Positions 1-64,000 of a stretch of DNA of 64,000 bases are shown piece by piece. Positions within the stretch are counted from its first letter, which is position 1, and the number at the start of each line of letters is the position of its first letter. Source of the DNA: Escherichia coli (GTDB lineage: Bacteria > Pseudomonadota > Gammaproteobacteria > Enterobacterales > Enterobacteriaceae). A program made the position numbers and the translations under genes. The stretch lies in the NCBI RefSeq assembly GCF_016903815.1, contig NZ_CP069973.1; one strand, written 5' to 3'. A model generated the notes under the pieces. The model saw only the letters and a list, made by a program, of their open reading frames with translations, had not been told where the DNA came from and did not search any database.

Positions 1-761
1 ACGCTGTTAAACGCTGTGCGCCGCCAGTAGCGCGAAGAGAACAAGGTTTTGATGTGTTTATGGGTCGCCGTTGCCACTTCATCGCCCAGTAAAACATGGG
101 GACCAAAATAGCGATGCACGATAGCGTGAGCTTCTGCAAAACGCCCCTGGCGCAGTAGCCAGCGTGGCGATTCTGGCGTTCCCCAGCGTAATAACGTAAT
201 CAACAATGCGGGCAGAGCTGCCGATGCCAGCAGCCAGCGCCAGGCCTCCGGGCTTTCGCTAATAAAGTGATGTCCGGCAATACTTGCCAGCACATAGCCT
301 ACAGTCCACACCACGCTGAACGCGCCCAGCAAAATACCGCGGTGGCGGCGCGGGGAAAATTCAGCCAGCAAGGTGTGACCGACTGAGTAATCGCCTCCCA
401 GACCAATGCCAATCAAAATGCGCAGTCCAATAAGATGCTCTGGCGTGGTGGCAAAAAATTGTAAAAACGAAGCAAGCGTAATCAGCAAAAAGCTGAAGGT
501 GAAGATTTTTTGTCGCCCAATATGGTCGGAGATCCAGCCCAGAACCAGGCTGCCAAGAAACAAACCAAGGAGTGCTGAGCCGCCAATCATTCCCGCCATA
601 AACGGCGTCAGTTGCATGGCGGGCGTAAGCTGAATAATGGCGTAACCAATGACGCCGAGGACATAACCGTCGGTCAGGTGTGCGCCGAAAGTGAGCGCAG
701 CAATGCGGCAGTGAAAACGGTTAAGTGGTAAATCATCCATTCGCACCGGTGAAGTGTTCAT
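1..761 (-). CDS. ygcS: MFS-family transporter, 5' part only (C-terminus lies beyond the window start)
   Basis: Reverse-complement reading from ATG at 759-761 gives MNTSPVRMDDLPLNRFHCRIAALTFGAHL..., hydrophobic MFS-like; AAGGGA RBS upstream; no stop before the window edge, so absent from the ORF track. Confidence 0.8.
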   Translation of the reverse strand, partial: MNTSPVRMDDLPLNRFHCRIAALTFGAHLTDGYVLGVIGYAIIQLTPAMQLTPFMAGMIGGSALLGLFLGSLVLGWISDHIGRQKIFTFSFLLITLASFLQFFATTPEHLIGLRILIGIGLGGDYSVGHTLLAEFSPRRHRGILLGAFSVVWTVGYVLASIAGHHFISESPEAWRWLLASAALPALLITLLRWGTPESPRWLLRQGRFAEAHAIVHRYFGPHVLLGDEVATATHKHIKTLFSSRYWRRTAFNS

Positions 762-854
762 CTTTATCCCTTCATTGTCCGGTAATAAGAACGGCTTCTC
801 GCCTGAGAAGCCGAAAAGGCAACGCCCCGTCATCGCGGAACGCTGCCTGACACA

Positions 855-2309
855 TTATTTTTCAATCGGATAGATAGTACCCGTATTCATAATGCCGTTA
901 GGATCGAACTGCTTTTTCAGACCTTCCAGCAACGTCCACGCGCTGCCGTGTTCCAGCTTGCTCCAGTGAACGCGATGTTTACCAATGCCGTGGTGGTGCA
1001 CCATCGAACCACCGAGGCGAATGGTTTCTTCGCAGATGATTTTGTTGAGCGGATTGTGGTACTTGTCGATTTCCTCTTCCGGCTTACAGTCAACAACGTT
1101 GTAGTCGTAAACGAAGTACATGTTGGTGCCGTTCTGGTAGCTGTGAGAGGAGTGACCGCCCAGCATGGTGATGTCGTCGGCGTGCGGGAACTCGGTACGA
1201 ATACGGTTAATAACGCTTTCGTAGATTTCGTGAATGCAGCTCCAGCAGCCGGACACTTCGGTGGTAAAGCCCATGTTGCCGGTTTTGAGGATCTGCACAC
1301 GTTCGGCAGCTACTTTATCCGGTCCCCAGTTCAGGTTGTTAAACCAGGTTTCGATCAGCTTGCTGTCCACTCGCTGGCATTGCGGGTAACGTGCCACGAT
1401 TTCAGCAATCCCTTCGCCCGTCGCCTTCGCAATGCGAGGGTTACCTTCAGCCATAAAGATCAGCACGCATTTTCCGTCAGCAAAATGGGTGAAGTGTTGG
1501 GTGCCATCTTCAGCGTCATACAAACGAGCGATCGACGGACGATACCCTTCCACCATGATTTCACGCAGGATGTTGAAGCCGGTTTTCATGTCTTCCAGGA
1601 TATAGCCGTAGAAGAGGTTGTTTTCCGGGGTGAACTTAAAGATTTTCACAGTTACTTCAGTGATATAGCACAATGCACCTTCGTTGCCGATGATGATGTG
1701 ACGAATGTCCGGGCCTGCCGCGCGGCGTGGTACGTTTTTAATGCGTGTTACGGTGCCATCAGCCAATACTGCTTCCAGACCAACGACCATATCTTCGATT
1801 GCGCCGTAGAGTGTGGAGAACTGCCCGATACTGCGGGTTGCTACCAGGCCGCCCATCTGCGCCAGCGGCTTTGACTGCGGAGAATGCCCCGTGGTGTAAC
1901 CTTTTTCACGCAACGCGTTTTCCAGCACTTCCAGCGGAACTCCGCATTGCGCCGTGGCCTGCATATTCTCAATATCAATATTAATGATTTGATTCATGGC
2001 AGAGCCGTCGAGCACCACCGAGTTTTCCACAACGGTTTCCAGCCCACCTTCGGTAGCGGAAGCACCGGTACGCGGCACACCGTTAATTTTGTGCGCATTC
2101 ATAAAATTCAGCACACGGGATACTTGTTCTGTGGAACCGAGTTTTACGACCGCTGCCGGAATCGGCAAAGTATAAATGCCATGAATATCCGGAAATTTGC
2201 GAAAACGGTCAATACTGTTCTTCTTTAATACTGTTTCATCGGTAATTACGCGATCTGCACCAACAATTTCCTTTAGCTGGTCGACAATCGCTGCGCGAGA
2301 TAAAGACAT
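855..2309 (-). CDS. ygcU: FAD-linked oxidoreductase
   Basis: 484-aa ORF; length and synteny match K-12 YgcU. Confidence 0.85.
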   Translation of the reverse strand: MSLSRAAIVDQLKEIVGADRVITDETVLKKNSIDRFRKFPDIHGIYTLPIPAAVVKLGSTEQVSRVLNFMNAHKINGVPRTGASATEGGLETVVENSVVLDGSAMNQIINIDIENMQATAQCGVPLEVLENALREKGYTTGHSPQSKPLAQMGGLVATRSIGQFSTLYGAIEDMVVGLEAVLADGTVTRIKNVPRRAAGPDIRHIIIGNEGALCYITEVTVKIFKFTPENNLFYGYILEDMKTGFNILREIMVEGYRPSIARLYDAEDGTQHFTHFADGKCVLIFMAEGNPRIAKATGEGIAEIVARYPQCQRVDSKLIETWFNNLNWGPDKVAAERVQILKTGNMGFTTEVSGCWSCIHEIYESVINRIRTEFPHADDITMLGGHSSHSYQNGTNMYFVYDYNVVDCKPEEEIDKYHNPLNKIICEETIRLGGSMVHHHGIGKHRVHWSKLEHGSAWTLLEGLKKQFDPNGIMNTGTIYPIEK

Positions 2310-2378
2310 AGTAATTCCTTCCTGATAATAAAAATGGAATAATCATTAATAAGAGAAAACAGAAACCACCGTTATGGA

Positions 2379-3164
2379 TTAGCGCACTAAATAACCACCA
2401 TCAACCACTAATAAATGTCCGTTGACATAATTCGATGCCGGACTTGCGAGGAATACGGCTGCGCCCATTAAATCCTGAGTATCGCCCCAACGGTTTGCCG
2501 GAATATGATCAAGAACGCGCTGATTGGTTTCTGGATTACTGCGTGTCGCCAGCGTAATATCTGTTGCATAATAGCCAGGGGCAATACCATTTACCTGAAT
2601 ATTATATTGACCTAGTTCATCACAGTAAGCTTTGGTGAATCCGGCAAGAGCATGTTTAGTGGCAGAATATGCAGGTGACCATTGTCCACCTAAGTAAGAG
2701 AATAATGAACAGATATTAATGATTTTACCGCTTTTCTGCGGGATCATAATTTTTGCAGCTTCATAGCTTAACTCGAATGCGGCGGTCAGGTTCACATCAA
2801 TCATCGGGTCCCAGTCGGCACGACCGAAGTCCAGCACCTTATTCAGCTTACAAATACCGGCATTGTTAATCAGAATATCGACGGTACCGAAACGTTCGCA
2901 ACAGGCGGCGATTATCTTCTGCGGCGCTCCTTCTGCGGTGATATCCACCTGCATGAAGTCCACCTCAACACCCTGTTTTTCAATCATTTCCTTTGTTTCG
3001 CCGTTATCTTTAACGAAGCTTGGAATAAAGATATTTGCGCCTGCTTTGGCCAGCGCCATGGCAAATGCCTGGCCTAAACCGCTATTCCCGCCGGTAACAA
3101 TTGCGGTTTTACCTTTCAGGGAGAAAAAATCCATTGAGAGCGCATTGAGAGATTCGATTGACAT
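2379..3164 (-). CDS. ygcW: short-chain dehydrogenase/reductase (SDR)
   Basis: ORF 2379..3239; TGxxxGxG Rossmann motif (TAIVTGGNSGLG); start set at MSIESL with a GGAG RBS, giving 261 aa. Confidence 0.8.
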   Translation of the reverse strand: MSIESLNALSMDFFSLKGKTAIVTGGNSGLGQAFAMALAKAGANIFIPSFVKDNGETKEMIEKQGVEVDFMQVDITAEGAPQKIIAACCERFGTVDILINNAGICKLNKVLDFGRADWDPMIDVNLTAAFELSYEAAKIMIPQKSGKIINICSLFSYLGGQWSPAYSATKHALAGFTKAYCDELGQYNIQVNGIAPGYYATDITLATRSNPETNQRVLDHIPANRWGDTQDLMGAAVFLASPASNYVNGHLLVVDGGYLVR

Positions 3165-3188
3165 AGTTAGCTCCAATTTCCGTAAGGC

Positions 3189-3235
3189 AAAAAAAAAGAA
3201 AGGTAACTTCCCCCGCGAGAGGGAAGTTACCTTTC
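3189..3235 (-). terminator. Strong hairpin plus U9 tract on the minus strand, in the 5' leader of ygcW
   Basis: Perfect 15-bp stem gaaaggtaacttccc / gggaagttacctttc (3198-3212 / 3221-3235), 8-nt loop, nine A at 3189-3197 on plus (U-run on minus). Confidence 0.55.
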
Positions 3236-3288
3236 TCATTATCTCTGGTAACTGGAGATAATTTTTATCATAAGGGCATAATCGCTAA

Positions 3289-3304
3289 TGTGATCGTAAT
3301 CACA
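3289..3304. promoter_or_regulatory. Perfect-consensus CRP site (TGTGA-N6-TCACA) in the ygcW/yqcE divergent region
   Basis: tgtgatcgtaatcaca read directly; both half-sites match the CRP consensus. Confidence 0.55.
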
Positions 3305-3407
3305 GTGTGATATTCGAATTGTCAAATAATTTTAAAAAGCAGAAGCGTGATTACTCTCACACAACACCACTGCTTTCCATGTTATTTCTTATTGCAATTA
3401 CTAGAGA

Positions 3408-3460
3408 CCTGAGAAAAGTAATCCACCTGAAAGGGCGGCTTACTTTTCTCTTTTTTTTGT
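3408..3460 (+). terminator. Terminator-like hairpin plus T8 tract on the plus strand, in the 5' leader of yqcE
   Basis: Perfect 11-bp stem gagaaaagtaa / ttacttttctc with 23-nt loop, followed by tttttttt, ending 23 bp before the yqcE ATG. Confidence 0.4.
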
Positions 3461-3482
3461 CTATTACAAATGGGAATACGAT

Positions 3483-4760
3483 ATGCAACACAACTCATAT
3501 CGCCGTTGGATAGCCCTCGCGATAATTAGTTTTAGCGGCGGCGTTAGTTTCGACCTGGCTTATTTACGTTATATTTATCAAATTCCCATGGCGAAATTTA
3601 TGGGATTCAGCAATACCGAGATAGGTTTAATAATGAGTACATTTGGTATTGCGGCCATTATTCTTTATGCCCCCAGCGGCGTTATTGCCGATAAATTTTC
3701 ACACCGCAAAATGATTACTTCCGCGATGATCATTACCGGATTACTGGGTCTGTTAATGGCAACATATCCACCGCTGTGGGTAATGCTCTGTATTCAGGTC
3801 GCCTTTGCGATAACCACTATTTTAATGCTGTGGTCGGTGTCGATTAAAGCCGCCTCATTGCTGGGCGATCATAGCGAGCAAGGGAAAATTATGGGCTGGA
3901 TGGAAGGGCTGCGCGGCGTCGGTGTAATGTCGCTGGCGGTGTTTACCATGTGGGTCTTTTCTCGCTTCGCTCCGGATGACAGCGCCAGTCTGAAAACGGT
4001 CATCATCATCTATAGTGTGGTTTACATCTTGTTGGGGATTCTGTGCTGGTTTTTTGTTAGCGATAACAACAATCTGCGCAGTGCCAATAACGAAGAAAAA
4101 CAGTCATTCCAGCTTAGCGACATCCTGGCCGTTTTGCGCATCAGCACCACCTGGTATTGCAGCATGGTGATTTTTGGCGTCTTCACCATCTACGCCATTC
4201 TGAGTTACTCCACCAACTATCTGACCGAAATGTACGGCATGTCGCTGGTGGCGGCGAGCTACATGGGGATTGTGATCAACAAAATCTTCCGCGCGCTGTG
4301 CGGCCCACTTGGCGGCATTATCACCACCTACAGCAAAGTGAAATCCCCTACCCGCGTGATCCAAATCCTTTCCGTACTCGGCTTGCTGGCGTTAACTGCC
4401 CTGCTCGTCACGAACTCTAACCCGCAATCGGTCGCGATGGGGATTGGCCTGATTTTACTGCTGGGATTCACCTGTTACGCCTCACGCGGGCTGTACTGGG
4501 CCTGCCCTGGCGAAGCGAGAACACCGTCTTACATTATGGGCACCACGGTAGGTATTTGTTCGGTGATTGGATTCCTGCCGGATGTCTTCGTTTACCCGAT
4601 TATCGGCTACTGGCAAGACACCCTGCCCGCTGCAGAAGCCTACCGCAATATGTGGCTGATGGGCATGGCGGCGCTTGCCATGGTGATCGTCTTTACCTTT
4701 TTGCTGTTCCAAAAAATTCGTACTGCTGATAGCGCCCCTGCTATGGCTAGCAGCAAGTAA
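3483..4760 (+). CDS. yqcE: MFS-family transporter
   Basis: 425-aa ORF, multiple hydrophobic segments; synteny. Confidence 0.85.
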   Translation: MQHNSYRRWIALAIISFSGGVSFDLAYLRYIYQIPMAKFMGFSNTEIGLIMSTFGIAAIILYAPSGVIADKFSHRKMITSAMIITGLLGLLMATYPPLWVMLCIQVAFAITTILMLWSVSIKAASLLGDHSEQGKIMGWMEGLRGVGVMSLAVFTMWVFSRFAPDDSASLKTVIIIYSVVYILLGILCWFFVSDNNNLRSANNEEKQSFQLSDILAVLRISTTWYCSMVIFGVFTIYAILSYSTNYLTEMYGMSLVAASYMGIVINKIFRALCGPLGGIITTYSKVKSPTRVIQILSVLGLLALTALLVTNSNPQSVAMGIGLILLLGFTCYASRGLYWACPGEARTPSYIMGTTVGICSVIGFLPDVFVYPIIGYWQDTLPAAEAYRNMWLMGMAALAMVIVFTFLLFQKIRTADSAPAMASSK

Positions 4761-4786
4761 GTCCAGAAAATTACAGGAGAAAAATC

Positions 4787-6265
4787 ATGTCGAAAAAATA
4801 CATCATAGGGATTGATGGTGGAAGTCAGAGCACAAAAGTGGTGATGTACGATCTGGAAGGTAATGTGGTTTGCGAAGGCAAAGGCTTATTGCAGCCGATG
4901 CACACGCCAGATGCCGATACCGCAGAACATCCTGACGACGATTTATGGGCATCATTATGCTTTGCCGGTCACGATTTGATGAGTCAGTTTGCCGGAAATA
5001 AAGAAGATATTGTCGGTATTGGTCTGGGATCCATCCGTTGCTGCCGTGCGTTATTGAAAGCCGATGGCACGCCAGCTGCGCCGTTGATTAGCTGGCAGGA
5101 TGCACGCGTTACACGCCCTTACGAACATACGAATCCTGACGTGGCATATGTCACCTCTTTTTCGGGTTATCTGACGCATCGCTTAACCGGCGAGTTTAAA
5201 GACAATATCGCCAACTATTTTGGTCAGTGGCCGGTGGATTATAAGACCTGGGCATGGAGTGAAGATGCCGCAGTCATGGAGAAGTTTAATATCCCCCGTC
5301 ATATGCTGTTTGATGTGCAAATGCCGGGCACTGTTCTTGGGCATATCACTCCTCAAGCCGCTCTGGCGACACATTTCCCGGCTGGGCTGCCGGTTGTTTG
5401 TACCACCAGTGATAAACCGGTAGAAGCACTGGGAGCCGGGTTACTGGATGATGAAACTGCGGTAATTTCTCTTGGCACTTACATCGCGTTGATGATGAAC
5501 GGCAAATTACTACCGAAAGATCCGGTAGCGTACTGGCCGATTATGTCTTCTATTCCGCAAACCTTGCTGTATGAAGGTTACGGTATTCGCAAAGGCATGT
5601 GGACGGTGAGCTGGCTACGCGACATGTTAGGCGAGTCGTTAATTCAGGATGCCAAAGCACAGGATCTTTCACCGGAAGATTTGCTCAACAAAAAAGCGTC
5701 TTGTGTGCCGCCAGGCTGTAATGGTCTGATGACGGTGCTGGACTGGCTGACCAATCCGTGGGAACCGTACAAACGCGGGATTATGATTGGCTTTGATTCC
5801 AGCATGGATTACGCATGGATATATCGTTCGATACTGGAAAGCGTGGCGCTGACGCTGAAGAACAATTACGACAATATGTGTAATGAAATGAATCACTTTG
5901 CAAAGCATGTGATCATTACTGGCGGCGGTTCGAACAGCGATCTGTTTATGCAGATTTTTGCCGACGTGTTCAACCTTCCGGCACGCCGTAACGCCATTAA
6001 TGGTTGTGCAAGCCTGGGGGCAGCGATTAATACGGCGGTAGGTCTGGGGCTATACCCGGATTACGCAACGGCTGTCGACAAAATGGTTCGCGTGAAAGAT
6101 ATCTTTATGCCTGTTGAGAGCAACGCCAAACGCTACAACGCGATGAATAAAGGCATTTTCAAGGAGTTAACCAAACATACTGATGTAATCCTGAAAAAAT
6201 CGTATGAAGTGATGCATGGGGAATTGGGGAATGCGGATTCGATCCAGAGCTGGTCGAATGCGTAA
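4787..6265 (+). CDS. ygcE: FGGY-family carbohydrate kinase
   Basis: 492-aa ORF with N-terminal IGIDGGSQSTK kinase motif; synteny. Confidence 0.85.
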   Translation: MSKKYIIGIDGGSQSTKVVMYDLEGNVVCEGKGLLQPMHTPDADTAEHPDDDLWASLCFAGHDLMSQFAGNKEDIVGIGLGSIRCCRALLKADGTPAAPLISWQDARVTRPYEHTNPDVAYVTSFSGYLTHRLTGEFKDNIANYFGQWPVDYKTWAWSEDAAVMEKFNIPRHMLFDVQMPGTVLGHITPQAALATHFPAGLPVVCTTSDKPVEALGAGLLDDETAVISLGTYIALMMNGKLLPKDPVAYWPIMSSIPQTLLYEGYGIRKGMWTVSWLRDMLGESLIQDAKAQDLSPEDLLNKKASCVPPGCNGLMTVLDWLTNPWEPYKRGIMIGFDSSMDYAWIYRSILESVALTLKNNYDNMCNEMNHFAKHVIITGGGSNSDLFMQIFADVFNLPARRNAINGCASLGAAINTAVGLGLYPDYATAVDKMVRVKDIFMPVESNAKRYNAMNKGIFKELTKHTDVILKKSYEVMHGELGNADSIQSWSNA

Positions 6266-6311
6266 GTGAGGAAGACCGGGCGGGAAACTGCCCGGCCTGA
6301 ACATACCTGAA

Positions 6312-6449
6312 TGGTTATCCCCGCTGGCGCGGGGAACATAAGTTCGACAACTTAAAAAATGATAACAAGTCCGGTTTATCCCCGCTGATGCAGGGAACAT
6401 AATAAAAACTTTAACTAGTTCGGTTTATCCCTGTTTTTACAAGGAATAT
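6312..6449 (-). CRISPR. Degenerate type I-E CRISPR remnant (3 decayed repeats)
   Basis: Repeat-like units at about 6312-6339, 6372-6400 and 6421-6449, each with mismatches or indels versus CGGTTTATCCCCGCTGGCGCGGGGAACTC; followed by an AT-rich leader-like stretch 6450-6900. Confidence 0.6.
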
Positions 6450-6902
6450 TAACTACACTCGATGTCTTTAGAATAAAAGACAATACGAATCGCACTTTAT
6501 CAATTTTCACTTAAAGTATGAACTGGATATCTTTATTCATAAGAACTATTCATCAACAGCGTATAGAGGCGATTATGTAAAACCACTCATTAGCCTCAAA
6601 ACAAAGACAAATTTCCAGATTTATTACTTAATCAATGAATAACAAGCTTAAAAAATACACTGTTATTCTAAAGAAAAAATTAACAGGCATTAATTAATAT
6701 TAAAAAAATAATATGTTAAAATTTCTTAACGGTTTAAGGATTATACAAATAACACTTTGATTAAATTTGATTTTTTGTATCGATAATTGTGAACTTCTCA
6801 TATATGGAGAGCTATTTTGAACATGAGGTGTTACGTGGATATGTTGCTTAATACGAGTACTGCTAATATAAAAACTTGAGAAAGAGATAACGGGTTATAT
6901 GG

Positions 6903-7236
6903 TGGTTTATTCCCGCTGGTGCGGGGAACTCATCAGTGATATCCAACATTGCGGAGCTAAACGCGGTTTATCCCCGCTGGCGCGGGGAACTCTAATATCC
7001 CTGGCGATAATCAACCGGCTTACTCGGTTTATCCCCGCTGGCGCGGGGAACTCGAGAGCGAGGGGAGATTCCGGCAGGGCGTGCACGGTTTATCCCCGCT
7101 GGCGCGGGGAACTCGCGGGTATGCTCCGCTCCGTGTTCGACAAACTCGGTTTATCCCCGCTGGCGCGGGGAACTCAAGGTCGCGGGGACGCCACGGGCAG
7201 TCAATGTCGGTTTATCCCCGCTGGCGCGGGGAACTC
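6903..7236 (-). CRISPR. Type I-E CRISPR array, 6 repeats and 5 spacers, transcribed on the minus strand
   Basis: 29-bp repeats at 6903-6931 (3 mismatches, leader-distal), 6964-6992, 7025-7053, 7086-7114, 7147-7175, 7208-7236; five 32-bp spacers at 6932-6963, 6993-7024, 7054-7085, 7115-7146, 7176-7207. Confidence 0.95.
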
Positions 7237-7440
7237 ACTAAACATAACCTATTATTAATTATTGATTTTTTAAGTCAGTCACAATCTACCAACTTAACAG
7301 AAACACACAAACAACACATCCATTATGTTAAAGAGCACTTAATTCATTGATTGAAAAGCCAAATATTTAAAGTAATTCTATACCGACTAAAATCCACCAA
7401 ACTCCGACGTAATAATTTTCACTCCAACGAAAAATTAACG
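7237..7440 (-). promoter_or_regulatory. CRISPR leader (AT-rich, contains the array promoter)
   Basis: AT-rich sequence directly abutting the perfect repeat at the higher-coordinate end; the degenerate repeat is at the opposite end. Confidence 0.6.
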
Positions 7441-7574
7441 CCACAGAATTTGTAGAAAATGATAATGATTAGTCCAGGATGGGCAAAATGGAGGTTTTTT
7501 AGAGGCGACAAAGAATATAAATGAGTAGAAGTCTTTACAGGTTCCACCCATTTATAACGCTTATAAATGTGTAA

Positions 7575-8246
7575 TCAGGCAATATTTAAATATTTATGTG
7601 TTTGCATCGACAAACGCCAATTACGCGCAATGCAGGTTTCAATGCACAAACGTGTGGCATCATCCTTTTGGCTAATCGGCTGCAGTGCAATGACTCGCGG
7701 TTTATCATCGGTCAGCGTCGCAAGCAATTCATCCAGTGCTTCGATATCACGTACGCGTCCAACTGGGTGTTTGATTTCGTTAGCTCGCTCCAGGGCTTGC
7801 GACAATACTTCATAACCACCACGCATATTTAGCTTTGGCGACACGGTGACCCAGGTATTCGGCGTACAACGCACTTCATGAGTACCGCTGGTTTCTATCT
7901 GGCAGCTAAAACCGTTCTTTTCGAGCAGGTCAGTCAGTGGCAGCAAATCATGAATGCAAGGCTCACCACCCGTAATCACCACATGCCGCGCGGTGTATCC
8001 CTGGCGACCAATGACAGCCAGCAAGTCTTCACTGCTCGCCGCCCCCCACTTATCACTCTCTTTGGTCTTCGCCAGAATGCTGAAAAGGGAGACTTCCCGA
8101 TCCTCAAGCTTTTCCCAGGTGTGTTTGGTGTCGCACCAGGCACAGCCAACCGGGCATCCCTGTAAACGAATAAAAATGGCGGGGACGCCGGTAAAGTAAC
8201 CCTCACCTTGCAGGGTCTGGAACATCTCGTTAATCGGGTACTGCAT
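7575..8246 (-). CDS. queE: 7-carboxy-7-deazaguanine synthase (radical SAM)
   Basis: 223-aa ORF with CxxxCxxC-type motif (GCPVGCAWCDT); synteny. Confidence 0.9.
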   Translation of the reverse strand: MQYPINEMFQTLQGEGYFTGVPAIFIRLQGCPVGCAWCDTKHTWEKLEDREVSLFSILAKTKESDKWGAASSEDLLAVIGRQGYTARHVVITGGEPCIHDLLPLTDLLEKNGFSCQIETSGTHEVRCTPNTWVTVSPKLNMRGGYEVLSQALERANEIKHPVGRVRDIEALDELLATLTDDKPRVIALQPISQKDDATRLCIETCIARNWRLSMQTHKYLNIA

Positions 8247-8539
8247 AGCATTCTCTGTGAAGTGGATAATTGTTAATTATTGCAGATCCTGCCACAACAA
8301 TCATGTCTTATTAACATTCTGTTACAGGCAGGTTTAAAGAAAAATGAGAAACAGATCGTTAATAATAAAAGGGAGTAACGTATTATGTCAGAAATAAATA
8401 AAGTAAAGGGATTTAATCATGTCAAAAACATTCACCAAAATTATACTTATTTTTTCTGTGTTCGTTTTTAATTATAACGAATCTCAAATTACCGATGCCG
8501 CCGTCAATTTATTTATCCAGCTTTAATGGGACATTTATA

Positions 8540-9412
8540 ATGCGCTATTTCATACTAATATTCACATTCGTGTGTTCCTTTATTGCAGCCCAACCAACTA
8601 TTGTCCCATCATTACAGCAACAAGTTACGGATCTTACGAGTAGCTTAAACTCACAAGAAAAGAAAGAACTGACGTACAAGTTAGAATCTATTTTCAATAA
8701 TACCCAAGTGCAAATTGCTGTATTAATTGTTCCCACAACCAAAGACGAGACAATTGAAAAATATGCTACACGGGTTTTTGACAATTGGCGTTTAGGAGAT
8801 GCCAAACGTAATGATGGGATACTGATCATTGTTGCCTGGTCGGATCGTACTGTCCGCATCCAGGTAGGTTATGGGCTGGAAGAAAAGGTAACCGATGCTC
8901 TGGCTGGAGATATCATCCGTAGCAACATGATACCCGCATTTAAACAACAAAAATTAGCTCAGGGATTAGAGCTAGCTATAAACGCTTTGAATAACCAACT
9001 CACTTCACAACACCAATATCCGGCTAATCCTTCAGAAATTGAATCAGCGTCTTCCAGTGATCATTATTACTTTGCTATTTTTTGGGTATTTGCAGTGATG
9101 TTCTTCCCTTTCTGGTTTTTTCATCAAGGCAGTAATTTTTGTCGCGCATGTAAAAGCAGTGTCTGTATTTCAGCAATCTATCTTTTAGATTTATTCCTGT
9201 TCTCCGATAAAACTTTTTCCATTGCTGTATTTTTCTTCTTTTTTACTTTCACCACCATTATGGTCTTTACCTGTTTATGTGTACTTCAGAAAAGAGCATC
9301 TGGTAGAAGTTATCATTCAGACAACAGCGGTTCCGCTGGAGGCTCAGATAGCGGCGGCTTCAGCGATGGTGGCGGTTCTTCTGGCGGTGGCGGCGCATCC
9401 GGTCGCTGGTAA
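8540..9412 (+). CDS. ygcG: TPM-domain membrane protein with Gly/Ser-rich C-terminal tail
   Basis: ORF 8495..9412; start chosen at [14 protein letters not shown] (signal-like) giving 290 aa; C-terminus has hydrophobic segments and a [24 protein letters not shown] tail. Confidence 0.75.
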
Positions 9413-9421
9413 CTCCACCAT

Positions 9422-9447
9422 AAAAAATGCCAGCCCGAAGGCTGGCA
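9422..9447 (-). terminator. Intrinsic terminator of eno (hairpin also usable for ygcG)
   Basis: Stem tgccagcc / ggctggca with cgaa loop; A6 on plus gives a U-run on the minus strand. Confidence 0.6.
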
Positions 9448-9471
9448 TTATCAAATCAGATAAAGTCAGAC

Positions 9472-10785
<1,314 letters not shown>

Positions 10786-10856
10786 TCACTAGTTAAACTG
10801 AAACTCCAGACAAACAACGCGTACCCAGGGTACGCGTTGCCGTTCTAACTTTTTTC

Positions 10857-12509
<1,653 letters not shown>

Positions 12510-12721
12510 TTAGGTTGAAAAGACGATGGAATAACCAGGACGGGAAAGCAGTATACCCGAACATGACCTATGCCACAAACTTTCATTATCCCTCCTCTTC
12601 GCCAGCGCACTATTGAAATCAGGAGTGAGAAAATAGCCCCTTTGGGGTAAATGTTTTTGACGCAAATCAAGCGCTTGTCATTTAAAAAATGACACAAATC
12701 GCGCTTGACCACGTAATTCCC

Positions 12722-13513
12722 TTAGAGATCAATTTCCTGCCGTTTTACCTGTTGCCAGACTTCTTCCATTGTTTCGAGGTCAACACCTGTCATTTCCAGT
12801 CCACGCGCGGCAACAATACGCTCCACTTCGCGAAAACGACGCTCGAATTTTTCGTTCGCTTTTTGCAATGCGATTTCCGCTTTTGTCCCTAAATGACGAG
12901 CCAGATTGACCGTGGCAAACAGCAGGTCGCCCATTTCCTCCTCCAGTTTAGCCTGGTCGATAACAGCCTGCCGTGCCTCGTACATCACCTCGTCGATCTC
13001 TTCGTAGACTTTATCGACTACCGGACCAAGCGTCGTCCAGTCAAAACCAACGTTGGCGCAACGTTTCTGGATTTTTTGCGCACGCATTAAAGCCGGTAAA
13101 CTACGAGGAATATCGTCCAGCGCCGAATGCTGCGCTTTCTGCGCGCGCTCTTCGGTTTTGATTTGCTCCCAACGGGCAAGCACTTCACTACTGTTTTCGG
13201 CAGAACTGTCAGCAAAAACATGCGGATGGCGACGTTCTAATTTATCGCTGATCGCGGCGCATATATCATTAAAGTCAAAGCGCCCTTCTTCCTGAGCCAT
13301 TTGTGCGTAAAACACCACCTGGAACAGCAGATCGCCCAGTTCACCGCGAAGATCGTCAAAATCTTCACGGGCGATGGCGTCCAGCACCTCGTAGGTTTCT
13401 TCAAGGGTGTAAGGCGCAATGGTGGCAAATGTCTGCTCTTTATCCCACGGGCAGCCGTTTTCCGGATCGCGCAGGCGCTGCATGATGGTGAGCAAACGGT
13501 CGATTTGATTCAT
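12722..13513 (-). CDS. mazG: nucleoside triphosphate pyrophosphohydrolase
   Basis: 263-aa ORF; synteny directly downstream of mazEF. Confidence 0.9.
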   Translation of the reverse strand: MNQIDRLLTIMQRLRDPENGCPWDKEQTFATIAPYTLEETYEVLDAIAREDFDDLRGELGDLLFQVVFYAQMAQEEGRFDFNDICAAISDKLERRHPHVFADSSAENSSEVLARWEQIKTEERAQKAQHSALDDIPRSLPALMRAQKIQKRCANVGFDWTTLGPVVDKVYEEIDEVMYEARQAVIDQAKLEEEMGDLLFATVNLARHLGTKAEIALQKANEKFERRFREVERIVAARGLEMTGVDLETMEEVWQQVKRQEIDL

Positions 13514-13584
13514 TAGAATGTCCTGAAAATTGCGGGTCCGTCAGGTGGAAACCTGTGACCAGAATAGAAGTGAGTTAGTAACAC

Positions 13585-13920
13585 CTACCCAATCAGCACG
13601 TTAATTTTGGCTTTAATGAGCTGTAATTCCTCTGGGGCAACCGTTCCTTTCTTCGTTGCTCCTCTTGCCCGCCAGGCGATACTTTTTACCTGATCAGCTA
13701 ACGCTACGCCATCACGTTCCTGACCGGATAAAACAACTTCGAACGGATATCCTTTTGATTGCGTTGTACAAGGAACACACAGACACATACCTGTTTTGTT
13801 GTTGTACATGAACGGACTCAGGACAACAGCCGGACGATGTCCGGCTTGCTCGCTACCTTTTGTCGGGTCAAAATCAACCCAAATCAGATCGCCCATATCG
13901 GGTACGTATCGGCTTACCAT
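13585..13920 (-). CDS. mazF: MazF endoribonuclease toxin
   Basis: 111-aa [39 protein letters not shown]... Confidence 0.95.
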   Translation of the reverse strand: MVSRYVPDMGDLIWVDFDPTKGSEQAGHRPAVVLSPFMYNNKTGMCLCVPCTTQSKGYPFEVVLSGQERDGVALADQVKSIAWRARGATKKGTVAPEELQLIKAKINVLIG

Positions 13921-14168
13921 TACCAGACTTCCTTATCTTTCGGCTCTCCCCAGTCGATATTCTCGTGGAGGTTTTCCGGCGTGATGTCGTTGACCAGTTC
14001 AGCAAGCGTAAATACGGGCTCTTTACGCACTGGCTCAATAATTAATTTGCCATCCACCAGGTCAATCTTCACTTCATCATCAATATTCAGATTGAGCGCC
14101 TGCATTAACGTAGCCGGGATCCGCACCGCCGGTGAATTTCCCCAACGCTTTACGCTACTGTGGATCAT
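13920..14168 (-). CDS. mazE: MazE antitoxin
   Basis: 82-aa [30 protein letters not shown]...; overlaps the mazF start by 1 nt. Confidence 0.95.
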
Positions 14169-14194
14169 AACCCTTTCCTCAAACCGCTATCATA

Positions 14195-14231
14195 TGTAGA
14201 TACAGTATATATCAATCTACATTGTAGATAC
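14195..14231 (-). promoter_or_regulatory. mazEF promoter-operator region (alternating palindrome)
   Basis: tgtagata (14195-14202), atctaca (14215-14221), tgtagata (14224-14231) immediately upstream of the mazE start. Confidence 0.6.
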
Positions 14232-14245
14232 GAGCTAATTTCGGC

Positions 14246-16480
14246 CTAACTCCCGTGCAACCGACGCGCGTCGATAACGTCTGGCACCTGATTGAGTTTA
14301 CCCAGCACGCGGCCCAGCACTTGCAGATTGTAAATCTCAATGGTCATGTCGATAGTCGCCAGTTGCTGTTTAGTGTCGCTACGGCTGGCAACGCCAAGCA
14401 CGTTCACCTTCTCGTTGGCAAGAATGGTCGTGATATCACGCAATAATCCACTGCGATCATTGGCCATCACCCGGACCACCAGCGAATATCCGGCGGAGTA
14501 GCTCTCACCCCATACCGCGTCAACAATGCGTTCTGGCGCATGGGAGCGCAGTTCCGCCAGTTGTTCGCAATCGGCGCGGTGTACTGAAATACCGCGTCCC
14601 TGGGTAATGAAGCCGACAATCTCATCTCCAGGAATCGGCTGACAGCAGCGCGCGATGTGGTGCATCAGGTTGCCGACACCTTCTACCACCACACGACCGT
14701 TATCTTTACTGCGGTTTTGCGGCGTATAGCTTTTTTGCTGAAGTTGCTTCAGCGCGGCGGCATCCTGCTCTTCGGCACTCGGCTTATTAAATTGCGATTG
14801 CAGGAAGTTCACCATCTGATTGAGACGGATATCCCCGCCACCAATTGCCGCCAGCAACTCGTCGACATCATTGAAGTTGTAACGCGGCAGCAGATGTTTT
14901 TCTGCTTCTTTCAGGCTGATCCCCAGATGTTCCAGCTCGTCGTCAAGGATTTGCCGCCCAGCCAGAATGTTTTTGTCACGGTCCTGTTTACGGAACCAGG
15001 CGTGAATTTTCGAACGCCCACGGCTGGTTGTGACGTAACCGAGGTTTGGGTTTAACCAGTCACGGCTGGGGTTCGGCTGTTTCTGGGTGATAATTTCAAT
15101 CTGGTCGCCCATCTGCAGCTGGTAGGTGAACGGCACAATGCGCCCGCCAATTTTTGCCCCGATGCAGCGGTGTCCGACATCACTGTGGATGTGGTAAGCG
15201 AAGTCCAGCGGTGTTGATCCCGCAGGCAAATCAACGACGTCACCTTTCGGCGTAAAGACGTACACCCGGTCGTCAAAGACCTGGCTGCGTACTTCGTCGA
15301 GCATTTCGCCGGAATCAGCCATCTCTTCCTGCCACGCAATCAGTTTACGCAGCCAGGCAATTCGGTCTTCATGTCCCGAACGTGCGCCGCCAGCTGCCGC
15401 GCCTTCTTTATATTTCCAGTGCGCAGCAACACCCAACTCTGCATCTTCATGCATCTGTTTGGTGCGGATTTGGATCTCTACGGTTTTGCCACCTGGTCCC
15501 AGAACCACGGTATGAATAGACTGATAACCGTTTGGTTTCGGGTTAGCGACGTAATCGTCAAACTCATCCGGCAGGTGGCGATAGTGAGTGTGCACTATCC
15601 CCAGTGCGGCATAACAATCCTGTAAACGCTCGGCGACAATACGTACCGCACGCACATCAAACAGCTCATCGAAGGCGAGGTTCTTTTTCTGCATTTTGCG
15701 CCAGATGCTGTAGATGTGTTTCGGACGACCATACACTTCAGCTTTAACGCCTTCAGCTTTCATCTCAGCGCGCAGATGACCGACAAACTCTTCGATATAG
15801 TGTTCGCGGTCGAGACGGCGTTCATGCAACAGTTTTGCGATGCGTTTGTATTCGGTCGGGTGGAGATAACGGAAGCAGTAATCTTCCAGCTCCCATTTCA
15901 GTTGTCCAATCCCAAGACGGTTCGCCAACGGCGCGTAGATATTGGTGCACTCTTTTGCCGCCAGTACGCGTTCATCTTCCGGCGCGTCTTTTACTTCGCG
16001 CAGATGAGCAATACGCTCTGCCAGTTTAATGACCACGCAGCGAAAATCATCGACCATCGCCAATAACATCCGGCGAACGTTATCGACCTGTTCGGAGGAA
16101 ACAGAATCGGTATGCGTCGCTTTCAGCTGGCGGATCGCCGCCATATCACGCACGCCGTGAATAAGGTTAACGACCGACTTACCGACGCACTCACGCAGCA
16201 CATCTTCGCTGACTACGTTGGCATCCGCCAGAGGGAACAGCAGCGCCGCCCGCAGCGTGTCAATGTCCATACTTAATGTCGAGAGGATCTCCACCATCTC
16301 AACACCACGCCACAATAACAGACTGGCATCCGGATGTCCCTGCGTCTGTTGCAGACAATACGCCCAGGTTTCGGCTAAGCACTCACACGACTTCTGGCTG
16401 GTAATACCCAGACTTGCGATCCATTTTTCCGGATCAAATTCACCAGCCTTATTGATATGTGCACTTCTTACCGCAACCAT
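14246..16480 (-). CDS. relA: GTP pyrophosphokinase, (p)ppGpp synthetase I
   Basis: 744-aa ORF; synteny. Confidence 0.95.
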   Translation of the reverse strand: MVAVRSAHINKAGEFDPEKWIASLGITSQKSCECLAETWAYCLQQTQGHPDASLLLWRGVEMVEILSTLSMDIDTLRAALLFPLADANVVSEDVLRECVGKSVVNLIHGVRDMAAIRQLKATHTDSVSSEQVDNVRRMLLAMVDDFRCVVIKLAERIAHLREVKDAPEDERVLAAKECTNIYAPLANRLGIGQLKWELEDYCFRYLHPTEYKRIAKLLHERRLDREHYIEEFVGHLRAEMKAEGVKAEVYGRPKHIYSIWRKMQKKNLAFDELFDVRAVRIVAERLQDCYAALGIVHTHYRHLPDEFDDYVANPKPNGYQSIHTVVLGPGGKTVEIQIRTKQMHEDAELGVAAHWKYKEGAAAGGARSGHEDRIAWLRKLIAWQEEMADSGEMLDEVRSQVFDDRVYVFTPKGDVVDLPAGSTPLDFAYHIHSDVGHRCIGAKIGGRIVPFTYQLQMGDQIEIITQKQPNPSRDWLNPNLGYVTTSRGRSKIHAWFRKQDRDKNILAGRQILDDELEHLGISLKEAEKHLLPRYNFNDVDELLAAIGGGDIRLNQMVNFLQSQFNKPSAEEQDAAALKQLQQKSYTPQNRSKDNGRVVVEGVGNLMHHIARCCQPIPGDEIVGFITQGRGISVHRADCEQLAELRSHAPERIVDAVWGESYSAGYSLVVRVMANDRSGLLRDITTILANEKVNVLGVASRSDTKQQLATIDMTIEIYNLQVLGRVLGKLNQVPDVIDARRLHGS

Positions 16481-16527
16481 CGTCCTCTCCTTTAGGGACC
16501 AGACCTGCCGAAATCGGCAAATCGTAA

Positions 16528-17829
16528 CTATTTAACGCGCGAGAAAAGTACCATCGATTCCAGATGTCCCGTGTGTGGGAACATATCCAGCATCGCCAGT
16601 CGCGCAATGGTATATCCTGCTTTTAATAACGCTTCGCTATCCCGAGCCAGCGTTGCAGGGTTACAGGATACATAAACTATACGAATAGGTTCCAGTTTTA
16701 TAATTTGCTGCATAACACCTGCGGCACCTGCTCGCGCCGGGTCCAGCAACACTTTATCGAAGCCGTTTTTCGCCCACGGCTGCTTTGTGACATCTTCTTC
16801 AAGATTTTCGTGATAAAACGTCACATTGTGTAAGCCATTAAGACGCGCATTCTGCTGGCCTTTTTCCACCAGCGCCGGAACGCCTTCTACACCCACCACA
16901 CTGGCAGCTTGTGTCGCCAATGGCAGTGTAAAGTTGCCCATACCGCAGAACAGATCCAGTACGCGATCTTCAGGTTGCACATCCAGCCATTCCAACGCAC
17001 GCGCTACCATTTTTTGGTTCACACCCGCATTGACCTGAATAAAATCGCGCGGGCTAAAAGTTAAGCGCAACCCGTTTGAGTCATACCAGGGCATCTCACC
17101 AGCGACGGTTTCGAGTATCTCACTATCGGGGGCGAGATACAGATCCAGGCCTTCAGAATGCGAAAAGCGTTCCAGTTTTTCGCGATCAGCCGAACTTAGC
17201 GGTGCGGTATGGCGCAAAATCATCAGCGTGCCGCTGGTTGCCTGTACCAGTTCAACATGACCAAGATGGCGCATAGCTTGTAAGCTGTCCAGGCATGCCC
17301 TGACTTTGGGCAGCAATGCTTCAAGTTGGGGCACTAAAATGGGGCATTGTTTAACGTCGACAATGTCACTGGAGCCCGCTTTGCGAAACCCCATCTGAAG
17401 TTGCTGTGTTTTCGGTAAGTAGTTCAAACTTAAACGCGCGCGACGGCGATAGCCCCAGGGAACATCGGCGATCACTTCAGAGACTTCGTGTTTCATTAAT
17501 CGGGCGAGTGCCGCACTTTTGCTTCGCTGCTGTAAATCCACGCTGGCGTGTTGTTGCTGACAGCCGCCGCATACGCCAAAATGAGGGCAGCGTGGCGTTT
17601 CGCGTTCCGGGTTATCGCTTAACCGGCGCACGACTTTAGCGCGAGCGTACTGTTTTTTATCTTCAGTAACAGTAACTTCCGCGTTTTCCTGTGGCAGTAA
17701 TCCAGGAATAAATAACGCTTTGCCGTTATGTCGCGCCACGCCCTGACCAAAAGAGTCGAGGTCGTTGACTGAAACAGTTATGATCTGACGCGTCGTCGTG
17801 CGTCGTTTTGCAGAGTAGAATTGCGCCAT
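16528..17829 (-). CDS. rlmD: 23S rRNA m5U1939 methyltransferase
   Basis: 433-aa ORF with TRAM and methyltransferase regions and Cys cluster; synteny. Confidence 0.9.
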
Positions 17830-17885
17830 TGGCGAGACTTTCTCAATTTAACAGTGTGACCTTAATTGTCCCATAACGGAACTCC

Positions 17886-20642
17886 ATGACCAACTACAGC
17901 CTGCGCGCACGCATGATGATTCTGATCCTGGCACCGACCGTCCTTATTGGTTTATTGCTGAGTATCTTTTTCGTTGTGCATCGCTATAACGACTTGCAGC
18001 GTCAACTGGAAGATGCCGGAGCCAGCATTATTGAGCCGCTTGCAGTTTCTACTGAATATGGCATGAGCCTGCAAAATCGCGAATCTATCGGTCAGTTAAT
18101 AAGCGTACTGCATCGTCGCCATTCCGATATTGTTCGCGCGATTTCGGTTTATGATGAAAATAACCGACTCTTTGTCACCTCCAATTTTCATCTTGATCCT
18201 TCATCAATGCAGCTCGGCAGCAACGTGCCGTTTCCTCGCCAGCTCACTGTCACTCGTGACGGCGATATTATGATCCTCCGCACGCCGATTATTTCTGAGA
18301 GTTACTCCCCCGACGAATCGCCCAGTAGCGATGCCAAAAATAGTCAAAATATGCTGGGATATATTGCGCTGGAGCTGGATCTTAAATCGGTTCGCTTGCA
18401 GCAATATAAAGAGATCTTTATTTCCAGCGTGATGATGCTGTTTTGTATCGGTATTGCGCTTATTTTTGGCTGGCGCTTAATGCGCGATGTAACCGGTCCG
18501 ATTCGCAACATGGTGAATACCGTCGACCGCATCCGTCGCGGGCAACTCGACAGCCGGGTGGAAGGATTTATGCTCGGCGAGCTGGATATGCTGAAAAACG
18601 GTATCAACTCGATGGCAATGTCGCTGGCTGCTTATCACGAAGAGATGCAGCATAATATCGACCAGGCGACGTCCGATCTGCGTGAAACGCTGGAGCAGAT
18701 GGAAATTCAGAACGTTGAGTTGGATCTGGCGAAAAAGCGCGCCCAGGAAGCGGCGCGTATTAAATCCGAGTTTCTGGCAAATATGTCACACGAGCTGCGT
18801 ACACCACTGAATGGTGTTATTGGCTTTACCCGCCTGACGCTGAAAACAGAATTAACACCAACGCAGCGCGATCACCTGAATACGATTGAACGTTCGGCAA
18901 ATAATTTGCTGGCAATTATTAATGATGTTCTCGACTTCTCGAAACTGGAAGCAGGTAAGCTGATTCTGGAAAGTATTCCATTCCCACTACGCAGCACGCT
19001 GGATGAAGTCGTTACCCTGCTGGCACATTCTTCTCACGATAAAGGGTTGGAACTGACGCTCAATATTAAGAGCGACGTGCCCGATAACGTGATCGGCGAC
19101 CCACTGCGATTACAGCAAATCATCACTAACCTGGTGGGGAATGCAATTAAATTCACCGAGAATGGCAACATTGATATTCTGGTAGAAAAACGTGCGCTGA
19201 GTAATACCAAAGTGCAGATTGAAGTGCAGATTCGGGATACCGGCATTGGTATTCCTGAACGCGATCAATCGCGCTTATTCCAGGCCTTCCGACAGGCTGA
19301 TGCCAGTATTTCCCGCCGTCATGGTGGTACCGGGCTGGGGCTGGTGATTACACAAAAACTGGTTAATGAAATGGGCGGCGATATTTCGTTCCATAGCCAG
19401 CCGAATCGCGGTTCAACTTTCTGGTTCCACATTAATCTCGATCTGAATCCGAACATTATTATCGAAGGGCCATCCACCCAGTGCCTCGCCGGCAAGCGCC
19501 TGGCCTATGTCGAACCAAACTCCGCAGCAGCGCAATGCACGCTGGATATTTTAAGTGAAACGCCGCTGGAAGTGGTTTATAGCCCAACGTTCTCCGCGCT
19601 GCCTCCCGCGCATTACGACATGATGTTGTTAGGCATCGCGGTGACCTTCCGCGAGCCGCTAACAATGCAACATGAGCGATTAGCGAAAGCAGTATCGATG
19701 ACCGATTTTCTCATGCTGGCACTTCCTTGCCATGCACAAGTCAATGCTGAAAAACTTAAGCAAGATGGTATCGGCGCGTGTCTGCTGAAACCATTAACAC
19801 CTACGCGCCTGTTACCTGCCCTGACGGAATTTTGTCATCACAAACAAAACACGCTTTTGCCTGTAACCGATGAAAGTAAGCTGGCAATGACAGTCATGGC
19901 GGTTGATGACAACCCCGCTAACCTGAAACTTATCGGCGCATTGCTGGAAGATATGGTGCAACATGTGGAACTTTGCGATAGCGGGCATCAGGCGGTTGAA
20001 CGGGCGAAACAGATGCCGTTCGATTTGATCTTAATGGATATTCAAATGCCGGACATGGACGGTATTCGGGCCTGCGAACTCATCCACCAGCTCCCCCATC
20101 AGCAACAAACGCCGGTTATCGCGGTAACGGCGCATGCAATGGCCGGGCAAAAAGAGAAGCTGCTTGGCGCAGGGATGAGCGATTATCTGGCGAAACCGAT
20201 TGAAGAAGAACGATTGCATAATTTGCTGTTGCGCTACAAGCCTGGCAGCGGTATTTCCTCTCGCGTCGTGACGCCCGAAGTCAACGAAATTGTGGTGAAC
20301 CCGAATGCGACCCTCGACTGGCAACTGGCACTACGCCAGGCAGCAGGAAAAACCGATTTAGCGCGCGATATGCTGCAAATGTTACTCGATTTCCTGCCTG
20401 AAGTTCGCAACAAAGTTGAGGAACAGCTGGTTGGAGAAAACCCGGAAGGCCTGGTTGATTTGATTCATAAACTGCATGGCAGTTGCGGCTATAGCGGTGT
20501 GCCGCGTATGAAGAATCTCTGCCAACTGATCGAACAACAGCTACGTAGCGGTACTAAAGAAGAAGATTTGGAGCCGGAGCTGCTGGAACTGTTAGACGAG
20601 ATGGATAATGTAGCGCGCGAAGCCAGCAAAATTCTCGGGTAA
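17886..20642 (+). CDS. barA: hybrid sensor histidine kinase BarA
   Basis: 918-aa ORF with two N-terminal TM segments, HAMP, HisKA (HELRTPLN), receiver and HPt domains. Confidence 0.95.
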
Positions 20643-20716
20643 CGGACGTCTTGTCGAGTAGCAATCGGCTTTTTATGACGCTGGTTTCAGATTGGTGACA
20701 AGGTGCCTGTGTTTAT

Positions 20717-20750
20717 GCCGGATGCGGCGTTAACGCCTTATCCGGCCTAC
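20717..20750. repeat. REP palindromic unit
   Basis: gccggatgcggcgttaacgccttatccggcctac. Confidence 0.7.
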
Positions 20751-20835
20751 AAAACCAATTAAATTCAATAAATTAAAAAGTATGTTGGCCTGATACGTAG
20801 CGCAACAGGCAATTTTGCGTTTGGTATCAGTCTCA

Positions 20836-20868
20836 AACCGGCTCCTGAAAGAGCCGGTTTTGGTTTTC
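20836..20868 (+). terminator. Hairpin plus T-rich tract between barA and gudD
   Basis: aaccggctc-ctgaaa-gagccggtt followed by ttggttttctg. Confidence 0.5.
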
Positions 20869-20872
20869 TGTC

Positions 20873-22213
20873 TTAACGCACCATGCACGGGCGCTTGTTA
20901 TCAAACGTCCAGCCAGGAATCAGATACTGCATTCCCATCGCATCGTCTCGCGCACCAAGCCCGTGTTTCTGATACAGCTCGTGGGCTTTCATCACCTGAT
21001 CCATATCGATTTCTACGCCCAATCCTGGTTTTTGCGGCACCTGTACCAGCCCGCCTTTGATCTCAAACGGTTCTTTGGTCAGACGCTGATTGCCTTCCTG
21101 CCAGATCCAGTGCGTATCAATAGCAGTAATTTTACCCGGTGCAGCAGCGGCTACATGGGTAAACATCGCCAGGGAAATATCGAAGTGGTTGTTAGAGTGT
21201 GAACCCCAGGTCAGGCCAAATTCATGGCACATTTGCGCCACACGTACCGAACCTTGCATCGTCCAGAAATGCGGATCCGCCAGCGGGATATCAACGGATT
21301 GTAACGAGAGCGTATGGCCCATCTGCCGCCAGTCGGTGGCGATCATATTGGTTGCGGTCGGCAGGCCAGTCGCGCGACGGAACTCCGCCATCACTTCACG
21401 CCCGGAGAAACCTTGCTCCGCACCACACGGATCTTCTGCATAAGCCAGCGAACCTTTCAGGTATTTACCGATTTTAATCGCTTCGTTCAGCGACCAGGCA
21501 CCGTTAGGATCGAGGGTAATACGCGCCTGTGGGAAGCGTTGCGCCAGTGCCACAATAGATTCTGCTTCTTCTTCCCCGGCCAGTACACCGCCCTTCAGTT
21601 TGAAATCGTTGAAGCCATATTTTTCATATGCCGCTTCCGCCAGGCGCACCACCGCATCCGGCGTCATCGCTTCTTCGTGACGCAGGCGATACCAGTCACA
21701 TTTATCATCCGGCTGGCTTTGATACGGCAGCGGTGTGGCTTTGCGATTACCGACGAAGAACAGATAACCGAGCATTTCGACTTCGCTACGCTGTTGACCA
21801 TCGCCCAGCAGCGATGCCACGTTAACCCCCAGATGCTGCCCCAGCAGATCCAGCATTGCCGCTTCTATCCCGGTAACTACATGAATAGTGGTCCGCAGGT
21901 CAAATGTCTGCAAACCGCGCCCACCGGCATCACGATCGGCAAATGTATTACGCACCAGCGTCAGAACGTTTTTGTATTCACCCAGCGTTTTACCCACCAC
22001 CAGCGGAATCGCATCTTCCAGCGTTTTACGGATTTTCTCGCCGCCGGGAATTTCCCCTACGCCAGTGTGACCAGAATTATCTTTGATAATCACAATATTA
22101 CGCGTGAAGAACGGTGCGTGTGCACCACTCAGATTCATCAGCATACTGTCATGGCCCGCCACCGGGATGACCTGCATTTCAGTAACAACAGGCGTCGTAA
22201 ATTGAGAACTCAT
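20873..22213 (-). CDS. gudD: glucarate dehydratase
   Basis: ORF 20873..22237; start set at [10 protein letters not shown] giving 446 aa; enolase-superfamily. Confidence 0.9.
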
Positions 22214-22233
22214 ATTTATGTCCTTTTTCAAAA

Positions 22234-23574
22234 TCAATGACGGCCGAAAACGGGACGTTTACGGTCAAAGGTCCAGCCGGGGATCAGGTACTGCATCGGG
22301 CCCGCGTCGTTACGCGCACCGCCAGGCAGACGTTTATAGGCCTCATGCGCCTTTTGTACCTGCTCCCAGTCCAGTTCCACGCCCAGACCGGGCGCATCAG
22401 GAACGGCAATTTTTCCGTTTTTAATCTCCAGCGGATTTTTGGTCAGGCGACAATCGCCCTCCTGCCAAATCCAGTGGGTATCGATAGCGGTAGGATTACC
22501 CGGTGCCGCCGCACCCACATGGGTAAACATCGCCAGAGAGATATCAAAGTGGTTATTGGAATGGCAGCCCCAGGTCAGCCCCCAGTCGTCGCAAAGCTGC
22601 GACACGCGGACTGCACCGGAAAGCGTCCAGAAGTGCGGATCGGCAAGTGGAATATCTACCGCATTGAGCATCACCGCATGGCCCATTTCGCGCCAGTTGG
22701 TGGCGATCATGTTAGTCGCGACGGGCAAGCCGGTCGCCCGTCGAAACTCCGCCATCACTTCACGTCCGGAGAAACCCTGTTCTGCGCCACATGGATCTTC
22801 GGCATAGGTGAGAACATCATTCAGCCCTTTGCACAGAGAAATAGCTTCATCAAGCAGCCATGCTCCGTTGGGATCAACGGTAATCCGCGCATCCGGGAAG
22901 CGTTTCTTCAATGCACGAACAGTGTCGATTTCTTGCTCGCCAGGTAACACGCCGCCCTTAAGTTTGAAATCTTTAAAGCCATAGCGATCCTGTGAAGCTT
23001 CCGCCAGACGCACAACGGCTTCGCTGTTCATCGCTTTCTGATGCCGCAATTGATACCACTCATGGTTGCCCGGCGTATTTTCCAGATAAGGAAGATCGGT
23101 TTTGGTCCGATCACCGATATAAAACAGATAACCGAGGACGGTAATAGCATCGCGTTGCTTGCCTGGCCCTAACAGTTCGCAGACCGGAACATTCAGCGCC
23201 TTACCTAGCAGGTCAAGCAAGGCGGCTTCCAGCGCCGCCACGGCATTAACGCGCAATTCAAAAGTCCAGGCACCTTTGCCGAAGGTATCAAAATCGGCTG
23301 CCTGATTACCTTTATGCACCTGCTGAACCACTTTATTCAGTCGTGCGATCTCCTGGCCCAACACCATCGGAATAGCATCGACCAGTGTTTGATAAATCAC
23401 CTCTCCGCCTGGCGCTTCACCAATGCCGGAATGTCCGGCATTATCGGTGAGTACCACGATATTGCGGGTGAAATATGCGTTATGTGCACCACCAATATTA
23501 AGCAACATGCTGTCATGCCCGGCCACCGGAATGACTTTCATATCAGTAATAACAGGACTGGATTGTGTCGTCAT
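22234..23574 (-). CDS. gudX: glucarate dehydratase-related protein (paralog of gudD)
   Basis: 446-aa ORF, clear paralogy to gudD across its length. Confidence 0.9.
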
Positions 23575-23575
23575 C

Positions 23576-24928
23576 TTATTGCCCCGCGACAGGTTTCAGC
23601 TCGATACGCTTGATATCGCCCACCAGCACCAGGTAGCTCAGCACCGCGATTAAGGCATGAACACCAACATAAATCAGCGCCCCATTAAACGAGCCAGTCG
23701 TGCCAACGATATAACCAATTGCGATTGGCGTGACGATGCCAGAAATGTTACCGAACATGTTGAACAGGCCACCGGAAAGACCGCTGATCTCTTTTGGCGC
23801 GGTATCTGCCATTACTGCCCAACCCAGCGCCCCGATGCCCTTACCGAAGAAGGCCAGCGCCATAAAACCGATGATCATCCACTCAACGTTGACGTAGTTG
23901 CAGAACACCATCACCATCGACAGCAACATGCCCATTACGATCGGTGTTTTACGCGCAATGTTCAGCGATCCCGTGCGGCGCATCAGCCAGTCGGAAATAA
24001 TCCCACCCAGCACACCGCCGATAAAACCGCAAACCGCCGGAACGGAAGCCACAAAGCCCGCTTTCAGAATCGACATCCCACGCGCCTGCACCAGATAAAC
24101 CGGAAACCAGGTAATGAAAAAGTAAGTCAGGGCGTTGATACAGTACTGACCGATATAAACGCCGATCATCATCCGTGACCCGAGCAGCTGTTTGATCTGC
24201 CCCCACTTCACGCTGAACGGCACTTTAACTTTGGTATTTTGCTGATCCATATTGATCAGCGCGCCACCCGCGGCGATGTACTCCAGCTCTTTCTGATTTA
24301 CACCCGGATGTTGATTTGGCTCGTGGATGACTTTCAACCAGATAAAGCTGATGACAATGCCCAGACCGCCCATAAAGAAGAAGACGTGTGACCAGCCCAC
24401 TTCATGCGTCAGCCAGCCCATAATCGGCGCGAAGATCACCGTTGCGAAGTATTGAGCGGAGTTAAAAATCGACACCGCCGTTCCCCTTTCCTGCGCCGGA
24501 AACCAGGCCGCAACAATGCGACTGTTGCCGGGGAAAGATGGCGCTTCAGCAAGCCCGACCAGGAAGCGCAGCGTAAACAGGGCAACGATAATGCCGAATC
24601 CACTAAAAATATCGACGAAGCCTTGCAGCAAGGTAAACATCGACCAGATAAAGATCGACCAGAAGTAGACGCGTTTTGAACCAAAACGATCCAGCAACCA
24701 ACCACCAGGGATCTGTCCGATAACATAAGCCCATGAGAAAGCAGAGAACACATAGCCCATTCCCACGGGATCAAGGCCGATATCTTTGGCCATTTCCGAA
24801 CCGGCAATAGAAAGCGTAGCGCGGTCGCCGTAGTTGAAGGATGTGACGATAAACAACATCACCACTATCCAGTAACGAGCATTTGTGCGTTTTTCCACAC
24901 TGCTCGCAGCCTGACTTAAAGAACTCAT
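23576..24928 (-). CDS. gudP: glucarate/galactarate MFS transporter
   Basis: 450-aa hydrophobic ORF; synteny. Confidence 0.9.
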
Positions 24929-25362
24929 TGTTGCACTCCTGAAAATTCGCGTTAGCCACGCTCACTCTGGACTGCGACATCGCCAGGAAATCAGAGGTGA
25001 CGTAGGGTGTTTTTTGCCGTTTTTATAGGTCGTTCGCCGAATACGGCGCGTGTTTATATCTGGCAATAGCAGTATAAAAAGCGCGCCATAGCGGCTCACC
25101 GTGCAACAACACAACATTAATGCGTTCAATGAGGCCCGATTTTGGCATTAGCCCTGGACGGTGGAATCCACTTCACGGAAATGAAAACAAGAACAAGAAA
25201 GGAAGGGTTAAAACGAAGAAATAAAGAAGAGTATGAAATGGATCGCTTGACTCCAGGCAAACGCCAGTAAAAATCCGCGCTATGAAGCAGTTTTTACTGG
25301 CATTTGCCTGAAAAGATTCGATTCAGCACCGCTAAAACGGCATTTACCGCTCGCTGAACGTA

Positions 25363-25812
25363 TCAGGACAACAGCGTGCCCCAATGTTCGACCCACGGAT
25401 TTGATTCCGTTTCCGGTTCCGGGTTCTCACTGGCGTCAATCAACAGCATTTCGCCAACCCGCTGAGCGCTCTGTTCCTGCAACAAGGCATCGAACTGTTT
25501 GCCGCCATTGCAGAAATTCACATAACTACTGTCGCCGAGCGCAATCACGCCATAACGCAGATTCGGCTGGAAGCCCAGACTATCTTTGATTCCCTGAAAG
25601 AGCGGCACAATGCTATCAGGAAGGTCGCCCTGCCCGGTCGTGGACGTAACCACCAGAACATACTTATCCTGATAGGGCAGCCAGTCGCTTAATTCAGGAT
25701 CTTCAAATACCGTTGCTTTGTGGCCCTGCGCGGTCAGAATTGCTTCCGCTTCTTCCGCCACTAACAGCGAATTTCCGTACATAGTGCCGACAAAAATACC
25801 AATTTCCGCCAT
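25363..25812 (-). CDS. yqcA: flavodoxin-like protein
   Basis: 149-aa [26 protein letters not shown]... Confidence 0.85.
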
Positions 25813-25829
25813 ACCGTTTTCTCCCTGGA

Positions 25830-26612
25830 TTAGGAACTTATCTCTCCATCCTGACCCGATGGCGCACTGAACTCAACCCTTTCATTTTCAGGAAGCAGAC
25901 CCCGCCAGCCAAATTGTGATAACGCCTGCATCCAGGTGTCGTCCAGGCCCGCGTGAATAGTCAGCGGCTCGCCAGTAAAAGGATGCGTCAATGACAACTG
26001 ACTGGCATGCAGCATTAACCGCTGAAGGCCAAAATGTTCAGCACCGCTGCGATTCTGGCGTAAATCACCATGTTTGCTGTCGCCAATAATCGGGTGGCGC
26101 AAATGGGCAAGATGGCGACGGAGCTGGTGCTTACGTCCAGTTTTCGGCTCCAGTTCCACCAGGCCGTAGCGCGTGGTCGGGTAACGTCCGGTCGCTATCG
26201 GCATTTCTACGGTCGCCAGACCGCGATAATGCGTCACTGCTGGCTGTGGGCCTTTATCTTCGCGGGCAAATTTATCAGCGATTTTGTCCAGTTCTTCCAC
26301 CAGTGGATAATCCAGAACTGCTTCTTCCATCAACCAGCCGCGCACAATCGCATGGTAACGTTTCTGGATTTGGTGCTGTTCAAACTGTTGTGCCAGCAGC
26401 CGTCCGGCCTCGCTGGATAATCCCATCAACAACACACCAGAAGTGGGTCGGTCCAGACGATGAGCAGTAAACACATGCTGGCCTATCTGGTCACGCACGG
26501 TTTGCATGACCACTACTTTCTCGTCGCGATCCAGCCAGCTGCGGTGAACCAGCCAGCCGGAGGGTTTATTTACCGCAACCAGCCATTCATCCTGATAGAG
26601 TATTTCCAGCAT
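25830..26612 (-). CDS. truC: tRNA pseudouridine65 synthase
   Basis: 260-aa ORF with RluA-family motif ([12 protein letters not shown]). Confidence 0.9.
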
Positions 26613-26941
26613 TAGCTCGCATCATCCGCAAAAAGAGCATCCAGTTTTTCCAGCTCAGCCAGAATAAGCGCGCGTTGCGGGTGGTCCGTCGCCAGCGCCA
26701 TTTCATAATAGGGTGCAACGGCAAAAGCGCCCGGTAACGGCTGGTTGTTATCTAACAAATCGTGCATTCGCGGGATCAGCACCCACTGCAACCACTCCAG
26801 TGGTTCCATGGTGTCCATAAAGAACGGTTGGGTACTGTTAAATTGATGCGGCTGGGGTTCATCGTTTTGCCAGTGCTGATGTTCACGCAGTAATGCTTCA
26901 AGCGCCTGCAGCTGGAGACGAACGCGGTCATGAGTGGTCAT
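26612..26941 (-). CDS. yqcC: DUF446-family protein
   Basis: 109-aa ORF; stop/start overlap with truC. Confidence 0.8.
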   Translation of the reverse strand: MTTHDRVRLQLQALEALLREHQHWQNDEPQPHQFNSTQPFFMDTMEPLEWLQWVLIPRMHDLLDNNQPLPGAFAVAPYYEMALATDHPQRALILAELEKLDALFADDAS

Positions 26942-26984
26942 AAAGCAACCTCAATAAGAAAAACTGCCGCGAAGGATAGCAGGA

Positions 26985-27352
26985 ATAAAAAAAGGGAGCA
27001 CTGTATTCACAGTGCTCCCGGTTCGTTTCGCAGCATTCCAGCTACTTTTGTTGCTCCCTGCTCATCCTTGACAACTTTTCCTCTGGCCTTGCGGCCAATC
27101 GTTCATCCTGAACTATTGCTTCCTGCTCACACCACCCCGATGTGATACTTCATCCTGAAGTGTCCCTGGCCTTCCTGACCCACCGAATCATCCTGACCGG
27201 TTCTCATTCTCCATCCTGGAGGTGTCCTTTAACGCGTCCTGCGTCATCCTCTTCGCTTCATCCAGAAGCCTTTCCCTGAAACACCATCCTGGTGTGTCCT
27301 TCAGAAGTGTCATCATCCTGATGTTCACTTCGTTGTCTGACTCCCTGTCGAC
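26985..27352 (-). ncRNA. csrB: CsrB sRNA (CsrA-sequestering, many GGA motifs)
   Basis: Minus strand starts GTCGACAGGGAGTCAGACAACGAAG (RC of 27328-27352), carries about 18 CAGGA(U)G-type repeats (seen as catcctg on plus) and ends in hairpin GGGAGCACTGTGAATACAGTGCTCCC plus U-run near 26985. Confidence 0.93.
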
Positions 27353-27525
27353 GAAGATAGAATCGTCTTTTTCGCGAAGACTTACAAGGCGCTTACAGAC
27401 AATGCCTTAAGGAAAATTTCATATGAAAGTTAAGAATTGACAAGCAATATATTGATTTTAAATGAAAATAACGATTCTTATCTTTTTAAGTATTCGCTTA
27501 TTTCCTGGCGATCTCCTACAGAGTC

Positions 27526-27543
27526 TGTAAGAGATCTCTCACA
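27526..27543. promoter_or_regulatory. UvrY (BarA/UvrY) binding palindrome upstream of csrB
   Basis: Perfect 18-bp palindrome tgtaagagatctctcaca about 175 bp upstream of the csrB 5' end. Confidence 0.75.
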
Positions 27544-27562
27544 ACCAGATGGGGTATTTGGA

Positions 27563-28108
27563 TTACAGAAGAGGCTTAAGTTGATTAAGGAATTCCGCAA
27601 GATTTGAGGCTAAATGCGTCCGTTTACGTGTTCCCAGCGTCTCTTTGCACACTTCACCGGAGAGATTACACACCGAGATGACCTCTAACTCTTCTTCCAG
27701 CGTCGCGATAAATAGCGTGGGCGGCAGTTTTAGCCTTTTCTGAGTCACCAGATGACCAATCAGATTTTCCTGCACCCGACGGAAATCGTCTTCACTCCAG
27801 GTTTGCAGCAATGTCAGTTTGATATCGCCAAACTGCGCGTGCATATCCCCGGCAAACTGAGTCGTATAAAAGGTATGAATCGTGGGTTGTATCACAATAT
27901 CAAAAGCGCGTTCAACCGCGTTTACATTTTGTTCCCCGGTAAACGGCTGGGGTTGCCAGTATACGGCATCTTCGGTAGTTGAAATAATGCACGGTGAAGG
28001 AACGCCGTACAGTTCCTCACTCAACGGCCAGCTTTTATGCTCTTCATGCCACGCATCGCAGTAACATGCAGTAAAATCTTTCAGGGCTTGTGCGGTCAAA
28101 TCGTCCAC
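27563..28108 (-). CDS. syd: SecY-interacting protein Syd
   Basis: 181-aa ORF; synteny. Confidence 0.9.
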
Positions 28109-28175
28109 TAATTTCTCTCTTCACTTAAACCAGATACACTTGTCGTTTAGTTTATCTGGTTTATGACGGTGAAAC

Positions 28176-29024
28176 ATGTCTTCTTATGCAAACCATCAGG
28201 CACTTGCGGGCCTGACTCTTGGAAAATCAACCGATTACCGGGATACCTATGACGCCAGCCTACTGCAAGGCGTTCCGCGTAGTCTGAATCGCGATCCGCT
28301 GGGTCTGAAAGCGGATAACCTGCCTTTTCACGGTACGGATATCTGGACGCTATATGAACTTTCCTGGCTGAATGCGAAAGGTTTGCCGCAGGTCGCCGTC
28401 GGTCATGTTGAACTTGATTACACCAGCGCAAATCTGATTGAGTCGAAGAGTTTTAAGCTCTATCTCAACAGTTTTAACCAGACGCGTTTTAATAACTGGG
28501 ATGAGGTGCGCCAGACGCTGGAGCGCGACTTAAGCACTTGCGCTCAGGGTAAGATTAGCGTGGCGTTATATCGTCTTGATGAACTGGAAGGCCAGCCGAT
28601 AGGTCATTTTAATGGCACTTGCATTGATGACCAGGATATCACTATCGATAACTATGAATTCACTACTGACTATCTGGAGAATGCCACCTGTGGTGAAAAA
28701 GTAGTGGAAGAGACGCTTGTCAGCCACCTGCTGAAATCAAACTGCCTGATCACCCATCAACCAGATTGGGGTTCGATCCAAATTCAGTATCGTGGACGCC
28801 AAATTGACAGAGAAAAACTGCTGCGTTACCTGGTCTCATTCCGTCATCACAACGAGTTCCACGAACAGTGCGTGGAACGCATCTTTAATGACCTGTTACG
28901 CTTCTGCCAGCCAGAAAAATTGAGCGTTTACGCACGTTATACCCGTCGTGGCGGTCTGGACATTAACCCGTGGCGCAGTAATAGCGATTTTGTCCCATCG
29001 ACCACAAGACTGGTTCGGCAATAA
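28176..29024 (+). CDS. queF: NADPH-dependent 7-cyano-7-deazaguanine reductase
   Basis: 282-aa ORF; synteny. Confidence 0.9.
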
Positions 29025-29135
29025 ATTTTTTCTCAATTTTGCGTGCTGGATTCACGCAGAAGGTTGTGAAAGGTCATCAGGCAGGGCTATTGTAATCAAA
29101 GGGAATGACGATATTCGTCCCATAAGGAGTTTTTC

Positions 29136-30500
29136 TTGATTACACATATTAGCCCGCTTGGCTCCATGGATATGTTGTCGCAGCTGGAAGTGGATATGCT
29201 TAAACGCACCGCCAGCAGCGACCTCTATCAACTGTTTCGCAACTGTTCACTTGCCGTACTGAACTCCGGTAGTTTGACCGATAACAGCAAAGAATTGCTG
29301 TCTCGTTTTGAAAATTTCGATATTAACGTCTTGCGCCGTGAACGCGGCGTAAAGCTGGAACTGATTAATCCCCCGGAAGAGGCTTTTGTCGATGGGCGAA
29401 TTATTCGCGCTTTGCAGGCCAACTTGTTCGCGGTCCTGCGTGACATTCTCTTCGTTTACGGGCAAATCCATAACACCGTTCGTTTTCCCAACCTGAATCT
29501 CGACAACTCCGTCCACATCACTAACCTGGTCTTTTCCATCTTGCGTAACGCTCGCGCGCTGCATGTGGGTGAAGCGCCAAATATGGTGGTCTGCTGGGGC
29601 GGTCACTCAATTAACGAAAACGAGTATTTGTATGCCCGTCGCGTCGGAAACCAGCTGGGCCTGCGTGAGCTGAATATCTGCACCGGCTGTGGTCCGGGAG
29701 CGATGGAAGCGCCGATGAAAGGTGCTGCGGTCGGACACGCGCAGCAGCGTTACAAAGACAGTCGTTTTATTGGTATGACAGAGCCGTCGATTATCGCCGC
29801 TGAACCGCCTAACCCGCTGGTCAACGAATTGATCATCATGCCAGATATCGAAAAACGTCTGGAAGCGTTTGTCCGTATCGCTCACGGTATCATTATCTTC
29901 CCTGGCGGTGTGGGTACGGCAGAAGAGTTGTTGTATTTGCTGGGAATTTTAATGAACCCGGCCAACAAAGATCAGGTTTTACCATTGATCCTCACCGGCC
30001 CGAAAGAGAGCGCCGACTACTTCCGCGTACTGGACGAGTTTGTCGTACATACGCTGGGCGAAAACGCGCGCCGCCATTACCGCATCATCATTGATGACGC
30101 CGCTGAAGTCGCTCGTCAGATGAAAAAATCGATGCCGCTGGTGAAAGAAAATCGCCGCGACACTGGTGACGCTTACAGCTTTAACTGGTCAATGCGCATT
30201 GCACCAGATTTGCAAATGCCGTTTGAGCCGTCTCACGAGAATATGGCTAATCTGAAGCTTTACCCGGATCAACCTGTTGAAGTGCTGGCTGCCGACCTGC
30301 GCCGTGCGTTCTCCGGTATTGTGGCGGGTAACGTAAAAGAAGTCGGTATTCGCGCCATTGAAGAGTTTGGTCCTTACAAAATCAACGGCGATAAAGAGAT
30401 TATGCGTCGTATGGACGACCTGCTACAGGGTTTTGTTGCCCAGCATCGTATGAAGTTGCCAGGCTCAGCCTACATCCCTTGCTACGAAATCTGCACGTAA
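29136..30500 (+). CDS. ppnN: nucleotide 5'-monophosphate nucleosidase (LOG-like)
   Basis: 454-aa ORF (ygdH); synteny. Confidence 0.88.
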
Positions 30501-30649
30501 TCTCCCCTCCCCCGGTGACGTTTGTTGCCGGGTTTTCTCGTTTTTGGTCACTTACTCATCAACTCATTTCATTTGTTATATGAATGTTTCTTACCACCCT
30601 CACGCGACAAATATCATCACAGTCAATATGTCATACAATTTATATTGCA

Positions 30650-30665
30650 ACGCAAACGTTTCCCT
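30650..30665. promoter_or_regulatory. PurR-box-like motif between ppnN and sdaC
   Basis: ACGCAAACGTTTCCCT fits the PurR operator pattern ANGMAAACGTTTNCNT at every specified position; about 390 bp upstream of the sdaC ATG. Confidence 0.35.
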
Positions 30666-31056
30666 ATTTTCATAAACCGTATTTTATCGCTATGAAAAAG
30701 AAATTATCGCCATGATTAACTAAAAGTATTGATTTTTTCAGTTCAACCTACATATATTGCGCGCCCCGGAAGAAGTCAGATGTCGTTTAATGGGCAAATA
30801 TTGCCCTTAAATTCTCTTTTACTTTTAATTTACAGAGTAAAGCGTTGGGATAATCTATCTTCCAAGTAGATTATTGTATTTGGGATCAAGATCACTGATA
30901 GATACATAACTTGTGTGTATCTTTCCGCCCTCAAATTATTACGGCGGTAAATGATTAAGCCATCGCCGATAGACAGATTTCATTTTTACGGTCAGGCACC
31001 TTCCCGGGCTGAACTGGCTAAAAGCTGAATTATTTGCATTCCTCCAGGAGAAATAG

Positions 31057-32346
31057 ATGGAAACGACTCAAACCAGCACGATTGCGTCGAAAGACTCTCG
31101 TAGTGCCTGGCGCAAGACAGACACCATGTGGATGCTGGGCCTTTACGGCACGGCAATCGGCGCGGGCGTGCTGTTCCTGCCAATCAACGCCGGTGTTGGC
31201 GGTATGATCCCGCTGATCATCATGGCTATCCTTGCGTTCCCGATGACGTTTTTTGCTCACCGCGGCCTGACTCGCTTCGTACTGTCTGGTAAAAACCCGG
31301 GCGAAGACATCACCGAGGTTGTAGAAGAACACTTTGGTATTGGCGCAGGTAAACTGATTACCCTGCTCTACTTCTTCGCTATCTACCCGATCCTGCTGGT
31401 TTATAGCGTGGCAATCACCAATACCGTTGAAAGCTTCATGTCTCACCAGCTGGGTATGACGCCACCGCCGCGTGCGATTCTGTCGCTGATCCTGATCGTG
31501 GGTATGATGACCATCGTTCGCTTCGGTGAGCAGATGATCGTTAAAGCGATGAGTATTCTGGTATTCCCGTTTGTTGGCGTACTGATGCTGCTGGCTCTGT
31601 ACCTGATCCCGCAGTGGAACGGCGCTGCACTGGAAACGCTGTCTCTGGACACTGCATCTGCAACCGGAAACGGTCTGTGGATGACCCTGTGGCTGGCAAT
31701 TCCGGTAATGGTGTTCTCGTTCAACCACTCTCCGATCATCTCTTCTTTCGCCGTTGCGAAGCGTGAAGAGTACGGCGATATGGCAGAACAGAAATGCTCG
31801 AAGATCCTGGCATTCGCACACATCATGATGGTGCTGACCGTAATGTTCTTCGTCTTCAGCTGTGTACTGAGCCTGACTCCGGCAGACCTGGCTGCGGCTA
31901 AAGAGCAGAACATCTCGATTCTGTCTTACCTGGCTAACCACTTTAACGCACCGGTTATCGCGTGGATGGCTCCGATTATCGCGATTATCGCTATCACCAA
32001 ATCCTTCCTCGGTCACTACCTGGGCGCACGTGAAGGCTTCAACGGTATGGTGATTAAATCTCTGCGTGGTAAAGGTAAGTCTATCGAAATCAACAAGCTG
32101 AACCGTATCACTGCGCTGTTCATGCTGGTAACGACCTGGATTGTTGCCACCCTGAACCCGAGCATCCTGGGTATGATTGAAACCCTGGGCGGCCCAATCA
32201 TCGCGATGATCCTGTTCCTGATGCCGATGTACGCAATTCAGAAAGTACCGGCAATGCGTAAGTACAGCGGTCACATCAGCAACGTATTCGTTGTCGTGAT
32301 GGGTCTGATTGCAATCTCCGCAATCTTCTACTCTCTGTTCAGCTAA
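31057..32346 (+). CDS. sdaC: serine:H+ symporter
   Basis: 429-aa hydrophobic [34 protein letters not shown]... Confidence 0.95.
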
Positions 32347-32403
32347 GTCCTTTCGCGCCGCTTTCGGGCGGCGCTTCCTCCGTTTTAACGCGATGTATTT
32401 CCT

Positions 32404-33771
32404 ATGATTAGCGTATTCGATATTTTCAAAATCGGCATTGGCCCTTCCAGTTCTCATACCGTTGGACCAATGAAAGCGGGTAAACAATTTACCGACGATC
32501 TGATTGCCCGTAACCTGCTTAAAGACGTGACCCGCGTGGTGGTTGACGTGTACGGCTCGCTCTCTCTGACCGGTAAAGGCCACCACACTGATATCGCCAT
32601 TATTATGGGCCTGGCGGGTAACCTGCCGGATACCGTGGATATCGATTCCATCCCTGGTTTTATTCAGGATGTGAATACTCATGGTCGCCTGATGCTGGCA
32701 AACGGTCAGCATGAAGTGGAGTTCCCGGTTGATCAGTGCATGAACTTCCATGCAGACAACCTTTCTCTGCATGAAAACGGTATGCGCATTACCGCGCTGG
32801 CGGGCGATAAAGTCGTTTACAGCCAGACTTACTACTCTATTGGCGGTGGCTTTATCGTTGATGAAGAGCATTTTGGCCAGCAGAATAGCGCACCGGTTGA
32901 AGTTCCTTATCCGTACAGTTCAGCAGCCGATCTGCAAAAACATTGTCAGGAAACCGGGCTGTCACTCTCTGGCCTGATGATGAAAAATGAGCTGGCGCTG
33001 CACAGCAAAGAAGAGCTGGAACAGCACCTGGCGAACGTATGGGAAGTCATGCGTGGCGGTATTGAGCGCGGTATTTCCACCGAAGGCGTGTTGCCTGGCA
33101 AACTGCGCGTTCCACGCCGTGCTGCGGCACTACGCCGGATGCTGGTCAGCCAGGATAAAACCACCACTGACCCGATGGCGGTTGTTGACTGGATCAACAT
33201 GTTTGCACTGGCAGTGAACGAAGAGAACGCTGCTGGCGGACGCGTGGTGACTGCGCCGACTAACGGTGCGTGCGGGATTATCCCGGCAGTGCTGGCGTAC
33301 TACGACAAGTTTATCCGCGAAGTGAACGCTAACTCACTGGCTCGTTACCTGCTGGTAGCCAGTGCCATTGGTTCTCTTTATAAGATGAACGCGTCAATTT
33401 CTGGTGCTGAAGTCGGCTGCCAGGGTGAAGTTGGTGTGGCGTGCTCAATGGCGGCGGCTGGTCTGGCAGAGCTGTTAGGTGCAAGCCCGGCGCAGGTGTG
33501 CATCGCGGCGGAAATCGCCATGGAGCACAACCTCGGTCTGACGTGTGACCCGGTCGCCGGACAGGTCCAGGTGCCATGCATCGAGCGTAACGCCATTGCG
33601 GCAGTAAAAGCGGTGAACGCCGCACGTATGGCGCTACGCCGTACCAGCGAGCCGCGCGTCTGCCTCGATAAAGTTATCGAAACCATGTACGAAACAGGTA
33701 AAGATATGAACGCCAAGTACCGCGAAACCTCTCGCGGCGGCCTGGCAATGAAGATCGTTGCCTGCGATTAA
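32404..33771 (+). CDS. sdaB: L-serine dehydratase 2
   Basis: 455-aa [29 protein letters not shown]... Confidence 0.95.
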
Positions 33772-34638
<867 letters not shown>

Positions 34639-34644
34639 CGGCGA

Positions 34645-34672
34645 GCCGGATACGCCGCAAACGTCGTATCCG
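34645..34672. terminator. Bidirectional hairpin between convergent xni and fucO
   Basis: ccggatacg-ccgcaaacgt-cgtatccgg perfect stem. Confidence 0.5.
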
Positions 34673-34692
34673 GCATTATCACATCAGCGCAT

Positions 34693-35841
34693 TTACCAGG
34701 CGGTATGGTAAAGCTCTACAATATCCTCAAGCGTTGCTTCACGCGGGTTGCCACCGGTACAAACATCATTCAGTGCCGCCTGCGCCAGTGCCGGAATGTC
34801 TTCCTTGCGTACCCCAACATCACGCAAATGTGGCGGAATACCGACATCACGGTTGAGAGCAAACACCGCTTCAACAGCGGCATTACGCGCCTCTTCCAGG
34901 CTCATACCTTCCACTTTCACGCCCATAACGCGCGCGATATCGCGGTACTTCTCACCGGTAAAGTCAGCGTTATAGCGCATGACATGCGGTAGCAGGATGG
35001 CGTTTGCAACACCGTGTGGAGTGTTATAAAACGCGCCCAGTGGATGCGCCATACCATGCACCAACCCTAACCCAACATTCGAGAAGCCCATACCCGCAAC
35101 ATACTGCCCGAGCGCTATTTCTTCTCCGGCATCCTTATCACCAGCAACCGATCCTCGCAGCGCCCCAGCAATGATTTCAATCGCTTTAATGTGCAGTGCA
35201 TCGGTTAGCGCCCACGCGCCACGGGTAATATACCCCTCAATAGCATGAGTGAGCGCATCGACACCCGTCGCAGCTTTCAGCGCTGGAGGCATACCATCCA
35301 TCATGTCAGCGTCAATAAACGCCACCTGCGGGATATCATGCGGATCAACGCAAACAAACTTGCGCCGTTTTTCTTCGTCAGTGATCACGTAGTTAATGGT
35401 CACTTCTGCCGCAGTGCCTGCTGTGGTGGGGATTGCCAGAATCGGTACACTGGGTTTATTGGTCGGGGAAAGCCCTTCCAGGCTACGCACATCGGCAAAC
35501 TCCGGGTTGTTGCTGATAATGCCAATCGCTTTACAAGTATCCTGTGGAGAACCACCACCAATAGCGATCAGGTAATCCGCGCCGCTATTCTGGAATACAC
35601 CGAGCCCTTCTTTGACGACAGTAATTGTTGGGTTGGGCACTACGCCGTCGTAAATCGCCCATGCCAGCCCTGCAGCATCCATCTTATCGGTCACTTTCGC
35701 CACCACGCCGCATTGCACCAGCGTTTTATCGGTGACGATCAGCGCCTTCTGATAACCACGGCGTTTCACCTCATCGGTTAAAGCCCCAACAGCACCCCGA
35801 CCAAACCATGCCGTTTCGTTCAGAATCATTCTGTTAGCCAT
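34693..35841 (-). CDS. fucO: L-1,2-propanediol oxidoreductase (lactaldehyde reductase)
   Basis: ORF 34693..35844 (MMANRMILNE...); iron-containing alcohol dehydrogenase; start at first or second Met. Confidence 0.93.
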   Translation of the reverse strand: MANRMILNETAWFGRGAVGALTDEVKRRGYQKALIVTDKTLVQCGVVAKVTDKMDAAGLAWAIYDGVVPNPTITVVKEGLGVFQNSGADYLIAIGGGSPQDTCKAIGIISNNPEFADVRSLEGLSPTNKPSVPILAIPTTAGTAAEVTINYVITDEEKRRKFVCVDPHDIPQVAFIDADMMDGMPPALKAATGVDALTHAIEGYITRGAWALTDALHIKAIEIIAGALRGSVAGDKDAGEEIALGQYVAGMGFSNVGLGLVHGMAHPLGAFYNTPHGVANAILLPHVMRYNADFTGEKYRDIARVMGVKVEGMSLEEARNAAVEAVFALNRDVGIPPHLRDVGVRKEDIPALAQAALNDVCTGGNPREATLEDIVELYHTAW

Positions 35842-35868
35842 CATCCTTCTCCTTGTTGCTTTACGAAA

Positions 35869-36516
35869 TTACTCTTCAATTCGTAACCCATAGGTTTTGA
35901 ATTTCTCCAGCACTACGGCAATCTCTTCATCGCTCAGCACTGGCACCGGGTCCGTAATCGCCAGGGTCGTCAGGTAAAGTTGCGCCAGCACTTCAACTTC
36001 ATGCGCCAGCCATAACGCTTTTTCCAGATTCACCTCACAAGCGATAAGCCCATGATGTTGTAACAAAGTTGCCTTACGATTTTTGAGAGCCAGCGCAACA
36101 TGTTCAGAAAGTTCACGTGTTCCAAAGGTCGCATAAGGCGCGCAAGGAATAGAATTACCGCCCGCCGCCGCAATCATGTAGTGAATAGCGGGGATCGGTC
36201 GGTTAAGAATGGAAACTGCCGTGCAATGAACGGCATGATTGTGAACAACCGCGTTGGCATCCGGTCTGCTTTGATAGGCTGCCATATGGAAACGCCACTC
36301 GCTGGAAGGAATCTTACCTTCTTCGTATTTGCCGTTGCCATCAACATAGACAATCATATTCTCCGTCATTCTTTCATAAGGAATACCGCTGGGAGTAATC
36401 AACATGCCGTTTTCAAAACGTGTGCTGACATTCCCCGCTGTCCCCTGATTTAACCCAAGGCGCGTCATTTCCAGACAGGTTTCAATTATTTCACGGGATA
36501 AACGTGTTCTTTCCAT
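35869..36516 (-). CDS. fucA: L-fuculose-1-phosphate aldolase
   Basis: 215-aa ORF MERTRLSREIIETCLEMTRLGLNQGTAGNVS... Confidence 0.95.
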   Translation of the reverse strand: MERTRLSREIIETCLEMTRLGLNQGTAGNVSTRFENGMLITPSGIPYERMTENMIVYVDGNGKYEEGKIPSSEWRFHMAAYQSRPDANAVVHNHAVHCTAVSILNRPIPAIHYMIAAAGGNSIPCAPYATFGTRELSEHVALALKNRKATLLQHHGLIACEVNLEKALWLAHEVEVLAQLYLTTLAITDPVPVLSDEEIAVVLEKFKTYGLRIEE

Positions 36517-36648
36517 TTCTATTCTCCAGATACAGTTTCAGCTCGCCTTGTTGCGTAAAACAGCACCGCAAATGAAGACGGGGTTATTTTTAGTAAGGGG
36601 AGGCCACTGAATATCATTGTTCAGTAGCCTGATATCTTTTGGCGATTA

Positions 36649-37647
36649 TTATTTTTTTCTTATGCGCTTAATTAATTTCATTCCTACTTTAACTGTTTTT
36701 TTGACTGGTCTTTCTTCGATCGCGCTTAACATCATTTCGAACGCTTTTTCTGCCCAGGCATTTTCATCCTGCTGCATTGACCAGACATTGTTGGCGAGAA
36801 ATCCCAGCATAGGATGTTCATCGAAAGTGCCAATATTGATTTCTGGCGGTACAGCGCCAAGACGGTCGCGAATCGCGCGGACAGCGCCTTCAAGCACAGG
36901 CAAAGACGAGGCGATAAATGCCTGCGGACATCCCTGCTCTTCAATGAGTTTTTCCATAATGACATAGCCGCCTTCCGGAGTATTTACCGGACCTTCCCGC
37001 ACCCAATCGCGATGGGTAATCCCTTTTTTTGCCAACGCATTCAAATAACCTGTCAGACGATCGCTGATACTCGGCAAACCGGCATCTCCCAGCAAAAACC
37101 ATACTGGAGCCTGCCCGGCCTCAAGAATATTTTGCGTCAGCTTTTCTCCGCCAGAAATATTATTACTCTCTACCAATGCGTTATCGGTATATTTAAAATC
37201 ACGATCGAGTAAAACCATGGGCTTACGAATTTTGCGTAAATGATGCTGCTGATTTTCCAGCGTCGAAGGAACAATAAAAAGACCATCTACATTTCGTGCG
37301 ATAAATGCTTTCGTCAATTTATTTTCATAGTCAACATCATCATAAGTGCAACTGATTGTAAGTTGATATCCGGAACGTCGACAGCGTTGTTCGAGTTTTT
37401 CTGCCAGCGTAGCAAAAAAGACGTTGGATATGTTGGGAACAATCAACCCTAATGTATCAGTTTTGTTAAGCTTAAGGCTGCGAGCGGAATGATTAATGAT
37501 ATAACCATAGCGTTCAACATATTCATTGATACGCGTTTGGGTTTTGACGCTGATTCGATATTGTTCCGCTTTTCCATTTAGCACCAGTCGCACGGTCGTA
37601 ACCGATAAATTCAGGTCGCTGGCTATCTGCTCTACTGTTTTAGCCAT
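36649..37647 (-). CDS. LacI/GalR-family transcriptional regulator
   Basis: 332-aa ORF with N-terminal HTH (MAKTVEQIASDLNLSVTTVRLVLNG...) and periplasmic-binding-like effector domain. Confidence 0.85.
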   Translation of the reverse strand: MAKTVEQIASDLNLSVTTVRLVLNGKAEQYRISVKTQTRINEYVERYGYIINHSARSLKLNKTDTLGLIVPNISNVFFATLAEKLEQRCRRSGYQLTISCTYDDVDYENKLTKAFIARNVDGLFIVPSTLENQQHHLRKIRKPMVLLDRDFKYTDNALVESNNISGGEKLTQNILEAGQAPVWFLLGDAGLPSISDRLTGYLNALAKKGITHRDWVREGPVNTPEGGYVIMEKLIEEQGCPQAFIASSLPVLEGAVRAIRDRLGAVPPEINIGTFDEHPMLGFLANNVWSMQQDENAWAEKAFEMMLSAIEERPVKKTVKVGMKLIKRIRKK

Positions 37648-37711
37648 AGGTATTTCCCAGTTAACATCCAGACGTCAAATCACAATCATAAAAGTATTTT
37701 CAACTTTTGTC

Positions 37712-39292
37712 TTATTGCATCAGTTGGTTAACCGCCTGTTGTTGCTCCCAAAGCGTCAGGTAAACCCGGTATTTACGCTCTAAAAATTCACGGCGTTGTG
37801 GATTTACCTGAATAATCTCTCCGGCTTCAACCATTGCTTTACACGCAGATGTAAAATCCCCCCATGCTCCGCTGGCAACAGCGCCGCTAATTGCTGCGCC
37901 CAACGTAACGGCATCTTCTTCTTGCATCAGGTGGATATCGCAACCTGTCACGTCTGCATATTCGCGTAGCCATAAAGGGTTGTGCGTTGCACCACCACAT
38001 AATGTTAATCGGGTAATGGTATGCCCATTTTCCCGCAGAGTTTCAATAATATGTCTGGTGCCAAAGGCTATTGCCTGTAAAGTCGCAAGATAAAGTCGCG
38101 CGAGCTGATTTTCACCACGCTCCAGTGTTAAGCCATAAACACTGCCTCTGGCATCGGGCCGCGCTCGTGGCGAACGGTTGCCGTGATGATCGGCAAGCAC
38201 ATGTAAATTTCGTGTGGGTTCTGACTCGTTAGCTTCAAGGGCTGCTACCCATTCATTAATCAGTTGAATCGGATGACATCCGCGTTGCTGCGCCTTGTGA
38301 AAAAGATTTGCGCTTGCCCCTGACTCCTGAAGCGTCCACTCCACCAGCGCCCCTGCGGCGCTTTGCCCGCCTTCGGTTAGCCAGTAATTTGGCAACATGG
38401 CCGACCAGTATGGCCCCCAGACGCCAGGGGTGAATATCTCTTTTTCACTACACAGCATATGGCAGTTCGACGTTCCGCTTATCAATGCCAGCGTTCCTAA
38501 TGGGTGAGCGCCAGCCAGCGCCACGCCACCGGCATGGGCATCAATCAAGCCACTGGCCACGATAACATTAGTCGTTAATCCTAACTCTTCAGCAGCTGTG
38601 GCGGTTAACGTTCCCACGGCAGCGCCAGGCGGAAGAATGTCGGCAGGAATTCTTTCAAGCATATCGGTCAGGTCTATCGATTCCAGTAAGCTATGGCTAA
38701 AGCGTTGCTCATGAGCTAGATAATTCCATTTACACGTTAGCGTGCATAATCCCGCGACGTCTCGCCCTGTTGCTTTCCAGACCAGAAAATCCGCCAGATC
38801 GAAAAAGCGATGAGCGGCCTGCCAGGTTTGCGGTAGATGCGTCTTCAACCAACGTAACTTTGGTAACTCCATCTCGACGCTCACTTCGCCGCCAACGTAG
38901 CGCAATGCGGGATCCTTCATTGCGTTAATCTGCGCCGTCTCGACAGTTGCACGATGATCCATCCACATAATAATGTCGTGATTCGCAGATCCACCGGACG
39001 AAACCGCTAAACCCTGGCCTTGTTCATCAAGAACAACCAGCGAGCAGGTAGCGTCAAAACCCAGTGAGCGAATTGCGGAAATGGGGATGCCTGCCAAAGC
39101 TGTCGCCTCTTTCACCGTTTTACAAACTTGTTGCCAGATCTCTGCCGAAGACTGTTCGACACGCTCGCCGCCAGGGCGAAACTGGGAGACGGGCGCAGTA
39201 GCGAATGCCAGCCTGTGGCCACTGGCACTGTAAACGCCTGCCCTGACACTGGCCGATCCGACATCGACACCGAGAAAATAACCGTTGTGCAT
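37712..39292 (-). CDS. FGGY-family pentulose-type kinase (candidate D-ribulokinase)
   Basis: ORF 37712..39412; start set at MHNGYFLGVDVGSASVRAGVY with AGGGAGG RBS (527 aa); DHHGNRSP motif typical of the ribulokinase/pentulose-kinase branch. Confidence 0.8.
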   Translation of the reverse strand: MHNGYFLGVDVGSASVRAGVYSASGHRLAFATAPVSQFRPGGERVEQSSAEIWQQVCKTVKEATALAGIPISAIRSLGFDATCSLVVLDEQGQGLAVSSGGSANHDIIMWMDHRATVETAQINAMKDPALRYVGGEVSVEMELPKLRWLKTHLPQTWQAAHRFFDLADFLVWKATGRDVAGLCTLTCKWNYLAHEQRFSHSLLESIDLTDMLERIPADILPPGAAVGTLTATAAEELGLTTNVIVASGLIDAHAGGVALAGAHPLGTLALISGTSNCHMLCSEKEIFTPGVWGPYWSAMLPNYWLTEGGQSAAGALVEWTLQESGASANLFHKAQQRGCHPIQLINEWVAALEANESEPTRNLHVLADHHGNRSPRARPDARGSVYGLTLERGENQLARLYLATLQAIAFGTRHIIETLRENGHTITRLTLCGGATHNPLWLREYADVTGCDIHLMQEEDAVTLGAAISGAVASGAWGDFTSACKAMVEAGEIIQVNPQRREFLERKYRVYLTLWEQQQAVNQLMQ

Positions 39293-39344
39293 AAAGCCTC
39301 CCTGACGCTGGAGATAACGGGGATGAAAATTCATCCCCAATTTT

Positions 39345-40295
39345 TTATTTCTTACCGAATGGGTGCAGGAGTTTGTCGATTTCTGGCGTGTTAATATTCT
39401 CGGCATTAACAAATTTCACGGGAATATCGATCTCTTTTTCAACGGCTTGCCCCGAAAGGGCCGCGTTCAACGTTTTGATCCCTTGATAGCCAATCTGGTA
39501 TGCATCCTGAACAACAAAGCCCTGAATGACGCCGTTCTTCAGGAAGTTAATAATCGCTTCCGTACTATCAAAACCAATGACCTTCACCTTACCTTTCAGA
39601 TTCTGGCTATCAATGGCATTCGCCACCCCGAGCGTTGAACCTTCATTGGTGCCATAGATCCCAGCAAGATCGGGATTGGCCTGAATCATATCGATAGTTT
39701 TATCCATCGCTTTTTGCGGGTCACCATCGCTGTACTGAACGGGTAAGACTTTAATGTCAGGATATTTTTCTTTCATACGCTCCATGAAGCCTTCCGAGCG
39801 TTCAATAGCGGAAGATGTTCCTGCAACGTGCGCGATAATCCCAACTTTCCCTTTATTATTTACCTGCGAGGCTAAGGCATCAGCTGCCTGAGCACCTGCT
39901 TTACGGTTATTGGTGGCGACAAAACTCACCGGAATGTCTGAATTGATGCCTGAATCAAAGGTCACCACTTTGATACCGCGTGAATTTGCCGTTTCTACCA
40001 GTGGGGCGAGCGCATTCGCGTCGAGGGCTGCCAGAAGCAAGCCATTCGGTTTCTGCGCCATCGCATTTTCGACTAACTGAATTTGCTCGGCTATTTGCGT
40101 TTCATCAGCCGGGCCAACATAGCTGGTTTTATCCCCCAACTCTTTAGCCGCAGCTTCAGTCCCCATTTTTACGGTTTGCCAGAATTCATGTTGGAAACCT
40201 TTACTAACAACCGGAAGATTTAAATCCTTCGCCAGTGCGCTGGAACTTACGCAAGCCAGCAGAGATAACGCATAGATAAAATGCCTGGTTTTCAT
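39345..40295 (-). CDS. periplasmic sugar-binding protein (RbsB-like) of the ABC transporter
   Basis: ORF 39345..40418; start set at MKTRHFIYALSLLACVSSSALA (signal peptide) giving 316 aa. Confidence 0.8.
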   Translation of the reverse strand: MKTRHFIYALSLLACVSSSALAKDLNLPVVSKGFQHEFWQTVKMGTEAAAKELGDKTSYVGPADETQIAEQIQLVENAMAQKPNGLLLAALDANALAPLVETANSRGIKVVTFDSGINSDIPVSFVATNNRKAGAQAADALASQVNNKGKVGIIAHVAGTSSAIERSEGFMERMKEKYPDIKVLPVQYSDGDPQKAMDKTIDMIQANPDLAGIYGTNEGSTLGVANAIDSQNLKGKVKVIGFDSTEAIINFLKNGVIQGFVVQDAYQIGYQGIKTLNAALSGQAVEKEIDIPVKFVNAENINTPEIDKLLHPFGKK

Positions 40296-40368
40296 TGTTG
40301 TACTCCGTTCTGAGTGAATCACCCTTAACGTCAGGGCAGTTGTTTCCCGATAAAACAGGGAGCCTAAG

Positions 40369-41352
40369 TCAACGAATCTTTTTGCGTAATGTATCGAGGT
40401 AAACGGCAGCGACCACAACGACGCCCATCGCGACCATTTGCCAGAACTGGGAGACGCCCATTAAATTGAGGCCATTTTTCAGTACACTCATAATGAAAGC
40501 GCCAATGATTGTGCCGCCAATAGTGCCAATACCGCCCATTAAGCTGGTTCCGCCAATCACTACCGCGGCAATAGCTTCCAGTTCATAACCCACACCTACC
40601 GTCGGTTGTCCGGAGTTGAGACGAGATGCCAGAATGACACCTGCAATCCCCGTTAATAATCCACAGAAGGCATAGACGAAAATTTTCACGCGCTGAACTT
40701 TAATACCAGAAAGATGAGCAGCAACTTCATTACTGCCTACGGCATAGACATAGCGACCAATGACGGTTTTCTTCAGGATGTAAGCGCCGACAAGCGCTAC
40801 AATGACAAGGTAGAAAACAGGATAAGGCAGCACATCAAATAAGCGTCCCTGAGCGAGCGTTTTGAACATCGGGTAATCGGCAAAATAGATGGCGCGCCCG
40901 TCGGTCATCACCATATTGATACCTCTGACGGACATCATCAGGCCCAAGGTAGCGATAAATGGTGGAATGGTCATTTTAGTGACCAACAAACCATTCACAT
41001 AGCCGCACATTCCACCGGCTAAAACACCGGCAATAATACACACTGGCAGCGGCAGGCCCAGTGTGGCGCAAATCCCCACGGCGACACCAGAAAAAGCCAC
41101 CACGGAGCCCAATGAAAGATCGATGCCCGCGGTAATAATGACGAAAGTTACCCCAATGGCCATAATGCCGATAACCGACGTTTGCAGAGCAATCGTCATG
41201 ATATTTTCGGTATTAAAGAAAAAGGGAGAGCTGAAACTAAAAAACAGCACTAATATAATTAAGCTAAAAAGAGGCGCAAGGCGCATCAAAAGTTCTTTAT
41301 TTATCTTTATTTTCTTATTATTACTGTCTGGAGAGGTTACAGAGATAGTCAT
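40369..41352 (-). CDS. sugar ABC transporter permease (RbsC-like)
   Basis: 327-aa hydrophobic ORF with multiple TM segments. Confidence 0.8.
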   Translation of the reverse strand: MTISVTSPDSNNKKIKINKELLMRLAPLFSLIILVLFFSFSSPFFFNTENIMTIALQTSVIGIMAIGVTFVIITAGIDLSLGSVVAFSGVAVGICATLGLPLPVCIIAGVLAGGMCGYVNGLLVTKMTIPPFIATLGLMMSVRGINMVMTDGRAIYFADYPMFKTLAQGRLFDVLPYPVFYLVIVALVGAYILKKTVIGRYVYAVGSNEVAAHLSGIKVQRVKIFVYAFCGLLTGIAGVILASRLNSGQPTVGVGYELEAIAAVVIGGTSLMGGIGTIGGTIIGAFIMSVLKNGLNLMGVSQFWQMVAMGVVVVAAVYLDTLRKKIR

Positions 41353-41355
41353 AAT

Positions 41356-42870
41356 TTAATCCTCTAACGTCGCGTATTGCATAATTTTTTCTTGTGTCGC
41401 TTCTTTTGCGCTAAGTTCGCCGGTAATTCGACCACTGCGCATCACTAAAATACGGTCGCACATTCCTAACACCTCAGGCAATTCAGAGGAGATCATGATG
41501 ATTGATTTCCCTTTTGCCACCAGGCGATTCATTAACTCATAGATTTCCAGTTTGGCGCCAACATCAATGCCGCGAGTGGGTTCATCGAAGATTAAAATAT
41601 CAGTATCTTTACACACCCAACGTGCAATTATAATTTTCTGCTGGTTTCCTCCACTTAGATTTAATGCCGCCTGTTCAAGATTTGGCGTTTTAATCCTTAA
41701 CGCTTTTACCTGTTCCTCACTGGTTTGTTGGCAACGACGCGAATCGACATTCCCAAAACGATCGGAATATTCAGGGTAGTTTCCTAACATAATATTTCGT
41801 TCAACAGATAAATTCAGCGCCAGCCCTTCTTTTTTGCGGTCTTCCGTCAGGTAACTAATTCCCTGCTGAATAGCATCCGAAATATCTTTAATAACGGTTT
41901 CCTTACCATTTAATTTTAGCGTTCCGCTGTCAATAGAATCCGCACCAAAAATCGCACGCGCAAGTTCAGTACGCCCCGCGCCCATCAGTCCGGCAAAGCC
42001 GAGGATCTCGCCACGATAAAGCGTAAAATTAATATCGTTCAGGACGCCTTTGCGCGTCAGTCCGTTTACCTCCAGAACCGGAATCCGCTGCTGCAAGGCC
42101 TCGCGGCGGGGATAGATATTCCCTAAATCGCGACCAACCATCATGGCAATCAGATCGCTGATTTTTACGCACTCATAATCCACCGTGCTGATGTACTGAC
42201 CATCACGCATTACAGTCGCACGGTCGGCAATTAGCGCCAACTCTTCCAGACGGTGGGAGATATAAACAATGCCGGTCCCCTGCTCTTTCAATAACCGGGT
42301 GACGCGAAATAAGCTTTCAATTTCAGTTTCTGTTAACGCCGCAGTAGGTTCATCCATAATGAGAATCCTGGCGTTAACTGAAATGGCCTTGGCAATTTCT
42401 ACCATCTGCTGCTGAGCTACCGTAAGGTCGGCAACCAGAGTATCTGGTTTGATCGCCAAATTTAATTTTTGCAAAATTTCAATCGTCGCCTGGCGTTGCT
42501 GTTTTTCATCCAGACGCCAGCGATTTTTTTTACAAAACTCCCTGCCGATAAAAATATTTTCTTCTACTGTAAGCTCGGGAAATAAATTAAATTCCTGGTG
42601 AATAATAGTAATACCTACGTTTTGCGCACTTAACGGATCAGAAAATGAGACTGGTTTATCTTCAAAAATTATTTCGCCTTCATCAGGTTGATAAACCCCC
42701 GACAAAATTTTCATTAAGGTAGATTTTCCTGCACCATTTTCACCTAATAATGCATGAACCTCGCCCCGGCGTAGGGAAAATTGCACGTCATTAAGCGCCA
42801 ACACTCCAGGAAAGCGTTTGGTGATATGCTTCATTTGCAAAAATGTTTCGGACATTGCAGCTTTCCTCAA
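41356..42870 (-). CDS. sugar ABC transporter ATP-binding protein with two NBDs (RbsA/CUT2-like)
   Basis: 504-aa ORF with Walker A GENGAGKST, second P-loop GLMGAGRTE and signature LSGGNQQK. Confidence 0.85.
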   Translation of the reverse strand: MRKAAMSETFLQMKHITKRFPGVLALNDVQFSLRRGEVHALLGENGAGKSTLMKILSGVYQPDEGEIIFEDKPVSFSDPLSAQNVGITIIHQEFNLFPELTVEENIFIGREFCKKNRWRLDEKQQRQATIEILQKLNLAIKPDTLVADLTVAQQQMVEIAKAISVNARILIMDEPTAALTETEIESLFRVTRLLKEQGTGIVYISHRLEELALIADRATVMRDGQYISTVDYECVKISDLIAMMVGRDLGNIYPRREALQQRIPVLEVNGLTRKGVLNDINFTLYRGEILGFAGLMGAGRTELARAIFGADSIDSGTLKLNGKETVIKDISDAIQQGISYLTEDRKKEGLALNLSVERNIMLGNYPEYSDRFGNVDSRRCQQTSEEQVKALRIKTPNLEQAALNLSGGNQQKIIIARWVCKDTDILIFDEPTRGIDVGAKLEIYELMNRLVAKGKSIIMISSELPEVLGMCDRILVMRSGRITGELSAKEATQEKIMQYATLED

Positions 42871-42987
42871 TAATCAGAAACTGAAAATGTGAAGTACGGC
42901 ATAAACGTCGCTACTAAAGCCATCTCCACTGTGATACGAATAACCTTTGAATAAATATTCATCGCATCAATCTATTCTTCGCATTTT

Positions 42988-43003
42988 GCTAACTCGAGTT
43001 AGC
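42988..43003. promoter_or_regulatory. 16-bp perfect palindrome GCTAACTCGAGTTAGC (candidate operator), upstream of the ABC operon
   Basis: Read directly; 118 bp upstream of the ATPase start codon on the minus strand; identical to the site at 43227. Confidence 0.5.
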
Positions 43004-43226
43004 GATCGCCTTTTAAAGCTATTTTAGGTATACAAATTAGCCAAATCATTTGAGTTAAAACTGTGATGCATAACCATTAAAATCTAATAACCATATGATT
43101 ATACGTAAAATTTATTTTTCTCCCGCTAAATAATAATTTGACAGAGATCGTATTTTAACCACTTCTCGTGAAGCCCCTCACATTTCAACAACAAAAAAGT
43201 TGTGCATAAAAAGCCTACAAACCTAA

Positions 43227-43242
43227 GCTAACTCGAGTTAGC
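43227..43242. promoter_or_regulatory. 16-bp perfect palindrome GCTAACTCGAGTTAGC (candidate operator), upstream of fucI
   Basis: Read directly; 83 bp upstream of the fucI ATG; identical to the site at 42988, 239 bp away. Confidence 0.5.
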
Positions 43243-43324
43243 AAATAATGACCAATACTACTGCTTCGGTGGTTTCCTTTCTCCGCCTTAGCAGAGCGCC
43301 AATAAAGCGAGATGAGGAATCCTG

Positions 43325-45100
43325 ATGAAAATTAATACGTTACCGAAAATTGGTATCCGCCCGGTTATTGACGGTCGTCGCATGGGTGTTCGTGAGTCGC
43401 TTGAAGAACAAACAATGAATATGGCGAAAGCCACGGCCACACTGCTGACCGAGAAACTGCGCCATGCCTGCGGAGCTGCCGTCGAGTGTGTCATTTCCGA
43501 TACCTGTATCGCGGGTATGGCTGAAGCCGCTGCTTGCGAAGAAAAATTCAGCAGCCAGAATGTAGGCCTCACCATTACGGTAACGCCTTGCTGGTGCTAT
43601 GGCAGTGAAACCATCGACATGGATCCAACCCGCCCGAAAGCCATTTGGGGCTTTAACGGCACTGAACGTCCCGGCGCTGTTTACCTGGCAGCGGCTCTGG
43701 CAGCTCACAGCCAGAAAGGCATCCCGGCATTCTCCATTTACGGTCATGACGTTCAGGATGCCGATGACACATCGATTCCAGCCGATGTTGAAGAAAAACT
43801 GCTGCGCTTTGCCCGCGCCGGTTTGGCAGTCGCCAGCATGAAAGGTAAAAGCTATCTGTCGCTGGGCGGCGTTTCGATGGGTATCGCTGGTTCCATCGTT
43901 GATCACAACTTCTTTGAATCCTGGCTGGGAATGAAAGTCCAGGCGGTGGATATGACCGAACTGCGTCGCCGTATCGATCAGAAGATTTACGACGAAGCCG
44001 AACTGGAAATGGCGCTGGCCTGGGCTGATAAAAACTTCCGCTACGGCGAAGATGAAAATAACAAACAGTATCAACGCAATGCCGAGCAAAGCCGCGCAGT
44101 TCTGCGCGAAAGTTTACTGATGGTGATGTGTATCCGCGACATGATGCAAGGCAACAGCAAACTGGCCGATATTGGTCGCGTGGAAGAATCACTTGGCTAC
44201 AACGCCATCGCTGCGGGCTTCCAGGGACAACGCCACTGGACCGATCAATATCCCAATGGTGACACTGCCGAAGCGATCCTCAACAGTTCATTTGACTGGA
44301 ATGGCGTGCGCGAACCCTTTGTCGTGGCGACCGAAAACGACAGTCTTAACGGCGTGGCAATGCTAATGGGTCACCAGCTCACCGGCACCGCTCAGGTATT
44401 TGCCGATGTGCGTACCTACTGGTCACCAGAAGCAATTGAGCGTGTAACGGGGCATAAACTCGATGGACTGGCAGAACACGGCATCATCCATTTGATCAAC
44501 TCAGGTTCTGCTGCGCTGGACGGTTCCTGTAAACAACGCGACAGCGAAGGTAACCCGACGATGAAGCCACACTGGGAAATCTCTCAGCAAGAGGCTGACG
44601 CTTGCCTCGCCGCTACCGAATGGTGCCCGGCGATCCACGAATACTTCCGTGGCGGCGGTTACTCTTCCCGCTTCCTTACCGAAGGCGGCGTCCCGTTCAC
44701 CATGACTCGTGTCAACATCATCAAAGGCCTGGGACCGGTACTGCAAATCGCGGAAGGCTGGAGCGTGGAATTGCCGAAGGATGTGCATGACATCCTCAAC
44801 AAACGCACCAACTCAACCTGGCCAACCACCTGGTTTGCACCGCGCCTCACCGGTAAAGGGCCGTTTACGGATGTGTACTCGGTAATGGCGAACTGGGGCG
44901 CTAACCATGGGGTTCTGACCATCGGCCACGTTGGCGCAGACTTTATCACTCTCGCCTCCATGCTGCGTATCCCGGTATGTATGCACAACGTTGAAGAGAC
45001 CAAAGTGTATCGTCCTTCTGCCTGGGCTGCGCACGGCATGGATATTGAAGGCCAGGATTACCGCGCTTGCCAGAACTACGGTCCGTTGTACAAGCGTTAA
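43325..45100 (+). CDS. fucI: L-fucose isomerase
   Basis: 591-aa [41 protein letters not shown]...; GAGGAA RBS. Confidence 0.95.
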
Positions 45101-45178
45101 TACATTACTCCCTGATGTGATGCCCGGTCGCTCCGGCTACCGGGCCTGAACAAGCAAGAGTGGTTAGCCGGATAAGCA

Positions 45179-46627
45179 ATGTTATCCGGCTATATTGCAG
45201 GAGCGATTATGAAACAAGAAGTTATCCTGGTACTCGACTGTGGCGCGACCAATGTCAGGGCCATCGCGGTTAATCGGCAGGGCAAAATTGTTGCCCGCGC
45301 CTCAACGCCTAATGCCAGCGATATCGCGATGGAAAACAACACCTGGCACCAGTGGTCTTTAGACGCCATTTTGCAACGCTTTGCTGATTGCTGTCGGCAA
45401 ATCAATAGTGAACTGACTGAATGCCACATCCGCGGTATCGCCGTCACCACCTTTGGTGTGGATGGCGCTCTGGTAGATAAGCAAGGCAATCTGCTCTATC
45501 CGATCATTAGCTGGAAATGTCCGCGAACAGCAGCGGTTATGGACAATATTGAACAGTTGATCTCCGCACAGCGGTTGCAGGCTATTTCTGGCGTCGGAGC
45601 CTTTAGTTTCAATACGTTATATAAGTTGGTGTGGTTGAAAGAAAATCATCCACAACTGCTGGAACGCGCGCACGCCTGGCTCTTCATTTCGTCGCTGATT
45701 AACCACCGTTTAACCGGCGAATTCACTACTGATATCACGATGGCCGGAACCAGCCAGATGCTGGATATCCAGCAACGCGATTTCAGTCCGCAAATTTTAC
45801 AAGCCACCGGTATTCCACACCGACTCTTCCCTCGTCTGGTGGAAGCGGGTGAACAGATTGGTACGCTACAGAACAGCGCCGCAGCAATGCTCGGCTTACC
45901 CGTTGGCATACCGGTGATTTCCGCAGGTCACGATACCCAGTTCGCCCTTTTTGGCGCAGGTGCCGAACAAAATGAACCCGTGCTCTCCTCCGGTACATGG
46001 GAAATTTTAATGGTTCGCAGCGCCCAGGTTGATACTTCGCTGTTAAGTCAGTACGCCGGTTCCACCTGCGAACTGGATAGCCAGGCAGGGTTGTATAACC
46101 CAGGTATGCAATGGCTGGCATCCGGCGTGCTGGAATGGGTGAGAAAACTGTTCTGGACGGCTGAAACACCCTGGCAAATGTTGATTGAAGAGGCTCGTCT
46201 GATCGCGCCTGGCGCGGATGGCGTGAAAATGCAGTGTGATTTATTGTCGTGTCAGAACGCTGGCTGGCAAGGAGTGACGCTTAATACTACGCGGGGGCAT
46301 TTCTATCGCGCGGCGCTGGAAGGGTTAACTGCGCAATTACAGCGCAATCTACAGATGCTGGAAAAAATCGGGCACTTTAAAGCCTCTGAATTATTGTTAG
46401 TCGGCGGAGGAAGTCGCAACACATTGTGGAATCAGATTAAAGCCAATATGCTTGATATTCCGGTAAAAGTTCTCGACGATGCCGAAACGACCGTCGCAGG
46501 AGCTGCGCTGTTCGGTTGGTATGGCGTAGGGGAATTTAACAGCCCGGAAGAAGCCCGTGCACAGATTCATTATCAGTACCGTTATTTCTACCCGCAAACT
46601 GAACCTGAATTTATAGAGGAAGTGTGA
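45179..46627 (+). CDS. fucK: L-fuculokinase
   Basis: 482-aa FGGY kinase ORF; synteny. Confidence 0.93.
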
Positions 46628-46628
46628 A

Positions 46629-47051
46629 ATGCTGAAAACAATTTCGCCGTTAATTTCTCCCGAACTATTGAAAGTGCTGGCAGAGATGGGACATGGAGAT
46701 GAAATTATTTTTTCCGATGCTCACTTTCCCGCCCATTCGATGGGACCGCAGGTGATCCGCGCTGATGGCCTGTTGGTGAGCGACTTGCTCCAGGCGATTA
46801 TCCCGTTATTTGAACTGGACAGTTACGCACCGCCGCTGGTGATGATGGCAGCGGTAGAAGGTGACACTCTCGATCCTGAAGTAGAACGACGTTACCGTAA
46901 TGCGCTTTCACTACAAGCCCCGTGTCCTGACATCATCCGCATCAATCGTTTTGCGTTTTATGAACGGGCGCAAAAAGCCTTTGCGATCGTTATCACAGGC
47001 GAACGAGCGAAGTACGGGAATATTCTTTTAAAAAAAGGGGTAACACCGTAA
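46629..47051 (+). CDS. fucU: L-fucose mutarotase
   Basis: 140-aa ORF; synteny. Confidence 0.93.
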
Positions 47052-47108
47052 TCTCATACCGGTACGCCCGCATGACGCGGGCGGTTATCGAATGATGGGG
47101 TGAAAAAT

Positions 47109-47840
47109 ATGAAAGCGGCACGCCAGCAAGCGATAGTCGACCTGCTGCTGAACCATACCAGCCTGACCACGGAAGCTCTCTCTGAACAGCTAAAGGTCAG
47201 TAAAGAAACCATTCGTCGCGATCTCAATGAATTACAGACGCAGGGTAAAATTCTGCGCAATCATGGACGCGCTAAATATATCCACCGTCAAAATCAAGAC
47301 AGTGGCGATCCCTTTCACATCAGGCTGAAAAGCCATTATGCGCATAAAGCAGATATCGCGCGCGAGGCGCTCGCGTGGATTGAAGAAGGGATGGTGATAG
47401 CCTTAGACGCCAGTTCAACTTGCTGGTATCTGGCACGCCAGTTGCCTGACATCAACATTCAGGTCTTCACCAATAGCCATCCGATTTGCCATGAACTCGG
47501 TAAACGCGAACGCATTCAACTGATCAGTTCCGGCGGCACACTTGAGCGCAAATATGGCTGTTACGTCAATCCCTCGCTGATTTCCCAACTTAAATCGCTG
47601 GAAATCGATCTGTTTATTTTTTCTTGTGAAGGGATCGATAGCAGCGGCGCACTGTGGGACTCCAATGCCATCAACGCTGATTACAAATCGATGCTATTAA
47701 AACGTGCCGCGCAATCGTTGTTATTGATTGATAAAAGTAAATTTAATCGTTCAGGGGAAGCCCGCATCGGGCATCTGGATGAGGTAACGCACATTATTTC
47801 TGATGAGCGCCAGGTTGCAACTTCTTTGGTAATAGCCTGA
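47109..47840 (+). CDS. fucR: DeoR-family L-fucose operon activator
   Basis: ORF 47100..47840; start set at MKAARQQAIVDLLLNHTSL giving 243 aa. Confidence 0.9.
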   Translation: MKAARQQAIVDLLLNHTSLTTEALSEQLKVSKETIRRDLNELQTQGKILRNHGRAKYIHRQNQDSGDPFHIRLKSHYAHKADIAREALAWIEEGMVIALDASSTCWYLARQLPDINIQVFTNSHPICHELGKRERIQLISSGGTLERKYGCYVNPSLISQLKSLEIDLFIFSCEGIDSSGALWDSNAINADYKSMLLKRAAQSLLLIDKSKFNRSGEARIGHLDEVTHIISDERQVATSLVIA

Positions 47841-47883
47841 CGGAAAGGGTAGCAGGCCGGAGACGACGCCCCGGCCTTGCCTG

Positions 47884-48984
47884 TTATCGCTCGTCGCGAC
47901 GACCACCCACCGCAGCCCAGATGCGGCGGACGTGCACCGTCACTTCTTCGCGATCGTGATACAACTGCCGCGCCTGAATCTGAGCATTTATGCCATGTTC
48001 ATCAAGCTGTGCCTGAATATACGCCAGATTGTGTGACACTTCTTCGTAGCGTTTTTTCATCGGCAGTTTGAGGTTGAAAATGGTTTCACGACACCAGCCA
48101 TTAACCAGCCACTGCGCCATCAATGCCGCAACTTTCGCCGGTTTTTCAACCATATCGCATACCATCCAGGAGATATTGCTGCGCGTCGGACGGAATTTGA
48201 AACCGTCTTCCCGCAGCCACGTCACCTGTCCGGTATCCATCAGACTTTGCGCCATCGGGCCGTTGTCGACGGAATAAACCCACATGTTGCGCTTCACCAG
48301 TTGGTAGGTCCAGCCGCCAGGGCAAGCGCCTAAATCCACCGCCCACATCCCGTTCGCCAGGCGTTCATCCCACTCATCCGCAGGAATAAACACATGAAAT
48401 GCCTCTTCCAGTTTGAGTGTGGAACGACTCGGCGCATCTGCCGGAAATTTCAGGCGCGGAATGCCCATATAGAACGGCGAATTATTGTTGCTGTATGAGT
48501 AACCGGTATAGCAGCAGCCTGGTGCAATAAAGAATACATGCACAACCGGACGCTTCGGCGTTTCATAGTTCGCCAGCACCCCAGCATCGCGCAAGGCAGC
48601 GCGTAGCGGCACGGTGAATTTACGGCAGAATTTCAGCAACTCTTTGCTTTCGTTGGTATCGGCAACTTCAACACGCAGTTCACCGCCCTTCTCTACTACA
48701 CCCTGTAACATGCCGACAATGGGGGTAATACGATCTTCTGGCGGCAAATGCTGCAGGAGTTCCCCCACCACAAACCACTGGCGGGCAAAAATTAATGAAC
48801 TGAACGGCAGCTCACGGATTAACTTATCGCCATCATCAGGTTGATAACATTCATAAATGACATAACCCGCATTCTCTTTCACGCGGGCAAAACCGAAAAT
48901 TTCCCGCTGGCCGGCTTTATCGGTAATTTCTGCGGCGCACTCTTTTTCAAACCCCGGACGGCACAGCAATACAACCTTATTCAT
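47884..48984 (-). CDS. rlmM: 23S rRNA 2'-O-ribose C2498 methyltransferase
   Basis: 366-aa ORF; synteny. Confidence 0.9.
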
Positions 48985-49372
48985 GACTTACGCCCTTGCG
49001 CTTTAAACGGATAGCACCAACTAACATTAACGCCCAGCCCGCAAGGAAGCTCACGCCGCCAACCGGAGTGACAAACGCCCACAAACGCAGATGGGACAGT
49101 GCCAGGCAATAAAGGCTGCCGCTGAACAGCACCGTGCCTAACGCGAGGAAAACGCTACTCCAGTAAAACCAGATACTGATGCGACGCTGCATTGCCACCG
49201 CCAGACCTAAGATCGCCAGCGTATGAAACGCCTGGTATTCGAGACCGGTCTGGATCCAGCCCATCTCAACGGCCCCCATGGTTTTACTTAACACATGCGC
49301 GCCAAAAGCGCCCAGAGCCACAAAAATGAAGCCGCTAATGGCGGCGAAAATCAGCATAAAACGGCTGGTCAT
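48977..49372 (-). CDS. ygdD: DUF423 inner-membrane protein
   Basis: 131-aa hydrophobic ORF; overlaps the rlmM start. Confidence 0.85.
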
Positions 49373-49390
49373 GGTCGTACCCTACGTAAA

Positions 49391-50308
49391 TTATTGTTCA
49401 TAACGAAAGCGGAATTTTTCTTGTTCAGCAGCGGCTTTCGCCAGGATCCATTGACGAAAGGCGGCTATTTTACCCAGTTCTGCCTGGCTGTCATGACAAA
49501 CCAGATAAAAAGCGTTTTTACTGACCAGAACATCATTAAACGGGCAAACAAGACGTCCGGCCTCGATTTCAGATTGCGCCATCACGTTATTTGCCAGCGC
49601 CACTCCCTGCCCGTGGATAGCCGCTTGCAGCACCATGGCGCTATGGCTAAAAATTGGCCCTTGCTGAACGTTGATATGATTTAACCCCAACTGTCGGGTA
49701 TATGTCTGCCAGTCACGGCGCGACGCATCATGTAATAACGTATGTTTAGCCAGATCTTCCGGGGTCTTCAAGGGTTTTTCGCCAGTCAGCAGTAGCGGCG
49801 AACACACCGGCAATAAATATTCGGCGTACAGTTTTTCCACCCGTAGCCCCGGCCAGTTGCCCCGACCATAAAATATCGCCACATCAACATCATCCGCCAG
49901 CTTATCTTCCTGACGATCAACCGCCTGGATTCGAACGTCAATTCCCGGATAAGCTGAATTAAAGCTGGAAAGTCGCGGAACCAACCAATGAATGGCGAAA
50001 CTGGGGAGTAAACTGACCGTCAACGCCCCCTTGGCGCTACGGGCCTGGAGTTTACGCGTCGCTTCGGTTAATTGCGAAAATATCTCTTTGATATCGAGGA
50101 AATAGCTTTGCCCTTCCTCGGTCAGCAGGAGTGAACGATTACGGCGGCGGAACAGTTTTAGCCCCAAAAAATCCTCAAGAGACTTGATTTGATGACTTAC
50201 TGCGGCCTGGGTCACAAAAAGCTCTTCTGCTGCGCGAGTGAAACTTAAATGGCGTGCTGCAGCATCAAAAACTCGTAAGGCATTTAGCGGTGGTAATCGT
50301 TTAGACAT
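49391..50308 (-). CDS. gcvA: LysR-family glycine cleavage regulator
   Basis: 305-aa ORF with LysR HTH (MSKRLPPLNALRVFDAAARHLSFTRAAEEL...). Confidence 0.95.
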   Translation of the reverse strand: MSKRLPPLNALRVFDAAARHLSFTRAAEELFVTQAAVSHQIKSLEDFLGLKLFRRRNRSLLLTEEGQSYFLDIKEIFSQLTEATRKLQARSAKGALTVSLLPSFAIHWLVPRLSSFNSAYPGIDVRIQAVDRQEDKLADDVDVAIFYGRGNWPGLRVEKLYAEYLLPVCSPLLLTGEKPLKTPEDLAKHTLLHDASRRDWQTYTRQLGLNHINVQQGPIFSHSAMVLQAAIHGQGVALANNVMAQSEIEAGRLVCPFNDVLVSKNAFYLVCHDSQAELGKIAAFRQWILAKAAAEQEKFRFRYEQ

Positions 50309-50436
50309 GGCTTTTAAACTTTGATGTTAAATGAATTTAACAATTAGATCACACTGTGTAACCTATTAGTTTTTTTAATCTGAGCCATTATAAATTGTCC
50401 GTTGAGCTTCTACCAGCAAATACCTATAGTGGCGGC

Positions 50437-50642
50437 ACTTCCTGAGCCGGAACGAAAAGTTTTATCGGAATGCGTGTTCTGGTGAACTTTTGGCTTACGG
50501 TTGTGATGTTGTGTTGTTGTGTTTGCAATTGGTCTGCGATTCAGACCATGGTAGCAAAGCTACCTTTTTTCACTTCCTGTACATTTACCCTGTCTGTCCA
50601 TAGTGATTAATGTAGCACCGCCTAATTGCGGTGCTTTTTTTT
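50437..50642 (+). ncRNA. gcvB: GcvB sRNA
   Basis: Starts ACTTCCTGAGCCGGAACGAAAAG, contains the G/U-rich region GTTGTGATGTTGTGTTGTTGTGTTTG and ends in hairpin GCACCGCCTAATTGCGGTGC plus U-run; divergent from gcvA. Confidence 0.9.
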
Positions 50643-50658
50643 ACCTTGCGATCGCGAA

Positions 50659-50886
50659 TTACTGATCCAGTTCGACCATCTCTTTCACGTCAGTACGGTT
50701 GATCTGCTGTTTGTTGCCATTAGCGTCTTTATACGAAATCATACCGGTATCGTTATCAGTCTGTGGTTTGCCGTCAGAGACGATGGTACGTCCGTCATTG
50801 GTGTGCATCACATAGTTCGAACCGGAACAGGCGCTCAGGGCAAAAGTCAGCATACAGGCAGAAATAATTGCGGCAGTCTTTTTCAT
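50659..50886 (-). CDS. ygdI: small lipoprotein (DUF903)
   Basis: ORF 50659..50889; [20 protein letters not shown] lipobox. Confidence 0.85.
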
Positions 50887-51077
50887 CATCTTCTCCTTAA
50901 AGCGATTAATAAATCTTAATAGTATTGATTAACAGGCTAAAATTAACGCCTAACACTATTCAGCATATGTTACTGACGCGGCTTCGCCAGGATATCCAGA
51001 TAATTCTGATGGTTAGCACTCTCCTTGTATCAAAGTGAATTTTGCGTCACGATCGGTGCATCAAGCCGAGGAGTACC

Positions 51078-52283
51078 ATGAACGTTTTTAATCCCGCGCA
51101 GTTTCGCGCCCAGTTTCCCGCACTACAGGATGCGGGCGTCTATCTCGACAGCGCCGCGACCGCGCTTAAACCTGAAGCCGTGGTTGAAGCCACCCAACAG
51201 TTTTACAGTCTGAGCGCCGGAAACGTCCATCGCAGCCAGTTTGCCGAAGCCCAACGCCTGACCGCGCGTTATGAAGCTGCACGAGAGAAAGTGGCGCAAT
51301 TACTGAATGCACCGGATGATAAAACTATCGTCTGGACGCGCGGCACCACTGAATCCATCAACATGGTGGCACAATGCTATGCGCGTCCGCGTCTGCAACC
51401 GGGCGATGAGATTATTGTCAGCGTGGCAGAACACCACGCCAACCTCGTCCCCTGGCTGATGGTCGCCCAACAAACTGGAGCCAAAGTGGTGAAATTGCCG
51501 CTTAATGCGCAGCGACTGCCGGATGTCGATTTGTTGCCAGAACTGATTACTCCCCGTAGTCGGATTCTGGCGTTGGGTCAGATGTCGAACGTTACTGGCG
51601 GTTGCCCGGATCTGGCGCGAGCGATTACCTTTGCTCATTCAGCCGGGATGGTGGTGATGGTTGATGGTGCTCAGGGGGCAGTGCATTTCCCCGCGGATGT
51701 TCAGCAACTGGATATTGATTTCTATGCTTTTTCAGGTCACAAACTGTATGGCCCGACAGGTATCGGCGTGCTGTATGGTAAATCAGAACTGCTGGAGGCG
51801 ATGTCGCCCTGGCTGGGCGGCGGCAAAATGGTTCACGAAGTGAGTTTTGACGGCTTCACGACTCAATCTGCGCCGTGGAAACTGGAAGCTGGAACGCCAA
51901 ATGTCGCTGGTGTCATAGGATTAAGCGCGGCGCTGGAATGGCTGGCAGATTACGATATCAACCAGGCCGAAAGCTGGAGCCGTAGCTTAGCAACGCTGGC
52001 GGAAGATGCGCTGGCGAAACGTCCCGGCTTTCGTTCATTCCGCTGCCAGGATTCCAGCCTGCTGGCCTTTGATTTTGCTGGCGTTCATCATAGCGATATG
52101 GTGACGCTGCTGGCGGAGTACGGTATTGCCCTGCGGGCCGGGCAGCATTGCGCTCAGCCGCTACTGGCAGAATTAGGCGTAACCGGCACACTGCGCGCCT
52201 CTTTTGCGCCATATAATACAAAGAGTGATGTGGATGCGCTGGTGAATGCCGTTGACCGCGCGCTGGAATTATTGGTGGATTAA
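51078..52283 (+). CDS. csdA: cysteine sulfinate desulfinase / cysteine desulfurase
   Basis: ORF 51042..52283; start set at [16 protein letters not shown] giving 401 aa; class V aminotransferase. Confidence 0.9.
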
Positions 52284-52726
52284 TGACAAACCCGCAATTC
52301 GCCGGACATCCGTTCGGCACAACCGTAACCGCAGAAACGTTACGCAATACCTTCGCACCGTTGACGCAATGGGAAGATAAATATCGCCAGTTGATCATGC
52401 TGGGGAAACAGCTTCCGGCATTGCCAGACGAGTTAAAAGCGCAGGCTAAAGAGATTGCCGGATGCGAAAACCGCGTCTGGCTGGGATATACAGTGGCTGA
52501 AAACGGCAAAATGCATTTCTTTGGCGACAGCGAAGGGCGCATTGTGCGCGGCCTGCTGGCGGTGTTGTTGACTGCCGTTGAGGGGAAAACCGCCGCCGAG
52601 TTGCAGGCACAGTCACCACTGGCATTGTTTGATGAGCTGGGATTACGTGCGCAGCTTAGCGCCTCACGCAGCCAGGGGTTAAATGCGTTAAGCGAGGCGA
52701 TTATCGCTGCGACGAAGCAGGTTTAA
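52283..52726 (+). CDS. csdE: sulfur acceptor protein CsdE
   Basis: 147-aa SufE-like ORF; translationally coupled to csdA. Confidence 0.9.
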
Positions 52727-52738
52727 GCACAGAACCGG

Positions 52739-52768
52739 GTCGGATAAGACGTTCGCGTCTCATCCGAC
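52739..52768. terminator. Bidirectional hairpin between convergent csdE and tcdA
   Basis: gtcggataagacg-ttcg-cgtctcatccgac. Confidence 0.5.
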
Positions 52769-52776
52769 CTGATTGT

Positions 52777-53583
52777 TTAACCCTGACGCGCCGCTTTCGC
52801 CATCATCTTCTTCAGCGCATGAGAAACCGCAACAAACCCAAAGGTGGCGGTCACCATCGTTGCCGCGCCAAATCCAGATGCACAATCCATCCGCTTCGGC
52901 CCTTCTGCCGTGGCTTTCATCGCACACACCGTACCGTCTGACTGCGGGTACACCAGCGCTTCAGTAGAAAACACGCAATCCACGCCGAGCTTACCTTTAC
53001 TGTTTTTCACTACGCCAAAATCGCTTTTCAGGCGCTCGCGCAACTTCGCCGCCAGCGGGTCCTGAATCGTTTTCGCCAGATCGGTAACCTGAATCTGCGT
53101 CGGATCAATCTGCCCACCCGCGCCACCAGTTGTGACCAGTGGGATTTTATTGCGCCGACAATAAGCAATCAGCGCCGCTTTGGGCCGTACACTATCAATG
53201 GCATCAATCACGTACGAATAACCCACGCTCATATACTGCGCTACGTTATCCGGCGTCACGAAATCATCCACCACCGTTACACGGCACTCCGGGTTAATCT
53301 GGCGAATACGCTCCGCCATAACTTCCGCTTTTGCCAGCCCAACGTTATCGCGCAGGGCATGAATTTGCCGATTGGTATTGGTGACGCACACATCATCCAT
53401 ATCGATAAGCGTGATTGCGCCAATCCCCGTGCGCGCCAGCGCTTCCGCCGCCCAGGAACCGACACCACCGATACCAACCACACAAATATGCGCGTCAGCA
53501 AACAGTTGCAACGCTTTTTCACCATACAGACGCGCTGTGCCACCAAAACGCTGACGCCATGCATCACTAATTACCACAGACAT
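52777..53583 (-). CDS. tcdA: tRNA threonylcarbamoyladenosine dehydratase
   Basis: 268-aa ThiF/MoeB-like ORF (VVGIGGVGSWAAEALARTGIG). Confidence 0.9.
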   Translation of the reverse strand: MSVVISDAWRQRFGGTARLYGEKALQLFADAHICVVGIGGVGSWAAEALARTGIGAITLIDMDDVCVTNTNRQIHALRDNVGLAKAEVMAERIRQINPECRVTVVDDFVTPDNVAQYMSVGYSYVIDAIDSVRPKAALIAYCRRNKIPLVTTGGAGGQIDPTQIQVTDLAKTIQDPLAAKLRERLKSDFGVVKNSKGKLGVDCVFSTEALVYPQSDGTVCAMKATAEGPKRMDCASGFGAATMVTATFGFVAVSHALKKMMAKAARQG

Positions 53584-53635
53584 AGCACCTCAGAATTAAA
53601 AAGGGCGAGGTTATCCCTCACCCTAAACGCATAAA

Positions 53636-53735
53636 TGCCTGATGCGCTACGCTTATCAGGCCTACATAACTCCTGCAATATTTTGGATTTGCATGATTTG
53701 TAGGCCGGATAAGGCGTTCACGCCGCATCCGGCAT
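53636..53735. repeat. BIME: two REP units in opposite orientation
   Basis: gcctgatgcgctacgcttatcaggcctac and aggccggataaggcgttcacgccgcatccggcatg; flanked by near-identical direct repeats gaggttatccctcaccct / gaggttacccctcaccct. Confidence 0.75.
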
Positions 53736-53821
53736 GAACAACGCGCACTTAGTCAATAATCAGGATGTGAGGTTACCCCTCACCCTGTCATATCCGTAAA
53801 AACGGCATACAGAATATCACA

Positions 53822-54919
53822 TCAGCCGCTAAAGACGTTACCTGCGCCCGGGGCGGTTTTCAGCACCCAGACACGTCCATAGTGGTTGTACCAACCTGCG
53901 CGGTGTCCGGCTTCCGGCCCGATCCCTTGATAGATATCGAAGTGTTGGCCTTTGATTGCACCACCGACATCCAGCGCCACCATCAGACGCAGTTCGTACT
54001 GACCATTAAATTTGCCGTTATTATCCAGCAACGGCACTTCTGCCAGCAAGGTAGTACCTGGCGGAATAATGGAACGATCAGAGGCAACTGACGCGCGACC
54101 AACCAGCGGCACCGCACTTGCCCCTTTCACCGGAGCAAAAGATTGCGGTTTAAAGAAGACGAAAGACGGGTTCTGTTCCAGCAGCTCGCGAACCTCGGCT
54201 TCACTGTGTGTTTCGCCCCAGTGACGAATCGCCTGCATCGACATATCTTCTTTTTTCACTTCGCCACGGTCGATCAGCACCTTACCAATGCTGCGATAGG
54301 CATGACCGTTTTTCCCTGCATAGCTGAAAAAGTTAAGCGGACTGCCATCACCAAAGTCGATATACCCACTACCCTGCACATCCATAATGAAGTTATCCAT
54401 CAGGGAGTTACTGTAAGCGAGAATATATTTATCACTCAATGCCCCCGCGTAGATCTCCGCACGAGACGGCAGACGACCACGTTTTGGCGGCATACGGTAA
54501 ATAGGATACTGGAACTCGCCCTGGCGGGTATGGCGCGCCTGAATTACCGGCGTGTAATAACCGGTAAACTGCACGTTACCATAGTTGTCGGCACCTTCCA
54601 TCTGCCAGGCATCAATGCCGAACTGGCGCATATTGCGGGTATCACCGCCTGCGCGCAGCCACTCTTGCACCGCGTTATAAACATTACTCTGGTTGCCATA
54701 CAGACGCGGTGACGAATTACGGATATGGTTAATTTGCTCGGCAAAATCACCGGCGTTAATCGGCGCGCCAACGGCATCTGGCTGGTTCACCAGAGAGAAA
54801 GGCTGGGTAAATTTCCCGTCTTTATATTGCTGTCCGCGATCGGTTGGTTTGGAAGAGCAGGCGGCAAGCATTGCCACAACCGTGCCCATAAGAAGGTACT
54901 TTACCCAACGTCCTTTCAT
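53822..54919 (-). CDS. mltA: membrane-bound lytic murein transglycosylase A
   Basis: Track ORF 53822..55201 runs antisense over the tRNA genes; true start set at MKGRWVKYLLMGTVVAMLAACSS (lipobox) giving 365 aa. Confidence 0.9.
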   Translation of the reverse strand: MKGRWVKYLLMGTVVAMLAACSSKPTDRGQQYKDGKFTQPFSLVNQPDAVGAPINAGDFAEQINHIRNSSPRLYGNQSNVYNAVQEWLRAGGDTRNMRQFGIDAWQMEGADNYGNVQFTGYYTPVIQARHTRQGEFQYPIYRMPPKRGRLPSRAEIYAGALSDKYILAYSNSLMDNFIMDVQGSGYIDFGDGSPLNFFSYAGKNGHAYRSIGKVLIDRGEVKKEDMSMQAIRHWGETHSEAEVRELLEQNPSFVFFKPQSFAPVKGASAVPLVGRASVASDRSIIPPGTTLLAEVPLLDNNGKFNGQYELRLMVALDVGGAIKGQHFDIYQGIGPEAGHRAGWYNHYGRVWVLKTAPGAGNVFSG

Positions 54920-55127
54920 TGTTCTCTTCTTCAGGTTAAAAAATAAGGCGCAACGAAGATAACAAACCGCCGCGTTTAATGAAATGAGCAGCCTCTCCCT
55001 GACGCAAATTTTGCACAAAAAATAGGCTTTAGTGATTTGTTTTTGTTCAAAATCATGCCAAATCCGTGATCGGGGTAAAAAAAAGGTTGCATGAAAACGC
55101 GAGCGGAGTATAGTGCGCATCCACGGA

Positions 55128-55204
<77 letters not shown>

Positions 55205-55237
55205 ATTAAAATTTGATGAAGTAAAGCAGTACGGTGA

Positions 55238-55314
<77 letters not shown>

Positions 55315-55347
55315 ATCAAATTTGATGAAGTAAAAGCAGTACGGTGA

Positions 55348-55424
<77 letters not shown>

Positions 55425-55432
55425 ATTATTGA

Positions 55433-55455
55433 ACACCCTAACGGGTGTTTTTTTG
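55433..55455 (+). terminator. Intrinsic terminator of the tRNA-fMet operon
   Basis: acaccc-taac-gggtgt followed by ttttttt. Confidence 0.8.
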
Positions 55456-55497
55456 TTTCTGGTCTCCCATAAAAAAGCGCCATTCAGCGCCTTTTTA

Positions 55498-56751
55498 TCA
55501 TCCCCTTCTCGCCAGCGTCGCCCCATCGGCAAAATACGCTTTAATCCCCGCAAGAATAGACTCCGCAACTTCCTGCTGGAAAGTCGCCGTTTTCAGTTTA
55601 CGCTCTTCCTCAACGTTACTGATAAACGCCGTTTCGACCAGAATGGAGGGAATATCTGGTGCCTTTAGTACGGCAAACCCGGCCTGTTCAACTTGATTTT
55701 TATGCAGCTTGTTGATTTTACCGAGCTTATTCAGTACCGCTTTACCAAACTTCAGGCTGTCGGCAATGGTCAGCGACTGTACCATATCGAACATGGTGTG
55801 GTCGACATAGCGGTCACCGCTTTTGCTCACGCCACCAATCAAGTCCGAGGCGTTCTGGGTTTGTGCCAGATATTTTGCCGCAGTACTGGTTGCACCTTTG
55901 GTTGAGAGCGCAAACACAGAGGAACCGCTCGGCTGACGACTGGTAAAGGCGTCGGCATGGATAGAGACAAACAGGTCAGCACGCTGTTTCTGGGCTTTTG
56001 CTACGCGCACTTGCAATGGAATGAAGATGTCTTCATTGCGCGTCATGTACACCTTCATATTGCCCTCTTTCTCGATCAGAGAGCGCAAACGGCGAGCTAT
56101 TTGCAATACCACATCTTTTTCGCGCGTTTTGTATTTCCCCACCGCACCGGAGTCTTCGCCACCGTGGCCAGGGTCAAGCATAATGACAATCGGACGATCG
56201 CGCCCTGCTTTACCCGGTTGTGGACCACTTTGCGCTGGCGGCACCTGCTTTTCGAGGTCGCCTTTGTTGTAATCCTCCAGCAGCGCCAGCAGCGGGTCCT
56301 GCATATCCTGTGCATTGGCCGGATAGAGGTCCATCACCAGACGCTCTTTAAACCCGGCGACCGGCGCAAGGGCAAACAGCTGCGGTTTTACGTTTTGCTT
56401 TAATTCAAAAACCATGCGTACGGTTTGCGGGTCAAATTGCCCGACGCGCGCCGACTTGATGAACGGGTCGTCTGCACGAATTTGTGCCGCCATCCCCTTG
56501 AGTACCGAGTTCAGGTTTACATCTTCGATATCCACCACCACGCGTTCCGGGTTACTCAACGCGAACTGCTTATATTTCAGCTGACGATTTGATTCTACCG
56601 TCACACGGGTGTAGCTGGACGCAGGCCAGACGCGCACCGCCACGACCTGGCTAACCGCAGCCAGGCTGACCTGACTTACGCTCAATAGCCACATGGCGCC
56701 CGCGCCTTGCAGTAAACGACGACGGCTGATTGCAGTGTTGGATCCTGACAT
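55498..56751 (-). CDS. amiC: N-acetylmuramoyl-L-alanine amidase AmiC (Tat signal)
   Basis: ORF 55498..56841; start set at [23 protein letters not shown] (twin-arginine signal) giving 417 aa. Confidence 0.9.
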
Positions 56752-56982
56752 GCCTCTCCCGAGCAAAAGAAATCTAAGCTGTGTAACAAGTAAACGACTA
56801 ATTTGACCGGAAACTTTAGCGAAAGACGCATAATCTGTCATCTAATAAACGGTAAACATTCTTTTTATATTCACGGCATTACTGATAAAAAAGTCGCTCT
56901 CGCATAAAATTTACACTTGCACCCTGCGAAAAAACAGAATAAAAATACACTAATTTCGAATAATCATGCAAAGAGGTGTGCC

Positions 56983-58314
56983 GTGGTAAAGGAACGTAAA
57001 ACCGAGTTGGTCGAGGGATTCCGCCATTCGGTTCCCTATATCAATACCCACCGGGGAAAAACGTTTGTCATCATGCTCGGCGGTGAAGCCATTGAGCATG
57101 AGAATTTCTCCAGTATCGTTAATGATATCGGGTTGTTGCACAGCCTCGGCATCCGTCTGGTGGTAGTCTATGGCGCACGTCCGCAGATCGACGCAAATCT
57201 GGCTGCGCATCACCACGAACCGCTATATCACAAGAACATACGTGTGACCGACGCCAAAACACTGGAACTGGTGAAGCAGGCTGCAGGAACATTGCAACTG
57301 GATATTACTGCTCGCCTGTCGATGAGTCTCAATAACACGCCGCTGCAGGGCGCGCATATCAACGTCGTTAGTGGCAATTTTATTATTGCCCAGCCGCTGG
57401 GCGTCGATGACGGCGTGGATTACTGCCATAGCGGGCGTATCCGGCGGATTGATGAAGACGCGATCCATCGTCAACTGGACAGCGGTGCAATAGTGCTAAT
57501 GGGGCCGGTCGCTGTTTCAGTCACTGGCGAGAGCTTTAACCTGACCTCGGAAGAGATTGCCACTCAACTGGCCATCAAACTGAAAGCTGAGAAGATGATT
57601 GGTTTTTGCTCTTCCCAGGGCGTCACTAATGACGACGGTGATATTGTCTCAGAACTTTTCCCTAACGAAGCGCAAGCGCGGGTAGAAGCCCAGGAAGAGA
57701 AAGGCGATTACAACTCCGGTACGGTGCGCTTTTTGCGTGGCGCAGTGAAAGCCTGCCGCAGCGGCGTGCGTCGCTGTCATTTAATCAGTTATCAGGAAGA
57801 TGGCGCGCTGTTGCAAGAGTTGTTCTCACGCGACGGTATCGGTACGCAGATTGTGATGGAAAGCGCCGAGCAGATTCGTCGCGCAACAATCAACGATATC
57901 GGCGGTATTCTGGAGTTGATTCGCCCGCTGGAGCAGCAAGGTATTCTGGTGCGCCGTTCTCGCGAGCAGCTGGAGATGGAAATCGACAAATTCACCATTA
58001 TTCAGCGCGATAACACGACTATTGCCTGCGCCGCGCTCTATCCGTTCCCGGAAGAGAAGATTGGGGAAATGGCCTGTGTGGCAGTTCACCCGGATTACCG
58101 CAGTTCATCACGGGGCGAGGTTCTGCTTGAACGCATTGCCGCTCAGGCGAAGCAGAGCGGCTTAAGCAAATTGTTTGTGCTGACCACGCGCAGTATTCAC
58201 TGGTTCCAGGAACGTGGATTTACCCCGGTGGATATTGATTTACTGCCCGAGAGCAAAAAGCAGTTGTACAACTACCAGCGTAAATCCAAAGTGTTGATGG
58301 CGGATTTAGGGTAA
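56983..58314 (+). CDS. argA: N-acetylglutamate synthase
   Basis: ORF 56917..58314; start set at GTG 56983 ([26 protein letters not shown]) giving 443 aa. Confidence 0.88.
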
Positions 58315-58326
58315 GCGACGAAAATC

Positions 58327-58367
58327 GCCGGATGCGACATGCGTAACACTCGTGCGTCGCATCCGGC
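58327..58367. repeat. REP-like palindrome / bidirectional terminator between argA and recD
   Basis: gccggatgcgac ... gtcgcatccggc, perfect 12-bp arms. Confidence 0.7.
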
Positions 58368-58375
58368 AATTACGT

Positions 58376-60202
58376 TTATTCCCGCGAACTAAACAACGCC
58401 GCCAGACCACTGCGCCGCTCAGTACGAGTGGCGATTGCCGCACTTAATATACGCTCATCGGCATACAGCGACAGACGGCGACGCGCGCGGGTCACCGCGG
58501 TGTATACCAGCTCTCGCGTTACTACCGGCGTGCGTTGGCTCGGTAAAATCAACGCCGCATGGTCGAACTCCGATCCCTGCGATTTATGTACCGTCATCGC
58601 CCACGTAGTTTCGTGCTCTGGCAAGCGACTCGGTTGCACAGACTTAATATTGCCGTCCGGCATCGCAAACCAGACGCGCGTCCCCTGCCCGCGATCCAGC
58701 GCAATACCGATATCGCCATTAAACAACCCAAGCGCGCTGTCATTACGGGCAATCATCACCGGTCGGCCTTCGTACCAACGAGAGTGCGGATGACGATGAA
58801 TTTTGCGCTTCTGTTGCATAAACTGCTCAATTCGCTCATTCAGTCCAGCCACGCCAAACGGCCCTTCCCGCAGGGCGCACAAAAGCTGGTACTCATTGAA
58901 CGCCTGAATGATTAAATCCGGCTCGGCACGCGCTTGCAGCAGATCCAGATAACGTCCGTAACCCGCAAGAGCTTCCTCAAGCATCGCAATATAATCTTCG
59001 CCGCTCTGTAAAAGTCGTTTTTCGATATCAGTAAAATCCTGCTGAAAAACGGTTTTCACTGCCGTTTTATCACCACGATTGATCGCCGCAGCTAACTGAC
59101 CAATGCCAGAATCGCTGCCGAAACGATAGCTTTTTTGCAGCAGGCAGAGACTGTCGCGCAAAGATGCCGCTTCTGTGCCGGTTCCTGCCGGAACGTGAGT
59201 CCCCGTCAGGCGGCTTAGCTGCCTGGCACGCTCGGCGGTAAAGCCCGCGTTGGCATAAGCGCAGATATCGCCCAGCACAGCCCCAGCCTCAACCGAGGCC
59301 AGTTGATCACGATCGCCGAGAAAGATCACTCGCGCATGATCTGGCAAGGCGTCGATCAGTCTCGACATCATAGGCAGATCGATCATTGACGCTTCATCTA
59401 CCACCAGCACATCAAGATGCAGCGGGTTACCGGCATGATGACGTAAACGCTGGCTACCCGGCTGCGCACCCAGCAATCGGTGCAAAGTGCTGGCATCTTC
59501 CGGAATGCGTTTCTTTTGTTCATCGCTCAGCGGTAACTGTCGCAAAGCCTTGCCGAGAGATTCGGTTAAGCGCGCGGCAGCTTTACCCGTTGGTGCAGCC
59601 AGACGGATACGGCAGCGTTCGCCGTCGGCCATTTGAATTAACGCTGCCAGCAACTTCGCCACGGTGGTCGTTTTACCGGTGCCTGGGCCGCCGGAAATCA
59701 CCGAGATCCGCCGCGTCAGCGCCACTGCCGCCGCAACTTTTTGCCAGTTAATTTCATCGCTTACTGGAAAAAGTTTGTCCAGGGTTTGCGCCAGTAGAGC
59801 TTCATCAACCTCGATGGCATGATTCACCTCATTGAAGAAGCGCGCTACCGTCCGCTCGTTACACCACATGCGATTCAAATAAAGACGATCGCCACAGAGG
59901 ATCATCGGCGTGGGTTCATCTCCCCGGCTGACCGCTTGTGAAGCCAGCAAGCATTCTTCCCAATTTTGTAGCTCACCGATTTCACTGACACAGGTCGCCA
60001 ACAGCGGATGCGACGCCTCGTTATTTTCCAGTCGTGAAAGCGGTAAACAGACATGCCCTTCCCCGGCGTCGTGGCTTAACAGGGCTGCCGCGAGGGTGAC
60101 GGCAGGATGTTCATCTCCCGCCACGGTCAGGGCAAATTGCACATCCAGCGGGCGTAGCTGTTTGTGCTCCACAGCTTCCAGTAATTGCTTTTGCAATTTC
60201 AT
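58376..60202 (-). CDS. recD: exodeoxyribonuclease V alpha subunit
   Basis: 608-aa ORF with Walker [10 protein letters not shown]. Confidence 0.95.
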
Positions 60203-63200
60203 TACGCCTCCTCCAGGGTCATACCGGCAAACATCTCATCCATCAGGTCAATCAACCCTGCATTGGGTCGGGTTGTGTAAATCCCCTGTTGCGGATGTTC
60301 TTTATCAACGCCACGCAGGAACAGATAGATAACGCCGCCAAAGTGACGATCATAGTCGTAATCAGCAATGCGATGGCGCAGATAACGATGCAGCGCCAGG
60401 GTATAAAGCTGATATTGCAGATCATAGCGGTGTGCCTGCATCGCTGCTGCCATAGCCTGTTGGGTGTAAGCCGAACTGTCTTCACCCAACCAGTTGGATT
60501 TATAGTCGAGCAGGTAATAACGCCCTTCGTGGCGGAACACCAGGTCGATAAAGCCTTTTAACATGCCACGTACCTGCATGAACTCTAGCGGCGGGCAGCC
60601 TGCGGATAGCGGGTCAAACTGGCGGATTAACGTATCAAGCTGACTGGCGATAAGCGGTTCACTAATCGGCAGATAAAACTCCATCTCCACCTGTTTATTG
60701 CGGGCGGAAAGTTGACTCAGGCTTACGCCGGTTTCATTGAGAGGTGCCTGGAGGACAGCCGTGATCCACTCGGTCAATACCGGTTCCCACTGCGATTCAA
60801 AGCCGCCGAGTTCCAGTTTTTCCCGCACCCAGTTCGGGTCAACCGGCTGGGTAAAATCCAGGTCTTCAAACAAACTGTGCAAGAATGTCCCTGGTGACGC
60901 ACCGCGCGGGAACTGATGCGGTGTTAACGTCGGTTCTTCAACGACGCTGACCACGCCTGCGGCATCAACATCCAGCCGTGGCATCAGATCCTGAGCGATA
61001 CCGTGACCACGCTGCTGCAAACCGGAGTAGCTGGTGACACGCCAGTTATCGCCGGGCAATCGTTGTAGCGTCCTCGCATTCAGTTCTGCAGTTAAAGCAT
61101 CATTAACCTGCCAGGGCTGTTTATCACCCGTTTGTGCCGTTTGCCAGGCAATATCATCATCGCATAACGCTTCAATACAGGTGCGAAGCCCTGCCGCATC
61201 TTGCGGTTCCCCTTTTTGCAGCAAACGCCCGAGCGCACTTTGGTGGACGTCGGTGTCACCTTTTTTATCGCCACGACGGCGCACCAGCGGTGCAACGCCG
61301 AGACTGCAATGCCAAACCGAACGTGTCAGCGCCACGTAAAGCAAACGCAGATCTTCCGCCAGACGTTCGGCCTCCGCGAGGTCGACGCTTTCTGGCGCAG
61401 CATTAAGATCCAGAACTGCCTCAAACGAGTGGCGATCGTGATAAAACGCCTGCTCCTGGACGCGGAAATTGGTGATAAACGGCAGCCAGACCAATGGATA
61501 TTCCAGCCCTTTCGATTTGTGGATCGTGACAATCTGCACCAGATGTTTATCACTTTCGAGACGCATTTGTTGGCTGGAGGCATTACTGTCTGGCTCGAGG
61601 ATATGTTGCGATAACCAGCGTACCAGCGCATGTTCACTTTCCAGCTGCGTTCCGGCTTCTTGTAGCAGTTCGCTGATATGCAAGATATCGGTAAGACGCC
61701 GCTCACCGCCTGCCGTTGCCAGCAAGTTTTCTGCAATGTTACGCGCCGACATCAGCGCCCGCAGCATCGGCATAACGCCACGTTTGCGCCAGATTTGCCG
61801 ATAACCATCGAACTCTTCAACTACCGCATCCCACGCATGTTCGTCATTATTCAGCGTTTCGATATCCAGCGCGTTCAGCCCCATCATTGACGTTGCCAGC
61901 GCACTACGCAGGGTGTTCTCACGTTCGGGCGTCATCACCGCCTGCAACAACCAAAGCATTTCCTGCGCTTCCAGAGTTTCAAAAACACTGTCGCGGTTCG
62001 AAAGGTAAACGGAAGGGATTTCCAGCAACGTTAAGGCATCGCGCACCTGGGCGGCCTCCTGGCGGCTGCGCACCAGCACACTGATGTCCGAAGCACGCAC
62101 CGGACGCGCGTCGTCGCCGTTCATCAGCAACGCTTCGCCCCTCTGTCCGGCTTGTAGCCAGTCGCGGATTTGCGCAGCACATACCTGCGCCATGGTACTT
62201 TGATAATCGCCAACGCCGCAGCTTTCGCCTTCCATCAGCCACATTTTCATCGCAGGCTGCGTTTCACCTTTAAATACAAAACGTAACGCCTGATTTTTCC
62301 CGGCTGATTTCACTGGAATAAACGGTATTTCGCGAAACATGAACGCGTCATCAGTCTGGCTGAAAAGCTTATTCACGCTGTTCACCATTCCTGGTGCGGA
62401 ACGCCAGTTGGTGTCTAAAGTGTAGTGGGCGTGAACTTCGCTACGCGCCTTCATATAAGTGAAGATATCCGCACCCCGGAATGCATATATGGCCTGCTTC
62501 GGGTCGCCAATTAGCAACAATGCGGTTTCCGGCTGATGGTGCCAGATACGGCGAAAAATTCGGTACTGCTGGGGGTCGGTATCCTGAAATTCATCGATCA
62601 TTGCCACCGGGAATCGCGTACGGATCGCCGCTGCCAACACCTCACCGCTTTCGCTACGCAGCGCGGAATCGAGCCGACTTAACATGTCATCAAAACCCAA
62701 TTCGCCACGGCGGCGTTTTTCACGCGCTACTGTTTCGCGGATCTCAGCCAATGCGCGGGTGATCACCAGATCGCGGATCGACAATGGTTCTGCAAGCAGT
62801 TGATCGATCGCCTCAAACAGTGGATGTCGCGGGGTTTCCCCCCCGGCCTTCGTGCGATCTTCTAAGAAACGCTGGGAGAATTTTTCCAGCGACTCCGGCA
62901 ACTGATAACTGTTTGTCTCTTCTTCTGCCCAGGCGCTGATCTTGTCGATCCATTTAGCCTGATTGCTACGGTTAAACTTGCGTCGCTCAATACCAGAAGA
63001 TTCGATCAGCGCATCCAGTTCACCCACTGCGTCGCGCCACTGCTGTTTTACCGTATCAATACGCGCCACAATTTGCGCGTGACGGGAAGCCAGCGTTTCA
63101 TCATCGGGCGGCGGTGCTTTGATAACCGGCGCTTCGCCTTGCAGATAACGATTAATATCGCGCAGCAACGCCTGCGGCCCTTTCCAGGTTTCAAAGACGA

Positions 63201-63744
63201 CCTGGGCTATTTCACGCGGCAGCGGGTAGCAGTGGCGACGCCAGAAATCGGCGCAGGCCTGGTAGCGTAGCAGAGACTCATCTTCAATCAGCTGCTGCTC
63301 AAACAGCATGCCGGATTCAAAGGCATTCAGGTTGAGCATGCGCTGGCAAAAGCCGTGAATAGTAAAGACTGCCGCTTCATCCATCTGCCGTTCGGCTAAC
63401 AACAACCACTGCGCGGCTTGCGCTTTATCGTCGATCTCTTCCAGCAGGCGTTCGTACAGTGGATTGTCGGTGGTTTCACGCAGACAGGCGATGCGCAACT
63501 CGTGGATATTGCTACGGATACGACCGCGCAATTCTGCCGTGGCAGCCTCGGTAAAGGTGACCACCAGCAGTTCTTCAACGGTCAGCGGGCGGGGAAAGGC
63601 GGCGGAACCGCCTAGTCCAAGTAACAGGCGCAAATAGAGCGCCGCAATCGTAAAGGTTTTGCCTGTGCCGGCAGAGGCTTCAATCAGGCGCTCACCCTGT
63701 AAGGGCAAGCGCAAAGGATCTAGTGTCTCGGCGACATCACTCAT
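60202..63744 (-). CDS. recB: exodeoxyribonuclease V beta subunit
   Basis: ORF 60202..63753; start set at [32 protein letters not shown] giving 1180 aa; 1-nt overlap with recD. Confidence 0.95.
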
Positions 63745-64000
63745 TCTTTTCACTCATCAGGGGCATTGTTTGCTGCAACGCGCTGACGTTCTCCCACACT
63801 TTCCAGCCTTCAGGGTGTACATATTCGGCTTTCCCGTTCTGGCTGCCGGAAATCTGCGACAGAATAGCCATGCCTTGCGGCTCGACCACCGCCTGATGGA
63901 AGAAATCAGCAAGTTTTTGCGGCGTCAGCAGTTTTATCTGGGCCACGATTTTATCACGCGAATCGAAGCGCATATTGCCGCGATCGAAATCTTTACTTAA
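63737..64000 (-). CDS. ptrA: protease III (pitrilysin), 3' end only
   Basis: Minus-strand frame open to the window edge, ending ...[12 protein letters not shown]; overlaps the recB start. Confidence 0.8.
   Translation of the reverse strand, partial: LSKDFDRGNMRFDSRDKIVAQIKLLTPQKLADFFHQAVVEPQGMAILSQISGSQNGKAEYVHPEGWKVWENVSALQQTMPLMSEKNE

Follow-up and report, generated by a model that had tools for sequence, protein, structure and literature searches.

In the E. coli DNA analysed here (the window, i.e., the whole stretch of 64 kb), two operons diverge from a common intergenic region, ygcW-U-S-R-Q on the minus strand and yqcE-ygcE on the plus strand (Table 1). They belong to the ygc cluster (ygcNOPQRSUW-yqcE-ygcE), to our knowledge a conserved gene set of unknown function. 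The gene module encodes an SDR, a FAD-linked oxidase, an FGGY kinase and MFS transporters, together with ETF genes. The longest open reading frame of ygcW would begin at 3239; this start was rejected in favour of the ATG at 3164, which is preceded by the ribosome binding site GGAG at 3174-3171. Each operon has a hairpin in its leader, and of 5426 complete E. coli genomes, 5041 contain the region at an identity of at least 95%.

Table 1. Genes, promoter elements and leader features of the divergent region, in window coordinates (a dot marks sites given without strand).
Feature	Position	Strand	Basis or remark
ygcW (SDR oxidoreductase)	2379..3164	-	first gene of the ygcW-U-S-R-Q operon, with the minus-strand leader upstream
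ygcW leader element, published short RNA ecr2774	3189..3257	-	candidate antiterminator/terminator switch at the 5' end; ecr2774 runs from about 3257 to 3184
U9 tract of ygcW leader terminator	3189..3197	-	sequence
ygcW leader terminator hairpin	3196..3237	-	19 pairs, loop UCGC
Box 2 (GGTAACT), ygcW element	3225..3231	-	common to the predicted antiterminator 3' strand and the terminator 5' arm
Conserved AGAG, ygcW element	3243..3246	-	unpaired in both predicted conformations; candidate protein contact
Box 1 (AGTTACC), ygcW element	3247..3253	-	5' strand of the predicted antiterminator helix; pairs with 3231-3225; covariation
Extended -10 (TGaTAAAAA), ygcW promoter	3262..3270	-	TGnTAAAAA conserved in 17 Enterobacteriaceae
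CRP site 1 (TGTGATCGTAATCACA)	3289..3304	.	about -41.5 from the ygcW start
CRP site 2 (cGTGATTACTCTCACA), putative	3346..3361	.	about -41.5/-42.5 from the yqcE start
Extended -10-like box (TGtTATTTC), yqcE promoter	3380..3388	+	CATGnTATT conserved
yqcE leader element, published short RNA ecr2775 (63 nt)	3396..3459	+	covariance model; Romero 2014, Table S5 and Fig. 7
Box 1 (ATTACT), yqcE element	3397..3402	+	pairs with 3417-3422 (AGTAAT)
Conserved AGAG, yqcE element	3403..3406	+	conservation
yqcE leader terminator hairpin	3411..3450	+	folding, Term-seq
Box 2 (AGTAAT), yqcE element	3417..3422	+	common to the predicted antiterminator and the terminator
U8 tract of yqcE leader terminator	3451..3458	+	sequence
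yqcE (MFS transporter) and ygcE (FGGY kinase)	3483..6265	+	operon behind the plus-strand leader

The first-pass annotation had placed a hairpin with a U9 run just upstream of the ygcW start codon and, on the other side, an 11-bp perfect stem with a T8 run shortly before the yqcE ATG, and both were found again. The ygcW hairpin (3237-3196) consists of the 5' arm GAGAAAGGTAACTTCCCTC at 3237-3219, a loop at 3218-3215 and the 3' arm at 3214-3196, and two of its 19 pairs are G-U. The gap from its T9 run (3197-3189) to the ygcW ATG is 24 nt. The free energy of this hairpin alone is -30.7 kcal/mol; for the whole leader of 101 nt it is -42.4, which corresponds to z = -6.4 when compared with dinucleotide shuffles. 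In the yqcE hairpin (3411-3450), GAGAAAAGTAA (3411-3421) is perfectly complementary to TTACTTTTCTC (3440-3450) over 11 bp, with an additional imperfect distal stem beyond. Here, too, 24 nt separate the T8 run (3451-3458) from the ATG at 3483; the hairpin has a free energy of -20.5 kcal/mol and the leader a z of -3.1. The stems of the two hairpins have GAGAAARGTAAY in common. Both have the form of an intrinsic (Rho-independent) terminator, i.e., a stable hairpin with G+C followed by U9 or U8. A bidirectional function was rejected, since the opposite strand has no T-run at either hairpin.

Both hairpins coincide with published transcript ends. By RNA-seq, ecr2774 was defined as a short transcript of 73 nt and ecr2775 as one of 63 nt; they start either at the element described below, which begins with its box 1, or 4 nt ahead of it, and stop at the U-runs (Romero 2014, Table S5, from which our window coordinates were converted). 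Detection of ecr2775 by northern blot is reported in a figure legend of the same work; the probe printed for it (Romero 2014, Table S9) has no match anywhere in the window. Term-seq 3' ends of the 5'-UTR class were mapped at 2900311(-) and 2900556(+), both scored Rho-independent ("No"), and termination at both hairpins in LB was strong (Adams 2021). The former end corresponds to window position 3202 in the ygcW hairpin (Rho score 0.50, intrinsic score 15.8) and the latter to 3447 in the yqcE hairpin (0.61 and 11.4, respectively). The Term-seq ends are not in the U-tract but a few nucleotides into the 3' arms, at their AU-rich base, an offset which needs either trimming or termination from the upper stem as its explanation. 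The published data show that the hairpins are working intrinsic terminators in vivo, and ecr2774 and ecr2775 are identical with the ygcW and yqcE leader RNAs that end there. The mapping of 5' and 3' ends, which the first-pass annotation had proposed as a check, is in this way provided for both hairpins by RNA-seq and Term-seq.

The same molecules were listed in the two earlier works as potential new sRNAs or as uncharacterised premature 3' ends, with nothing proposed as to their structure, conservation, regulator or mechanism (Romero 2014; Adams 2021). They could be trans-acting sRNAs only, whose ends the hairpins form, with the downstream genes served by other promoters or by constitutive leak-through. 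Discrete and abundant RNAs of 63-73 nt with long U-tails suit this reading, both ecr2774 and ecr2775 have the marks of an sRNA (a discrete short transcript, its own promoter and an intrinsic terminator), and in E. coli a terminated leader can also serve as an sRNA or a sponge (Adams 2021). We nevertheless consider it quite unlikely. Promoters downstream of the hairpins, which the first-pass annotation had named as evidence against leader control, find no room in the 24 nt before either start codon. The element is always directly upstream of a module gene and co-oriented with it, across phyla, and a covarying antiterminator pairing would be purposeless in a plain sRNA. A function in trans would, moreover, add to leader control and not replace it.

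Both leaders are preceded by conserved promoter sequences. The mapped 5' end of the ygcW leader lies 5-9 nt downstream of the extended -10, and that of the yqcE leader (3396) 8 nt downstream of the extended -10-like box. CRP site 1 is documented by ChIP-seq, Footprint-seq (Kd 1.7 nM), PhyloScan and conservation. The half-sites of CRP site 2 are invariant in 17 species and yqcE-ygcE is listed as Crp-activated; CRP presumably binds here as well. Each leader has its own conserved class II CRP promoter upstream. An inverted repeat at 3238-3262 (TTATCTC...GAGATAA), returned by the terminator scan, was excluded as a part of the switch: it straddles the start site of ygcW, is for the most part untranscribed, and its conservation is absent even inside Escherichia.

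The element common to both leaders is about 65 nt long and consists of a 5'-terminal box (A)GTTACY, the conserved AGAG, a spacer, GAGAAARGTAAC and the terminator, in this order. A covariance model built from homologous copies matched the ygcW element at 3189-3254 (77.3 bits, E 5e-15) and the yqcE element at 3395-3457 (69.4 bits, E 4e-13). The hairpins are far beyond chance, and the two were the only real matches in the 64-kb window; a third copy, e.g., upstream of ygcN or ygcQ, was not found there by the model. Compared with the consensus, box 1 and box 2 of the yqcE element carry a compensatory change, G to A in the one and C to T in the other. The ygcW and yqcE leaders carry paralogous copies of the same regulatory element, with one copy for each operon of a regulon, and this explains the symmetry of the two sides that had been called unusual. 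In total, 104 copies were collected from 61 loci, each ahead of ygcW, yqcE, ygcE or ygcU. The covariance models of Rfam gave only chance-level matches in the window (rliE, NrrF and mir-1303, far below gathering scores) and none at the elements of seven other diverse loci.

Conservation and pairing were assessed in 60 non-redundant copies from several phyla. AGAG was conserved at 83-98% per position, and the adjoining spacer varied freely. In the antiterminator helix, formed by box 1 with the terminator 5' arm, 95% of the cells were paired, and six of the seven pairs were paired in 97-100% of the copies. Double compensatory changes were present at four pairs and had arisen independently in Bacilli, Actinobacteria, a spirochaete and Enterobacteriaceae. 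The pairing score was reached by none of 500 shuffles, a statistic that overstates independence because the element sequences are related, and slid registers paired at 17-56%. The basal stem of the terminator was 99.4% paired with three compensatory pairs, and alignment column 29 covaried with both of its alternative partners. Covariation, the analysis of which had been suggested along with the end mapping, supports both of the alternative helices. The element is a conserved RNA family with a covariation-supported switch, absent from Rfam.

It is the covarying antiterminator that suggests the leader terminators to be conditional. The hairpins might instead be constitutive attenuators or insulators that damp CRP-driven transcription with no conditional read-through, as the strong termination in LB would allow and as no inducing condition is known. 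However, conservation extends to box 1, to its covariation with the 5' arm of the terminator and to the invariant motif in the loop, and a simple terminator needs none of these, which makes this explanation very improbable. Even less credence is given to leader-peptide (ribosome-mediated) attenuation or to another RNA-binding protein such as CsrA, Hfq or a BglG-type antiterminator. Enterobacterial leader terminators are classically under the control of leader-peptide translation, but an ATG of any kind occurs in the 5' part of only 27 of the 60 copies, a conserved reading frame or Shine-Dalgarno sequence is absent, and an RNA starting at box 1 leaves no space for an upstream ORF. As to other proteins, GGA motifs are not conserved, and the annotated cluster is without a gene of the PRD/BglG family.

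The nascent 5' part of the leaders folds as the antiterminator at -1.4 to -6.7 kcal/mol. In the full leader the terminator is 15-20 kcal/mol more stable than the antiterminator, so termination would be the default and a stabilising factor would be required. The antiterminator of yqcE is very weak (-1.4 kcal/mol), which counts against the explanation preferred below.

A candidate for the factor is YgcP, whose gene lies about 7 kb from the leaders in the same cluster. The protein is a full-length match to PF04309 (GlpP-family antiterminator, E 1.4e-62) and related to the GlpP-annotated solved proteins 3KTS and 1VKF (PDB). The element was present in 62 of 63 ygcP loci carrying the ygcW/U/E module; all genome loci had been retrieved via ygcP, and this co-occurrence is compatible both with a need for YgcP and with membership of the same pathway cluster. 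Its range extends from Enterobacterales to Firmicutes and Actinobacteria, and the module is found also in Vibrionaceae and Spirochaetes. At the sole module locus without the element (L068), the operon leader is outside the DNA examined, and the locus is no counter-example. A motif-first scan of metagenomes, which provides the ygcP-independent sample of five contigs, gave five matches; ygcP was on the same fragment in four of them, and the fifth contig ends early. None of the 18 ygcP loci without a visible module had the element. Canonical glp clusters were among these, i.e., glp-type loci with GlpA/D-like DAO+BFD and GlpQ-like GDPD genes. The targets are not glp genes and the canonical glp loci are without the element; the system of ygcP and the element is therefore paralogous to the glp regulon and outside it.

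Our preferred explanation, to which we assign a probability of roughly 70%, is that initiation depends on CRP, that the RNA ends at the terminator by default, and that YgcP, once activated by its ligand, stabilises the antiterminator. The two divergent CRP-dependent operons would each be gated by one compact switch at the 5' end of the RNA. Once the class II CRP promoter fires, the RNA would begin with box 1, (A)GUUACY, which in the early transcript would pair with AGUAAC (box 2) into a weak hairpin with a purine-rich loop of 14-15 nt, AGAG-N4-GAGAAA. As soon as the 3' arm is made, the far more stable terminator would capture box 2, and transcription would stop at the U-tract with release of the 63-73 nt RNAs known in vivo. 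Read-through would need a factor holding the antiterminator hairpin, for which YgcP is the candidate. We infer that YgcP binds the leader RNA and stabilises the antiterminator, and likewise the nature of its ligand. By analogy with GlpP and glycerol-3-phosphate in B. subtilis, YgcP would probably be active when bound to a phosphorylated intermediate of the pathway, and its ligand is probably not glycerol-3-phosphate. The first-pass annotation had offered attenuation, a riboswitch, antitermination or sRNAs ending at the hairpins. Its general claim that the terminators are regulatory, or else end sRNAs, is supported by the published end maps and the covariation; among its options protein-dependent antitermination fits best, and a classical riboswitch and leader-peptide attenuation found no support.

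The closest known counterpart is GlpP of B. subtilis with the glpD, glpFK and glpTQ leaders, where a PF04309 protein is likewise encoded with its targets. Each target operon has one leader copy, in which an intrinsic terminator directly follows the promoter within the 5' UTR, and catabolite control lies on top in both systems, by CcpA in B. subtilis and by CRP at the ygc operons. The layout of the portable glpD 5' UTR is analogous to that of the element: a short box, GGUC, is followed by a GAGA-rich loop of 14 nt, and its complement, GACC, lies in the 5' arm of the terminator. The likeness is in layout alone, as the sequences differ and give no convincing alignment. The regulons differ as well (SDR, FAD-linked oxidase, FGGY kinase, MFS transporters and ETF here, glpD/FK/TQ there), and unlike the GlpP system of B. 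subtilis the host range here takes in Gram-negative Enterobacterales and Vibrionaceae. Within the searchable literature, no paper was found that links YgcP to these RNAs or to read-through. GlpP is named in PMC3750489, where its RNA site is not analysed, and PMC13010140, on the capping of glpP mRNA, was set aside as irrelevant to the question of YgcP and the leaders.

A metabolite of the pathway might also be bound directly by the hairpin with the AGAG...GAGAAA loop and stabilise the antiterminator as a riboswitch, YgcP being an enzyme of the pathway or an unrelated regulator that travels with the cluster. Conserved unpaired nucleotides and alternative helices suit any ligand-stabilised switch, and the co-occurrence with ygcP is inseparable from that with the catabolic module. 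We hold this to be rather improbable. Rfam has no match to the element, either in E. coli or in the seven diverse loci. Beyond the terminator, conservation is confined to a 7-bp stem and a loop of 14 nt in which a 4-nt spacer varies freely; most aptamers are larger and more complex. In addition, every locus encodes a dedicated protein of a family known by name and from studies as RNA-binding antiterminators, and the layout is that of the GlpP targets in B. subtilis. In a more radical variant, the RNA itself would sense the metabolite and represent a new minimal riboswitch class, with YgcP not the sensor.

Protein-dependent antitermination by YgcP would offer a concrete explanation for the orphan sRNAs ecr2774 and ecr2775 and for the uncharacterised premature Term-seq 3' ends, and it names a candidate regulator for the RNA family. 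A YgcP-responsive leader could lead to the inducer and hence to the substrate of the catabolic module in Enterobacterales, Vibrionaceae, Firmicutes, Actinobacteria and Spirochaetes. The element may also reveal the RNA feature recognised by GlpP-family proteins, which is not spelled out in the searchable literature. A bolder extension, which we think unlikely, is that the element would be the first RNA module to be defined as the recognition site of a subfamily of GlpP-type antiterminators and has moved between phyla with the protein and the catabolic module, that E. coli K-12 has here a newly recognised regulon of protein-dependent antitermination, and that the leaders may act in trans as well.

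We know of few protein-dependent leader antitermination systems in E. coli K-12. The same logic is used by the RAT elements of BglG, SacY and LicT (E. coli bgl, B. subtilis sac/lic), where a weak antiterminator hairpin and the 5' arm of a strong leader terminator overlap, and a dedicated protein stabilises the former on a sugar signal. However, the CAT-PRD proteins are unrelated to PF04309, the RAT consensus is distinct, and the ygc cluster has no PTS/PRD components. In the HutP, PyrR and TRAP systems of Bacillus, a ligand-activated protein on short purine-rich or repeated leader motifs likewise chooses between terminator and antiterminator; the proteins and motifs are others, and PyrR and TRAP promote termination.

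The two hairpins that the first-pass annotation had placed in the leaders of the divergent genes ygcW and yqcE were found at the claimed positions, with folding energies of -30.7 and -20.5 kcal/mol, respectively. Both leaders folded better than dinucleotide shuffles (z = -6.4 for ygcW and -3.1 for yqcE). The opposite strand has no T-run at either hairpin, so each is oriented with its own gene, as had been proposed. A longer ygcW reading frame reaching 3239 was considered as the true start and rejected in favour of the ATG with the GGAG ribosome binding site. The 461 bases around the hairpins are 100% identical to several complete E. coli genomes, and the region was present at identities of at least 95% in 5041 of 5426 E. 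coli genomes. Further along, between ygcE and queE, lies a CRISPR array with the E. coli type I-E repeat (7024-7237, period 61, 3.5 copies), which is annotated as CRISPR in a matching complete genome.

Features of the ygcW-yqcE region (positions in the window)
Feature	Position	Strand	Details
ygcU, ygcW		minus	
yqcE, ygcE		plus	
ygcW hairpin	3237-3219 with 3214-3196	minus	GAGAAAGGTAACTTCCCTC (3237-3219); 19 pairs, 2 of them G-U; loop UCGC
ygcW terminator U9	3197-3189	minus	
ygcW ATG	3164		24 nt beyond U9; RBS GGAG 3174-3171
yqcE hairpin	3411-3421 with 3440-3450	plus	GAGAAAAGTAA (3411-3421); perfect; further imperfect distal stem
yqcE terminator U8	3451-3458	plus	
yqcE ATG	3483	plus	24 nt beyond U8
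ecr2774	3257-3184		ygcW leader; Table S5, PMC4681348, converted
ecr2775	3396-3459		yqcE leader; Table S5, PMC4681348, converted
CRP site 1	3289-3304		TGTGATCGTAATCACA; invariant in 17 Enterobacteriaceae
CRP site 2, putative	3346-3361		cGTGATTACTCTCACA; invariant in 17 Enterobacteriaceae
ygcW extended -10	3270-3262	minus	TGnTAAAAA
yqcE extended -10	3380-3388	plus	CATGnTATT
R1 match, ygcW leader	3189-3254	minus	77.3 bits
R1 match, yqcE leader	3395-3457	plus	69.4 bits

Published end maps establish that the hairpins work as terminators in vivo. In cells grown in LB to OD 0.4, Term-seq recorded 3' ends at K-12 positions 2900311 (minus), 38 nt before the ygcW ATG, and 2900556 (plus), 36 nt before the yqcE ATG, with 40,640 and 1,557 mean reads, respectively (Adams et al., 2021, PMC7815308, supplementary file 3). 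Their Rho scores (0.50 and 0.61) do not mark Rho regions, their intrinsic-terminator scores (15.8 and 11.4) exceed the threshold of 3, and neither end carries a known regulatory element in that list. Converted via the K-12 sequence (window = K-12 minus 2,897,109), the RNAs end at 3202 (minus; ...GGGGGAAGUUACC) and 3447 (plus; ...GGCGGCUUACUUUU), a few nucleotides into the AU-rich base of each 3' arm and not in the U-tracts, which suggests either that the released RNAs are trimmed at the 3' end or that only the G+C-rich upper stem drives termination. The annotation had also raised small RNAs ending at the hairpins, and two such RNAs have been published, ecr2774 (73 nt) and ecr2775 (63 nt), the latter marked as northern-detected and varying in abundance with the medium (Romero et al., 2014, PMC4681348, Table S5). 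After conversion from U00096.2 (+1978), ecr2775 begins at box 1, the 5'-terminal antiterminator strand, and ecr2774 begins 4 nt before it, and both end at the U-runs. The intergenic region was also transcribed in vitro. The northern probe listed for ecr2775 (CTCAAGGGGAGAAAACTTAGGGCCTCTATG; Table S9, PMC4681348) had no match in the window with up to 6 mismatches, which may be due to mislabelling or a text-extraction error.

The promoters lie upstream of the hairpins, as located by the mapped 5' ends and by conserved upstream sites, and the hairpins are kept in close relatives. When the whole intergenic region was aligned across 17 Enterobacteriaceae species, a clean footprint emerged, in which the two RNA elements, two CRP sites and two extended -10 boxes were invariant and the spacers separating them freely variable. 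Each CRP site is centred about 41.5 nt (within 2) upstream of the mapped 5' end of its own RNA, which is class II geometry. Binding of CRP at site 1 is known from ChIP-seq in ETEC and Footprint-seq (Kd 1.7 nM), besides an earlier published prediction, and yqcE-ygcE had previously been placed in the Crp-activated regulon. Site 1 is the only one given in the CRP lists of the searched literature; site 2, whose centre is about 41.5-42.5 nt from the yqcE leader 5' end, would be bound as well. An inverted repeat, TTATCTC...GAGATAA (3238-3262), surrounds ygcW box 1 and spans the transcription start; it is not kept even in another E. coli genome and is therefore probably incidental.

The symmetry which the annotation had regarded as unusual was indeed observed, and both hairpins are copies of a single element, with GAGAAARGTAAY common to their stems. 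Allowing one mismatch, this pattern matched 6 times in the window vs 0.84 expected by chance; four matches are both arms of each hairpin and the other two, each with one mismatch, lie elsewhere. Eighty loci around relatives of YgcP, a GlpP-family protein of the same cluster, were fetched, one genome per species, and their cluster genes were mapped. YgcP orthologues adjoin ygcW/ygcU/ygcE, with yqcE present or absent, in Enterobacterales, Vibrio, Photobacterium, Geosporobacter, Sporomusa, Bacillus, Listeria, Halobacillus, Gracilibacillus, Salibacterium, a spirochaete, Streptomyces and species of the Arthrobacter group. Terminator scan and motif search yielded 104 copies of the element in 61 loci, all directly upstream of, and co-oriented with, ygcW, yqcE, ygcE or ygcU. 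The consensus reads (A)GTTACY - AGAG - N3-5 - (A)GAGAAARGYAAC - distal stem/loop - GCTTTTCTC - T-run, and in every phylum a -10-like box stands 7-10 nt before box 1, in agreement with the mapped E. coli 5' ends. When the covariance model R1 was searched over the window and 81 loci (1.57 Mb, both strands), all matches of at least 34 bits fell within leaders of module genes, and the window held no others than the two leaders, save weak reverse-strand matches on the same hairpins. A weak match (L074 3065-3133, 23 bits, E 0.06) just downstream of a GlpP homologue without the ygc module must be due to chance or represent a very divergent relative.

Covariation, proposed as a check of the leaders, was examined in 60 non-redundant copies from several phyla and was found in two alternative helices. 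In the antiterminator, box 1 (columns 2-8) pairs with columns 29-35 (AGTAACT) in 95% of cells; six of the seven pairs are formed in 97-100% of sequences, and four show compensatory double changes (33 cells). None of 500 shuffles reached these pairing and covariation scores, and slid registers lowered the paired share to 17-56%. Most copies have the boxes GTTACT/AGTAAC, while E. coli ygcW has GTTACC/GGTAAC, E. coli yqcE ATTACT/AGTAAT, Streptomyces and Arthrobacter GTTGCT/AGCAAC, Listeria and Bacillus GTTGCT/AGCGAC, and an enterobacterial MAG GTTGCC/GGCGAC; the changes are independent in several lineages. The basal stem of the terminator (columns 23-30 with 62-69) is 99.4% paired with three compensatory pairs, and column 29 covaries not only with column 8 (UA 48, CG 10) but also with its other partner, column 63 (AU 50, GC 10). 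By this comparison of sequences, the element is a switch of two mutually exclusive helices, both with covariation. That the leaders merely release independent trans-acting sRNAs, which would not exclude a switch, we consider improbable: ecr2774 and ecr2775 are real and abundant, but neither their invariable position before module genes nor the covarying antiterminator would be explained.

The nascent 5' part of the switch folds into the antiterminator hairpin, with a loop of 14-15 nt, at -6.7 (ygcW) and -1.4 kcal/mol (yqcE), and at -4.9 and -5.2 kcal/mol in the Halobacillus and Streptomyces copies. In the complete leader the terminator is favoured by 15-20 kcal/mol (-41.7 vs -21.0 for ygcW, -23.3 vs -8.8 for yqcE). 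The leaders thus terminate by default, as they do in LB, and polymerase can read through only if a factor holds the antiterminator. The loop AGAG is unpaired in both folds and 83-98% conserved per position across phyla, while the four nucleotides after it vary freely, a pattern that points to sequence-specific recognition by a factor. A constitutive attenuator is very unlikely, since box 1 and the conserved loop would be left without explanation. Control by a leader peptide or by another protein is the least probable of all; any ATG occurs in only 27 of the 60 copies with no conserved ORF, and the cluster is without a BglG-type gene.

The gene ygcP lies about 7 kb from the leaders and is annotated as a glycerol-3-phosphate responsive antiterminator; its product matches Pfam PF04309 over the full length (E 1.4e-62) and has relatives of solved structure in 3KTS and 1VKF, both annotated as GlpP. 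The element was present in 62 of 63 loci with the ygcW/U/E module and in none of 18 without a visible one (nominal Fisher p 4e-17, the samples being phylogenetically related); in the lone exception, L068, the operon leader is outside the fetched DNA. Where the GlpP homologue is more distant and the element is absent, the loci are canonical glycerol-3-phosphate clusters that encode a DAO+BFD oxidoreductase like GlpA/D and a phosphodiesterase like GlpQ; the element is thus a feature of the YgcP subfamily, not of GlpP proteins at large. Since all loci had been obtained through ygcP, metagenome contigs were also scanned by the RNA motif alone. All five matches were upstream of ygcW; four of the fragments also carry ygcP, and the remaining contig ends before ygcP could appear, which is consistent with the coupling in this small sample. 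A riboswitch is likewise unlikely, even though co-occurrence does not separate YgcP from pathway genes: there was no Rfam match in the window and 7 diverse loci, very little outside the terminator is conserved, and every locus encodes a dedicated protein of an antiterminator family. The YgcP sequences of Enterobacterales and of Clostridia/Bacilli share about 55-63% identity (L001 vs L045-L065), and the joint occurrence of the protein, the module and the RNA element across phyla suggests that the regulon was transferred horizontally as a whole. The Listeria ygcP is inside the regulated operon and may therefore be autoregulated. In L001, the locus of the fully matching E. coli strain 7/2, an IS1397 (IS3 family) was noted between ygcP and ygcQ (9263-10611, outside the window).

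In the mechanism we propose for the switch, CRP-cAMP would open both promoters, RNA would begin at box 1, and the terminator would form by default, freeing leader RNAs of 63-73 nt. Activated YgcP would bind the box 1-loop-box 2 hairpin and withhold box 2 from the 3' arm of the terminator, so that polymerase could read into ygcW-U-S-R-Q and yqcE-ygcE. The activator would presumably be a phosphorylated intermediate that YgcE, an FGGY kinase, makes from a compound taken up by YqcE or YgcS. The first steps are documented here or in published data; the role and ligand of YgcP we infer from the family assignment, the genomic coupling and the parallel in B. subtilis. In that species the glpD, glpFK and glpTQ promoters are each followed directly by a terminator, which is relieved by GlpP together with glycerol-3-phosphate, and the regulation can be transferred with the glpD 5' UTR alone. 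The ygc system would work alike, and it also resembles BglG/RAT in logic. The glpD 5' UTR (Table S4, PMC9604022) has the same layout, i.e., GGUC, a 14-nt GAGA-rich loop (CUGAGAUGAGGAGA) and GACC inside the terminator 5' arm; the likeness to the ygc element is one of layout, the two sequences giving no convincing alignment. The ygc system thus has the PF04309 protein and the leader terminator of the GlpP family, but its targets, when tested, were not those of the glp regulon. Both transcripts, as unexplained sRNAs and premature 3' ends, and CRP site 1 were already known; the searched literature and Rfam 15 contained no description of the two RNAs as one conserved cross-phylum element, of its antiterminator/terminator structure, of its coupling to YgcP or of the second CRP site. 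The switch accounts for existing data in E. coli K-12 and offers a way into a conserved cluster of genes whose function is unknown. In three Blautia loci (L067, L071, L078) of canonical glp type, the glpP homologue is preceded, at about 50-100 nt, by a different conserved terminator leader, GAGACAAGAGCAGAGGCCG...GGTCTTGTCTTTTTT, with a GAGA-rich 5' side; this leader may be a target through which a GlpP of another subfamily regulates its own gene.

Follow-up and report, generated by a model that had tools for sequence, protein, structure and literature searches.

The 318-bp spacer between the divergent Escherichia coli genes ygcW and yqcE contains two conserved CRP sites and two paralogous leader RNAs, and these likely make up two CRP-dependent promoter units, each with a leader attenuator that would be gated by YgcP, a GlpP-type protein encoded in the same gene cluster. 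The initial annotation of the 64-kb stretch of E. coli DNA analyzed here (the window) had reported a perfect CRP consensus in this spacer, lying between two leader hairpins, and had read it as a sign of catabolite control over an operon pair for which no substrate is established. Our analysis supports this interpretation, which had in substance been published already and which is incomplete in that the second CRP site and the leader terminators are missing from it.

Window positions 3289–3304 read TGTGATCGTAATCACA (site 1, center 3296.5), an exact TGTGA-N6-TCACA that agrees with the consensus at 10 of 10 half-site positions and also at the flanking T and A of TGTGAT/ATCACA. With both strands searched, it is the sole exact match in the 64 kb; shuffled controls gave a mean of 0.06 exact matches, with at least one match in 6 of 100 shuffles. 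To its left lies ygcW (2379–3164, − strand; SDR oxidoreductase by K-12 annotation and Pfam adh_short), the first gene of a leftward operon that continues with ygcU and then ygcS and onward, and to its right lie yqcE (3483–4760, + strand; MFS transporter) and ygcE (4787–6265, + strand; FGGY kinase), the first and second genes of the yqcE-ygcE operon. The spacer is bounded by the ATGs at 3164 (−) and 3483 (+), nothing is annotated within it in RefSeq, and terminator-like hairpins at 3237–3196 (−) and ~3411–3450 (+) flank site 1, in keeping with the position first described for it. The window sequence is 100% identical to that of several non-K-12 E. coli strains, and the K-12 spacer differs from it by 7 substitutions, none of which falls in the CRP sites, the −10 core or the leader elements discussed below (the extended −10 of ygcW differs at the n position only). 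Of the complete E. coli genomes, 93% carry the cluster, ygcNOPQRSUW/yqcE-ygcE. In strains B20105 and 405 the match to our 2.5-kb query is split in two, an IS1 transposase is annotated in between, and two SDR features stand where other strains have a single ygcW, which suggests an IS1 insertion in or near ygcW in these two strains.

For comparison we assembled 59 loci across Enterobacterales by a one-genome-per-species scan with YqcE, and in all 59 ygcU-ygcW diverges from yqcE-ygcE. A CRP-like site with at most two mismatches occurs at the position of site 1 in 54 of 54 loci; 52 of these retain the TGTGA half, and the N6 is highly variable. Half-sites that are conserved around a free N6 in 50-odd Enterobacterales species indicate that site 1 is under selection and is not a chance match, and the 16-mer is virtually certain to be a functional CRP site. 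Two one-mismatch CRP-like sites were also seen in the window, CGTGAAGCCCCTCACA at 43167–43182 and TGCGATCGTTATCACA at 46982–46997, the latter being identical to the (fucU)/fucR site in the ChIP-seq table for enterotoxigenic E. coli (ETEC) (PMC4287617).

That CRP binds site 1 is already known: binding has been predicted since at least 2007, when PhyloScan placed ygcW/yqcE among its top CRP predictions (PMC1794230), and measured since 2015. The lookup of CRP ChIP-seq data proposed in the initial annotation returned, for ETEC H10407 (2015), a ygcW/yqcE peak assigned to TGTGATTACGATCACA, the reverse complement of site 1 (PMC4287617). In vitro Footprint-seq on MG1655 DNA (2026 preprint) gives a Kd of ~1.7 nM at 2900412 for acTGTGAttacgaTCACAtta, a position labeled “novel” in the sense of lying more than 500 bp from any CRP site in RegulonDB v12 (PMC12871828). 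Li et al. (2021) list yqcE-ygcE under “Crp activation” as a new target found by crp-deletion RNA-seq, with a promoter that bound Crp in EMSA; the reported Crp dependence covers yqcE-ygcE, and ygcW is not among the listed targets (PMC8085971). CRP binding, as well as catabolite control of at least the rightward operon, is in the literature, and the catabolite-control reading of site 1 agrees with it. The ChIP-seq, Footprint-seq and EMSA assignments name site 1 only; ChIP-seq is too coarse to separate two sites 57 bp apart. RNA polymerase and H-NS binding in the spacer were recorded by RpoD SELEX, the promoters there being termed “constitutive” (PMC3946193), and rightward transcription out of the spacer was seen in vitro with a run-off array (PMC3141248).

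A second CRP site, which had escaped the initial annotation and is conserved equally to site 1, lies at 3346–3361 (CGTGATTACTCTCACA, one mismatch, center 3353.5). By script, at most one mismatch is found at this site 2 in 56 of 58 loci, the other two being anchoring errors at loci that also have one-mismatch sites. Almost every spacer among the loci compared carries two CRP-like sites in which the half-sites are kept and the N6 is free. The distance between the two centers, 57 bp in E. coli, ranges from 36 to 246 bp among the loci, whereas each site keeps its distance to the leader on its own side, with site 1 lying 44.5 bp from the ygcW leader in 41 of 54 loci and site 2 lying 43.5 bp from the yqcE leader in 36 of 58. 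This combination of fixed distances to the leaders with a variable distance between the sites indicates that site 1 serves ygcW and site 2 serves yqcE.

Downstream of each site we find a conserved TGnTA that we assign to an extended −10 element: TGaTAAAAA at 3262–3270 (− strand) for the ygcW promoter and TGtTATTTC at 3380–3388 (+ strand) for the yqcE promoter. On the ygcW side the hexamer that follows TGn starts 29.5–31.5 bp from the center of site 1 in 54 of 54 loci, and on the yqcE side it starts 29.5–30.5 bp from the center of site 2 in 55 of 58. Taking this hexamer as −12 to −7 puts CRP at −41.5 to −43.5, which is a class II arrangement, and on the basis of this conserved −10-like element we infer that CRP is centered at about −41.5 to −43.5 at both promoters, where it would replace the −35 element. 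Site 1 is probably, then, the class II activator site of the ygcW promoter, with yqcE using site 2 in the same manner, a proposal in which site 1 brings its exactness, uniqueness, conservation and published binding and site 2 is predicted from its conservation. The best match of a leftward promoter scan, ATCACA-16-TATGAT, was discarded: it would place CRP at −36.5, its TATGAT reads TATGCT in K-12, and only TGnTA is conserved.

Read in the direction of transcription, the two halves of the spacer display conserved blocks in an identical order: YGTGA-N6-TCACR, 18–19 variable bases, RTGnTA, ~10 bases, and then, in the leader, (C)A-GUUACY-(0 or 3 nt)-AGAG, 3–5 nt, GAGAAARGUAAY, a stem-loop, RUURCY-UUUCUY and a U-tract. 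The two promoter-plus-leader units are inverted paralogues of each other. The conserved CA that opens the leader block is the expected point of initiation, and transcription would accordingly be predicted to start at ~3253–3255 (−) for ygcW and at ~3395–3396 (+) for yqcE. The same organization is seen in Vibrio hannami, where the SDR leader is preceded by a perfect TGTGAAAATGCTCACA with TGaTATAAC and the kinase leader by CATGActtgttTCACA with TGaTATAAA. At 3238–3262 (+ strand) a perfect 11-bp inverted repeat, ATTATCTCTGG-TAA-CTGGAGATAAT, overlaps the predicted ygcW start. We considered it as a regulator site or an RNA hairpin and rejected both, as it is not conserved beyond Escherichia (it is partial in Klebsiella) and its 5′ arm lies upstream of the predicted start; the repeat probably arose by chance where AT-rich promoter sequence borders the conserved AGAGA.

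The two E. coli leaders are paralogous RNAs of ~65 nt each that can be aligned over ~90 nt, and both are delineated by alignment, pair counts, a covariance model, folding and Term-seq. In the ygcW leader (3189–3254, − strand), GUUACC at 3252–3247 is predicted to pair with GGUAAC at 3231–3226 in an antiterminator helix, and the terminator stem occupies 3237–3196, followed by a U-tract to 3189. In the yqcE leader (3395–3458, + strand) the predicted antiterminator helix joins AUUACU at 3397–3402 to AGUAAU at 3417–3422, the terminator stem spans 3411–3450 and the U-tract 3451–3458. In an alignment of 95 distinct leaders the terminator helix is 91.7% paired, with changes on both sides at 7 of 17 pairs, and the antiterminator helix, which joins the 5′ GUUACY to RGUAAY of the 5′ arm of the terminator, is 93.7% paired. 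The latter shows compensatory changes at three pairs (G:C/A:U 67/27, U:A/C:G 69/22 and one A:U to G:C), which amount to few independent events, namely ~3 within Enterobacterales and 2–3 more in Firmicutes, where the variants GUUGCU/AGCGAA, GGCGCU/AGCGAA and AUUACU/AGUAAU add to the compensation. The observed covariation was reached in 0 of 500 shuffles, and controls in which the helix was slid along the alignment were 15–54% paired. A C-to-U change at column 33 in the yqcE-type leaders is compensated in the antiterminator helix (G3 to A3) and not in the terminator, which argues that the 5′ helix is itself under selection.

The predicted energies of the competing folds are far apart. The terminator folds with −31.2 kcal/mol in the ygcW leader (z −6.8) and with −20.7 kcal/mol in the yqcE leader, against −6.2 and −1.4 kcal/mol, respectively, for the antiterminator helix alone, so that a stabilizing factor or protein would be needed to favor the antiterminator. 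A covariance model built from the enterobacterial leaders (R1) scores the ygcW leader at 80.8 bits and the yqcE leader at 74.7 bits and finds exactly two copies per enterobacterial locus; it detects no extra copy elsewhere in the 64-kb window, upstream of ygcN or ygcS, or in the ygcN-ygcP region. A search of window positions 3000–3700 against Rfam up to E = 10 returned spurious sub-threshold matches only and no relevant family.

Published Term-seq data (LB, OD 0.4) place RNA 3′ ends in both leaders, at MG1655 position 2900311 (−), 38 nt before ygcW, with a count of 40,640 and an intrinsic-terminator score of 15.8, and at 2900556 (+), 36 nt before yqcE, with a count of 1,557 and a score of 11.4; both ends are classed as Rho-independent and carry no regulatory annotation in that data set (PMC7815308). 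Both promoters are thus active in LB, and the leader is where both transcripts end. In window coordinates the ends fall at 3202 (−) and 3447 (+), that is, at the base of the long hairpins or 4 nt inside them and not in the U-tracts, which suggests either 3′ trimming or that the upper stem alone (GGUAACUUCCC…GGGAAGUUACC) is the terminator, in which case GAGAAA would be single-stranded and accessible to protein. The list of open reading frames contains a 286-residue version of YgcW (2379–3239, − strand) starting at an in-frame ATG inside the leader (AUGAGAAAGG), as against the 261 residues of the K-12 annotation with its start at 3164. This upstream AUG belongs to the conserved RNA motif, and we rejected it both as the ygcW start and as the start of a leader peptide, as it is not conserved in the paralogous leaders and is absent from most yqcE-type leaders. 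In Klebsiella spallanzanii (locus L007, ~9852–10000) and Citrobacter youngae (locus L009) some 130 bp (…GGGTGAGTGAACGCAGCCAACGCATCAGCAACTTGAAGTATGAAGGGTATA…) separate the yqcE leader terminator from the start codon, and similar tails occur in the Serratia loci L040–L042 and in L059; this insert resembles an ERIC/IRU intergenic repeat.

YgcP matches PF04309 (G3P_antiterm) over the full length of the profile (positions 1–173 of 173, E 1.4e-62) and is related to Listeria GlpP (PDB 3KTS, E 1e-27), with an identity that we estimate from the alignment at ~35%. Wherever the flanking sequence suffices, its gene is found in synteny with the divergent pair, and it stays nearby even in rearranged clusters, following ygcE in Serratia, Pantoea and Erwinia. 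More distant homologues, of 54–62% identity, were found in Vibrio, Clostridium, Thalassobacillus, Fodinisporobacter and one further genome, and the genes of all five have SDR, FGGY-kinase and FAD-oxidase genes as neighbors, joined in some cases by ETF genes. In these distant genomes R1 places the leader motif immediately before the SDR, kinase or oxidase genes with E-values from 8e-12 to 3e-5, together with a weaker match (E 0.004) upstream of the Fodinisporobacter oxidase gene; the motif lies at 6515–6583 and 6872–6945 in locus L061, 7268–7328 and 9751–9811 in L062, 9784–9846 in L063, 8721–8781 in L064, and 10347–10406 and 10175–10234 in L065. A ~65-nt motif of GUUACU, AGAG, GAGAAAAGUAAC, hairpin and U-tract is thus conserved from E. 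coli to Clostridia and Bacillota, always near a YgcP-type gene. In Firmicutes it begins 5–12 nt after a TTGACA-17-TATACT promoter, so that in this group as well the transcript has the GUUACU segment at its 5′ end. Two glp-type GlpP loci, L066 and L067, lack the YgcP-type motif (E above 1) despite having leader terminators, which indicates that the leader RNA is specific to the YgcP subfamily. Across phyla the module retains its enzymes and exchanges its transporter: enterobacteria have an MFS protein, Vibrio, Clostridium and Thalassobacillus a BCCT protein, and Fodinisporobacter an OpuA-type ABC system. This hints at a possible substrate that is small, polar and compatible-solute-like, and not a classical sugar.

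From this co-occurrence, YgcP is more likely than not the antiterminator that acts on both leaders. With the same modest degree of confidence, we favor the view that the leaders are RNA targets of YgcP and that they define an uncharacterized antitermination module that crosses phyla, comprising a distinct GlpP subfamily, the ~65-nt GUUACU-AGAG-GAGAAAAGUAAC RNA, an SDR/FGGY-kinase/FAD-oxidase/ETF pathway, and interchangeable MFS, BCCT or OpuA-type transporters. Our search of the literature on ygcP and the function of the cluster yielded nothing substantive, neither an established substrate, in line with what the initial annotation had stated, nor a description of a YgcP-dependent layer of antitermination.

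Several other readings of the spacer were weighed against this proposal. The malX-malI region, where divergent class II promoters share one CRP site, resembles ygcW/yqcE as proposed here in that a short spacer holds divergent class II promoters that depend on CRP, and differs in that each ygcW/yqcE promoter has its own conserved CRP site and that the spacing between the sites is not conserved. One CRP dimer can reportedly drive divergent promoters, as found by El-Robh and Busby, and in E. coli site 1 alone might serve both operons in this manner if AATAAT at 3325–3330 were the −10 element of yqcE: it ends 7 nt before 3338, and a start at ~3338 would lie 41.5 bp from the center of site 1, the only site named in the published assignments. 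However, conservation of AATAAT, and of the stretch that separates the two sites, already fails in Klebsiella and Citrobacter; taxa differ by more than 200 bp in how far yqcE lies from site 1; and a start at 3338 would put site 2 at +15, within the transcript, whereas site 2 and its TGnTA are conserved in 55–56 of 58 loci at a fixed spacing to the yqcE leader. We regard a single shared site as distinctly unlikely. Still less probable is a role of CRP mainly as a repressor or architectural binder, for instance one that occludes a constitutive leftward promoter (TTGACA at 3325–3320, ~16 nt, TGTGAT) in an H-NS-silenced region. Many high-affinity CRP sites have no measurable effect on transcription, and the − strand has a perfect TTGACA at 3325–3320. 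RpoD SELEX lists TTGACA-16-TGTGAT for ygcW in a spacer bound by H-NS (PMC3946193), but this TTGACA is not conserved outside Escherichia, the CRP site, TGnTA and leader keep a fixed spacing from Escherichia to Vibrio, and the sole in vivo data set reports activation (PMC8085971).

The leader hairpins, for their part, might be constitutive terminators that give rise to short RNAs, or might be controlled by a riboswitch or a leader peptide instead of YgcP. The abundance of the terminated ygcW leader RNA in LB (the Term-seq count of 40,640) would fit such a reading, as would the AUG in the ygcW leader that is in frame with ygcW (ORF 2379–3239), and the link between YgcP and the RNA comes from co-occurrence. 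Against this, the absence of that AUG from most yqcE-type leaders makes a leader peptide unlikely, known riboswitch aptamers are more complex than a 65-nt RNA with a 6-bp alternative helix, for which no Rfam family was matched either, and the near-invariance of GAGAAAAGUAAC, AGAG and GUUACU across phyla, combined with strict co-occurrence with a G3P_antiterm gene, points to recognition by a protein. Constitutive termination at the hairpins, or control of the leaders by something other than YgcP, is unlikely, if a little less so than a shared CRP site. As far as comparative sequence evidence goes, the pattern of conservation argues against all three of these readings, and our preferred interpretation remains that of two CRP promoter units with YgcP-gated leaders.

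Elements of this arrangement have counterparts in known systems. As in the class II CRP promoters galP1, melR and CC(−41.5), a consensus 16-bp site would lie ~41.5 bp upstream of the (here predicted) start, replace the −35 element and rely on an (extended) −10; at ygcW/yqcE two such units face away from each other, at a distance of 57 bp in E. coli, and a leader terminator follows each. The E. coli bgl operon shares the proposed logic of CRP-dependent initiation, a leader terminator and a specific RNA-binding antiterminator, and both systems have a link to H-NS, whereas YgcP is a PF04309 G3P_antiterm protein and not a BglG/SacY-type CAT-PRD protein, its RNA motif bears no relation to RAT, and no PTS link is evident. 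In the B. subtilis glp regulon, GlpP together with glycerol-3-phosphate overrides the terminators in the glpD, glpFK and glpTQ leaders, and glpFK is subject to CcpA-mediated catabolite repression (PMC9604022, PMC10573289). The ygc/yqc system shares with this regulon the regulator family, a promoter-proximal leader terminator and layered catabolite control, and its FGGY kinase could make a phosphorylated inducer following the same logic. The two are set apart by the identity of YgcP to Listeria GlpP (~35% by our estimate, 3KTS) compared to 54–62% within its own subfamily across phyla, and by a YgcP neighborhood of SDR, FGGY-kinase and FAD-oxidase/ETF genes in place of glpFK and glpD.

Taken as a whole, the model would work as follows. 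At high cAMP, CRP would occupy sites 1 and 2 and activate the ygcW and yqcE promoters by a class II mechanism: site 1 would overlap the −35 position of a ygcW promoter that has an extended −10 only and so activate the leftward ygcW-ygcU operon, making ygcW CRP-dependent as well, and site 2 would bear the same relation to the yqcE-ygcE promoter with its TGtTATTTC. Both transcripts would open with GUUACY-AGAG-N-GAGAAARGUAAY followed by the hairpin and U-tract, and by default the leader would fold into the intrinsic terminator, ending transcription 36–38 nt before the start codon. Read-through would probably need YgcP, which would stabilize the weak helix between GUUACY and the 5′ arm of the terminator and would presumably be active when bound to a phosphorylated pathway intermediate made by the YgcE kinase. 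Expression would then require two conditions, low glucose, sensed through CRP, and a specific inducer, sensed through YgcP.

The CRP site by itself is not new; what makes it valuable is the setting, in which a second CRP site and conserved YgcP-type attenuators accompany it. The model offers a reason for the silence of the cluster in standard media despite CRP binding, as its transcripts would stop at the leader. If it holds, E. coli would possess a GlpP-type antiterminator under CRP control, and the ligand that makes YgcP antiterminate would provide a direct route to the substrate of the cluster. The regulatory architecture thereby makes both the regulation and the substrate of this orphan, widely conserved cluster directly testable.

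Follow-up and report, generated by a model that had tools for sequence, protein, structure and literature searches.

The CRISPR-II locus of E. coli, its separation from the cas genes, the fossil CRISPR2.2 array, and the variants of cas-E and of the repeat have reportedly been described by Díez-Villaseñor, Almendros, Mojica and colleagues, and by Touchon and Rocha. The type I-E system of E. coli is published as a split system, in which CRISPR-I lies between iap and cysH together with the cas genes, and CRISPR-II lies between ygcE and ygcF (PMC3903273). CRISPR2.3 is defined by its position between ygcE and ygcF, with leader 2.3 on the ygcF side (PMC3903273), and CRISPR2.2 by three repeats with two invariable spacers about 0.5 kb from CRISPR2.3 (PMC4489801; PMC3903273). 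Leaders have been assigned only to CRISPR2.1 and CRISPR2.3 (PMC3903273; PMC3737337). The consensus of the E. coli type 2, or I-E, repeat is CGGTTTATCCCCGCTGRCGCGGGGAACWC (PMC3737337), and a cas-E1/EO variant of the cas operon has been described by Almendros et al. and Díez-Villaseñor et al. (PMC3903273; PMC3737337). The array considered here, found in a stretch of 64,000 bases of E. coli DNA (the window), is an ordinary and already known locus: it is the published CRISPR-II, with CRISPR2.2 and CRISPR2.3 between ygcE and ygcF.

The CRISPR2.3 array occupies positions 6903–7236 on the minus strand and comprises six 29-nt type I-E repeats and five 32-nt spacers. It was seen in three ways, by direct reading, by a repeat search, and by Tandem Repeats Finder (period 61, score 191), and RefSeq annotates a CRISPR at the same place in identical genomes. 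Final repeat coordinates were taken from a Hamming scan that included degenerate repeats. Five repeats are intact, each reading CGGTTTATCCCCGCTGGCGCGGGGAACTC on the plus strand at an exact 61-nt period; they lie at 6964–6992, 7025–7053, 7086–7114, 7147–7175, and, proximal to the leader, 7208–7236. Five identical 29-mers with this exact spacing cannot be a product of chance. The sixth, leader-distal repeat at 6903–6931 terminates the array and is degenerate, with 3 mismatches to the consensus. On the plus strand each unit appears as the reverse complement of the E. coli I-E repeat GAGTTCCCCGCGCCAGCGGGGATAAACCG, so the array is read on the minus strand, and in the RNA sense its repeat is the ‘CRISPR-T’ variant. 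The 29-nt repeat agrees with the published consensus (five exact copies and one with 3 mismatches), and the spacers are unique 32-mers (33 nt with the PAM-derived G) that recur at a 61-nt period. The preliminary description of this DNA had given the same repeat and spacer numbers and the same limits, and all methods agree with it; our own parse reproduces its five spacer sequences letter for letter, its assignment to subtype I-E accords with a repeat equal to the published consensus, and the degenerate terminal repeat that it mentioned is the leader-distal copy.

The repeat RNA is predicted to fold into the canonical hairpin, with a 7-bp stem and a 4-nt loop (−15.1 kcal/mol, z = −3.6), a predicted structure of the kind that Cas6e recognises. 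In the terminal repeat the predicted hairpin is reduced to 5 bp, and with so weak a hairpin the maturation of the oldest crRNA may be impaired. The GC content of the array is 62%, against 50% for the whole window. Rfam searches, run over the whole window at the gathering threshold and over 6200–7650 at E ≤ 1, returned no CRISPR or other RNA family at the locus.

On its left the array is flanked by ygcE (4787–6265, plus strand), which encodes an FGGY-family sugar kinase and marks the left boundary of CRISPR-II, and on its right by queE (ygcF; 7575–8246, minus strand). Both are open reading frames that are annotated in an identical genome. The array thus sits between ygcE and queE with its leader toward queE, in keeping with the definition of CRISPR-II. 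Leader 2.3 (7237–7574, minus strand; 31% GC) fills the entire intergenic gap from the array to the stop codon of queE. It is homologous over its full length to the CRISPR-II leader of K-12, with a local score of 514 where shuffled sequences reach at most 35, so that the AT-rich leader seen on the queE side in the preliminary description is confirmed as such. Published work assigns promoter and integration signals to this stretch (PMC3903273; PMC10011333). In K-12 transcription is reported to start about 95 nt upstream (PMC10011333), and the portion of the leader that matches the K-12 start region is conserved in the window. The IHF site of the K-12 leader, which directs integration by Cas1–Cas2, is reported in the interval −9 to −35 (PMC10011333). 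An IHF-like sequence, AATCAATAATTAA, with one mismatch to WATCAANNNNTTR, lies on the minus strand at 7255–7267, that is, at leader positions −31 to −19 and within the K-12 interval; from this motif match we infer that IHF would bind here. A consensus promoter scan gave 7 sites where 4.6 are expected. A minus-strand match at 7278–7251 was discarded as a candidate promoter, as it falls within the leader's initial 60 bp, a region that according to the literature is promoter-free.

No cas gene is annotated anywhere in the 64,000-base window, as the preliminary description had correctly remarked. It had gone on to call the locus orphan, while allowing that cas genes lying just outside the window would overturn this view. 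Over its full 64,000 bases the window is identical, with 0 mismatches, to E. coli strain 7/2 (NZ_CP023820.1, 3187464–3251463), which carries between cysH and iap an intact operon of cas3, casA, casB, cas7e, cas5e, cas6e, cas1e, and cas2e together with a second array. The end of cas3 lies 18,480 bp from the array and 11,577 bp to the left of window position 1, and none of the eight cas open reading frames contains an internal stop. A type I-E operon and a CRISPR2.1 array are present in all five of the identical-array genomes checked. Besides strain 7/2 these are EE72d (cattle, New Zealand), NMBU-W10C18 (surface water, Norway), WCHEC96200 (human, China), and B20105 (estuary, Ireland), each with the same array and with the same Cas protein accessions as strain 7/2; no cas gene is flagged as a pseudogene in any of the five. 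The check for cas genes elsewhere in the genome, which the preliminary description had itself proposed, thus yields an intact eight-gene operon in strain 7/2 and in four further genomes. The cognate cas3–casABCDE–cas1–cas2 operon lies outside the window, and the array does not belong among those whose genome lacks cognate cas genes. Judged by the identity of the window to complete genomes, on which its link to cas rests, the array is not orphan, and that label has to be given up.

The cas operon of strain 7/2 differs unevenly from that of K-12: Cas1 and Cas2 are 81–84% identical, whereas Cascade and Cas3 are only 22–31% identical. In contrast, its cas3 shares 94.8% DNA identity with cas3 of O157:H7. 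These values together identify the operon as the E1/EO variant, and a cas3 of the strain 7/2 type is found in 2,777 of 5,426 complete genomes. In strain 7/2 the repeats of CRISPR2.3 end in ...AACTC (CRISPR-T) and those of the array adjacent to cas in ...AACAC (CRISPR-A). WCHEC96200 is an ST405 strain of phylogroup D (PMC5762679), and the window may therefore be taken to be of the ST405 lineage type.

Beyond the array, toward ygcE, lies a decayed remnant of three repeats at 6311–6449, separated by 32 nt and 20 nt and likewise on the minus strand; a decayed second array had been recognised in the preliminary description, and its three degenerate repeats all fall within these limits. Repeat 1 (6311–6339) adjoins ygcE and has 5 mismatches when aligned without gaps, which largely reflect a one-base deletion that truncates the repeat and a changed end. 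It reads ATGGTTATCC...AACAT on the plus strand, has a predicted 7-bp hairpin, and is the former terminal repeat at the distal end of the locus. It is followed by the ‘invariable’ 32-nt spacer (6340–6371), which is identical in K-12 and occurs in 4,062 of 5,426 E. coli genomes, in 4,048 of them at 99% identity or more, with a median of one site per genome; a second site for this spacer is absent from E. coli genomes. Repeat 2 (6372–6400) has 5 mismatches and keeps its predicted hairpin with one G–U pair. Repeat 3 (6421–6449), though mismatched at 11 of 29 positions, retains a predicted 7-bp hairpin through two double changes from C–G to U–A. Between these two repeats, the 20-nt pseudo-spacer (6401–6420) is part of a duplicated block: 6355–6400 and 6404–6449 share 74% identity, and the similarity takes in 17 nt that lie upstream of the repeat, which suggests that the third repeat arose by a 49-bp tandem duplication rather than by spacer acquisition.

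In its repeats, its invariable spacers, and its distance from CRISPR2.3 the remnant fits the definition of CRISPR2.2. It is present in 4,554 of 5,426 genomes, at 95% identity or more in 4,465 of these, and, being nearly invariant across E. coli, it records nothing specific to the lineage of the window. Its spacers gave only chance-level matches to phages (E ≥ 2). Outside E. coli the only match to CRISPR2.2 is in E. whittamii, in a solo-repeat form that affords no covariation data for the hairpins.

The remnant is separated from CRISPR2.3 by an AT-rich stretch of 453 bp (6450–6902; 27% GC) that is about 98% identical to K-12. The preliminary description had seen in it a leader-like sequence belonging to the remnant. 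Composition and position agree with this suggestion, but similarity to a leader does not: local alignment to leader 2.3, of the window and of K-12, and to both types of leader 2.1 gave scores of 17–30, against shuffle maxima of 29–32. With scores inside the shuffle range, the stretch was rejected as a decayed leader, and CRISPR2.2 is accordingly not credited with a leader of its own. Loci of the CRISPR2.2-3 and solo-repeat forms lack the AT-rich stretch. In O166:H15 JNE21-003 the truncated ygcE-proximal repeat (ATGGTTATCC...) opens directly into a single array, and all that is left of the collapsed locus in O4:H5 CU532-9 and E. whittamii is a solo truncated repeat and the leader. By these comparisons, repeat–repeat recombination evidently remodels the CRISPR-II locus.

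A target was found for one of the five CRISPR2.3 spacers. Against 50,697 phage genomes none of them gave a match at E ≤ 1, and a search of 72,556 plasmids matched only a 4.9-Mb sequence that is classed as a plasmid and contains the array itself. A scan of IMG/VR that left every sixth base free recovered a target for spacer 3 only, and none for spacers 4 and 5. In metagenomes spacer 5 matched only the same E. coli array, and spacer 4 had no match in 100,044 species genomes. Spacers 1, 2, 4, and 5 thus lack a detectable target in the collections searched. The comparison of the spacers with phage, plasmid, and prophage sequences suggested in the preliminary description therefore succeeded for spacer 3, with a match to a prophage tail-fibre gene, and gave nothing for the other four.

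E. coli GF43 harbours a prophage, with lambda-like head genes and P2-like baseplate, sheath, and tube genes, whose tail-fibre gene matches spacer 3 at 31 of 32 bases; a viral contig in IMG/VR carries the same variant of the target, again matching at 31 of 32 bases. The single mismatch falls at position 20 of the crRNA, which is not part of the seed. In both phage sequences, which are independent of each other, the protospacer has a 5′-ATG PAM on the crRNA-sense strand, as expected of an AWG (AAG/ATG) PAM. ATG, written there as CAT, is an acquisition motif of the E1/EO variant and was unobserved for K-12 (PMC3737337), so that the PAM fits the E1/EO operon found in strain 7/2. The 451 bp around the protospacer occur as prophage in only 2 of 5,426 genomes. 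The genomes that bear spacer 3 are without this prophage segment, and thus there is no self-targeting. Spacers against the same 451-bp segment are carried by 25 other genomes. In RM9088 a type I-E spacer with an ATG PAM lies in CRISPR2.1, and in QA-1986 630 another, also with an ATG PAM, lies near the leader of CRISPR2.3. About 23 genomes, B7A among them, carry beside infA a type I-F spacer directed at a protospacer that is followed by the PAM GG and overlaps the protospacer of spacer 3 by 19 nt. Four arrays from different E. coli lineages, three of type I-E and one of type I-F, have thus independently taken spacers from the tail-fibre gene of a rare temperate phage.

The order of the spacers bears on the history of the array. 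They are numbered from the leader-distal end, and letters denote spacers absent from the window array. Spacer 1, the oldest (6932–6963), is common to other lineages, including an ST38 strain; spacer 2 (6993–7024) is common to several other lineages, and spacer 3 (7054–7085), the one with the tail-fibre target, to others. Spacer 4 (7115–7146) and spacer 5, the newest and leader-proximal one (7176–7207), occur among the parsed arrays only in the window type and in strain 50579417; all five are on the minus strand. The window array reads 1,2,3,4,5. Strain 50579417 has the order 1,a,b,c,d,2,3,4,5, strains Z0117EC0056 and 266917_2 both have 1,a,b,...,2,3,x,y, the ST38 strain has 1,a,b,...,3,x,y, and K-12 has none of the window's spacers. 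In the comparison of the order of five arrays, spacer sharing is polar: leader-distal spacers are common to lineages, and differences lie at the leader end. Such leader-proximal polarity has been stated for E. coli (PMC3903273). The window array differs from its nearest relative only by an internal deletion, with no spacer gained, and it has the look of a longer array that was shortened internally.

Of 5,426 genomes, 327 contain one or more of the five spacers, and the identical locus is found in about 55 genomes from several continents and hosts. With the array invariant across continents and hosts, recent spacer uptake is not evident. The claim in the preliminary description that the spacers record past invaders of this lineage can be kept for the narrowly distributed spacers 4 and 5; it cannot for spacers 1–3, which other lineages share, or for those of the remnant, which are invariant in the species. 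Its view that the spacers are useful for strain typing stands, as the exact string is a marker of the ST405-type lineage, and the comparison that it recommended with K-12 and other strains returned no spacer in common with K-12 and spacers 1–3 in other lineages.

The region is very probably a CRISPR-II locus of the ST405/phylogroup D type, in which a live CRISPR2.3 and a fossil CRISPR2.2 are served by an E1/EO cas operon 18.5 kb away. By analogy with K-12 and O157:H7 we infer transcription, processing by Cas6e, interference by Cascade and Cas3, and IHF-assisted integration (PMC10011333; PMC3737337). As in the work on those strains, a promoter in the leader would transcribe the array on the minus strand. 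Cas6e would cleave every repeat at the 3′ base of the 7-bp hairpin, giving 61-nt crRNAs in which a 32-nt spacer is preceded by the 8-nt handle AUAAACCG and followed by a 21-nt hairpin handle. The crRNAs would be loaded by Cascade, DNA with an AAG/ATG-type PAM would be recognised, and Cas3 would be recruited. Cas1–Cas2, aided by bending of the leader by IHF, would insert new spacers at the junction of leader and repeat, and internal spacers would be deleted by repeat–repeat recombination. As in K-12, H-NS probably keeps expression low. As far as comparison of genomes allows, the array appears to be static in this lineage and to have lost internal spacers relative to its relatives.

Other readings of the locus deserve consideration. 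The repeats are palindromic and have no match in Rfam, which might suggest a REP/BIME-like family or a chance pattern rather than a CRISPR. However, their exact I-E consensus, the exact 61-nt period, the unique 32-mer spacers, the K-12-homologous leader, the RefSeq annotation of the site as a CRISPR, and a spacer with a PAM-flanked phage match leave this reading no probability at all. A second possibility is that the array is truly orphan, an inert relic in a genome that has lost its I-E cas genes as have BL21 and phylogroup B2. The 64-kb window does contain no cas gene, and cas-less E. coli with CRISPR-II remnants exist (solo-repeat forms; BL21, PMC3737337), but the cas-less forms examined had a collapsed array and not five spacers. 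Moreover, given a window without one mismatch to strain 7/2 over 64,000 bases, and an intact operon with identical protein accessions 18.5 kb from the array in five of five identical-array genomes, an orphan array is most improbable.

It is harder to decide whether an array that has its cas genes is also in use. It may be silent, a historical record and typing marker that confers no immunity under ordinary conditions, with the cas operon repressed and no uptake of spacers. In favour of this are the identity of the array in about 55 genomes of a globally spread clone, the internal deletion as its sole difference from the nearest relative, and the lack of a target for four of five spacers in phage, plasmid, IMG/VR, metagenome, and species-genome collections. 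Indeed the E. coli system is silenced by H-NS and inactive in laboratory conditions, and its spacers mostly have no known phage match (PMC10011333). On the other hand, the eight cas reading frames are intact in strain 7/2 and free of pseudogene flags in five genomes, which argues for retained function, and the leader and its integration signals are conserved. The prophage targeted by spacer 3 occurs in 2 of 5,426 genomes and in none that bear the spacer, as would be expected if interference worked, although this is no proof of it. The E1 variant is, in addition, far less studied than that of K-12 (PMC3903273). On balance a silent array is a serious possibility, to which we give somewhat less than an even chance. 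For CRISPR2.2, all three repeats keep the predicted hairpin and two of them the handle AUAAACCG, and the fossil might not be inert: it could furnish one canonical crRNA, with the same spacer in some 4,000 genomes, that might act in housekeeping or regulation instead of immunity. Such a crRNA would stem from transcription running on out of CRISPR2.3 or starting at a promoter within the AT-rich stretch. This reading seems to us very unlikely, and we prefer to regard the region as a live CRISPR2.3 beside a fossil CRISPR2.2.

The practical value of the spacer string is modest: it marks the ST405 type, a clone that has kept a static array. The locus also illustrates that an E. coli array without cas genes within tens of kilobases is not necessarily orphan. 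Because the I-E system of this species is normally split between two loci about 20 kb apart, a lack of cas genes nearby is no proof of that condition.

Among the closest known systems, that of K-12 resembles the locus in its layout. CRISPR-II of K-12 has the same flanking genes in the same orientation; identity is about 98% from the ygcE stop codon to the first CRISPR2.3 repeat, a stretch that takes in the remnant and the AT-rich 0.45 kb; the leaders of the two CRISPR2.3 arrays are homologous over their full length; and the K-12 cas operon has the same relative position beyond ygcE as in strain 7/2. In contrast, K-12 shares no spacer with the window array, and its terminal repeat has 1 mismatch where that of the window has 3, that is, two extra mutations. 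The repeat combination is also reversed, CRISPR2.3 of K-12 ending in ...AACAC (CRISPR-A) and that of the window in ...AACTC, and the partner cas operon of K-12 is of the other variant, as its distant Cascade and Cas3 attest.

The O157:H7 type, with its cas-EO/cas-E1 operon, is similar in its machinery. Besides the close similarity of cas3, it has A-type CRISPR2.1 repeats as in strain 7/2, and the CAT/ATG motif of this variant is that of the spacer-3 protospacer. Its spacer content differs from that of the window array, and the CRISPR2.1 repeats of the ST405 type, unlike those of O157:H7, show an extra CGATTT variant at their other end. The collapsed or cas-less forms of CRISPR-II, in O4:H5 CU532-9 and E. 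whittamii and in BL21, represent the same locus, with the truncated ygcE-proximal repeat and a related leader. Whereas these loci are without spacers, or lie in a genome without cas-E genes, the type represented by the window has both five spacers and an intact cas operon.

A single 350-bp stretch of a phage tail-fibre gene, found in a prophage of E. coli GF43 (positions 14863-15211 of that region, L003), has matches to four CRISPR spacers that come independently from separate E. coli lineages; the sites given with this stretch are 13903-13934 of L011, a further region outside the window, and spacer 3 of the window's array (7054-7085). Three of the four are type I-E spacers, belonging to the window's lineage, to CRISPR2.1 of RM9088 and to CRISPR2.3 of QA-1986 630, and an ATG PAM is present at all three protospacers. 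The fourth is a type I-F spacer of the B7A/TW10573 group, whose protospacer has a GG PAM and overlaps that of the window's spacer by 19 nt. The prophage segment carrying the tail-fibre stretch was found in only two of 5,426 complete genomes.

Two open reading frames that run through the array on the plus strand, 6899-7258 (119 aa) and 7081-7350 (89 aa), have no RefSeq annotation and were rejected as artefacts of the repeats. In one genome, that of strain 98210 (NZ_CP173528.1, match H1 to window 6250-7600), an IS1 transposase gene lies inside the CRISPR region between ygcE and queE in a sequence that is otherwise identical; IS elements are reported to insert sporadically at the CRISPR-II locus, and this is one example. 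Another match, H31, is a 4.9-Mb PLSDB "plasmid" record (NZ_CP134663.1) that is evidently an E. coli chromosome, because the CRISPR-II array with spacer 1 is present in it. The record can yield false "plasmid" matches for chromosomal queries.

In the decayed remnant CRISPR2.2 (6311-6449, minus strand), a 7-bp hairpin of the Cas6e type is still predicted in all three repeats. The most decayed of these, with mismatches at 11 of 29 positions, keeps its hairpin through two double changes from C-G to U-A and one G-U pair. On a rough estimate (p about 0.3), it would not be unlikely for this repeat to keep the hairpin by chance. Covariation data for these hairpins were sought outside E. coli, and none were found.

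Elsewhere in the window, the known RNA genes are CsrB (26984-27343, minus strand), GcvB (50437-50642, plus), the ES036/CssrF sRNA (53658-53700, minus) and a trio of tandem tRNA genes annotated as tRNA-Met (55128-55421, plus), all ordinary for that part of the E. coli chromosome. The fucose locus (36649-42855) carries five genes between fucA and fucI: three form a sugar ABC transporter, and the other two encode a LacI-family regulator and an FGGY-family kinase. The gene at this position in K-12, fucP, is not among the annotations of that interval. The small gene yqcG (8385-8526), which in K-12 encodes a cell-envelope stress response protein, has in the window's lineage the annotation of a pseudogene with a frameshift.

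Beyond the window, the identical genomes carry a copy of IS1397 between ygcP and ygcQ (L001 coordinates 28826-30174) and a Hok/Gef toxin gene (L001, 21082-21234) between cas3 and cysH, a position occupied in K-12 by the small RNA sokX. The CRISPR repeats also differ from those of K-12. In the window, the repeats of CRISPR2.3 (6903-7236) end in AACTC, and those of the cas-adjacent CRISPR2.1 of the window's type (L001, 11713-12229) end in AACAC and mostly start with CGATTT. The lineage's E1/EO integrase and its Cas6e would therefore have two repeat variants to serve. In K-12 (L002, 2885-3464 and 29014-29408) the endings are swapped, with AACTC in CRISPR2.1 and AACAC in CRISPR2.3.

Follow-up and report, generated by a model that had tools for sequence, protein, structure and literature searches.

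The 35-codon ORF at positions 8419 to 8526 of the window (the whole 64,000-nt stretch of Escherichia coli DNA analysed here, accession number NZ_CP069973.1) was almost certainly the A5 allele of yqcG, a known E. coli small-protein gene, and yqcG itself was very probably a remnant of lemA, namely the signal-peptide end of a gene most of which has been deleted; taken jointly, these two statements were considered likely. The 35-aa product was already known, having been deposited in GenBank and UniRef. The interpretation in the earlier note (a small ORF with a signal-like N-terminus, being a small membrane protein, a leader peptide, or chance) was thereby supported in part: the ORF was a small signal-peptide-like one, yet it belonged to a known gene, yqcG, of which it was a common allele, and the note had overlooked the yqcG identity, the frameshift relative to K-12, the lemA origin, and an overlapping ORF (8385–8471) with a stronger Shine–Dalgarno (SD) sequence. 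The features of this locus were as follows.

7575..8246, minus strand: queE, divergent; the ORF lies within the queE upstream regulatory DNA
8369..8375, plus strand: SD AAGGGAG for ATG 8385 (predicted duplex −7.9 kcal/mol, stronger than −5.1 for 8419)
8385..8471, plus strand: 28-codon ORF that overlaps the 35-codon one and begins at the start codon of K-12 yqcG; out of frame and with an early stop in the window allele
8406..8411, plus strand: SD AAGGGA for ATG 8419, very probably from lemA, 7 nt before the ATG
8419..8526, plus strand: 35-codon ORF, almost certainly the A5 allele of yqcG (Met-Ser plus K-12 YqcG residues 14–46)
8419..8514, plus strand: segment homologous to lemA codons 1–32 (signal peptide plus linker), in register and in frame
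8424..8428, plus strand: A5 run, A4 in K-12-type alleles; this 1-nt difference sets the start codon of the YqcG body
8440..8469, plus strand: hydrophobic core (ORF residues 8–17), matching the LemA signal-peptide h-region plus lipobox
8450..8455, plus strand: T6 run, a second homopolymer with indels in some sequences (T5, T7, and T8 variants)
8512..8526, plus strand: ORF tail FIQL plus stop, a possible lemA 3′ terminus (suggestive only)
8527..8539, plus strand: 13-nt spacer from the ORF stop to the ygcG start, spaced as lemA to its downstream TPM gene
8540..9412, plus strand: ygcG, the downstream cistron, encoding a TPM-domain protein (Pfam PF04536, E 9e-37)

Identification of the ORF as an allele of yqcG

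Re-reading of the window sequence returned the ORF (start ATG 8419–8421, stop TAA 8524–8526), its AAGGGA ribosome-binding site, and its translation exactly as described earlier, and the AT-rich position just before ygcG was likewise confirmed: the queE–ygcG spacer (8247–8539) had 30% G+C, the region 27–33%, and the ORF stop lay 13 nt from the ygcG ATG at 8540. In K-12 AG100, 55989, and O26, this position is occupied by annotated yqcG, which has the same strand as ygcG and separates it from queE. K-12 YqcG (UniProt YQCG_ECOLI, RefSeq WP_001288228.1, 'cell envelope stress response protein YqcG') was a 46-aa protein, and its start lay 34 nt upstream of 8419, at the position equivalent to 8385. 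Because of the extra A in the window, the K-12 frame stopped at 8471, only 28 codons long, and ATG 8419 was then in frame with YqcG residues 14–46, while the equivalent ATG was out of frame in K-12; the K-12 N-terminus (MSEENKENGFNH...) was not continuous with the body in the window, where this body was reachable only from ATG 8419. The ORF and K-12 YqcG shared 83% identity over 35 aligned residues.

The profile search gave E. coli and Shigella YqcG variants as its only matches: 35-aa variants of the ORF with one to a few residues different scored E ~1e-15 to 1e-18, and the exact 35-aa sequence belonged to one profile-matched cluster, P0051. This exact product was deposited (P0241, ANO90581.1, and others; at least 1000 contigs) under the names 'membrane stress resistance protein' and 'small protein involved in the cell envelope stress response', and neither it nor K-12 YqcG had any match among the Pfam and NCBIfam models. 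The 90%-identity cluster of the 35-aa protein also contained a 533-aa 'S1-C subfamily serine protease' (P0247, JGI/IMG), whose membership was probably a clustering or gene-call artefact.

The length of the ORF alone was unremarkable: an ATG ORF of at least 35 codons was present in 19.7% of dinucleotide-shuffled spacers (given strand), and one additionally preceded by an SD-like motif in 2.3%. Such frequencies would suit a chance ORF in AT-rich DNA, or a new gene unrelated to known ones, but this explanation was refuted by the clear homology to yqcG and to the lemA 5′ end and by the exact product already being in the databases, and its probability was regarded as practically nil; it was because of homology, not length, that chance, one of the options raised earlier, was dismissed.

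With the spacer as megablast query, 5,408 of 5,426 complete E. coli genomes gave a match, and the alleles were distributed as follows: A5 in 1,162, A4 in 2,722, and lemA in ~1,450 genomes, the A5 and A4 counts coming from short queries in which all 28-mer seeds covered the A-run. The ORF was intact in all five sampled A5 genomes, and three divergent A5 sequence classes were recognized. In strain 7/2, which has the identical allele, 8385–8526 was annotated by PGAP as 'hypothetical protein, frameshifted', and alleles resembling it received this label in other genomes too. Frame-disrupting indels in close relatives had been held in the earlier note to count against the ORF; this check had an ambiguous outcome, in that a 1-nt indel was indeed present but switched the start codon and left the ORF body intact.

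Broken or doubly shifted frames did occur, namely in strain OkiPb01695, in ~9% of metagenome contigs, and in a Shigella sonnei variant. This last variant (P0256, at least 1000 contigs) was a 36-aa YqcG in which the N-terminus of the K-12 protein was followed by a different C-terminus (...NDNESEVA), which implies that the 3′ half of the ORF is disrupted throughout this lineage. The T5, T7, and T8 variants of the T-run came from OkiPb01695 and metagenome contigs, and among the 452 finished genomes of the window haplogroup all 452 had T6 and none had T5 or T7, a result that the low-complexity filter of BLAST could affect for the T7 query. T-run indels as a frequent natural breakage were rejected, with T7/T8 found in low-coverage metagenome contigs and in none of these finished genomes; the T-run variants of metagenome contigs were probably mostly assembly errors.

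Probable derivation of yqcG from lemA

In approximately 1,450 complete E. coli genomes (~27%), the match was confined to the initial 207 nt of the spacer (83–84% identity), and these genomes carried a gene for a 'LemA family protein' at this place. The arrangement in Yu5 was queE<>lemA–TPM–TPM–TPM–eno; the lemA arrangement was also present in SCPM-O-B-8794, the GTDB representative of E. coli, and lemA was likewise located between queE and eno in E. albertii (with three TPM genes), E. marmotae, and Klebsiella (with one TPM gene). The lemA ATG aligned exactly with window 8419, with identical frame and SD, and from this aligned ATG plus SD a 196- to 202-aa LemA gene extended in Yu5, SCPM-O-B-8794, E. 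albertii, E. marmotae, and Klebsiella. The SD for the aligned ATG was AAAAGGGA or AAAAAGGA in all lemA orthologues, and the predicted anti-SD duplex for ATG 8419 (−5.1 kcal/mol) had the same value as that for the intact lemA of Yu5.

The ungapped in-register comparison with five lemA orthologues gave 20–28/36 matches for ORF nt 1–36 and 28–32/60 matches for nt 37–96 (z 3.6–4.5; 0–2/5000 shuffles), and the identity dropped to background beyond nt 96. The Pfam LemA domain corresponded to LemA residues 32–193 (E 4.6e-48) and was wholly absent from the ORF, which retained only the pre-domain leader, i.e., the lipoprotein signal peptide (MLRIFIVIIFIFNLSGC in LemA) plus a short linker. In the natural chimera P0082, the LemA start MLRIFIVIIFIF was joined in frame to the YqcG body, and the lemA and yqcG frames were thus equivalent.

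The signal-like N-terminus described earlier was therefore literally right, the ORF being homologous to the LemA lipoprotein signal peptide. K3 and K7 preceded the hydrophobic residues 8–17, and the longest uncharged hydrophobic run, between K7 and N18, was 10 residues long; a membrane-spanning hydrophobic segment (~18–20 residues) was absent from the ORF. At 8440–8469, the lipobox cysteine was lost: LemA reads IIFIFNLSGCG there, no lipobox [LVI][ASTVI][GAS]C was found after the ORF h-region (SVFVF where LemA has NLSGC), and the ORF contained zero cysteines. Of the three options offered at first, the small membrane protein came nearest, being a known yqcG allele, but the 10-residue core was too short for a canonical transmembrane helix.

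The 3′ terminus was compared as well. The last 15 nt of the ORF matched the Klebsiella lemA end at 11/15 positions with stops aligned (shuffle p 1.8e-4; among the top 3 of 577 offsets) and the Escherichia lemA at 9/15 with a 12-nt offset, and the spacer from lemA to its downstream TPM gene was 13–14 nt, like that from the ORF to ygcG; the tail match and the equal spacer suggest an in-frame collapse of lemA. For the 3′ deletion junction, window 8473–8542 was scanned without gaps along four lemA genes, and several offsets scored equally well; local alignments to the TPM–TPM junctions gave nothing past 'TAATGCGC', and the 15-nt match to Klebsiella lemA anchored on the stop was the only distinctive one. 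YgcG displayed 51–56% identity to the products of eno-proximal TPM genes and 43–45% to those of lemA-adjacent ones, and because its nearest relative was thus eno-proximal, the deletion may equally have been a simple one within lemA or a larger one that took several genes.

No full-length LemA with a YqcG-like N-terminus was found by the profile search, which gave E. coli/Shigella YqcG fragments only, and no short-type ygcG behind an intact lemA was found by the contig scan with YgcG, which gave one E. coli locus plus a 413-nt contaminant contig. This contig (Corallococcus aberystwythensis NZ_RAWK01000597.1, coverage 0.67) carried a fragment 94% identical to E. coli YgcG and almost certainly represented E. 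coli contamination of the assembly. In a literature search of incomplete coverage, no paper tying yqcG or ygcG to lemA was found.

The ancestral state would accordingly have been queE<>lemA–TPM (one to three genes)–eno, from which the short haplotype of the window would have arisen by deletion of everything from lemA codon 33 on and, depending on the ancestor, of the intervening TPM genes too. The putative survivors in the window would be the lemA SD, the start codon, the signal peptide (minus the lipobox cysteine), roughly twelve codons of the linker, the stop, and the 13-nt spacer.

Ancestral state of the A5 and A4 alleles

The A5 allele of the window, which keeps the lemA start, was judged with good confidence to be ancestral, and the K-12 start to be derived. 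The A5 length was present in all five lemA orthologues, and the 1-nt gap was unique to K-12-type alleles; the SD read GGGA in lemA and in 5/5 sampled A5 genomes and TGGA in 4/4 A4 genomes (AATGGA in K-12-type alleles), with predicted strengths of the lemA-type SD of −5.1 kcal/mol in the window and −3.1 kcal/mol in K-12. Among 64 classifiable metagenome contigs, from a sample limited to sequences with an invariant 23-mer inside the ORF, A5 was found on several sequence backgrounds and A4 on a K-12-like background only. The linkage of A5 with GGGA was rejected as evidence of selection, the two sites being ~16 nt apart and their linkage therefore uninformative; it may reflect shared ancestry rather than selection.

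The SD AAGGGAG at 8369–8375 was confined to the short haplotype: lemA-bearing genomes read AAATGAAG there, and the upstream ATG in these genomes, where present, began a 2-codon ORF only. The parsimonious order of events is thus lemA, then the window state, then the K-12 state: (i) lemA would have been reduced to a truncated lemA on its old start codon (the window state); (ii) the SD would have weakened and one A been lost in K-12-type alleles; and (iii) a new SD plus ATG 34 nt upstream, in the old lemA 5′ UTR, would have taken over to give the 46-aa YqcG. The label 'frameshifted' is reference-biased, because, judged against lemA in four other taxa, it is K-12 that carries the shifted allele.

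Sequence evolution of the peptide

Across the 33 common codons, the eight finished-genome alleles had 13 segregating sites, of which 11 were nonsynonymous and 2 were synonymous. Inclusion of 55 metagenome sequences (12 haplotypes in total, this sample being limited to sequences with an invariant 23-mer inside the ORF) gave 15 nonsynonymous and 2 synonymous changes; the neutral expectation was 80% nonsynonymous, and the deficit test gave p = 0.89. The ORF pN against K-12 (0.076) was equal to the ygcG pS (0.076), while the ygcG pN/pS was 0.32; the ORF pN/pS was at or above 1, and the ORF region was ~5–7% divergent between alleles, i.e., as fast as neutral sites. The peptide evolves neutrally, with no sign of amino-acid selection, and a sequence-specific function of it is doubtful because of this neutral evolution, the frame-broken variants, and the 10-residue core.

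These data bear directly on the view that the ORF encodes a functional envelope-stress protein, i.e., a short YqcG isoform that would be inserted in the inner membrane and act in a sequence-dependent manner. K-12 YqcG is reportedly detectable as a tagged protein and induced by envelope stress (SDS/EDTA; Hemm et al. 2008 and 2010), in line with its PGAP and EcoCyc name; the 35-aa form keeps the body including the hydrophobic core and the C-terminus, and yqcG was flagged in CRISPRi and TraDIS screens. The 2008 publication of yqcG was confirmed by Goodall 2018. Against this view, the pN/pS was at or above 1, the family was restricted to E. coli and Shigella, the uncharged hydrophobic run from K7 to N18 was just 10 residues, and ~27% of E. 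coli had lemA in place of yqcG; moreover, the TraDIS/CRISPRi signals at yqcG do not separate the peptide from cis effects, and the phenotypes published for yqcG deletion and knock-down can be accounted for just as well by effects on queE regulation or by polarity on ygcG. A functional envelope-stress protein was consequently considered quite improbable.

Two observations were made on the neighbouring genes. The ygcG of 55989 (locus L012, 593–912) was an annotated pseudogene with an internal stop, with yqcG upstream intact, and this hints that the whole short operon may be under relaxed selection in some lineages. The queE genes of the window (7575–8246) and K-12 (locus L002, 829–1500) encoded identical proteins (WP_001199973.1) with 34 synonymous differences; their pS of 0.22 (pN 0) was far over the ygcG pS, which suggests an old or imported queE allele under very strong purifying selection.

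Regulatory DNA and RNA structure

The ORF is located in DNA upstream of queE with documented regulatory roles. PhoP-P binds in vitro to the 300 bp upstream of queE, which contain the whole ORF, and to the next 300 bp, and a yqcG deletion in a ΔmgrB strain strongly raises queE transcription (Yadavalli 2016, PMC4974570); genomic SELEX revealed divergent RpoD promoters plus an H-NS site in the queE<>yqcG spacer (Shimada 2014, PMC3946193). The selected function of the region might accordingly be cis-regulatory, residing in PhoP/H-NS-controlled queE upstream DNA plus the yqcG–ygcG promoter region, with the ORF incidental, and the low G+C content of the region is in keeping with this. Weak PhoP-box-like matches were located at 8320–8336 (plus strand) and 8430–8414 (minus strand), each 10/12 to the consensus (T/G)GTTTA-N5-(T/G)GTTTA and lacking statistical support, the latter overlapping the ORF start codon and the A-run. 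Strong binding-site conservation was not evident, however, the ORF region diverging at the pace of neutral sites, and a cis-regulatory role would in any case be compatible with ORF translation; this explanation was rated as rather unlikely.

A regulatory leader peptide or attenuator, the second option raised earlier, had no support: no terminator/antiterminator, sequestering structure, RNA family, or regulatory codon pattern was found for it. No terminator-like site was present on the plus strand of 8385–8540, the local RNA folds around the ORF were weak, and the Rfam search gave a sub-threshold chance match only (18.5 bits vs the gathering score of 70.7). The promoter-like matches in the region numbered 4, vs 3.8 expected from shuffles.

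Possible translation of the ORF and coupling to ygcG

On the sequence signals, initiation of translation at 8419 was given about an even chance. The ORF would be co-transcribed with ygcG from a sigma-70 promoter in the spacer, and modest translation from 8419 would yield a 35-aa peptide resembling a signal peptide. The start at 8385 would compete with it, and with its stronger SD could take most ribosomes, these then crossing 8419 and stopping at 8471. The search for start-site data on yqcG and for expression data from any A5 strain was negative, with the gene unmentioned in the main text of the Ribo-RET and small-protein papers searched.

The RefSeq/PGAP view is that of an inert frameshifted pseudogene: ribosomes loading at the strong 8385 site would give an out-of-frame product of 28 aa, and the 8419 ORF, open only by being young and short, would be unused and without consequence. 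PGAP gave 'frameshifted' in every sampled A5 genome annotated at the locus, the 8385 SD was stronger than the 8419 SD, the sequence evolved neutrally, and the absence of a stop codon is unsurprising with only 17 substitutions; in addition, the broken or re-shifted variants (OkiPb01695, the metagenome contigs, and those of S. sonnei) and the ygcG pseudogene of 55989 agree with this view. However, the allele was 'frameshifted' relative to K-12 only and unshifted relative to lemA of four other taxa; ATG 8419 had the exact SD plus spacing serving the intact lemA; and the allele was present in 21% of complete genomes, with the ORF intact in the three divergent A5 classes. The inert pseudogene was therefore left as a real contender, somewhat short of even probability.

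If ATG 8419 is used, any effect would be positional, in that ribosomes would be delivered 13 nt before the weak ygcG start with no sequence-specific activity of the peptide; the consequence is expected to be positional because the peptide sequence evolves neutrally. The ygcG SD was predicted to be weak (−3.9 kcal/mol, vs −7.4 kcal/mol for TPM1), and no inhibitory mRNA structure was found around the ygcG start (local fold −6.8 kcal/mol). From these sequence features, coupling of ORF translation to ygcG appears possible but unlikely. A more elaborate proposal, held to be improbable, is that yqcG is a 'mini-lemA', i.e., an in-frame collapse that kept the translation signals, the signal peptide, the stop, and the coupling spacer and that would persist by feeding ribosomes to ygcG, not via its peptide. 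Were this true, (i) yqcG would be kept in ~70% of E. coli for ribosome supply to ygcG; (ii) the A5 and A4 alleles would mark the two sides of a shift in initiation, away from the lemA start and to a de novo start plus SD in the old 5′ UTR; and (iii) the 'stress protein' YqcG detected in K-12 would be largely a by-product.

Ribosomes in the 8385 frame read GTC AAA AAC at 8424–8428. A +1 tRNA-Lys slip on the A5 run would re-pair perfectly, continue as KTFTK..., and restore a K-12-like 46-aa product; this is purely speculative, and efficient slippage is unlikely because of only five A's and a common A-site codon.

Variation of the queE–eno interval

The queE–eno interval (window 8247–9470; also loci L005, L006, L014, L016, and L017) was a polymorphic hotspot. 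At least three architectures were found in E. coli: (i) yqcG–ygcG; (ii) lemA plus three TPM genes; and (iii) lemA plus TPM1, TPM3, and a TPM3::ygcG hybrid. The haplotypes reconverged only at ~8453 and ~9338, and all TPM paralogues shared a Gly/Ser-rich tail (...GGGGxSGRW). In E. marmotae (L016, 6617–7509), an apparently intact TPM gene (MRIFIFLLAFF...GGGGASGRW*) lay between lemA and the called TPM gene and was missing from the gene calls of the contig. On the two sides of the interval in the window were found (i) a CRISPR array (6903–7236) with six type I-E-style repeats (CGGTTTATCCCCGCTGGCGCGGGGAACTC) at 61-nt spacing, the first repeat degenerate, which was the E. coli CRISPR-2 locus beside queE and was annotated as CRISPR in matching genomes; and (ii) a strong GC-rich hairpin (9426–9449; 10-bp stem AATGCCAGCC-TTCG-GGCTGGCATT, flanked by T-runs) between the convergent ygcG and eno, which is probably a bidirectional intrinsic terminator.

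Implications

As a gene finding the ORF adds little, the locus being the known yqcG; the added value lies in yqcG as a lemA stub, the window allele with the ancestral start, and the neutral drift of the peptide. The RefSeq 'frameshifted pseudogene' label on 21% of complete E. coli genomes is reference-biased, and studies of YqcG in K-12 would concern a derived isoform, because K-12 carries the shifted allele relative to lemA, with part of K-12 YqcG recruited from a former 5′ UTR. yqcG very probably is a well-documented example of an 'orphan' small protein that is the stub of a deleted gene's signal peptide and whose sequence drifts neutrally, and it offers a caution for small-protein catalogues: a peptide that is detectably expressed and induced by stress need not have a function under selection. 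The published yqcG deletion and knock-down phenotypes may operate via queE regulation or ygcG expression.

Comparison with known systems

The comparison was applied to K-12 YqcG, the LemA lipoproteins, and coupled upstream cistrons. The ORF and K-12 YqcG shared the same locus, stop codon, and 13-nt spacer to ygcG, and window residues 3–35 aligned with YqcG 14–46, hydrophobic core and tail included; but they displayed different start codons (8419 vs the equivalent of 8385) due to the A5/A4 indel, the 13-residue N-terminus MSEENKENGFNHV was absent from the window ORF, the SD was GGGA in the window and TGGA in K-12, and there were six amino-acid differences in the common body.

The ORF and the LemA lipoproteins (PF04011) had in common the SD, the start codon, the frame, the first 32 codons, and the place after the queE divergent region, and both were located 13–14 nt before a TPM-domain gene, whereas the ORF lacked the LemA domain and its product cannot be a lipoprotein because the lipobox LSGC was replaced by VFVF. 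Compared to coupled upstream cistrons acting by termination–reinitiation, the ORF had its stop 13 nt before the weak-SD ygcG, in the same geometry as lemA–TPM, while the TPM gene behind the intact lemA had its own strong SD (−7.4 kcal/mol).

Follow-up and report, generated by a model that had tools for sequence, protein, structure and literature searches.

The closest known system to the locus analysed here is mazEF of E. coli K-12 MG1655 (b2783/b2782, chpAI/chpAK). Marianovsky et al. (2001), as reviewed in PMC4803016, described two promoters for it, P2 and P3, spaced 13 nt from each other; MazE represses both, and MazE-MazF does so more strongly. In the account given by the review, the promoter region holds a palindrome in which the part in the middle, 'a', is complementary to 'b' downstream of it and also to 'c' upstream, and a Fis site is located further upstream (PMC4803016). 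Zorzini et al. (2015) reported three sites for MazE dimers, bound with micromolar affinity that is raised by MazF (PMC4333400). The MazE residues W9, N11 and R16 are named as contacting the operator (PMC4803016). In E. coli MazF, R29 is reported to serve as general acid/base and T52 to have a stabilising role (PMC8887465); the standard inactive mutant is E24A (PMC5888573). The gene mazG is reported to be co-transcribed with mazEF (PMC4803016). An antisense RNA, aMEF, was reported by Van Gundy et al. (2022) to raise mazEF transcript and protein independently of RNase III, and its promoter to be poorly conserved (PMC8887465).

E. coli chpBIK (ChpS/ChpB) and the plasmid R100/R1 system PemIK / Kis-Kid resemble mazEF in having a toxin of the PemK/MazF fold, an AbrB-type antitoxin and two genes with the antitoxin first. 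They are only distant paralogues of mazEF.

Identity of the locus and its products

The window is the whole stretch of DNA analysed, 64,000 nt in length. All of its bases (64,000 of 64,000) are identical to the chromosome of E. coli strain 7/2 (NZ_CP023820.1, 3187464-3251463), whose RefSeq record names relA, mazE, mazF and mazG at matching coordinates. Strain 7/2 is a human faecal isolate from Sweden. The four genes lie on one strand with relA directly upstream and mazG directly downstream of mazEF (Table 1), and the order relA-mazE-mazF-mazG is annotated alike in strain 7/2, K-12, O157:H7 and others in RefSeq. The placement of mazEF between relA and mazG, proposed in an earlier note made from the sequence alone, is thus borne out by both the NCBIfam equivalog models and the annotation of the identical genome. 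The spacer between relA and mazE measures 77 bp. The mazE stop codon TAA (13922-13920) and the mazF start codon ATG (13920-13918) have one base in common, and the minus strand reads TAATG at the junction, as expected from the 1-nt overlap the note had described. This overlap suggests that translation of mazE and mazF is coupled. The locus has the make-up of a type II toxin-antitoxin operon: two small co-oriented genes that overlap, the antitoxin gene leading, with an inverted-repeat operator (14194-14230) in front.

Table 1. Coordinates of the mazEF locus, its operator and associated features in the window, with the replacement spacer of the mazEF-free allele.
Feature	Position	Strand	Basis
mazG, nucleoside triphosphate pyrophosphohydrolase	12722-13513	-	263-aa ORF; Pfam MazG, NCBIfam NF007113/TIGR00444
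mazEF indel cassette, 691 bp	13555-14245		flank alignment to strain FCI1
mazF, ACA-specific endoribonuclease toxin (predicted), 111 aa	13585-13920	-	ORF; PDB identity; Pfam; NCBIfam
aMEF (ameF, b4844) equivalent (putative)	13880-14279	+	K-12 RefSeq annotation mapped by alignment
mazE/mazF junction, TAATG	13918-13922	-	direct sequence reading
mazE, antitoxin and autorepressor (predicted), 82 aa	13920-14168	-	ORF; PDB identity; Pfam; NCBIfam
mazEF operator/promoter region ('cab', three MazE-dimer sites)	14184-14234	-	match to Zorzini oligonucleotide
Downstream repeat arm, TATCTACAT on coding strand	14194-14202	-	repeat search and shuffles
Site 'a' of Zorzini et al., TTGATATATACTGT, contains ATATAT	14202-14215	-	14/14 match to oligonucleotide (PMC4333400)
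Middle repeat arm, ATGTAGAT on coding strand	14215-14222	-	inverted pairs I1 and I2
Upstream repeat arm, TATCTACA on coding strand	14223-14230	-	repeat search and shuffles
relA, GTP diphosphokinase	14246-16480	-	744-aa ORF; NCBIfam NF008124, 1676 bits
Spacer of mazEF-free allele	locus L002, 4043-4095; also locus L011		

Both proteins are the K-12 proteins. The product of mazF is identical over 111 of 111 residues to the E. coli MazF of PDB entries 3NFC and 5CK9; it matches Pfam PF02452 (PemK_toxin) with 84.8 bits (cut-off 23.1) and the NCBIfam equivalog NF007386 with 227.4 bits (cut-off 120), the latter covering residues 1-111 of 111. MazE is identical over 82 of 82 residues to the protein in PDB 1MVF and 1UB4 chain C, with scores of 52.9 bits against Pfam PF04014 (MazE_antitoxin; cut-off 24.7) and 196.2 bits against NCBIfam NF007312 (cut-off 113). 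A member of the AbrB/MazE/SpoVT fold, it consists of an N-terminal AbrB/MazE DNA-binding domain and a disordered C-terminal tail that binds MazF, and W9, N11 and R16 are retained. The note had proposed a check of the catalytic residues of MazF; E24, R29 and T52 are all kept. Given its 100% identity to the characterised K-12 enzyme, the MazF encoded here would be expected to be an active endoribonuclease. The paralogous assignments fit far less well: the ChpB and ChpS models reach 55 bits (cut-off 129) and 35 bits (cut-off 101), both well below threshold, and Kid matches MazF with E = 7.6e-9.

The note regarded both reading frames as intact, at 82 and 111 codons for amino acids, and named a hidden frameshift or inactivating substitution as what could overturn this. 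Alignment to K-12 MazE and MazF revealed neither; both frames are intact and the proteins are 100% identical. Alleles of the kind that a degraded or inactive remnant would carry do occur elsewhere in the species. The mazF of strain RM9088 is annotated as frameshifted, the one such annotation among six loci inspected, and the missense changes M9T, G27R and C51Y are found in other strains, with G27R and C51Y close to the catalytic residues R29 and T52. MazE and MazF of the window are, residue for residue, the wild-type K-12 proteins with solved structures, and none of the six nucleotide differences in mazF changes an amino acid, which refutes a subtly inactivated locus at the level of sequence and leaves it a vanishingly small probability.

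On the strength of protein identity, equivalog scores and an operator equal to that of K-12, the identification as the known chromosomal mazEF type II module holds, and the locus is almost certainly the canonical E. coli chromosomal mazEF toxin-antitoxin operon in its K-12 form. Nothing in the sequence speaks against this identification, and the finding itself is already known. Sequence identity, gene order, repeats and population distribution were read directly from the genomes, and what we say of activity and regulation follows from identity to K-12.

Other features of the window were recorded alongside the locus. Between fucA and fucI, where K-12 has fucP, a five-gene block at 36600-42900 (-) encodes a LacI-family regulator, an FGGY kinase and a sugar ABC transporter (binding protein, permease and ATPase); among 5,426 complete E. 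coli genomes only 381 have this block, an E. coli B derivative being one of them. A short CRISPR array lies between ygcE and queE at 6903-7236 (+); its repeats recur every 61 bp and their consensus contains CGGTTTATCCCCGCTGGCGCGGGGAAC. We take the array to be type I-E-like, and no cas genes are annotated beside it in the window. Just upstream of ygcG, a small CDS at 8385-8526 (+) is annotated as a frameshifted pseudogene in the identical RefSeq record. Rfam matches at gathering level were located at 26984-27343 (-), 50437-50642 (+), 53658-53700 (-) and 55128-55421 (+), the elements being the CsrB, GcvB and ES036/CssrF sRNAs and three tandem tRNA genes annotated as tRNA-Met in the same record. 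These sRNA and tRNA matches are expected for this chromosomal region.

The operator and its alternating palindrome

The relA-mazE spacer contains three related repeats. The octamer TGTAGATA is found at 14195-14202 and 14223-14230 and the complement ATCTACA at 14215-14221; a repeat search returned the direct repeat TGTAGATAC in two copies. Two perfect inverted pairs result (14194-14201 with 14215-14222, and 14215-14221 with 14223-14229) and the middle arm is common to both, complementing the upstream arm across a 1-nt spacer and the downstream arm across a 13-nt spacer. The three repeats correspond to the alternating palindrome described by Marianovsky et al., which the earlier note had recognised upstream of mazE. 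We found the repeats at the coordinates given here and the operator equal to that of K-12, with 0 differences in the alignment over 13844-14235.

The match extends to the DNA used in binding studies. The minus strand from 14234 to 14184 agrees at 50 of 51 positions with the 51-nt 'cab' oligonucleotide of Zorzini et al. 2015 (PMC4333400). The sole mismatch is the last base, where K-12 agrees with the window. The 'c', 'a' and 'b' oligonucleotides of that study are contiguous segments, and their 'a' falls between the middle and downstream repeats (PMC4333400). This site 'a' was reported as the MazE site of highest affinity and as the basis of the NMR/SAXS model (PMC4333400). From the reports on K-12 (PMC4333400, PMC4803016), binding by MazE and MazE-MazF at this operator, repression of P2 and P3 and activation by Fis from further upstream would be expected here too. 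A promoter consensus scan gave only two weak sigma-70-like matches, at chance frequency, neither usable for placing P2 or P3.

Repeats of this size could in principle be a chance product of AT-rich intergenic DNA, or belong to a cruciform-forming element instead of an operator bound by protein. The octamer by itself is unremarkable, with at least two copies in 24 of 100 shuffles of the window, and many palindrome mutations are reported in a review to have left MazE-MazF binding unaffected (PMC4803016). The arrangement is a different matter. Three of the six TGTAGAT heptamers of the 64-kb window lie inside 35 bp of operator, and the window holds the composite ATCTACA-N-TGTAGAT-N-ATCTACA a single time, while none of 100 shuffles contains it. 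Eight diverse genomes show no variation in the repeat arms (14194-14230), and the stretch equals a fragment reported to bind MazE by ITC, EMSA and NMR (PMC4333400). A hairpin or cruciform was considered and is unsupported, because the operator fold, as single-strand DNA, is no more stable than shuffled controls (MFE -4.5 kcal/mol, z = -0.63). Chance or a cruciform thus accounts for the repeats with negligible probability, and we treat the stretch as the mazEF operator, to which protein would bind as double-stranded DNA.

Departures from K-12 and predicted regulation

Positions in K-12 were mapped to the window by alignment (offset 11328). MazE and MazF, mazE DNA (0 of 249 nt differ), operator and gene order are identical to those of K-12, and mazF differs at 6 of 336 nt, all silent. 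The flanking genes are about 3% diverged: mazG differs at 22 of 792 nt with one substitution, V185I, and relA at 70 of 2235 nt with S98C and V672M. Outside the coding regions, one extra nucleotide is inserted at 13584, directly after the mazF stop codon, and a single substitution is located at 14236, upstream of the operator. The RNA fold of the mazF-mazG spacer showed no significant structure (z = -0.72).

One of the silent changes, at 13642, destroys an ACA in mazF (nt 277-279 of the gene). By our count the window has two ACA sites in mazE and eight in mazF, compared with two and nine in K-12; the computed K-12 numbers agree with those reported in PMC5888573.

The K-12 RefSeq annotation places the antisense ncRNA aMEF (ameF, b4844) at 2911051-2911450. 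Mapped onto the window (Table 1), this interval overlaps the 5' end of mazF, the whole of mazE, the operator and the final 34 nt at the 3' end of relA, and differs from K-12 by two substitutions (14236 and 14279). Sequence homologous to the K-12 ameF interval is therefore present on the opposite strand, as a putative aMEF. Of the six silent changes in mazF, three (13813, 13831 and 13843) lie within the 75-bp fragment that Van Gundy et al. took as the aMEF promoter. The loss of an ACA from mazF together with these three changes could make fine regulation slightly unlike that of K-12. The earlier note had made no mention of aMEF. Rfam returned no family match in the 12.7-16.5 kb interval. An ORF of 146 codons with a TTG start (13759-14199, +) lies opposite mazF and mazE in antisense orientation, for the most part within the aMEF interval; it has no supporting annotation and was treated as a mechanical ORF and not as a gene.

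Drawing each step from the K-12 literature, the operon may be expected to work as follows. Transcription of mazE and mazF would start from P2 and P3 in the relA-mazE spacer, with translation of the two probably coupled through the TAATG overlap. The MazF dimer would act as an endoribonuclease cutting single-stranded RNA at ACA, with Arg29 as general acid/base and Thr52 stabilising. Through its disordered C-terminal tails, one MazE dimer would bridge and neutralise two MazF dimers. With its N-terminal domain MazE would bind three adjacent operator sites, and MazF would strengthen this binding, giving autorepression. Proteolysis of the labile MazE, as reported, would free MazF, which may then also cut its own mRNA. 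The putative aMEF would raise mazEF expression, as reported for its K-12 counterpart, and mazG would be co-transcribed with mazEF.

Distribution, divergence and role of the cassette in E. coli

A search of 5,426 complete E. coli genomes recovered the mazEF coding DNA at full length in 4,415, always chromosomal and essentially single-copy. Only three genomes have less than 80% query coverage, and about 1,000 lack mazEF wholly. Segments of relA and mazG of equal length are present in 5,425 of the 5,426 genomes; the roughly 1,000 without mazEF therefore lack the cassette outright. Seven plasmid matches, at 60-80% identity, are distant paralogues.

The mazEF-free allele is found in phylogroup B2 (UTI89, ST131, FCI1). 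In FCI1, a urine isolate, and in an O25b:H4-ST131 strain the gap between relA and mazG is 95 bp, and in strains such as UTI89 the two genes are reported to form an undisturbed bicistronic operon (PMC7167474). Alignment with FCI1 shows common sequence stopping at 13554 of the window and resuming at 14246. The flanking genes and junction sequences are shared with the window; in place of the 691-bp cassette there is an unrelated spacer of about 53 bp that carries the inverted repeat GCTGGATA...TATCCAGC.

The earlier note had remarked in passing that toxin-antitoxin loci are often degraded between strains. This does not describe mazEF, which is either full-length (4,415 genomes) or absent (about 1,000), with three partial copies. 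It is a known presence/absence polymorphism, not a commonly degraded locus, and as it is whole or absent and rarely degraded, intactness is therefore its expected state. In the frameshifted mazF of RM9088, a crow isolate (locus L010), a 1-nt deletion falls in a four-T run at the equivalent of window position 13858, and RefSeq records a pseudogene. The deletion could reflect true loss of function or an error in assembling the homopolymer.

Where present, the cassette has diverged little. Over about 4,400 genomes, mazEF has a median identity of 99.0% to the window (the lowest among the matches listed being 98.5%), compared with 95.9% for a neighbouring 584-bp segment of relA and 97.1% for a mazG segment of that length. 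We also calculated diversity in eight genomes with mazEF picked across its identity range. At third codon positions it is 0.017 in mazE, 0.031 in mazF, and 0.051 in both relA and mazG, so that among these eight genomes mazEF, above all mazE, is about 2-3 times less diverse than its neighbours. First- and second-position diversity in the eight genomes is 0.006 in mazF and about 0.001 elsewhere, and MazF is relatively richer in amino-acid variants, those in other strains being the M9T, G27R and C51Y noted above. As a tentative explanation, the cassette may have been spread or homogenised by recombination later than its flanks, or the silent sites of mazE may be constrained by aMEF and ACA content.

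What chromosomal mazEF does for the cell is disputed, with programmed death, reversible stasis, phage exclusion and no host function all proposed (PMC7167474). The last of these would make mazEF a biochemically intact but selfish addiction cassette in the relA-mazG spacer, kept because its loss is costly; this concerns biological role and not the identity of the genes. Consistent with it, about 1,000 of the 5,426 genomes do without mazEF, with relA and mazG 95 bp apart, and relA-mazG is reported as an undisturbed operon in UTI89-like strains (PMC7167474). Deleting five toxin-antitoxin systems including mazEF was reported to cause no fitness defect under several stresses (PMC7167474). PADLOC defence models gave no match to MazE, MazF or MazG, and for MazE and MazF this also fits a selfish element. 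Against it, the cassette is almost never degraded where present, with 4,415 full-length copies to three at less than 80% of the query. Low non-synonymous diversity in mazE likewise indicates purifying selection, though addiction alone could yield that. Reported effects on phage P1 infection and the ADP-ribosylation of MazF by T4 Alt suggest a part in defence (PMC7167474, PMC4803016). Overall, we regard a purely selfish cassette as possible but rather unlikely.

The present result matters little. The presence/absence pattern of mazEF across E. coli is already in the literature; the pattern gives useful context in that an intact mazEF is the norm wherever the cassette exists. In the strain studied here, MazE, MazF and the operator are present as the wild-type K-12 alleles, and results obtained with mazEF of K-12 are therefore transferable to it.

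Follow-up and report, generated by a model that had tools for sequence, protein, structure and literature searches.

The locus described here raises the question why E. coli keeps, directly upstream of the gene for the D-glucarate dehydratase GudD, a second gene of the same ancestry, gudX (ygcY), and what its product does. Few members of its enzyme superfamily, a very well studied one, have been orphan proteins for as long as GudX. Both genes lie in a stretch of 64,000 nucleotides of E. coli DNA (assembly GCF_016903815.1, contig NZ_CP069973.1), referred to in the following as the window. The tandem pair itself is already known from textbook E. coli annotation, and 5,425 of 5,426 E. coli genomes carry it in their annotation; the comparisons add that gudX shows no decay and that it is almost always kept directly upstream of gudD. 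The comparative data narrow the options for GudX to a non-decaying protein that is no classical pseudoenzyme, that is nearly always coupled to GudD and whose differences from GudD are concentrated in one loop. The ancient duplicate GudX is probably a conserved partner subunit of GudD, a reading that we favor with some reserve. The features on which the argument draws are collected in Table 1.

Table 1. Features of the gud locus, with positions in the window.
Feature	Position	Strand	Remarks
GC-rich hairpin, AAACCGGCTC-N6-GAGCCGGTTT	20835-20860	.	between convergent barA and gudD, from 13 nt past the gudD stop codon
gudD, D-glucarate dehydratase, 446 aa	20873-22213	-	enolase superfamily, GlucD subgroup; ORF, TIGR03247, MR_MLE_C, RefSeq
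Antisense ORF, 117 aa	21090-21443	+	opposite gudD codons 257-374; by-product, not a gene
28-residue block identical in GudX, gudD codons 258-285	21359-21442	-	contains the Mg ligand E260; alignment
D-type capping-domain loop, gudD codons 88-114	21872-21952	-	around substrate-contact T103; clade-discriminating positions
gudX-gudD spacer, 20 nt, TTTTGAAAAAGGACATAAAT	22214-22233	-	read from the sequence
gudX (ygcY), glucarate dehydratase-related protein, 446 aa	22234-23574	-	upstream paralogue; ORF, Pfam, RefSeq
Antisense ORF, 122 aa	22439-22807	+	opposite gudX codons 256-378; by-product, not a gene
28-residue block identical in GudD, gudX codons 257-284	22723-22806	-	alignment
X-type capping-domain loop, gudX codons 87-113	23236-23316	-	11-residue motif invariant in the X clade
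gudP, MFS glucarate/galactarate transporter	23576-24928	-	TIGR00893 538.6 bits (cut-off 395), Pfam MFS_1, annotation

A preliminary description of this DNA had assigned both genes to the enolase superfamily, as homologues along their whole length that arose by a known duplication, and these statements hold. The Pfam domain MR_MLE_C is found in each protein (GudD E=6.6e-48, GudX E=5.3e-50, i.e., about 1e-48 to 1e-50), and RefSeq gene names as well as PDB entries exist for both. The pairwise protein alignment by BLASTP covers the full length with 282/448 identities (63%), 78% positives and 5 gap positions (569 bits, E=0), which is far beyond chance; the low identity that had been named as speaking against homology did not occur. 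MR_MLE_N was reported for GudX only, but GudD aligns to GudX end to end, and both have the two-domain architecture of the superfamily, an N-terminal capping domain followed by a C-terminal barrel. The mechanical ORF of gudD extends to a TTG at 22237, beyond its start codon, the ATG at 22213. GudD, the canonical D-glucarate dehydratase, scores 899.3 bits against the glucarate dehydratase equivalog TIGR03247, above the cut-off of 828.7 bits. GudX is the diverged copy; it reaches 748.2 bits, below that cut-off, and is therefore filed as a paralogue of the GlucD subgroup only, not as glucarate dehydratase, a name that implies efficient dehydration of D-glucarate or L-idarate to 5-keto-4-deoxy-D-glucarate. 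Together with the generic PGAP name under which RefSeq carries it, "enolase C-terminal domain-like protein," this agrees with the earlier remark that gudX has no proven activity.

The two genes are the second and third, and thus the last two, of an operon with the order gudP-gudX-gudD. The stop codon of gudP lies 1 nt ahead of the ATG of gudX, and the spacer between gudX and gudD carries an AAGGA Shine-Dalgarno-like motif 8 nt ahead of the gudD ATG. The order transporter, X, D is also found in Enterobacter, Erwinia, Mixta, Gallibacterium, Gilliamella, Entomomonas and Neisseria. Among the 8 genera sampled first, 7 have an X-D spacer of 12-47 nt, and Neisseria sp. has one of about 350 nt. The X-loop motif, searched as a DNA pattern, is present in at least 120 species-representative genomes, and in 83 of the 87 testable species genomes that carry it a D-type gene follows directly downstream of the X-type gene. 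The genes around such pairs encode glucarate and galactarate catabolism only. X-type genes that lack an adjoining D-type gene were found in Kushneria and Paludibacterium. The one in Kushneria adjoins a TRAP transporter and a 278-aa protein of the NAD-dependent epimerase/dehydratase family, which could be a uronate dehydrogenase.

At the DNA level gudD and gudX share 65.8% identity over 443 aligned codons, with 70, 82 and 45% at codon positions 1, 2 and 3, respectively, and their longest exact match is 20 nt. Within genomes, pS between X and D amounts to 0.50-0.66 (0.66 in E. coli), which is near saturation. A recent duplication or ongoing gene conversion was ruled out by the third-position identity of 45%, the 20-nt longest match and the nearly saturated pS. 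The 28-residue block that is identical in both proteins was considered as well: in windows of 30 codons, codon identity at identical residues ranges from 0.29 to 0.71 and does not peak in this conserved block, where only about half of the codons are identical, no more than elsewhere, and the block is therefore not a conversion tract. Across four enterobacterial genera, orthologues are 84-91% identical for X and 86-92% for D, while X and D are always 64-67% identical to each other. In an unrooted tree, 9 X and 10 D sequences fall into two clean clades with mirrored topology. Being adjacent, on the same strand, homologous over their full length and members of two reciprocally monophyletic clades, gudX and gudD qualify by sequence as tandem paralogues. 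Both go back to a single ancient tandem duplication of a glucarate dehydratase gene, an event older than the divergence of Enterobacterales, Pasteurellaceae and Orbaceae. That gudX is a horizontally acquired foreign GlucD is not supported, as no solved GlucD is nearer to it than the group of GudD and 1BQG (648-657 bits, against 541-637 bits for the other GlucDs). The uniformly greater distance of GudX from these other GlucDs would fit an acceleration on the X branch.

Even the antisense frames of the two genes had been said to translate into similar peptides, and indeed the peptides are 78% identical (E=6e-61). The two antisense ORFs face sense codons of about 256-378, where both genes are most conserved. 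In seven other genera the homologous antisense stretch carries 2-7 internal stops in most genes, which rules out that these ORFs are real genes and makes them a by-product of the DNA similarity.

Single in-register hybrid genes with the layout GudX(1-~260)::GudD(~261-445) have taken the place of the pair in Pantoea stewartii and in a lineage of Salmonella. In both the crossover site is the counterpart of the 28-residue identical block. The tandem copies thus act as a recombination substrate, and in-frame hybrids have formed at least twice. These hybrids can be regarded as natural domain-swap experiments.

Structures in the PDB cover GudD, GudX and, in one entry (4GYP), both proteins, under the names "glucarate dehydratase" and "glucarate dehydratase-related protein." GudX of E. 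coli K-12 (YgcY, GlucDRP; 4IL0 and 4GYP chain C) is about 98% identical to the window protein over 446 residues and occupies the same operon position. The window protein differs from the K-12 construct by seven substitutions (S48T, E57D, I75V, D142E, L163V, S325A and K379Q), none of which affects a catalytic or clade-discriminating position, and at residue 2, a difference that may come from cloning. The window thus stems from an E. coli other than K-12. The window GudD is essentially the same protein as the E. coli GudD/GlucD of 1EC7, 1EC8, 1EC9, 1ECQ, 1JCT, 1JDF, 3PWG and 3PWI (nearly identical to 1EC7 over the full length, 1030.6 bits) and is 63% identical to GudX, from which it differs by a capping loop of the D type and by S338 where GudX has a cysteine. 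A Pasteurellaceae GlucD-related protein (3N6H, 3N6J and 3PFR), presumably from Actinobacillus succinogenes, belongs to the X clade with the X-type loop and indel pattern. It is a nearer relative of GudX, against which it scores 789 bits and GudD 648 bits, with 87% identity to the Gallibacterium X protein and about 75% to E. coli GudX, from whose 12-residue stretch its conserved block PCIGENGYSGRE differs. Its entry 3PFR we take to be the structure of a GudX homologue with glucarate bound. The protein 1BQG, which we assume to be the biochemically characterised glucarate dehydratase (GlucD) of Pseudomonas putida, falls into the D clade (mean identity 73% to D, 64% to X) and has a D-type loop.

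The catalytic residues of GudX, whose inspection had been proposed in the preliminary description, are completely present. All 17 catalytic, metal-binding and substrate-binding residues are invariant in both clades (9 X and 10 D sequences), namely H32, T103, Y150, F152, K205, K207, D235, N237, E260, N289, D313, H339, S340, N341, D366, H368 and R422. These include the acid/base catalysts, i.e., the KxK motif (K205, K207) and the His-Asp dyad (H339, D313), as well as D235, E260 and N289, the Mg2+ ligands where barrel strands 3, 4 and 5 of GudD end, with roles as reported by Gulick and colleagues in 2000. The dN/dS ratios range from 0.038 to 0.109 in X and from 0.034 to 0.089 in D, so that purifying selection on GudX is as strong as on GudD and gudX, judged from these ratios, is not decaying. 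Pseudoenzymes typically lose catalytic residues. A pseudogene or a catalytically dead pseudoenzyme was ruled out, as these residues are all invariant and dN/dS remains at 0.04-0.11. A role of GudX as non-catalytic scaffold or regulator only could appeal to its reported lack of meaningful activity, to the sub-threshold equivalog score and to the co-crystal with GudD; given that K205, K207, D235, E260, N289, D313, H339 and the ligand contacts are unchanged in 9 of 9 X proteins, such a role is highly improbable.

The same conservation of catalytic and binding residues, together with the shared operon, would be expected if GudX were a redundant glucarate dehydratase isozyme of low efficiency, retained as a spare copy. 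Work of Hubbard and colleagues from 1998 reportedly found the activity of GudX toward glucarate and idarate strongly impaired, but not zero, and such weak turnover, like the glucarate presumably bound in 3PFR, would suit a spare copy. However, a spare copy is expected to drift or to be lost, whereas GudX and GudD have the same dN/dS, and X has 16 positions fixed in another state than D, in lineages as distant from each other as Neisseria and Gilliamella. In S. Typhi, functional GudD must be supplied for growth on glucarate (PMC11077982); the serovar, whose GudD carries substitutions, uses glucarate poorly despite an intact-looking ygcY. These growth data are a hint of non-redundancy, which presumes that this ygcY is functional. 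Degraded genes of the locus were reported for serovar Dublin (ygcY) and for Paratyphi A (gudT, ygcY, gudD and garD), and the published degradation in Salmonella occurs in host-adapted serovars, which also speaks against a spare copy; overall we regard a spare copy as improbable. Since glucarate use matters for the growth of Salmonella and E. coli in the inflamed or antibiotic-treated gut (PMC11077982), the state of the gud locus has some ecological relevance.

Of the 16 invariant positions that discriminate the clades, seven, together with both indels, are located within GudD residues 88-114, the capping-domain loop. Another is S338C, a serine-to-cysteine exchange in X beside the catalytic H339. 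In the enolase superfamily the capping loop shapes specificity. GudX might thus be an independent enzyme with an acid-sugar substrate of its own, whose place beside gudD would reflect a shared pathway or regulation only. Such an enzyme would be in line with the full catalytic kit under strong purifying selection, the clade-invariant remodelling of the loop and S338C, the TIGR03247 score below the cut-off and the stand-alone genes in Kushneria, there with the transporter as neighbor, and Paludibacterium. Against it, every X protein keeps all residues that contact glucarate in GudD, which points to a ligand that is identical or closely similar; the neighborhood with its genes for glucarate and galactarate catabolism only and the pairing with D in 83 of 87 genomes likewise speak against it. 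We therefore consider a substrate of its own rather unlikely, if less so than a spare copy.

That GudX instead acts as partner subunit of GudD is suggested by the tight position of gudX upstream of gudD, by the mirrored X and D trees and by 4GYP, which by chain count contains two GudX chains (C and D) and two GudD chains, the GudD number being calculated from sequence group u4846, which has 18 chains in 5 entries. The physiological enzyme of the glucarate pathway would then be a mixed GudX/GudD tetramer, and GudX would not be a redundant isozyme, nor a dead pseudoenzyme. Isolated GudX would be weakly active because its partner is missing or because the remodelled loop has a tuned specificity. 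Since any two neighboring genes of an operon should show linkage and mirrored trees, these discriminate weakly, and the co-crystal by itself does not prove a physiological complex. The lone X-type genes in Kushneria and Paludibacterium count against a partner subunit, and as X::D hybrids stand in for the pair, a separate partner is not always required. A Tn-seq study in Dickeya reported a gudX phenotype on galactarate, but polarity on the downstream gudD and garLRK offers a simpler explanation of it than a galactarate role of GudX/GudD. A further-reaching version of the partner-subunit reading is less likely: the glucarate dehydratase of enteric bacteria, Pasteurellaceae and Orbaceae might be an obligate GudX2-GudD2 enzyme in which the GudX loop adjusts activity or specificity, perhaps so that a further diacid sugar is accepted as well, and the hybrids might be single-chain solutions that place an X-type capping domain on a D-type half-barrel.

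The promoter scan gave no consensus sigma-70 promoter upstream of gudP on the minus strand, a result that is not informative; it fits the activator-dependent (CdaR) promoter described for Salmonella. At the other end of the operon, the hairpin between barA and gudD is a terminator-like match on the plus strand and has the same stem with a weak T tail on the minus strand; from these features it is probably a shared terminator of the two convergent genes.

The preliminary description had placed two adjacent genes of the enolase superfamily at 20873-23574, and two ORFs, gudD and its upstream paralogue gudX, match this interval exactly. The gene order of the surrounding region is that of E. coli. 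Only 1 nt separates the gudP stop from the gudX ATG, and the 20-nt gudX/gudD spacer includes an AAGGA motif. At this locus RefSeq names gudP, gudX ("enolase C-terminal domain-like protein"), gudD ("glucarate dehydratase") and barA; gudP encodes an MFS transporter (galactonate/glucarate type). The enolase-superfamily barrel domain was found in both paralogues, and for the NCBIfam glucarate-dehydratase equivalog TIGR03247 (cut-off 828.7 bits) GudD passes with 899.3 bits and GudX fails with 748.2 bits. A GC-rich hairpin, starting 13 nt past the gudD stop and carrying a strong T tail on the barA side only, may act as shared bidirectional terminator for barA and gudD. Several E. coli chromosomes, such as those of strains 7/2 and AR_0067, match a 4.4-kb segment over the locus at 100% identity, and this segment was found in 5,425 of 5,426 complete genomes of the species, with at least 80% query coverage in 5,408. 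Structures in the PDB exist for GudD (1EC7 and others), for GudX alone (4IL0) and for both proteins (4GYP, with two GudX chains and, by the chain count of the GudD sequence group, two GudD chains). Compared to K-12 GudX (4IL0), GudX of the window differs at seven positions and at residue 2, and the window therefore derives from a non-K-12 E. coli strain.

Features at the gud locus of the window and at homologous loci (X, GudX-like; D, GudD-like; X::D, hybrid of both)
Feature	Sequence	Coordinates	Strand	Remarks
barA, then gudD, gudX, gudP, yqcA, truC-like genes	window	17.9-27 kb	barA +, others -	
Hairpin	window	20835-20860		between convergent barA and gudD; symmetric, GC-rich, A and T runs on flanks
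gudD	window	20873-22213	-	446 aa, ATG at 22213
gudX	window	22234-23574	-	446-aa ORF
Shorter antisense ORFs	window	21090-21443; 22439-22807	+	
Longer antisense ORFs	window	21314-22240; 22237-22947	+	308 aa; 236 aa; facing gudD and gudX
X and D	Acerihabitans arboris, L014	3650-8238	divergent	~1.9 kb apart
X only, locally	Kushneria pakistanensis, L044	3670-8876		by TRAP transporter and TctC/TctB genes
X only, locally	Paludibacterium, L045			preceded by MFS transporter
Single 445-aa gene	Salmonella contig L001 (Logan ERR4338418)	1751-3088		in place of gudX-gudD pair
X::D hybrid	Pantoea stewartii subsp. stewartii CCUG 26359, L019	4086-5423	-	in register
gudX without stop at expected end	Salmonella enterica GCA_902109455.1, L005	4001-6704		

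The homology extends over the full length as had been claimed, with 282/448 identities (63%), 78% positives and 569 bits (E = 0) in the pairwise protein alignment and 65.8% identity over 443 aligned codons (70, 82 and 45% at codon positions 1, 2 and 3), far beyond chance. The duplication was also rightly called known, as both genes are annotated in E. coli and structures of both proteins are available. The finding is thus correct and not new, and the additions made here are descriptive; they concern how old the duplication is, selection on GudX, a loop signature, linkage statistics and natural hybrids.

Neither a recent duplication nor gene conversion is evident between gudX and gudD: the longest exact DNA match is 20 nt, and in a 28-residue block identical in both proteins about half of the codons are identical, as elsewhere in the gene. 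Within genomes, synonymous differences between X and D are near saturation (pS 0.50-0.66). In the genera Escherichia, Enterobacter, Erwinia and Mixta, identity is 84-91% among X orthologues, 86-92% among D orthologues and 64-67% in all X-D pairs. In an unrooted neighbour-joining tree of these four genera, Gallibacterium, Gilliamella, Entomomonas, Neisseria and three PDB sequences, X and D form two clean clades with mirrored branching, and the solved P. putida GlucD, 1BQG, groups with the D clade. The closest solved relatives of GudX are GudD and 1BQG (648-657 bits; other GlucDs 541-637 bits), and GudX is uniformly more distant than GudD from all solved GlucDs. Import of GudX as a foreign gene is disfavoured by these distances, which show the pattern expected if the duplication occurred within the lineage and the X branch then evolved faster.

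X-type proteins occur across Enterobacterales and also in Pasteurellaceae, Orbaceae, Entomomonas and Neisseria, and each of the first eight lineages inspected (E. coli of the window and seven other genera) has the order transporter, X, D. Species-representative genomes were scanned with a degenerate DNA pattern for an 11-residue X-only motif, which matches at least 120 species; among the matches listed, a D-type gene lies directly downstream of X in 83 of the 87 loci extending far enough, including Tolumonas and Neisseria perflava. The four exceptions are Acerihabitans, Kushneria, Paludibacterium and Pantoea stewartii. Acerihabitans arboris has the sole non-tandem layout among the examined loci carrying both genes. 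The Kushneria gene neighbours one for a 278-aa protein of the NAD-dependent epimerase/dehydratase family, which may be a uronate dehydrogenase, and this hints that X-type proteins may serve as the only dehydratase in an oxidative route of uronate breakdown. Further stand-alone X-type genes, judged locally, were observed at two Halomonadaceae loci (L122 and L129).

Purifying selection on GudX is as strong as on GudD (dN/dS over six species pairs 0.038-0.109 for X and 0.034-0.089 for D). The catalytic residues, whose inspection in GudX had been proposed, were checked with a list of 17 positions (GudD numbering) based on the structural literature on GlucD (Gulick et al. 2000). There, D235, E260 and N289 are reported as Mg ligands, the K205/K207 motif and the D313-H339 dyad as catalytic elements, and H32, T103, Y150, F152, N237, S340, N341, D366, H368 and R422 as ligand contacts. 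None of the 17 varies among 10 sequences of the D clade and 9 of the X clade. With these residues retained and purifying selection strong, GudX is not a copy in decay and not a classical pseudoenzyme; a non-catalytic scaffold is very improbable with the catalytic elements kept. Sixteen other positions are fixed in each clade and differ between X and D, among them S338C, which adjoins the catalytic H339. Seven of these, together with one insertion and one deletion of 2 residues each, fall in the capping-domain loop around T103, and a fixed, remodelled loop above the active site is the distinguishing trait of GudX. That GudX acts on a distinct substrate would fit such a loop and the stand-alone genes, and seems rather doubtful given the shared ligand contacts and the linkage to D.

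In the Salmonella contig L001, the hybrid gene sits between gudP and the glycerate-kinase gene. Its product (P0054, a cluster of 54 member sequences) is 93-100% identical to E. coli GudX in residues 1 to ~260 and 95-100% identical to GudD in residues ~261 to 445, fused in register. The DNA is ~100% Salmonella gudX up to a 23-nt stretch, GAAGATCCGTGCGGCGCGGAGCA, and 100% gudD thereafter; this stretch, the same in both Salmonella genes, marks the crossover site inside the conserved 28-residue block, where recombination of the two tandem copies has deleted the intervening DNA in frame. In P. stewartii, a hybrid built in the same way arose independently and is the sole GlucD-type gene of an otherwise intact glucarate/galactarate cluster, which suggests that such a hybrid can be tolerated or may be functional. 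The protein database further holds read-through GudX+GudD fusions of 650-690 aa (P0002, P0003), out-of-register X::D fusions (P0004, P0005 and P0009, the last on 23 E. coli contigs) and internal duplications (P0001, P0011), some of which may be assembly or sequencing artefacts. In S. enterica L005, the called 650-aa ORF continues from gudX through the first ~195 residues of GudD, and a 1-nt insertion splits gudD into two ORFs; the locus is either degraded or affected by a sequencing error.

Secure are an operon of a transporter and two tightly spaced, co-oriented paralogues, a canonical GudD, a conserved GudX with its complete residue set, a near-universal X-then-D pairing and a PDB entry that holds both proteins. 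With moderate confidence we infer that GudX would act in glucarate catabolism as subunit of a mixed tetramer with GudD, in which its loop might tune activity or specificity. The confidence is only moderate because stand-alone X genes and single hybrids speak against a general need for a separate partner. Published work lends limited support to this partner role. In S. Typhi, functional GudD is required for growth on glucarate although ygcY (gudX) looks intact, and the gud operon is under CdaR control (PMC11077982). A redundant weak isozyme, compatible with the retained residues, is unlikely in view of this requirement and of the selection on GudX. In host-adapted serovars ygcY is a pseudogene (S. 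Dublin) or a pseudogene or absent (S. Choleraesuis; PMC3282883), and it is degraded in Paratyphi A as well (PMC11077982). For Dickeya solani, a Tn-seq study lists gudP, gudX, gudD and garL as fitness genes during growth with galactarate; garD, present in the genome, is not named alongside them (PMC10202176). As garLRK follows gudX and gudD in the same orientation, polarity on garLRK probably explains the phenotype of these two genes.

The similarity of antisense peptides, noted in the preliminary description, is real: the shorter antisense ORFs are 78% identical, because they face the most conserved sense codons. As features they were rejected, since the homologous stretch has 2-7 internal stops in most genes of other genera, and they are by-products. 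Two longer antisense ORFs were also observed and, like the shorter pair, are presumably shadow ORFs.
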